This document shows positions 1 through 11,431 of a stretch of DNA of 11,431 nucleotides, piece by piece. This DNA comes from a virus: IMG/VR virus record IMGVR_UViG_3300021971_000202. The stretch is one strand, 5' to 3'. The position numbers and the translations under genes are program-made. The notes below the pieces were generated by a model. That model did not search any database and was not told the DNA's origin. It saw only the letters and a list, made by a program, of their open reading frames with translations. How positions within the stretch are numbered: the stretch's first letter is position 1; every line of letters starts with the position of its first letter.

Positions 1-67
1 AATTATCCCCTCCCTATTAAAAAGTTAGGCATACCCAAAACTTAATTTTTAGGCACACCTAACTTTA
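1..67. repeat. Left inverted terminal repeat (ITR-L), putative protein-primed replication origin
   Basis: Bases 1-67 are the exact reverse complement of 11365-11431, checked base by base; the first mismatch is 68 vs 11364. The genome end reads 5'-AATTATCCCC. Internal substructure: AAAGTTAGG (21-29) pairs with CCTAACTTT (58-66), and TTAGGCAYACC is directly repeated at 25-35 and 49-59. Confidence 0.95.
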
Positions 68-115
68 ATATACGATATGGAGAAAAAACTTTATAAAAAT
101 ATTTTCAAAAAAGGG

Positions 116-144
116 TTGCAAAATAATTTTTATCATGGTATACT
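116..144 (+). promoter_or_regulatory. Sigma-A-type early promoter with extended -10
   Basis: -35 TTGCAA (116-121), 17-nt spacer, TGgTATACT (136-144; -10 TATACT at 139-144). An A/T-rich UP-like tract lies upstream (about 91-112). The predicted start near 151 lies just before the first SD (AGGAGG 161-166). Confidence 0.6.
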
Positions 145-175
145 TTAGATAATCAAATAAAGGAGGAAATAAAAA

Positions 176-424
176 ATGCACTCACACAAGATCTACATTG
201 TTGCTTCCACTGAAAATGTTAGAGATGTTCATATTCAGAATGTATATGACGGTGATGTTTTCACTCTTGATTCTATTGTAGCAGGTCTCAAAGATCAATT
301 AAAGGGACTTAGGCATTATATATCAAGTGACGGTAGCAAAGCGTATATTGATATAATTGATTCTCAAAATGAATTAGTTAAAACAATTTCTATTGTTAGT
401 AAGAATGTTATGTTAAAGTATTAA
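176..424 (+). CDS. Hypothetical early protein (82 aa), first gene after the promoter
   Basis: ATG at 176 lies 9 nt after AGGAGG (161-166). It has the same orientation and close spacing as neighbouring genes. I recognise no motif. Confidence 0.7.
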   Translation: MHSHKIYIVASTENVRDVHIQNVYDGDVFTLDSIVAGLKDQLKGLRHYISSDGSKAYIDIIDSQNELVKTISIVSKNVMLKY

Positions 425-452
425 TCAAAAAAAATAAAGGGGGATTATTATG
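415..452 (+). repeat. Intergenic junction cassette, copy 2 (AAAGTATTAATC-A(n)-TAAAGGRG...ATG)
   Basis: AAAGTATTAATCAAAAAAAATAAAGGGGGATTATTATG aligns with 740-776 with only 2-3 indels or substitutions. The core AATCAAA..TAAAGGAGG is also present at 151-166. Confidence 0.8.
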
Positions 453-749
453 AAAAAAGTACAATTAAAGAATAAGAACACAGAAGAAATTAAACGGGTA
501 AAAGTTGGATATTCATGGACAGTGCTTTTCTGGGGATTTATTCCTTCATTATTTAGAAAAGATTGGATAGGAGCATTAGTAATTTTCGTATTAAATATAG
601 TTGTTTCATATTTAATTGGAACATATGGATTATTAGTTTCAGATGGTATTATTGGTGCATTATACAACAAGAATTATATTAGTCGGTTATTAAAAGATGG
701 ATATGTACCACTTAGTGATCAAGATAAGACTGTAATGTCAAAGTATTAA
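450..749 (+). CDS. Small two-helix membrane protein (99 aa), DUF2628-like by pattern
   Basis: ATG at 450 follows SD AAAGGGGGA. Two hydrophobic stretches are present (WTVLFWGFIPSLF and IGALVIFVLNIVVSYLIGTYGLLV). The pattern SW..LFWGFIPSLFRKDW plus a C-terminal YNKNYISRLLKDGY resembles DUF2628-type proteins; this is from recollection, not searched. Confidence 0.7.
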   Translation: MKKVQLKNKNTEEIKRVKVGYSWTVLFWGFIPSLFRKDWIGALVIFVLNIVVSYLIGTYGLLVSDGIIGALYNKNYISRLLKDGYVPLSDQDKTVMSKY

Positions 750-776
750 TCAAAAAATAAAGGAGATTATATTATG
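740..776 (+). repeat. Intergenic junction cassette, copy 3
   Basis: AAAGTATTAATCAAAAAATAAAGGAGATTATATTATG is a near-identical direct repeat of 415-452. It includes the last two codons (K-Y) and the TAA stop of the upstream gene, plus the SD and ATG of the downstream gene. Confidence 0.8.
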
Positions 777-1262
777 AGTTTAAGTGTATATGAAAAGAAC
801 AACGTTGCAAGTGGTGTTGATTGTTTAGTTAAGGGTCATCTATCATTTAATGTTTTAAACCAACCACGCACACAGAAACCTAACGAATATGTTTCTGATC
901 CTAAACCAGAATATGTTGTTTCATTAGATGACCCCAAATTTTTAAAGGGTGATGATAACTTAATTAAAGCATTGAAAGAAACTCAATACGGTGAACAGAG
1001 TAATAAACTATCTATTCGGGATAAGTCACCGTTTGCACCAATGATCTTTGGGGTTGACAACGAGAAACAAAGCGGTAGTGATTTAATTCCAGAGGGTAAC
1101 AGTTTGAAAAACGGGCAACAAGTTTTAGTTCATGTTACTACGTACACAGGACACGGGAATGTTGGTTGTGGATTTGACGCTATCAAAGTTGCTGTTCCTT
1201 TGAGTGATGTTGAAATTACAGAAGCAGGTGGTGCAGTTTCCGCTGATGTATTTGATATTTAA
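774..1262 (+). CDS. Putative ssDNA-binding protein (T7 gp2.5-like / DUF2815-like), 162 aa
   Basis: SD AAAGGAGA lies upstream of the start. An N-terminal V.GHLSF.VLNQPR pattern, a central GNVGCGFDAIKV pattern and an acidic/aromatic C-terminal tail (SADVFDI) resemble gp2.5-family SSBs. Its position in the replication module, upstream of the TP candidate and polymerase, fits this role. No search was run. Confidence 0.5.
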   Translation: MSLSVYEKNNVASGVDCLVKGHLSFNVLNQPRTQKPNEYVSDPKPEYVVSLDDPKFLKGDDNLIKALKETQYGEQSNKLSIRDKSPFAPMIFGVDNEKQSGSDLIPEGNSLKNGQQVLVHVTTYTGHGNVGCGFDAIKVAVPLSDVEITEAGGAVSADVFDI

Positions 1263-1274
1263 GTAAGACAGGTG

Positions 1275-1299
1275 GGGCGGTGTTTACCGTCCTATTTTA
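1275..1299 (+). terminator. Rho-independent terminator or attenuator after the SSB-like gene
   Basis: Stem GGGCGGT (1275-1281), loop GTTT, stem ACCGTCC (1286-1292): 7 bp with one G-U pair, followed by TATTTTATT. The T-tract is interrupted, so it is probably leaky. Confidence 0.5.
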
Positions 1300-1314
1300 T
1301 TAGGGGGTGAAAAT

Positions 1315-1575
1315 ATGAACATTAAAGAACAACGGATCAGGCGTAAGATTAAATTACAACAGATTGGATCACTAGCAAAGCAAGCCCGGAAGCAGGATAG
1401 CATTGAAATTCGTGAGTTGAGTGCTAAAACCGGGTACACAACGCAATTAATTTACGCTTTTGAAAATGGTAATTCTAGTAATATGGTAATTTTGTTTGAT
1501 TGTTATTTCTGTAAACTAACAGAAACGACACAAAATAAATTATATCAACAAATAAGAGGTGTTTGTGATGAGTGA
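1315..1575 (+). CDS. XRE-family helix-turn-helix transcriptional regulator (86 aa)
   Basis: SD AGGGGGTGA (1302-1310). The segment IRELSAKTGYTTQLIYAFENGN fits the XRE/Cro-type HTH pattern (helix, G-turn, recognition helix, E.G). Confidence 0.6.
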   Translation: MNIKEQRIRRKIKLQQIGSLAKQARKQDSIEIRELSAKTGYTTQLIYAFENGNSSNMVILFDCYFCKLTETTQNKLYQQIRGVCDE

Positions 1576-2146
1576 TTATTCAGACTTTAACCAATTAGTT
1601 AGCAAGGCAAACAAGCGTTATCGTAGGTTATCCAAAAAAGGTTGGAAGACAGGAGCTTTGAAGAAAGCCGATAAAACAGGCGGGGCTTTTCATAACAGGC
1701 GTGGTATGAGTGCTAGGGAAAAAGCAAAGGAATATAAAAGAGTTAGCAACTTTTTAAATTCTAAAACGTCAACCGTTCGCGGTAGTCGTAAAGTTTTAAA
1801 GAATATGCTACACAGAACCGGGTTAAGTGATTTAGTTGATGATACACCCGATACCATTATGACAACCAATGTAGAACGTGAGAATGACGGTTCGGTCAAC
1901 GTTATTAATAAATTTTTTGATATTGCTTCAATGGTCAATGATTATTTAGAAAATAACCGAGGGGTCAAAGTGAGTTCTGATGAAATTTGGCGTTCAGTAC
2001 ACGACACCTATTTATCAGGTTATAGCAATGATTTTTCAGAAGCTGACGGGGACGCAATGGTTGCGAACGCTGTTAGAAAATTGCACGCAGATTATTTGAA
2101 AAGTCACGGTTCAAAAAGTTCCAATCAAACGTGGTCTACAATTTAG
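1568..2146 (+). CDS. Candidate terminal protein (TP) for protein-primed replication (192 aa)
   Basis: ATG at 1568 lies 6 nt after AAGAGGTG (1554-1561); the ORF track's GTG at 1559 sits inside that SD. The gene is immediately upstream of the protein-primed polymerase, as TP genes are in phi29-like phages. The N-terminal third is very basic (KANKRYRRLSKKGWKTGALKKADK...NRRGMSAREKAKEYKR) and the C-terminal part is more acidic and Ser/Tyr-containing. No sequence homology is recognisable to me. Confidence 0.5.
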   Translation: MSDYSDFNQLVSKANKRYRRLSKKGWKTGALKKADKTGGAFHNRRGMSAREKAKEYKRVSNFLNSKTSTVRGSRKVLKNMLHRTGLSDLVDDTPDTIMTTNVERENDGSVNVINKFFDIASMVNDYLENNRGVKVSSDEIWRSVHDTYLSGYSNDFSEADGDAMVANAVRKLHADYLKSHGSKSSNQTWSTI

Positions 2147-2158
2147 GGTGGTGAAAGC

Positions 2159-4276
2159 ATGATTAATGTAAATGAATTTGATTATGATATTGTTAAACGT
2201 GCATTTAATCATGCGAAAACCATTAAGACTAATAAAAAAGTAACTTATTATGAAATTGTGACTTCGTTTGATATTGAAACAACCAGCACCAAGCAAGACG
2301 ATCAAAAGTTTGCTTTTATGTATATTTGGCAATTCGCTTTTGAAGATGTGATTGTGTATGGTCGGACGTGGGAAGAGTATCAACATTTTACAAGTAAGTT
2401 AGTAGAAATTTTACACTTAAATACCAGTAAACGGTTAATAATATATGTTCATAATCTAGGTTATGAATTTCAGTTCATGCGAAAATATTTTGATTGGGCT
2501 AAGGACGGAATTTTTGCCGTTGATACTAGAGAGCCTGTAAAAGCCCTAACCAATAACGGGATCGAATACAAAGATAGTTATATTTTAGCTAGTTTAAACC
2601 TTGATCATGTTGCCAAGAATTTACAGCACCATAAAATTGAAAAATTAGTGGGAAATCTTGATTATACGCAAATTAGAACCTATAAAACGCATTTAACCAA
2701 TGATGAGTTAGCTTATTGCGCAAATGATGTTAAAATTGTGGTAGCTTATATTCACGAACAGATTGATGAATACGGAGATATTACTAAAATACCGTTAACT
2801 AATACTGGTCGAGTGAGACAGTACACTATGCAACAGGTTTATTTTAACGGTCAAAAACAACACCGTAATACGGGCGGACAGTACAAAAAATACCGTAAAT
2901 TAATGGATACGTTAACGCTATCACCAGAGGAATATCAGCAATTGAAACATGCTTTCCAAGGTGGATTCACGCATGCGAATGCCAACAAGCAAGGAAAAAT
3001 GATTGACAATGTGACGAGTTACGATTTTACAAGTTCATACCCGACTGTTATGGTGACCGAACAATTTCCAATGGGAAGAGGTTTCCACCCTAAAATTAAG
3101 TCCCGAAAAGACTTTGATTTTTACCGTGAACATTATTGTATGATTTTTGATATTAAGTTTACGAACCTATTTCCTAAAATTGAACAGGATCATTATTTAT
3201 CAAGTTCAAAATGTGAGTGTTCAAAGGATATGATCGAAGATAATGGGCGGATTTTTTCAGCGTCAACCGTGAAAACCACGATAACGAACATTGATTTTGA
3301 AATTATTGAACGGACGTACACGTGGGACAAGGCACAAGTAAGCAAAGTTCTCGCTTATCGTAAGGAGTTATTACCAAAGAATTTGATTAAAGCGATCATA
3401 CATTTGTACAAAAACAAGACTAAATTAAAAGGCGTTCCGGAACAACGTCCCGAATATATGCGGTCAAAAGGTATGCTAAACTCAATGTATGGAATGAGTG
3501 TCACTAACATTGTTCACGAGGAGAATAACTATATTAAAGATGAGTGGGAACAGGAAGAACCTAATTTAAGCAAAGAAATTATTAAGTATAACCAAAGTAA
3601 GAAACGTTTTCTATTTTACCCGTGGGGTGTTTTTGTTACTGCATATGCTAGACGGAATTTATGGACAGGAATAATCAGTGTAGGTGCTGATTATTGTTAT
3701 TCAGATACGGACAGTATCAAGATTGAGAACGGACAAAATCATTTAAGTTATATTAAAAAGTACAATGAGGTCACCAAAAGCAAGATTAAACAAGTTTGTG
3801 ATAAGTATAATTTAGATGTAAACGATTTTGCCCCGTTTACGATTAAGGGTAAACAAAAACCGATTGGTTACTGGGACAGCGAGGGTGTTTATGATAAATT
3901 TAAAACGTTAGGCGCTAAGCGATATTTAGTTTTTCAAAATAATAAATTGATGTTAACTTGCGCAGGTCTTTCAAAAAGTAAGGGTGTTGATTATTTACTA
4001 AAACAAAGTAATAACAATATTGAAAAAGCATTCAAATTATTTAATGATGAAATGTCGGTACCAGCAGAATATACGGGCAAGTTAACTCACACTTATATTG
4101 ATGATCCCGTAAAGGCGTTAGTAACTGATATTGACGGGAATAAAGTAGAGGTTAACCCCCTATCAAGTATTCATTTAGCACCAACGGAATTTAACCTATC
4201 AATTTCTAAAATGTATAATCAATTCTTATTGGCGTTGATTCATGGTGAACTTTTACTAAAGGACGTGCAAAAATGA
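2159..4276 (+). CDS. Family B DNA polymerase, protein-primed (phi29 gp2-like), 705 aa
   Basis: All hallmark motifs are read in the translation: Exo I SFDIETT, Exo II HNLGYEF, Exo III YCANDVKIV, motif A DFTSSYP (Dx2SLYP), motif B KGMLNSMYG (Kx3NSxYG), TAYARR (Tx2GR-like), motif C YSDTDSI, and KxY as GAKRYL. SD GGGTGGTGA lies upstream. Confidence 0.95.
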   Translation: MINVNEFDYDIVKRAFNHAKTIKTNKKVTYYEIVTSFDIETTSTKQDDQKFAFMYIWQFAFEDVIVYGRTWEEYQHFTSKLVEILHLNTSKRLIIYVHNLGYEFQFMRKYFDWAKDGIFAVDTREPVKALTNNGIEYKDSYILASLNLDHVAKNLQHHKIEKLVGNLDYTQIRTYKTHLTNDELAYCANDVKIVVAYIHEQIDEYGDITKIPLTNTGRVRQYTMQQVYFNGQKQHRNTGGQYKKYRKLMDTLTLSPEEYQQLKHAFQGGFTHANANKQGKMIDNVTSYDFTSSYPTVMVTEQFPMGRGFHPKIKSRKDFDFYREHYCMIFDIKFTNLFPKIEQDHYLSSSKCECSKDMIEDNGRIFSASTVKTTITNIDFEIIERTYTWDKAQVSKVLAYRKELLPKNLIKAIIHLYKNKTKLKGVPEQRPEYMRSKGMLNSMYGMSVTNIVHEENNYIKDEWEQEEPNLSKEIIKYNQSKKRFLFYPWGVFVTAYARRNLWTGIISVGADYCYSDTDSIKIENGQNHLSYIKKYNEVTKSKIKQVCDKYNLDVNDFAPFTIKGKQKPIGYWDSEGVYDKFKTLGAKRYLVFQNNKLMLTCAGLSKSKGVDYLLKQSNNNIEKAFKLFNDEMSVPAEYTGKLTHTYIDDPVKALVTDIDGNKVEVNPLSSIHLAPTEFNLSISKMYNQFLLALIHGELLLKDVQK

Positions 4277-5367
4277 CAAAGTACAAATTTTATAGTTTGA
4301 ATAATATTAAAAAGAAAAAAGCAACTTACAACGTAATTTTCGGAGAGCGGTCAAATGGTAAAACATACGCTGTATTAAAAGAAGCATTAAACTTATTTAA
4401 GAATGAGGGTAAGCAGTTCGCTTATGTAAGGCGGTGGCAAATTGATATTCAGGGTAGACGATCACAAGCTATATTTAGCGCCCTAGAAAGTAGTGGGGAA
4501 ATTGCCAAGATTTTCAATGATCAATATACTGGGGTATATTATTATGCCGGACGGTTCTATTTATGCACGTATGACGAACATGGAAAAGCGGTATATTCGG
4601 ACACTGATATTATAGGTTACACCTTTGCCCTATCTGATAACGAGCACAACAAGTCTAATTCATTTCCTAATGTGGGGTTAATCATGTTTGATGAATTTCT
4701 AACTAAGGGGTTATATTTACCAGATGAGTTTGTGTTATTTATGAACACCGTTTCAACGATCGTGCGTTTGCGAACTGATGTTAGAATTTATATGCTGGGT
4801 AATACTGTTAACAAGTTTTCCCCGTATTTTCAGGAAATGGGTTTAAAGCATATTAAAGAAATGAAACCCGGTTCAATTGATGTTTATAATTATGGTGATA
4901 GTAAGTTAAAAGTGGCAGTAGAGTATACAACTTCAACTAATAAACAAAAGAAAAATAATTTTTATTTTGCTTTTAATAACCCTAAATTAGCAATGATCAC
5001 GGGTGGGGCGTGGGAATTAAATATATATCCACACTTACCAGTAAAGTATAAACCGCATAACATTAAATTTATTTATTTTATTGAATTTAACGATCAAACT
5101 TTCCAATGTGAAGTTGTTGATAAAGAACCCTATTACTTTACTTTTATTCACTTGAAAACAACTCCGATTAAAGATGTAGACAACGATTTGATATATACTA
5201 CTGACTATATGCCTAAAATGAACTATAATAGAAATATAATGAAGCCGATCACGGAGTTACAAAAAAACATTAAATGGTTTTATGTGACTGATCGTGTTTA
5301 TTATCAAAATAATGATGTTGGCGATAGTATCAACAATTATCTAAAAATATGTAGACAGGGGTTGTAG
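4273..5367 (+). CDS. DNA encapsidation (packaging) ATPase, phi29 gp16-like, 364 aa
   Basis: Walker A GERSNGKT at aa 24-31, the same position as in phi29 gp16 by recollection. Walker B GLIMFDEF. The start overlaps the polymerase stop (ATGA at 4273-4276). Confidence 0.85.
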   Translation: MTKYKFYSLNNIKKKKATYNVIFGERSNGKTYAVLKEALNLFKNEGKQFAYVRRWQIDIQGRRSQAIFSALESSGEIAKIFNDQYTGVYYYAGRFYLCTYDEHGKAVYSDTDIIGYTFALSDNEHNKSNSFPNVGLIMFDEFLTKGLYLPDEFVLFMNTVSTIVRLRTDVRIYMLGNTVNKFSPYFQEMGLKHIKEMKPGSIDVYNYGDSKLKVAVEYTTSTNKQKKNNFYFAFNNPKLAMITGGAWELNIYPHLPVKYKPHNIKFIYFIEFNDQTFQCEVVDKEPYYFTFIHLKTTPIKDVDNDLIYTTDYMPKMNYNRNIMKPITELQKNIKWFYVTDRVYYQNNDVGDSINNYLKICRQGL

Positions 5368-5371
5368 TATA

Positions 5372-5614
5372 ATGGAAGAATTTTTAACGCACGGTTTAAC
5401 ACAGCTTATTTCAGCAGTGGGCTTTCCAATTGTAGTAGCGGTGGCGCTGTATTATCAAAACACAACGCTATCATCTAGTTATCAGAAGATGAACCAGCAG
5501 TTACAAGAAAAGATAGACAATAACACGTTGGTTTTAGCCCGTTTAGTTGAAAGGTTACACCAAGATGTTGTTCTAAACGATCCGACTGAAACCGAAAAGA
5601 GTGATGTTAAATGA
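5372..5614 (+). CDS. Small single-pass membrane protein, YvrJ-like (80 aa); holin candidate
   Basis: The N-terminal LISAVGFPIVVAVALYY matches the GFP-containing hydrophobic helix typical of YvrJ-family proteins (recollection). It is followed by a polar, helical, charged tail. The stop overlaps the portal start (ATGA at 5611-5614). Confidence 0.6.
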   Translation: MEEFLTHGLTQLISAVGFPIVVAVALYYQNTTLSSSYQKMNQQLQEKIDNNTLVLARLVERLHQDVVLNDPTETEKSDVK

Positions 5615-6561
5615 TTAGTTTAACCGATAAGCACGGACTGTTAAAACAGTTCAAGGACGACCAGCTAAACAAGACTTTAACCATGTTCGAATGGTCTAAT
5701 TTACCAGATACCTTACCAGCATTAGAATTAGAAAAAATGTTGCAGATAAATGGGTATGCGATAATTGCCAAGTACCAAGATAATGTTTATGCTTTTCAAG
5801 GTGGTTTTAGCGGTCAAGACGCTTATAATCAACCAACACAAGCGATCGTAAGTAATCCAGCGTTGAAACTTAATAACACATATACGATCAACCAAGATTG
5901 TGTAATTATTAAAAATGACGATATGAAACAAGGATTGATCAAGACTTATGAATACTACGGTCAACGGTTGATTGAAAATGAAATCACCATGCTTATGACC
6001 GACTATAATTTGCGTATGCCGTTTACAATTTCATCAAGTGACGATCAGACTACGCAATCAGCGCAAGACTACCTAAATAAAATTATTGACGGATCACTTG
6101 GGGTTATTGGTGAACAAAAGTTATTTAGTGCTTTAAATGTTACGCCAACCAGTGGCAAGCAAACGTCAAATTTTGCTGATTTATATGGTTACCAGCAATT
6201 TATCACAGCACAACTTAATAACACCATTGGATTGGCAACCAACAACAACATGAAACGGGAACGCTTGACGACTAATGAAATTGAGGTTAACAAAAATGCT
6301 AGTTATCCATTAGTTGATAATATGTTAAAAAATAGACAATTGGCTGCTGAAAAAATCAAGGCAATATTTGGTTTAGATGTTCAAGTTGAATATAGTTCAA
6401 TTTGGGGATCTGATGACGAACAACCAGAACCAGAACCCAAACCAGAACCTAAACCAGAACCTAAACCAGAACCTAAACCAAAACCTAAACCAGAACCTAA
6501 ACCAAAACCTAAACCAGAACCTAAACCAGAAGATAAGAAAAAGGGGCGTGCTAAAAAATGA
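5611..6561 (+). CDS. Portal / upper collar connector protein (phi29 gp10-like), 316 aa
   Basis: [28 protein letters not shown] parallels phi29 gp10 [41 protein letters not shown]...[17 protein letters not shown] parallels KKERMVTDEVSSN...ACEKINELYGLNVKVKF (recollected reference). The length is close to gp10 (309 aa). Confidence 0.9.
   Translation: [316 protein letters not shown]
6424..6531 (+). repeat. Tandem 6/12-nt repeat (AAACCAGAACCT)n encoding 18 consecutive Pro-Glu/Pro-Lys dipeptides
   Basis: CCAGAA/CCTAAA units run uninterrupted from 6424 to 6531. In the portal frame they give [36 protein letters not shown] (aa 272-307), followed by DKKKGRAKK. Confidence 0.95.
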
Positions 6562-7100
6562 TGTATTCCGATTATATTAAAGCCGGTGGCACGGGAATTA
6601 TTACCCTATTATCACAAAATCAAACCTTAAAATATTTATTAAGCGATTCAATTCAACCGTTAGATACCACTTTTTTAATGGAAAACGGTAATAAAAATTT
6701 TTCACTTGCAATCGAAAGCATGTTAAATTCTGAAAATGATTTAACACCAATTGCTAGTATGCTAAAAGTTCGCTTTGGTCAATATTGGCAAGTGCTTTAT
6801 AATTCACAACCAGCGGATAGTGATACCATTAATAGTTCAATTACAACCACCAATGGAGAAATCAACACCACAGGCAACACTGTGGGGCAAGTGAGTGGGT
6901 ATGATAGCCCGACAATGGTGGATAATGATGGTAGTAATTCAACGGGTAATCAAACGAATAACAACACGGTTAAAACATTGAAATATGAAGATCTAACAAA
7001 ATTATTAGGTGAATTGAAAAATAATGTTTTTTATGATAAAATGTTCATAGATATTAGAAATTACATTTTTAACACTGTTTACGGAAATGAAAGGGAGTAA
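6558..7100 (+). CDS. Hypothetical virion or assembly protein (180 aa); lower-collar/adaptor or scaffold candidate
   Basis: ATGA overlap with the portal stop. It lies between the portal and major capsid genes. A central Asn/Thr/Ser/Gly-rich low-complexity region (about aa 85-137) is flanked by ordered-looking ends. I recognise no motif. Confidence 0.65.
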   Translation: MMYSDYIKAGGTGIITLLSQNQTLKYLLSDSIQPLDTTFLMENGNKNFSLAIESMLNSENDLTPIASMLKVRFGQYWQVLYNSQPADSDTINSSITTTNGEINTTGNTVGQVSGYDSPTMVDNDGSNSTGNQTNNNTVKTLKYEDLTKLLGELKNNVFYDKMFIDIRNYIFNTVYGNERE

Positions 7101-7104
7101 TATT

Positions 7105-8271
7105 TTGAAAGTAACTCAATTAAAAGATATTCTAGGAACAGTTACAAATGAGGTTTTAGGTAAAGATGGTGTTTTAGCAGAAGATCTTTCAAACCTTGTT
7201 GATGTTGGTAATCAGATTGTTGATACCGAAAACATTGATAACTATGTAAAAAAGCTGATTGACCGAATTGGTAAAGTTGTCTTTGTGAACCGGTTGTATG
7301 CTGGGGGTGTTCCCAGCGTATTAATGGATAGCTGGGAATTTGGTTCAATTGTTGAAAAGATTAGCGCTGATATGCCCGACGCTGATACCAACGATAGTTG
7401 GAACTTACAAGACGGACAATCATATTCACAAGATACTTTTTACCAGCCTAAAGTTTCCGCTAAGTTTTTCAACTCACAAGTTACTTTTGATGTTAAGTTG
7501 TCGTTTACGTCAAAACAAGTTAAAGAAAGTTTTACCAGTGTAAATGACTTAAACGCATTCTTATCCATGCTTGAAACTGGTGTTGAAAACTCAATGACTG
7601 TTAAACTTGACGGATTGATTATGCGTACGATTAATAACATGACTGCACAAATTCTTAACGGTGGGCAAGCAATGCAAAAAGTCAACTTGCTATCACAATA
7701 CAATTCAATTAGTGGATCAACCTTAACTGCTAATAAAGCTTTACTTGATAAGGAATTTTTGAAATATGCTAGTTTGGTTATTAAGCAATATCAGGCACGG
7801 GTTACAACTATGTCAACTTTATTCAACCAAGGTGCAAAAGCACGGTTCACAAACACAACTGACTTGCATACAGTGTTACTTTCTGATTTTGCGGATAATG
7901 CGGAAGTTTACTTGATGAGTGACACCACCCACAACGATATGGTTTCACTACCACAGCATGAAACCGTACCATATTGGCAAGGTAGCGGAACAGCATACGG
8001 ATTTAATGATGTTTCAACGATTGACGCAAAGATTAACGGTTCTAATAAGACACCTAAGGAAATCAAACAAAGCGGTATTTTAGGGGTTATGTTTGATACA
8101 AATGCCCTTGGTGTTTCTAACCTTGACCAACGAACAACCACCGCTTACAATGCACGGGCTGAATTTTACACTAACTTTTATAAACTTGACGCTGGTTTCT
8201 TTAATGATTTAGATGAAAACTTTGTCGTATTTTACATTGCAGACGCTGTTACCCCAGCCCCAGCGGCTTAA
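7105..8271 (+). CDS. Major capsid protein (phi29 gp8-like), 388 aa from TTG 7105 (394 aa if ATG 7087)
   Basis: KKLIDRIGKVVFVNR parallels phi29 gp8 SLVDRIGLVVIRQ, and the N-terminus (M)KVTQLKDILG parallels MRITFNDVKTSLG (recollected). TTG 7105 lies 7 nt after AAAGGGAG (7090-7097) and just after the upstream TAA (7098-7100). ATG 7087 has no SD. A strong terminator follows the gene. Confidence 0.85.
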   Translation: MKVTQLKDILGTVTNEVLGKDGVLAEDLSNLVDVGNQIVDTENIDNYVKKLIDRIGKVVFVNRLYAGGVPSVLMDSWEFGSIVEKISADMPDADTNDSWNLQDGQSYSQDTFYQPKVSAKFFNSQVTFDVKLSFTSKQVKESFTSVNDLNAFLSMLETGVENSMTVKLDGLIMRTINNMTAQILNGGQAMQKVNLLSQYNSISGSTLTANKALLDKEFLKYASLVIKQYQARVTTMSTLFNQGAKARFTNTTDLHTVLLSDFADNAEVYLMSDTTHNDMVSLPQHETVPYWQGSGTAYGFNDVSTIDAKINGSNKTPKEIKQSGILGVMFDTNALGVSNLDQRTTTAYNARAEFYTNFYKLDAGFFNDLDENFVVFYIADAVTPAPAA

Positions 8272-8292
8272 TATATTTTTTGAAAGTGAAAG

Positions 8293-8316
8293 GACGGGTA
8301 TAAACCCGTCTTTTTT
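8293..8316 (+). terminator. Strong rho-independent terminator after the major capsid gene
   Basis: Perfect 7-bp GC-rich stem: GACGGGT (8293-8299), loop ATAA, ACCCGTC (8304-8310), followed by TTTTTT (8311-8316). An upstream A-run (8289-8291) could extend the pairing. Confidence 0.85.
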
Positions 8317-8332
8317 AATACGAGGTGTTAAA

Positions 8333-8758
8333 ATGAACGTAAACTTTTATGATAATCAATCAAATGAAAATGTAATCAACAAGACGATAAATTTAATTAC
8401 CAGTAAAAACATTATATTCAGAAGCACGATCAACGAAAAGAACCCAGTATTATTGCTTCATAATGATTTATTGAACGAAATTAATTATGTCGAAATCCAG
8501 ACCTTTAAAAGGTATTATTATATTGAACATATTGAACCATTCAACAATCAATTATCGAGGATTTTTCTCACCACTGATTTATTAATGACGTATCAAAATG
8601 AAATTCTAAATAATGAAGTATTAGTTACCGCAACGGAACAGCCCAGTTATTCAGCAAACAGTTTACCAACTACCCGTAAAATAATTAGTGACAAGTATGT
8701 GGGTAACGTTACGTTGCCTACCGGAACAACCAAAGTATTAACAACCATAGGGGGTTAA
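8333..8758 (+). CDS. Tail protein resembling the N-terminal domain of the phi29 gp9 tail knob (141 aa)
   Basis: ATG at 8333 lies 5 nt after GAGGTG (8322-8327), downstream of the terminator. The ORF-track start at 8213 would run through the capsid gene end and the terminator. NYVEIQTFKRYYYIEHIEPFNNQLSRIFLTTDLLMTY parallels gp9 [42 protein letters not shown] (recollected). Confidence 0.6.
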   Translation: MNVNFYDNQSNENVINKTINLITSKNIIFRSTINEKNPVLLLHNDLLNEINYVEIQTFKRYYYIEHIEPFNNQLSRIFLTTDLLMTYQNEILNNEVLVTATEQPSYSANSLPTTRKIISDKYVGNVTLPTGTTKVLTTIGG

Positions 8759-8761
8759 AAC

Positions 8762-10531
8762 ATGTCTACAACATTAAGTAGTAAAATTATAGGTGTTCAA
8801 TTATATGCGTATGATATAGCAAGACGACCCGACAAAACACTAGATTCCAAGGGATACCCACAATTACTAAGTTATACAAAAGATAATGAACAAGATGATG
8901 CGGTTTCACCTGTAACACAAAACCCTACGGAAAACCTTACACAGGCAATAAACCAAATTATGTTTGTTTCTAATGTTGTCAAGAGTTTTAATGATCAGAA
9001 AATAAACGTTCACGGAATTAAATTTGGTCCCGGTGATAATGTAGATATAGCACTATCAATGATTAATAATAGTAGTAACGTAATATATTCTAATGTGATC
9101 TTATATGGTGATGATGTCTATATACAACCCGAACCAAATACAACCGCTACAACAACCAATAAAAAAACACCTTTTTCAACTAGTACGCCCGGAATTAACA
9201 TAAAATATCAAACGGGTATTGTACCAAACAACCGGGGTCATGCCAATGTTATTTTTGAAGTAACAACGGGTTACAAAATTCCAGTTGGTGCTACCATTAA
9301 AGCAAACCCCACTATTCAAGATTCGTTTGGTAAATTAAAACCCGGTACGCCAAAAACCTATCAGGTAGTGTATGAAATTCAACCCGGAGTCTATTCCTTT
9401 ACTATAAAATCAGACAGTAGTACCGAATGGAAAGAATGCGATATTGATTTTTCTACCGTACCAACAACGACAACACCGCCAGAAACACCACCAACAACAA
9501 TTCCGCTGGTTCAAAAGTTAGATCATGTTAAGAGTAATATAACCGGTGATTCAATTGATAGAAAACTTAATGCAATTAGTTTAACCGCTGATCCCGGTTA
9601 TATGTTTAAAACCAACATTGAAATTTTGTTATATTCAGGGGGTAAAATAGTTTATGACAATGCTGTTGCCGGTAATAATTCGGATAGTATCACGATCCCT
9701 TTGAATACCACCAATGAAAACACAATTACCGATAACATTGACAATATACAACTAACAGCTAGTGCTACCCTTGGAACAGTATCAACTAGTTACGAACATA
9801 ATTATTTAATCACAGATACAGAATTAAACGCCCTATCTAATGAAAAAATATGGACGTTTGTTAATGGTGAACCCGGTTTAGATAGTTACAATACTAATTA
9901 TTTTATTAATAACTTAATTCAATTACCATTTAATGTTGATACTGAAAATCATATGCAACCTATATCATTAGGGGAGGTGAAAGCTCAAACTGCCGCATAT
10001 GAAGCAAAAGAAAGGTTTGTAAACCTTGATTTAGGTAATATCAAAGTACCAGCAAAATATCATAATGGTTATGATTATCAAAATAAGACGATTAAGCTTT
10101 ATACGCCTTTTGTTCCACCAATTTCCATTGATAATACCAATGCAATTGATAAAACGATCCGAATTAGTTACAAAGTTGATATTTCAAACGGTAACTTAAC
10201 CGTCAACCTATATAATGATGATATTTTATTCTTTACAGGTATCAACAGAATTGATAGTCAAATACCTTTCCTAAACATGTTAAAAAATACGATCATTAAC
10301 CGTGATACACATTTCACCGATAACGATATTAGACAACCATATATCATTGTTTCACGTGAAACACCGATCCTAAATAGTGATTATTACCCGACTAGTGAAC
10401 GTGGTTTAATAAAGAGTTATAATGGTAATGTTCAAGTACGTTTATTAAATAATATGAACATACCGAACAATGAATTATCTGAACTAACAAGTCAACTAGA
10501 AAGTGGTGTTAAATTTGTTAAAAGTAATTGA
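8762..10531 (+). CDS. Tail knob / receptor-binding tail protein (589 aa), gp9-like C-terminal part with an inserted linker-flanked module
   Basis: SD AGGGGGT (8749-8755) lies 6 nt before ATG 8762. Thr/Pro linkers (PNTTATTTNKKTPFSTSTPG and STVPTTTTPPETPPTTIP) flank a beta-rich module. The C-terminal third (IKLYTPFVPPISID...ISYKVDISNGNLTV, and the end NIPNNELSELTSQLESGVKFV) parallels gp9 (MMYPYCVTEITD..., DINNNDLQEIRTIFDNGITLW), from recollection. Confidence 0.6.
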   Translation: MSTTLSSKIIGVQLYAYDIARRPDKTLDSKGYPQLLSYTKDNEQDDAVSPVTQNPTENLTQAINQIMFVSNVVKSFNDQKINVHGIKFGPGDNVDIALSMINNSSNVIYSNVILYGDDVYIQPEPNTTATTTNKKTPFSTSTPGINIKYQTGIVPNNRGHANVIFEVTTGYKIPVGATIKANPTIQDSFGKLKPGTPKTYQVVYEIQPGVYSFTIKSDSSTEWKECDIDFSTVPTTTTPPETPPTTIPLVQKLDHVKSNITGDSIDRKLNAISLTADPGYMFKTNIEILLYSGGKIVYDNAVAGNNSDSITIPLNTTNENTITDNIDNIQLTASATLGTVSTSYEHNYLITDTELNALSNEKIWTFVNGEPGLDSYNTNYFINNLIQLPFNVDTENHMQPISLGEVKAQTAAYEAKERFVNLDLGNIKVPAKYHNGYDYQNKTIKLYTPFVPPISIDNTNAIDKTIRISYKVDISNGNLTVNLYNDDILFFTGINRIDSQIPFLNMLKNTIINRDTHFTDNDIRQPYIIVSRETPILNSDYYPTSERGLIKSYNGNVQVRLLNNMNIPNNELSELTSQLESGVKFVKSN

Positions 10532-11327
10532 TGTTTCAAGTAACCAAGGATTTATCAAGATTGCCCCGATTGATTGTGACGCAGTTATCACGAAAGCAAC
10601 AGGCGGAAATAGTTATGTAAACCATTGTTGTGATTATGTTATTCAACAATGTATCAAACTCAATAAACCATTTGGTTTCTACCACTATGCACACGAATAT
10701 GGAAAATTTAATTTACCAGAAAAAGAAGCAGATTTCTTTATCAAGAATACAAAGAACTACTTTAAACGTGGATTGGTTGTCCTTGATTATGAAGTCCCTA
10801 TCAATGGACGCAACTATACTAAAACTGATATTAATTGGATTGAACAATTTATTGAGTATGTTCACCAGAAAACAGGTGTGTATTGCCTACTATATATTAG
10901 TAAGTCATTGTTATACGGTACTGGTGATTGGTCTAGGGTTGCCAAGATTTCCGGGTTATGGTTTGCCCAGTATGCTGATAATAACCGCACAGGCTGGACT
11001 AAAACACCGTGGTCTGATCATAAGCCTACCTCACCATTTAACGTTGTAATGGATCAGTACACAAGTACCGGACGGATTCACGGTTATAATGGTAATTTAG
11101 ACTTATCCATATTCTATGGTGATAAAAATACATGGAATGCGTATGCCAATCCAAGCAAACAAATTATTCATAAACCTACCGAAAAAACTAAGGAAGTGAA
11201 ACATATGGATTATTTAACTGAATTTGCAAAAGATGTTATCAAAGGAAAATACGGTAATGGTCAACATAGAAAAGAAAATATTTATAATGCAGTTCAAAAG
11301 AAAGTTGAACAATTACTAAAAAAATAA
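10503..11327 (+). CDS. Endolysin: GH25 muramidase domain plus a single C-terminal CW_7-like (Cpl-7 type) motif
   Basis: GH25 signatures: VIDVSSNQG, AVITKATGG, the LDYE (D-x-E) catalytic pair, and MDQYTSTGRIHGYNGNLDLSIFYG. The C-terminal FAKDVIKGKYGNGQHRKENIYNAVQKKVEQLL resembles the CW_7 repeat (recollected). No in-frame ATG precedes the catalytic motif. The frame opens after TAG 10497-10499, so the start must be GTG 10503, GTG 10506 or TTG 10515. Confidence 0.9.
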   Translation: MVLNLLKVIDVSSNQGFIKIAPIDCDAVITKATGGNSYVNHCCDYVIQQCIKLNKPFGFYHYAHEYGKFNLPEKEADFFIKNTKNYFKRGLVVLDYEVPINGRNYTKTDINWIEQFIEYVHQKTGVYCLLYISKSLLYGTGDWSRVAKISGLWFAQYADNNRTGWTKTPWSDHKPTSPFNVVMDQYTSTGRIHGYNGNLDLSIFYGDKNTWNAYANPSKQIIHKPTEKTKEVKHMDYLTEFAKDVIKGKYGNGQHRKENIYNAVQKKVEQLLKK

Positions 11328-11364
11328 ATTTGTCAAGTAAAAAATAATTTGTCCCACCGAAAAA

Positions 11365-11431
11365 TAAAGTTAGGTGTGCCTAAAAATTAAGTTTTGGGTA
11401 TGCCTAACTTTTTAATAGGGAGGGGATAATT
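11365..11431. repeat. Right inverted terminal repeat (ITR-R)
   Basis: Exact reverse complement of 1-67. On the + strand its internal palindrome (AAAGTTAGG 11366-11374 with CCTAACTTT 11403-11411, then TT) could also act as a transcript-end hairpin for the rightward operon. Confidence 0.95.

Follow-up and report, generated by a model that had tools for sequence, protein, structure and literature searches.

The window analysed here, an 11,431-bp stretch of DNA from an uncultured virus (IMG/VR record IMGVR_UViG_3300021971_000202), raises the question of whether so short a sequence is a whole tailed-phage genome and, if it is, to which lineage it belongs, which host it infects and whether it can do so by itself. 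We conclude, with a probability of about 0.85, that the window is the complete genome of an uncultured, presumably virulent, phi29-like podophage in the Astrithrvirus-like clade, from an undescribed subclade that is distinct at the genus level.

The first 67 nt of the window are the exact reverse complement of its last 67 nt. These inverted terminal repeats (ITRs; left, 1..67; right, 11365..11431; neither assigned a strand) match at 71 of 74 positions when the arms are extended to 1-74 and 11358-11431 (96%). The left ITR, the presumed protein-primed replication origin, holds an imperfect internal dyad at 21-43/44-66. Independent contigs from three other samples (99.4-100% identical to the window) share its ends: in window coordinates, contigs L091, L092 and L093 start at bases 1, 10 and 13, while L005 and L004 stop at bases 11431 and 11419. 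None of them extends or crosses beyond either end. Since the assemblies from three samples end on the terminal bases of the window or no more than 13 nt from them, the window is a complete linear double-stranded DNA genome of 11,431 bp with real ends, as the first-pass annotation had proposed. The terminus AATTATCCCCTCCC also resembles those of Acinetobacter phage Phanie (GGGTTATCCGCCCCCC), Pectobacterium phage DU_PP_III (GGGATATCCGCCCCCC) and three complete IMG/VR genomes. The window begins with AA and several relatives begin with GGG, and a base or two could thus be lacking at the terminus. It is very unlikely that the molecule is instead circular or incomplete, or that the window and its ITRs were created by mis-assembly. 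Adapter-like sequence does occur at the ITR ends of some IMG/VR contigs from the clade, and a protein index lists an 11,534-bp contig with identical proteins (103 bp longer than the window and known from that index entry alone), but no adapter sequence was seen at the window ends on inspection, the terminal motif is common to the window and sequenced isolates, the genes form a full set that is collinear with that of those isolates, and the three independent assemblies agree.

The window is a member of the Astrithrvirus-like clade, whose phages have genomes of roughly 11 kb. This clade is 'cluster 23' in the 2024 review by Evseev et al. (PMC11476376) and contains an ICTV genus and isolates from at least six host genera. 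Astrithrvirus and its unclassified relatives are Salmonella phages astrithr, Astrid and assan, Pectobacterium phage DU_PP_III, Enterobacter phage Entb_47, Shigella phage vB_SHGBLB0004 and Vibrio phage K58 g2. The core genes of the window are collinear with those of the clade isolates, and the encoded proteins are 42-51% (PolB), 57-64% (packaging ATPase) and 52-61% (capsid) identical. In neighbour-joining trees the window grouped with contigs L011, L012 and L013 (100% bootstrap) inside the clade (100% against outgroups), and in the PolB tree it fell into a 95%-supported group with those Gram-negative isolates that could be included. Its length, described earlier as small, is indeed at the low end of tailed-phage genome sizes; 47 ITR-bearing genomes spanned 9.4-13.8 kb (median 11.6), sizes that are typical of its relatives.

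Megablast returned no match to the window, and there is no near-identical GenBank phage record. In a VIRIDIC-like calculation the window was 43-50% similar to its nearest metagenomic relatives and 13-15% similar to the isolates; the control phages astrithr, Phanie and DU_PP_III gave 28-41% among themselves, in agreement with their published 30-40% (PMC11476376). Because similarity to every isolate is only 13-15%, the window is, by sequence comparison, an uncultured, genus-level new member of the clade, from a subclade that is well sampled but undescribed. The low similarity and the missing GenBank record are also what the first-pass annotation would predict when it suggested a lineage of minimal tailed phages that is undescribed or has been sampled very sparsely. 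We give that suggestion very little probability; the identities to isolates, the tree placement within a named and reviewed clade and the 298 IMG/VR contigs with a related capsid refute it. Furthermore, when proteins of the window's own subclade are clustered at 90% identity, three genes yield 103, 333 and 78 clusters, of which some hold over 1,000 sequences, and NCBI assemblies already contain related 11.4-kb contigs.

All 14 ORFs are on the + strand, as had been claimed, and cover ~97% of the sequence; every minus-strand ORF overlaps + strand genes. This one-strand layout is uncommon but not unique, occurring in 4 of the 46 ITR-complete clade genomes. Two starts were corrected: g05 probably begins at 1568 (ATG after GAGGTG), and g12 probably at 8333, the position from which its homologues align. 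A promoter-like site (TTGCAA-17-TATACT with an upstream TG; 116..144, + strand), putatively the early promoter, falls in the sole sizeable non-coding stretch before gene 1. A second site (TTGAAA-17-TAAAAT with TG; 7014..7042, + strand), 45 nt upstream of the capsid gene and identical to the first at 22 of 29 nt, might be an internal promoter. Window-wide, such sites were not above chance (64 found, 53 +/- 8 expected).

Among the left-end genes, g01 (176..424; 82 aa), of unassigned function, is conserved in the window's subclade only (69% identity in L011). The gene g02 (450..749) encodes a 99-aa membrane protein (phrog_4915) and forms a 325-bp cassette between direct repeats at 400-432 and 725-757; the cassette is missing from the sister genomes L011 and L097. 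Its protein best matches those of Lactobacillus and Leuconostoc phages, and E. coli jumbo phages also match. g04 (1315..1575; 86 aa) is a possible regulator, with weak helix-turn-helix matches below cutoff (HTH_19, 18.5 bits, cutoff 30.2; TIGR03070, 19.8 bits, cutoff 71.65).

The protein-primed family-B DNA polymerase (PolB; g06, 2159..4276; 705 aa) matched PF03175 (58 bits) and phrog_1907 (257 bits), and its translation contains Exo I-III and motifs A, B and C. The gp16-type packaging ATPase (g07, 4273..5367; 364 aa) matched PF05894 (72 bits) and phrog_2150, with Walker A GERSNGKT and Walker B LIMFDEF. Both assignments, made earlier from the letters, thus hold above threshold in Pfam and PHROG. 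A search of the window for a phi29-like pRNA found no match. Directly upstream of PolB, g05 (1568..2146; 192 aa) is the terminal-protein candidate by its position, which is equivalent in those relatives that have the gene; the syntenic genes of astrithr, Phanie, DU_PP_III, Entb_47 and others are 26-40% identical, and the family alignment has an invariant TSTVRG motif. The review names the gene at this position as the phi29 p3 counterpart (PMC11476376). The family gave no significant match to phi29 gp3 or PDB, and of the earlier terminal-protein call the candidate gene stands, with its identity as terminal protein putative. The SSB-like protein noticed earlier, g03 (774..1262; 162 aa, with an acidic C-terminal tail), has, in its structure model (pLDDT 89, pTM 0.82), the fold of the T7 gp2.5/Enc34/DUF2815 type rather than the phi29 p5 type. 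Foldseek matched the model to 5odj/5odk/5odl and 4klk (probability 1.0) and 1je5 (0.99); profile and sequence searches gave no sequence-level match. Phi29-like phages of 22 kb with a GH25 lysin also have the g03 gene.

For the virion, profile matches above threshold bore out the portal and capsid. The connector (upper collar/portal; g09, 5611..6561; 316 aa) matched PF05352 (67 bits) and phrog_2038; it ends in a (PEPK)n repeat (encoded at 6428-6531; period 12, 8.7 tandem copies), and its length differs by sample (312, 316 or 332 aa). The phi29-type major capsid protein (g11, 7087..8271; 394 aa) matched PF25622 (178 bits). From its position and by elimination, we infer that g10 (6558..7100; 180 aa), which is syntenic with astrithr gp07 (22% identity, E=8e-4), might be a shortened lower collar (tail tube). 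The review describes shortened lower collars in this clade (PMC11476376). Searches with the g10 family alignment found no match to phi29 gp11, gp7, PDB, PHROGs or NCBIfam.

The tail knob annotated at first is present, but it is split into two genes, g12 and g13. The small subunit (g12, 8333..8758; 141 aa) is the counterpart of the N-terminal region of one-piece knob proteins: its family profile matched residues 46-156 of the phage C1 major tail protein (4eo2, E=1.3e-5) and also 8egs_Y, and it is 26-32% identical to Phanie gp9 and astrithr gp09. The large subunit (g13, 8762..10531; 589 aa) starts with a beta-sandwich module (residues 3-233), which is followed by another beta domain (~245-335). 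Its C-terminal knob part (~345-589) is conserved and 23-30% identical to the large knob proteins of the isolates. The g13 model (pLDDT 76.5) matched a 568-aa protein of Salmonella phage Astrid in BFVD (E=2.5e-18) and, locally, a podoviral 'Major tail protein', so that, as modelled, g13 and the large knob protein of Astrid are structural orthologues. PDB matches of g13 were tandem Ig/FN3-like arrays only, and there was no significant profile match to phi29 gp9.

The lysis genes bear on the host. g08 (5372..5614; 80 aa) is holin-like, with one transmembrane segment (phrog_4898 holin, E=5.9e-9) and syntenic homologues in Phanie and others. The peptidoglycan hydrolase noticed earlier is an endolysin (g14, 10503..11327; 274 aa, although translation may in fact begin a few codons further downstream) with a GH25 muramidase domain (PF01183, 88.6 bits; phrog_291) and one CW_7 repeat (PF08230, 39.2 bits). 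We sampled 60 records evenly from 141 GH25 matches: all 60 name a Gram-positive host or no host (about eight uncultured records), and none names a Gram-negative one. The best relatives in this survey were from Enterococcus podophages (43%), and the closest lysins in genomes were on a sister-phage contig in a Bifidobacteriaceae MAG bin (73%) and in an Enterococcus genome (40%). The Bifidobacteriaceae binning of that 36%-GC contig is in itself weak host evidence. The subclade keeps GH25+CW_7, as seen in L004/L005, L094 and L097, and the L011 contig breaks off within a GH25 gene. The N-terminal module of g13 is 50% identical to a module of tail-less, Lactobacillaceae-type satellite-like elements, among whose cultured relatives those from Lacticaseibacillus rhamnosus are nearest. 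On these sequence relationships a Gram-positive host is probable, and a Lactobacillales-like one most likely.

A Gram-negative host, with the lysin acquired horizontally, would agree with every cultured clade member and with the virion module of the window, which matches theirs; the review ties a short collar, a split knob and no fibre to Gram-negative hosts (PMC11476376). GC is low in all clade members regardless of host, and the lysin of Phanie also carries CW_7, and therefore the wall-binding repeat is no proof of a Gram-positive host. We nevertheless regard a Gram-negative host as improbable, given the GH25 survey, the conservation of GH25+CW_7 throughout the subclade, and the links that g02, g03 and the N-terminal module of g13 all have with Bacilli phages or elements.

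The phage might propagate as follows. Replication would start at both ITR ends by g05 and PolB, possibly by sliding back on the terminal AA, and g03 would coat the displaced strand. Transcription would run left to right from the promoter near 116, with a possible boost from the similar site before the capsid gene. Unit-length DNA would be packaged by g07 through the connector g09 into the g11 capsid, the tail would consist of the putative short lower collar g10 and the g12/g13 knob, and g08 and g14 would lyse the cell. The lateral beta-sandwich modules of g13 are the sole candidate binding modules found, and profile searches (Pfam, PHROG, NCBIfam) found no fibre, appendage or spike gene in the window, as is reported for the clade (PMC11476376). 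Given that these searches yielded no fibre or appendage gene, and that Phanie reportedly depends on the tail of a helper myophage (PMC11476376), the earlier description of the gene set as self-sufficient is unproven.

Like Aci01-2-Phanie, the phage might then produce particles that are non-infectious until the knob docks on the tail of an unrelated phage. The knob genes g12 and g13 have homologues in gp9 and gp10 of Phanie, the review proposes that other clade members may use the same strategy (PMC11476376), and cocktails or mixed lysates were the source of several isolates (Vibrio 'K58 g2', 'Aci01-2', a nine-phage cocktail). Moreover, in a tail-less satellite-like element that forms capsids, the module shared with g13 is fused to the head-tail adaptor, and it is this adaptor that would touch a stolen tail. 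However, dependence has been demonstrated for one Gram-negative member only, no candidate helper has been identified, the window has genes of its own for replication, packaging, the capsid, the knob and lysis, and lateral Ig-like modules are common carbohydrate-binding decorations that could bind the host directly. Helper dependence is thus possible but rather unlikely, and a docking role for the g13 modules is similarly doubtful.

Compared with known systems, the complete phage genome that we favour is closest to the Astrithrvirus-like isolates, which are also linear (10.4-11.9 kb), low in GC and without a fibre gene, with ITRs where the ends were recovered. They share the core order of terminal-protein candidate, PolB, ATPase, small membrane protein, connector, ~180-aa protein, capsid, small knob, large knob and lysin. 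In contrast to the window, which has four unrelated same-strand early genes at its left end, the isolates have 2-4 small opposite-strand genes at the far end; their lysins are CHAP or M15 instead of GH25+CW_7, the N-terminal two thirds of their large knob proteins are unrelated, their hosts are Gram-negative, and the review gives a p5-like SSB for the clade (PMC11476376). Phanie has the closest capsid among isolates (61%), the same core order, a split knob and a similar terminus (GGGTTATCCGCCCC...). It differs in its 171-nt ITR, two minus-strand genes, CHAP catalytic domain and 854-aa large knob protein with other N-terminal domains, and its helper dependence is experimental (via PMC11476376), whereas the window is known from sequence alone.

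Phage phi29 (Salasmaviridae) shares the PolB family, gp16-type ATPase, gp10-type connector, capsid fold family, knob-type tail and linear DNA with ITRs, but intergenomic similarity is 1.1%; phi29 has a genome of 19.3 kb with an ITR of 6 nt and early and late operons that diverge, and it has a pRNA, a scaffold, head fibres, appendages, gp13 and a knob in one piece; g05, g10 and g13 have no significant profile match to its gp3, gp11/gp7 and gp9. The next-nearest group, Amedibacillus phages AD70P2/AD70P3 and human-gut contigs (MT836125 and others), consists of small phi29-like phages (12-14 kb) from Gram-positive or gut settings; their PolB (34-35%) and capsid (28-35%) are less similar, their gene order is unlike that of the window, and they fall clearly outside the clade, for which they served as outgroups (100% bootstrap separation). 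The tail-less elements of Lacticaseibacillus rhamnosus (R23.1, JB1P3) and the metagenomic L105 and L108 have an HK97-type capsid, terminases, integrase and primase without tail or lysis genes. They share one module only with the window (g13 residues 3-233, 50% identical to the L105 head-tail adaptor's N-terminal region), and the GC of L108 equals that of the window (33.9%); by sequence the link is one of modules and not of family. The window stands out among its relatives for its probable Gram-positive host together with a tail-tip module common to tail-stealing satellite elements.

The terminal 67 nt of the window (11,431 bp, 33.9% GC) are exact reverse complements of each other, and the similarity continues to 71 of 74 positions. 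Independent assemblies of the same phage from JGI 3300021966, JGI 3300023205, and ENA ERZ17990359 are 99.4–100% identical to the window at the nucleotide level. Relative to the window, the first bases of their contigs fall at 1, 10, or 13 and the last at 11431 or 11419, and no contig extends beyond either end. Since separately assembled contigs terminate 0–13 nt from the same bases, the window ends are the physical ends of the genome, as the first-pass annotation had claimed in describing a complete genome bounded by inverted terminal repeats (ITRs). Its description of a minimal genome with all genes on one strand holds as well: 14 plus-strand ORFs occupy about 97% of the window, all minus-strand ORFs overlap one of these, and non-coding space is limited to 1–175, 1263–1314, and 11328–11431.

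The window terminus AATTATCCCCTCCC is similar to those of Acinetobacter phage Aci01-2-Phanie (Phanie; GGGTTATCCGCCCCCC), Pectobacterium phage DU_PP_III (GGGATATCCGCCCCCC), and three complete IMG/VR genomes. The window, Phanie, and DU_PP_III have in common …TATCC followed by a C-rich run. Another group of the clade (L047, L066, L069, L089, and others; sample 3300045988) begins with AAAGGTAC… as its first 10 nt, reminiscent of the AAAGTA terminus of phi29. An imperfect dyad at 21–66, mirrored in the right ITR (AAAGTTAGGCATACCCAAAACTT / AATTTTTAGGCACACCTAACTTT, 78% complementary), could be a binding site; clear conservation of this dyad was not found in the relatives. In the IMG/VR contigs L052, L076, and L082, the first ~30 nt resemble an Illumina adapter (…GTGACTGGAGTTCAGAC…, …GTCTCGTGGGCTCGGAGATG), and therefore part of their long "ITRs" may be an artefact.

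Megablast of the whole window against GenBank phages gave no match; no near-identical phage is present there. At the protein level, the nearest isolates are Salmonella phages astrithr, Astrid, and assan, DU_PP_III, and Phanie, and further Enterobacter Entb_47, Shigella vB_SHGBLB0004, and Vibrio K58 g2, all with genomes of 10.4–11.9 kb. Identities between the window and the isolates are 42–51% for PolB, 57–64% for the ATPase, and 52–61% for the capsid. The core gene order is identical to that of astrithr, Phanie, and DU_PP_III, and several of the nearest isolates have been assigned to the genus Astrithrvirus or to a place next to it. A 2024 review groups these phages as "cluster 23" and characterizes them as phi29-like phages, 11–14 kb in size, that infect Gram-negative hosts, lack fibres, and have a short lower collar and a knob encoded by two genes (PMC11476376). 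The window shares the genome size, the collinear core order, and a two-gene knob with no fibre or spike gene found. In neighbor-joining trees, the window grouped with its relatives L011, L012, and L013 with 100% bootstrap support inside the clade, and the clade was separated from the outgroups (Amedibacillus AD70P2 and a faecal contig) with 100% bootstrap support. In the PolB tree, the window fell into a 95%-supported group with those Gram-negative isolates that could be included. A VIRIDIC-like measure, which reproduced the published 30–40% similarity among astrithr, Phanie, and DU_PP_III, gave 43–50% to the nearest metagenomic relatives and 13–15% to all isolates (13.4% to astrithr). The ICTV genus criterion used here was a genome-wide nucleotide similarity of 70% or more to a member. 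With such low similarity to every isolate, these comparisons place the window outside the genus Astrithrvirus and inside its clade; its phage is an uncultured member, new at the genus level, of a clade already known.

The first-pass annotation had suggested an undescribed or very sparsely sampled lineage and had named Mycoplasma phage P1 for comparison, but this view of the lineage was not supported. The clade has been named and reviewed, and 298 IMG/VR contigs carry a related capsid. When the capsid was searched by tblastn against 50,697 phage records, P1 was not among the 24 matched, which were all Astrithrvirus-like, Amedibacillus, or faecal contigs. Among 80 fetched IMG/VR contigs and the isolates, terminal inverted repeats of 18–424 nt were found in 47 genomes of 9.4–13.8 kb (median 11.6 kb). 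The subclade of the window is represented by hundreds of protein clusters at 90% identity (103 for g03, 333 for g10, 78 for g13), many on 11.1–11.9-kb contigs and some with more than 1,000 member sequences, and NCBI assemblies already include related contigs (11,365 and 11,425 bp). A contig of 9,427 bp with a 102-nt ITR, 24% GC, and the clade core genes (L063, IMGVR_UViG_3300010327_000287) is, if complete, smaller than any cultured clade member. As a genome, the window is ordinary for the clade, one of hundreds of ~11-kb, ITR-bounded, phi29-like genomes in public data. Its interest rests on a probable Gram-positive host in a "Gram-negative" clade and on a module shared with tail-less satellites.

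The predicted set of protein-primed polymerase, ATPase, portal, and capsid was borne out by profile matches above curated thresholds. PolB (g06) is a protein-primed family B polymerase (PF03175, 58 bits against a cutoff of 25.8; phrog_1907, 257 bits), and the exonuclease motifs and polymerase motifs A, B, and C are visible in its translation. The ATPase g07 is of the gp16 type (PF05894, 72 bits) with visible Walker A and B motifs, the connector g09 is of the gp10 type (PF05352, 67 bits), and the capsid g11 is of the phi29 type (PF25622, 178 bits). The holin-like g08 (phrog_4898) and the lysin g14, which consists of a GH25 domain (PF01183) and one CW_7 repeat (PF08230), also scored above curated thresholds. 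Pfam and PHROG profile searches found no scaffold, fibre, or appendage gene in the window, and no fibre-like family was hit in any profile library searched with the window proteins. For prohead RNA, which is known only for phi29 and close Bacillus phages, there was no Rfam match at E ≤ 1 in the window except a chance sRNA match. A tRNA scan of the window found no tRNA. NCBIfam returned nothing for nine small window proteins beyond a weak HTH match, and tblastn of g04 against phages was empty.

The C-terminus of the connector contains a 12-nt tandem repeat (6428–6531; 8.7 copies, 94% matches) that encodes (PEPK)n followed by a basic tail. Its copy number varies between samples of this phage, so that the connector is 312, 316, or 332 aa long. 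In the protein index, the longest contig listed with proteins identical to those of the window is 11,534 bp, 103 bp longer than the window; the extra length could be repeat copy number or added end sequence.

The start of g05 is probably better placed at 1568, an ATG preceded by GAGGTG. This gene is conserved across the clade, and its homologue lies directly upstream of PolB in those relatives that have one; the review names this gene as the counterpart of phi29 p3 (PMC11476376). Therefore, g05 is a candidate terminal protein (TP). Profile searches and hhalign found no significant similarity of g05 to phi29 gp3 or PDB entries, and its family gave scattered weak matches only in PHROGs. For g03, no match was found at the sequence level: tblastn against phages was empty, and a profile search against PDB sequences gave nothing significant. 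Its model is confident (pLDDT 89, pTM 0.82); the structures matched, at probabilities of 0.99–1.0, are those of the Enc34 SSB, T7 gp2.5, and two DUF2815 phage proteins. Thus, the earlier label of an SSB-like protein is right, but the type is that of T7 gp2.5 and not of phi29 p5. Homologues with 57% identity to g03 lie directly after TP-PolB in 22-kb phi29-like phages (L101–L103, ENA contigs of ~22 kb). These contigs also carry a GH25 lysin, a phi29-type capsid, and a collagen-like protein; the nearest cultured relatives of their capsids are Enterococcus EF62phi-type elements, at just 25% identity.

The tail knob of the first-pass annotation is present, but it is split over two genes, g12 and g13. 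The g12 start is probably better placed at 8333, the point from which all homologues align; the protein is then 141 aa long. The g12 family profile matches the N-terminal part of solved knob proteins (phage C1, 4eo2, E = 1.3e-5; 8egs). In the g13 model (pLDDT 76.5), a very confident N-terminal beta-sandwich module (1–235) is followed by another beta domain and the C-terminal part. The modelled fold corresponds to that of the 568-aa large knob protein from Salmonella phage Astrid (E = 2.5e-18), with a local match to a podoviral major tail protein as well. Foldseek with full-length g13 against PDB returned generic tandem Ig/FN3 arrays only, and thus the C-terminal knob part has no direct match to a solved knob; the g13 family profile had no significant match among PDB sequences. 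Over its N-terminal two thirds, g13 bears no relation to the proteins of the isolates, and tblastn with the N-terminal part against phages found nothing. When the g05, g10, and g13 families were compared by hhalign with phi29 gp9, gp3, gp11, and gp7, all probabilities were below 1%. The 180-aa g10 is in the expected lower-collar position and is weakly homologous to astrithr gp07. No match to phi29 gp11 or the scaffold protein was detectable for its family, and nothing significant was found in PDB sequences or PHROGs. By position and elimination, g10 is a putative short lower collar.

Residues 3–233 of g13 (window 8762–9460) share 50% identity (E = 5e-65) with the N-terminal part of P0112, a protein of the satellite-like element L105. 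P0112 is encoded at 1210–2289 of L105, after an HK97-type protease-capsid gene, and its C-terminus is a gp6-like head-tail connector domain (PF05135). The L105 capsid is closest (51%) to those of R23.1 and JB1P3, two 14-kb Lacticaseibacillus rhamnosus elements, which encode an integrase, primase, terminases, portal, capsid, and head-tail joining protein and no tail or lysis genes (PMC10219966). We read elements of this type as capsid-forming, tail-stealing satellites, a label that is ours and not that of PMC10219966, because their gene content resembles that of such islands. The independent satellite-like contig L108 (12.6 kb, 33.9% GC), for which megablast against phages found nothing, agrees with L105 at 95% identity as far as the first adaptor codons, the capsid gene included. 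Its adaptor (6699–7409) continues with a different N-terminal module and then returns to 91% identity through the connector domain. Since L108 shares both flanks (91–95%) around an in-frame replacement, the two contigs differ by a module swap and P0112 is not a chimeric assembly, and the N-terminal module of the adaptor is therefore swappable.

The early genes g01–g04 have no counterpart in any isolate. The window and its relative L011 have g01, g03, and g04 in common, and L097 has size-matched genes at the same positions. In both of these sister genomes, g03 directly follows g01 with no g02 between them. Through a 33-nt direct repeat (400–432 and 725–757; 91% identical, or 84% over ~55 nt), the 3' end of g02 (450–749) carries a copy of that of g01, and the repeat brackets a 325-bp g02 unit. 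By its sequence context, g02 looks like an inserted cassette. The best matches of its protein are from Lactobacillus and Leuconostoc phages, and E. coli jumbo phages match too.

Two sites, both with a TG-extended -10, agree at 22 of 29 nt, the spacer AATAATnTTTT among them. One is at 116–144 (TTGCAA-17-TATACT); the other, at 7014–7042, falls within the end of g10 and precedes the capsid gene by 45 nt. Since promoter-like sites in the window overall were not above chance, we treat both as putative promoters. A weaker copy is found at 4948–4976. On these assignments, transcription would run left to right from 116–144, perhaps with a boost from the similar site at 7014–7042 before the capsid gene. 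Replication would start from both ITR ends, primed by the candidate terminal protein g05 and carried out by PolB, and the terminal AA would make sliding-back initiation possible. The displaced strand would be covered by the gp2.5-type SSB, and packaging, capsid, connector, short tail, and lysis would follow from the gene assignments.

The GH25 domain of the lysin is informative about the host. The GH25+CW_7 arrangement is found in the window and its relatives L094 and L097, while the L011 contig ends inside its GH25 gene. There were 141 GH25 matches. Among 60 sampled evenly, all named hosts are Gram-positive and none is Gram-negative; about 8 uncultured records name no host. The closest GH25 records are Enterococcus faecium podophages (43%). 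In species-representative genomes, the closest lysins are at 73% (on an 11,425-bp contig of a sister phage that was binned with a Bifidobacteriaceae MAG) and at 40% (Enterococcus hailinensis). GC content was discarded as an indicator of the host, since low GC is common to all clade members whatever they infect. CW_7 repeats are usually linked with Gram-positive lysins, and CW_7 was first taken as a Gram-positive sign. It was then dropped because the Phanie lysin (10350–10964) is CHAP+CW_7, with CW_7 at 34.5 bits against a cutoff of 25. CW_7 accompanies CHAP, glucosaminidase, or GH25 in many clade members (L002, which is Phanie, L015, L017, L020, L024, L035, L043, L046, L029, L055, L048, and L060). 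Its spread may be a trace of Gram-positive ancestry of the clade. Taking the GH25 relatives, the closest lysins, the g02 matches, and the link between g13 and P0112 together, we put the probability of a Gram-positive host, probably Lactobacillales-like, at roughly 80%. The subclade is common in public sequencing runs and has no cultured member, and the likely host group is thus a target for its isolation.

According to the review, Phanie particles are non-infectious unless they are bound to the helper myophage Aci01-1's contractile tail (PMC11476376). Tail hitch-hiking has been shown so far for this one Acinetobacter phage. The window phage might depend on a helper in the same way: it has knob genes in common with Phanie, no fibre gene was found in it, and a g13 module shared with a satellite head-tail adaptor is compatible with a role in tail docking. 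This sharing is also compatible with a shared adhesion decoration, and we consider helper dependence unlikely. More doubtful still is the joint reading, in which the window represents a Gram-positive (Lactobacillales-type) Astrithrvirus-like branch that is unable to infect alone and rides another phage's tail, with the N-terminal module of g13 used for docking on the stolen tail or for shared adsorption. If it were true, two unrelated kinds of small capsid-forming elements would exchange a module for using a helper's tail. The shared knob module offers a concrete and testable way to ask whether hitch-hiking on tails is general among these minimal phages.

With a Gram-positive host as the preferred reading, the clade described as a Gram-negative phi29-like branch probably includes an abundant subclade with Gram-positive-type lysis and accessory genes. 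The Gram-negative host in its description probably reflects which members were cultured and is unlikely to define the clade. If so, the short collar and split knob, described as "Gram-negative adaptations", may be independent of envelope type, and it becomes possible to test in which direction the proposed host switch went. Compared with the isolates, which have 2–4 small opposite-strand genes at the far end, the window has all genes on one strand, a layout found in only 4 of 46 ITR-complete genomes. Moreover, the lysins of the isolates have a CHAP or M15 catalytic domain, whereas that of the window is GH25+CW_7.

Follow-up and report, generated by a model that had tools for sequence, protein, structure and literature searches.

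The tail knobs of phages phi29 (gp9; 5FB4, 5FB5), C1 (gp12; 4EO2) and Andhra (8EGS) are each made of one chain of ~580-600 aa, encoded after the capsid gene, with a tail-tube-like domain at the N-terminus, a characteristic motif at the C-terminal end and no Ig-like array, and in all three phages the receptor is bound by separate appendages (PMC11476376). A knob encoded by two genes has already been published for the phages Astrid and DU_PP_III and for Phanie (PMC11476376), the two-protein knob (gp9 and gp10 in Phanie, gp09 and gp10 in Astrid and astrithr, and its counterpart in DU_PP_III) being attributed to Pourcel et al. 2024 (J Virol) in so far as that study is cited in the review. Phanie is an Acinetobacter phage, Astrid and astrithr are Salmonella phages and DU_PP_III is a Pectobacterium phage (PMC11476376). 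The astrithr-like phages have linear genomes of 11-12 kb in which the capsid gene is followed by a gene of ~145 codons and then at once by a large one; of their products, the small protein matches the N-domain of gp9, and the large protein matches the C-part of gp9 in its C-terminal ~240 aa, with Ig-like domains ahead of these.

The stretch of viral DNA analysed here (11,431 nt, hereafter the window) follows the astrithr-like phages in this layout, gene order included. It represents the entire genome, 11.4 kb, of a very small phi29-like podovirus, bounded by 67-bp perfect terminal inverted repeats, with a GC content of 34%, in which a gp16 ATPase, a connector and a phi29-type capsid protein are recognised by Pfam and PHROG matches, while a 705-aa protein (2159-4276) is read, on motif inspection only, as a family B polymerase. 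The window thus shares the genome traits of the split-knob group (~11-14 kb, phi29-like, protein priming), and its knob is another example of the published two-gene architecture, in a metagenomic clade that had itself not been described before. Very probably, the tail knob, the product of gene 9 alone in phi29, is encoded here by two separate and presumably translationally coupled genes, ORF A and ORF B. The features of the locus are as follows.

7087-8271, plus strand: phi29-like major capsid protein gene, directly upstream of ORF A (Pfam PF25622, E 4e-52).
8293-8316, plus strand: intrinsic-terminator-like hairpin (GACGGGT ATAA ACCCGTC) with T6 after it, in the gap that separates ORF A from the capsid gene (sequence reading).
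8322-8327, plus strand: Shine-Dalgarno-like GAGGTG, 5 nt upstream of the ORF A ATG (sequence reading).
8333-8758, plus strand: ORF A, 141 aa, minor (proximal) subunit of the tail knob, a homologue of the tail-tube-like domain found at the N-terminus of phi29 gp9, of C1 gp12 and of the Andhra knob (PDB profile, Foldseek, hhalign, PHROG 2248).
8749-8755, plus strand: Shine-Dalgarno AGGGGGT for ORF B, within the conserved Ile-Gly-Gly codons that end ORF A (sequence; 21 junctions).
8756-8761, plus strand: TAA stop of ORF A and spacer codon AAC (8759-8761) (sequence; identical in two independent assemblies, L029 and L030).
10503-11327, plus strand: endolysin, GH25 muramidase with CW_7 wall-binding repeat, directly downstream of ORF B and overlapping its end (Pfam).

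Direct reading of the sequence gives ORF A as 141 codons from the ATG at 8333 to the TAA at 8756-8758, and ORF B as 589 codons from the ATG at 8762 to 10531. As the preliminary description had it, the two ORFs share one reading frame, are separated by TAA and AAC before the second ATG, and ORF B has a Shine-Dalgarno of its own, AGGGGGT, which overlaps the last Gly-Gly codons of ORF A. This Shine-Dalgarno lies 6 nt before the ORF B start. The longest mechanical ORF around ORF A opens at an earlier ATG (8213, 181 aa); the true start is nevertheless assigned to 8333, because this Met is also where more than 200 homologues begin, with a length of 141 aa. Comparison with relatives, proposed beforehand as a way to decide between a fused and a split gene, gave a uniform answer: the knob is split at the same point, after a ..T-I/V-G-G motif, in 25 of 25 related lineages (21 loci read at sequence level and four close lineages taken from called-gene coordinates). 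In each of the 21 junctions read at sequence level, GGGGG, GGAGG, GGTGG or a near variant occupies the place of AGGGGGT, and the two ORFs are presumably translationally coupled. A total of 224 homologues of ORF A were found, nearly all of exactly 141 aa, and the wider family comprises 3086 representative clusters (50%-identity clusters, E<=1e-3), among the best 150 of which almost all are stand-alone proteins of 138-159 aa. Thus, the two-gene knob spans a very large and diverse metagenomic radiation, in which the small subunit falls into thousands of clusters at 50% identity, well beyond the few isolates from Gram-negative hosts.

The arrangement at the junction admits other explanations, two of which had been raised together with that of a genuine two-piece knob. 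One is programmed read-through of the TAA, by which a minor A-B fusion of 732 aa with a role in tail assembly would be made beside the two proteins. It is suggested by the common frame, with only TAA and one sense codon between the ORFs, and by five other lineages which are in frame too. The frame is, however, not conserved: ORF B is in frame 0 relative to ORF A in 6 of the 25 lineages and in +1 or +2 in the other 19, and among near relatives (68-82% identity in A) three of nine are in frame, the two ORFs in the rest either overlapping at ATGA or standing 1, 2 or 4 nt apart. Since 6/25 is no more than the one third expected by chance, the shared frame in the window is a coincidence of the 3-nt spacer, devoid of function. 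Furthermore, the stop is TAA, the least leaky stop codon in bacteria, in nearly every relative, it is doubled to a tandem TAA TAG in one in-frame relative (L005), the ATG of ORF B follows just 3 nt after it, and there is no stable RNA structure around or after it (folding of 8720-8820, z = -0.7 against shuffled sequences). Read-through is thus very improbable. Among the junction types are TAAATG, TAATG, ATGA, TAA TAG ATG and gaps of 1, 2, 3 and 4 nt. A frameshift fusion in the out-of-frame relatives was considered as well and dropped, their junctions being without a common slippery motif and varying between an overlap of 8 nt and a gap of 4 nt.

Even less credible is the second explanation, namely that a single gene was lately interrupted by a nonsense mutation or only looks interrupted through an error of sequencing or assembly, which we regard as next to impossible. 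An in-frame pair with a single stop between is the trace that a point mutation would be expected to leave; yet the two independent assemblies, which come from other samples and show 1-2 base differences from the window in the rest of the sequence, have the identical junction, hundreds of stand-alone homologues of ORF A stop at the same residue, and ORF B is provided with its own Shine-Dalgarno and ATG in every relative. Moreover, the knob-homologous parts are separated by 340 aa of extra domains and do not form contiguous gp9 sequence. It is the genuine two-piece knob that is borne out, because every relative that was found shares the split and because the two pieces align collinearly with unsplit knob proteins. 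For annotation, this means that each ORF should have a call of its own, the first as the minor and the second as the major tail-knob protein, and that the pair should be neither merged nor marked as a pseudogene or a recoding site.

The likeness of the 141-aa protein to the N-domain of gp9, noticed at the outset from the letters alone, is confirmed by three approaches. A profile of ORF A searched against the PDB finds phage C1 gp12 (4eo2, E 2.6e-4) and the Andhra knob (8egs_Y, E 0.016). An hhalign comparison with the gp9 family gives E 4.5e-5, with residues 25-103 of A aligned on 49-133 of gp9. Finally, the best Foldseek matches of its AF2 model are 4eo2, 5fb4/5fb5/5fei and 8egs_Y, with probabilities of 0.95-0.98 for the structures of phi29 gp9 and the Andhra knob, against 0.60 for that of C1 gp12, figures that are to be read with E-values of ~0.1 and a low-confidence model (mean pLDDT 53); lambda neck and stopper proteins are returned too. 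The closest correspondence is with unsplit knobs, residues 2-136 of which align with residues 1-131 of ORF A at 99.9% probability (hhalign, E 3.7e-31). Searches of other kinds yielded little: single-sequence PDB searches with ORF A and ORF B gave noise only, save a weak match of A to 8egs_Y (E 7.4); Pfam holds no family for either ORF, and PHROGs offers only weak matches, such as PHROG 2248 ("tail protein") for ORF A; a viral-contig scan with the single ORF A sequence gave no match and one with its alignment only three loci.

ORF B can be divided into two parts, the second of which contains a short loop.

8762-9781, plus strand: ORF B residues 1-340, Ig/FN3-like beta-sandwich array with a TTPPETPPTT linker, variable, the putative receptor-binding part at the split point (AF2, Foldseek, relatives).
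9794-10531, plus strand: ORF B residues 345-589 and stop, major (distal) part of the tail knob, a homologue of the C-terminal two-thirds of unsplit knobs (hhalign, conservation).
10265-10327, plus strand: ORF B residues 502-522, short polar low-confidence loop, in the place of the long, uncharged, Gly/Ala-rich (pore-forming) loop of unsplit knobs and of phi29 gp9 (AF2 pLDDT <50; hhalign gap; composition).

The N-terminal part is modelled with good confidence by AF2 (pLDDT ~95 for residues 1-235 and ~85 for 245-335) and, by hhalign, residues 1-340 have no counterpart in unsplit knobs. When the whole ORF B model was compared by Foldseek with the PDB, only Ig/FN3/complement (MG) arrays were found, with no knob among the matches; in BFVD the best matches are an Astrid protein (E 7e-22) and uncharacterised Podoviridae proteins, likely orthologues, and generic Ig/FN3-type tail proteins appear lower down. 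The N-terminal module differs even among close relatives, and the length of ORF B varies from 338 to 1027 aa, while its C-part is constant and is kept in all distant relatives. A further homologue search, run with the ORF B alignment and a capped number of candidates, brought in almost no distant members. Residues 372-586 of ORF B align with residues 199-478 of unsplit knobs (hhalign, 98.1%, E 7.4e-14), reaching the C-terminal end, and with a permissive setting the alignment extends to about B 340. The earlier proposal that the C-terminal third of ORF B represents the rest of gp9 is therefore strongly sustained by way of the unsplit knobs, whereas directly against phi29 gp9 or the gp9 family the alignment covers the last 30-70 residues only (E 0.002-0.016), the C-terminal motif falling on gp9 553-584. 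Pooling ORF B with the unsplit C-parts did not lengthen the gp9 alignment beyond this motif, and neither the ORF B profile nor the unsplit-knob profile found a match in the PDB. Published HHpred comparisons made on orthologues of ORF B link the C-part to that of gp9 (PMC11476376).

The nearest single-chain relatives of this knob are the unsplit mini-knobs (439-517 aa) of small Guelinviridae-like gut phages, which are likewise encoded after the capsid gene. The set used for the comparisons consists of eight loci (L027, L028 and L031-L036) and includes Amedibacillus phage AD70P3 (WAX05408.1); the uncultured "Bacteriophage sp." MT836115 and MT836263 are further examples of mini-knobs. ORF A and the C-part of ORF B cover these proteins end to end, with the hhalign probabilities given above, and the mini-knobs run on through ~15-20 residues at the point that in the split phages is occupied by a stop, a start and the 340 aa of added domains. 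Among isolates with a split knob, ORF A finds by tblastn Entb_47 (E 1e-10) and astrithr (E 1e-7), as well as DU_PP_III and Phanie, and the C-part of ORF B finds DU_PP_III (E 7e-8), Phanie (E 1e-5) and also Entb_47. In astrithr, Entb_47 and Phanie the small and then the large gene come directly after the capsid gene, and the small gene of Phanie is annotated "putative tail knob protein". The window differs from the astrithr-like isolates in that identity is just 23-31% in A and 19-20% in B, in its GC content of 34%, and in the number and type of the N-terminal domains of ORF B.

While the sequences show the split and how widely it is kept, together with the homologies and the order of domains, we infer for the assembly of the two proteins the following scheme, in its stoichiometry, ring positions, receptor-binding role and coupling alike. 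ORF A, as the N-terminal tail-tube-like domain of the knob, would form the proximal ring, and the last ~245 residues of ORF B, as the rest of the knob, would form the distal tube and tip. Between these two homologous parts stand the ~340 Ig/FN3-like residues at the N-terminus of ORF B, variable in number and sequence among relatives; they are probably the only structure that binds the receptor, because the scanned ORFs of the window included no identifiable gene for an appendage or a fibre. As the ribosome-binding site of ORF B lies within the Gly-Gly codons of A and its start is a few bases from the A stop, the subunits would presumably be made in matched amounts and might assemble as 6+6.

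The direction of the change could also be the reverse, that is, the two-gene state could be ancestral and the single chains of phi29 gp9 and of the Guelinviridae-like phages could have arisen by gene fusion. In favour of this polarity, stand-alone A proteins form a family of great size and diversity, as described above; an A-like domain is also joined to other modules, for example Kelch propellers (P0246, P0323), as a mobile module would be; and, according to the review, neck and tail-tube proteins that stand alone are similar to A in fold (PMC11476376), lambda neck and stopper proteins figuring also among the Foldseek matches. On the other hand, single-chain knobs are found across Salasmaviridae, Guelinviridae, many unclassified lineages and phages C1 and Andhra, while the split has so far been met with in astrithr-like phages and in their metagenomic relatives, and the review places the astrithr-like group as derived (PMC11476376, section 3). 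On balance, we consider a two-gene ancestor unlikely.

The two forms of the knob also differ in the loop of the C-part. Phi29 gp9 has a Gly/Ala-rich pore-forming loop at 429-481, and the unsplit mini-knobs keep theirs; hhalign aligns the loop of the unsplit proteins to a gap in ORF B. Measured over 40 aa at a time, the G+A+S fraction peaks at 0.40-0.62 in the gp9 family and at 0.38-0.57 in the unsplit mini-knobs, versus 0.23-0.35 in 21 split-type B proteins. The split-type B proteins examined (n=21) are thus devoid of the membrane-penetrating loop of phi29 gp9, so that the knob cannot work exactly as in phi29, and this raises the question of how DNA passes across the membrane in these minimal phages. 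Small transmembrane proteins, which would be candidates for another membrane-active component of the virion, are encoded at 450-749 and 5372-5614.

Phanie, a split-knob phage, is reported to hitch-hike by way of a helper phage's tail, a single published case. Together with the missing loop and with the lack of a fibre gene among the scanned ORFs, this case allows a further reading, in which the split, the Ig-like array and the loss of the loop would mark phages that do not deliver DNA via their own knob and ride instead on the tail of a helper; jointly with this, the N-terminal domains of ORF B would dock to the tail of the helper and not to the host. We judge the helper reading, and the docking with it, to be decidedly unlikely; were it true, a very large metagenomic family, clades with Gram-positive-type lysins included, would consist of helper-dependent, satellite-like phages.

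The lysins bear on the host of the two-gene knob phages as well. For the split-knob group the review proposes Gram-negative hosts (PMC11476376), and the astrithr-like isolates from such hosts have small lysins without a recognised wall-binding domain. In contrast, the window encodes a GH25+CW_7 lysin, all phage relatives of which infect Gram-positive hosts, and other split-knob contigs have lysins of the types Amidase_2+SPOR, M15+CW_7 and GH25+CW_7. These lysin types would point away from a Gram-negative host, as an argument rather than a proof. The published idea of the split as an adaptation to Gram-negative hosts is weakened, because some split-knob clades carry endolysins with wall-binding domains, as phages of Gram-positive hosts do.

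Two further observations concern the neighbourhood of the knob genes. A 180-aa ORF (6558-7100) is assigned as a shortened lower collar (gp11) from the literature only, a PDB profile search and an hhalign comparison with phi29 gp11 having given no signal. The terminator-like hairpin ahead of ORF A was placed by the hairpin scan at 8293-8310, on the minus strand only, and its T6 tail on the plus strand comes from direct reading.

The tail knob in the window is encoded by two adjacent genes, A (141 aa) and B (589 aa), each homologous to part of a single knob protein; their adjacency is conserved, and a Shine-Dalgarno (SD) sequence lies inside the upstream gene. A two-gene knob has already been published for phages of this group, in which it is ordinary: the N-terminal part of phi29 p9 has its counterpart in one protein, the second protein joins the C-terminal part to Ig-like domains that vary in number, and AF3 models of 6+6 complexes have been presented (PMC11476376). 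What is reported here beyond that description is modest and concerns the lysins, with the host type, and a missing loop.

The window (33.9% GC) is bounded by perfect 67-bp terminal inverted repeats and is therefore a complete linear genome, of phi29 type and protein-primed. Its closest named relatives are the astrithr-like phages of 11-12 kb (Salmonella phages astrithr, Astrid and assan, Enterobacter phage Entb_47, Acinetobacter phage Phanie, Pectobacterium phage DU_PP_III and Vibrio phage K58 g2). The repeats and the genes, in order, are:

1-67 and 11365-11431, terminal inverted repeats
705-aa putative family B polymerase (by motif inspection only)
gp16-type packaging ATPase
5372-5614, 80-aa predicted membrane protein with one hydrophobic segment, between ATPase and connector
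phi29-type connector (portal)
6558-7100, 180-aa protein, between connector and capsid genes
phi29-type major capsid protein
8333-8758 (+), A
8762-10531 (+), B
10503-11327, endolysin (GH25+CW_7)

The small ORF between ATPase and connector is present also in astrithr, Entb_47 and Phanie; a second small predicted membrane protein (450-749, 99 aa) has two hydrophobic segments, and either may act as a holin or serve as a membrane-active protein in ejection. The connector, whose size differs between close relatives (316 aa to >420 aa), ends with a low-complexity tail of PEPK/PKPK repeats and then KKKGRAKK (6415-6558, residues ~269-316). The 180-aa ORF is kept in all relatives; its equivalent is named shortened lower collar in the literature, an assignment for which profile searches against the PDB and phi29 gp11 gave no support. 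Directly 3' of the capsid gene and 5' of the knob genes, a scan located a terminator-like hairpin, followed by a T6 run read directly (8293-8316), which suggests attenuation, with tail-gene transcription below that of the capsid gene.

Direct reading confirmed the layout given in the preliminary description: A runs from ATG 8333 through 141 codons to TAA 8756-8758, a single AAC (8759-8761) follows, and B runs in the same frame from ATG 8762 through 589 codons to 10531, with AGGGGGT (8749-8755) lying within the final Ile-Gly-Gly codons of A, 6 nt upstream of the ATG of B. A mechanical ORF call begins A earlier, at ATG 8213; the true start is 8333, since more than 200 homologues share this initial Met and the 141-aa length, GAGGTG sits 5 nt upstream, and the hairpin with its T-run lies between the capsid gene and A.

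The proposed resemblance of A to the N-domain of phi29 gp9 was upheld. A profile of A and its distant homologues matched Streptococcus phage C1 gp12 (4EO2, residues 68-147, E 2.6e-4) and the Staphylococcus phage Andhra tail knob (8EGS_Y, E 0.016) in the PDB, and hhalign against a 9-member gp9-family alignment placed A 25-103 on phi29 gp9 49-133 (E 4.5e-5). AF2 modelled A poorly (pLDDT 53 overall, ~75 for core residues 20-88); even so, the best Foldseek matches of this model in the PDB (E ~0.1) are the knobs of C1 (gp12, probability 0.60), phi29 (gp9; 5FB4, 5FB5, 5FEI) and Andhra (0.95-0.98 for both), followed by lambda neck and stopper proteins. A is thus the tail-tube-like N-terminal domain of the knob. 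A-like domains also occur C-terminally, after Kelch beta-propeller repeats, in larger homologues (P0246, 594 aa; P0323, 606 aa) and near the end of an 863-aa ORF with the packaging ATPase, rather than a B gene, downstream of it (contig L026, 1383-3974), so that in some phages a binding module may be joined to the small subunit.

For B, the profile found no match in the PDB, and Foldseek with the whole model found only Ig/FN3/complement-MG arrays. The preliminary description likened its C-terminal third to the rest of gp9. In direct hhalign comparisons with phi29 gp9 or its family this holds only for the last 30-70 residues, B 556-586 falling on the corresponding gp9 553-584 (E 0.15, 0.016 and 0.002 in separate comparisons); it is through unsplit knobs that the likeness extends further. 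In small phages from gut and sewage, among them Amedibacillus phage AD70P3 (Guelinviridae), the gene directly after that for the capsid encodes one unsplit protein of 439-517 aa. In hhalign, A matches its first ~136 residues (99.9%, E 3.7e-31) and B 372-586 its residues 199-478, to the C-terminal end (98.1%, E 7.4e-14; to about B 340 with a permissive setting), and these collinear matches indicate that A and B 345-589 together amount to one unsplit knob protein. The unsplit proteins in turn match the gp9 family in their N-domain (94.4%, E 8.6e-8) and at their C-terminal end (E 0.0012); the link between B and gp9 is thus weak directly and strong transitively. B 1-340 lacks a counterpart in the unsplit knobs and is modelled as confident beta-sandwich domains with a TTPPETPPTT linker (mean pLDDT of B, 81). 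The length of B in relatives varies from 338 to 1027 aa, with the C-terminal ~240 aa conserved, and close relatives (P0130-P0187) have two types, of 584-606 and 661-676 aa, which differ only in the N-terminal module (window 8762-9781) and share the C-terminal ~350 aa at ~65% identity. This pattern, a module exchange, is typical of receptor-binding parts. The ORFs scanned included none identifiable as an appendage or fibre gene.

The split itself is widespread. In astrithr, Entb_47 and Phanie the capsid gene is followed by a small annotated gene (438-444 nt) and, immediately behind it, a large one (1707-2565 nt). Junctions were read in sequence at 21 loci (phage records, IMG/VR, metagenomes), and four further close lineages were added from the coordinates of genes called in Logan and ENA assemblies. 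In all 25 the split falls after the conserved A C-terminal motif T-I/V-G-G, and all 21 junctions read have in the Gly-Gly codons a G-rich, SD-like stretch (GGGGG, GGAGG, GGTGG or close to these) which, with the very short spacing, points to translational coupling of A and B.

Junctions between A and B (L-numbers, relative loci or contigs)
TAAATG: astrithr
TAATG: Phanie
ATGA overlap: L007 (82% identical to A), L049
1-nt gap: Entb_47, L051
2-nt gap: L012-L014, L053
3-nt gap: window, L004, L008, L011
4-nt gap: L010, L054
8-nt overlap: L020
TAA TAG ATG, tandem in-frame stop: L005

Of the three readings put forward in the preliminary description, a genuine two-piece knob is borne out by the split in 25/25 lineages and by the match of both genes to parts of one protein. 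Read-through of the TAA, yielding a 732-aa A-B fusion, was raised by the shared frame and is rejected: B is in frame with A in 6 of the 25 lineages and in +1 or +2 in the other 19, the in-frame relative L005 has two stops, the stop codon is TAA, and the RNA around the junction is no more stably folded than its shuffles (z = -0.7). The 3/9 in-frame cases among lineages 68-82% identical to A equal chance expectation, so the shared frame in the window is incidental. A recent nonsense mutation or sequencing error in one gene is rejected too. The exact B protein occurs on 8 contigs, and the identical 36-nt junction on two of these, from other samples (JGI 3300023205, ENA ERZ17990359), which differ from the window at 1-2 positions outside the junction; moreover, the 224 A homologues found are almost all 141 aa, and an exhaustive HMMER search gave 3086 representative clusters (E<=1e-3), the best 150 of which are almost all stand-alone, 138-159 aa and aligned end to end.

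In the two-piece knob, coupled translation would supply matched amounts of A and B, six A subunits would form the proximal ring beneath the collar and six B C-terminal parts the distal tube, while the Ig-like arrays of the B N-terminus would project sideways and bind the receptor. Binding of these arrays to a helper phage's tail is less likely; Phanie virions are described as requiring the contractile tail of a helper myophage (Pourcel et al. 2024, as cited by PMC11476376). The split could have arisen when a start signal and an Ig-like module were inserted at the domain boundary after the conserved Gly-containing strand; the opposite polarity, in which two ancestral genes fused into the single-chain knob, seems to us improbable.

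The split has been proposed to have arisen in phi29-like phages of Gram-negative hosts (PMC11476376). In the isolates of this group from such hosts the lysins are small and no wall-binding domain is recognised in them, whereas the window endolysin combines GH25 with a CW_7 wall-binding repeat, and the phages behind its 90 matching phage records (90/90) all have Gram-positive hosts. Further contigs with a split knob (24-31% GC) encode Amidase_2+SPOR, M15+CW_7 or GH25+CW_7 lysins (L004 5393-6067; L013 4703-5302; L020 3916-4644; L022 2782-3570). These wall-binding lysins argue against a split knob specific to phages of Gram-negative hosts. A near-full-length relative (L046, JAUMUB010000028.1, 11425 bp) is deposited in a Bifidobacteriaceae MAG, probably a binning artefact; it is a possible host lead, counted as no host evidence.

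In a composition survey, the long uncharged Gly/Ala/Ser-rich loop found in every unsplit mini-knob and gp9-family member examined was absent from 21/21 split-type B proteins. In phi29 gp9 this stretch spans residues 429-481 and is the pore-forming loop reportedly described by Xu and colleagues in 2016. Its absence, of which the review makes no mention (PMC11476376), implies that split knobs do not bring DNA across the membrane in quite the way of phi29. In hhalign the loop of the unsplit proteins aligns to a gap in B, and at the pore-loop position B has a short polar loop (residues 502-522; 10265-10327), modelled with low confidence.
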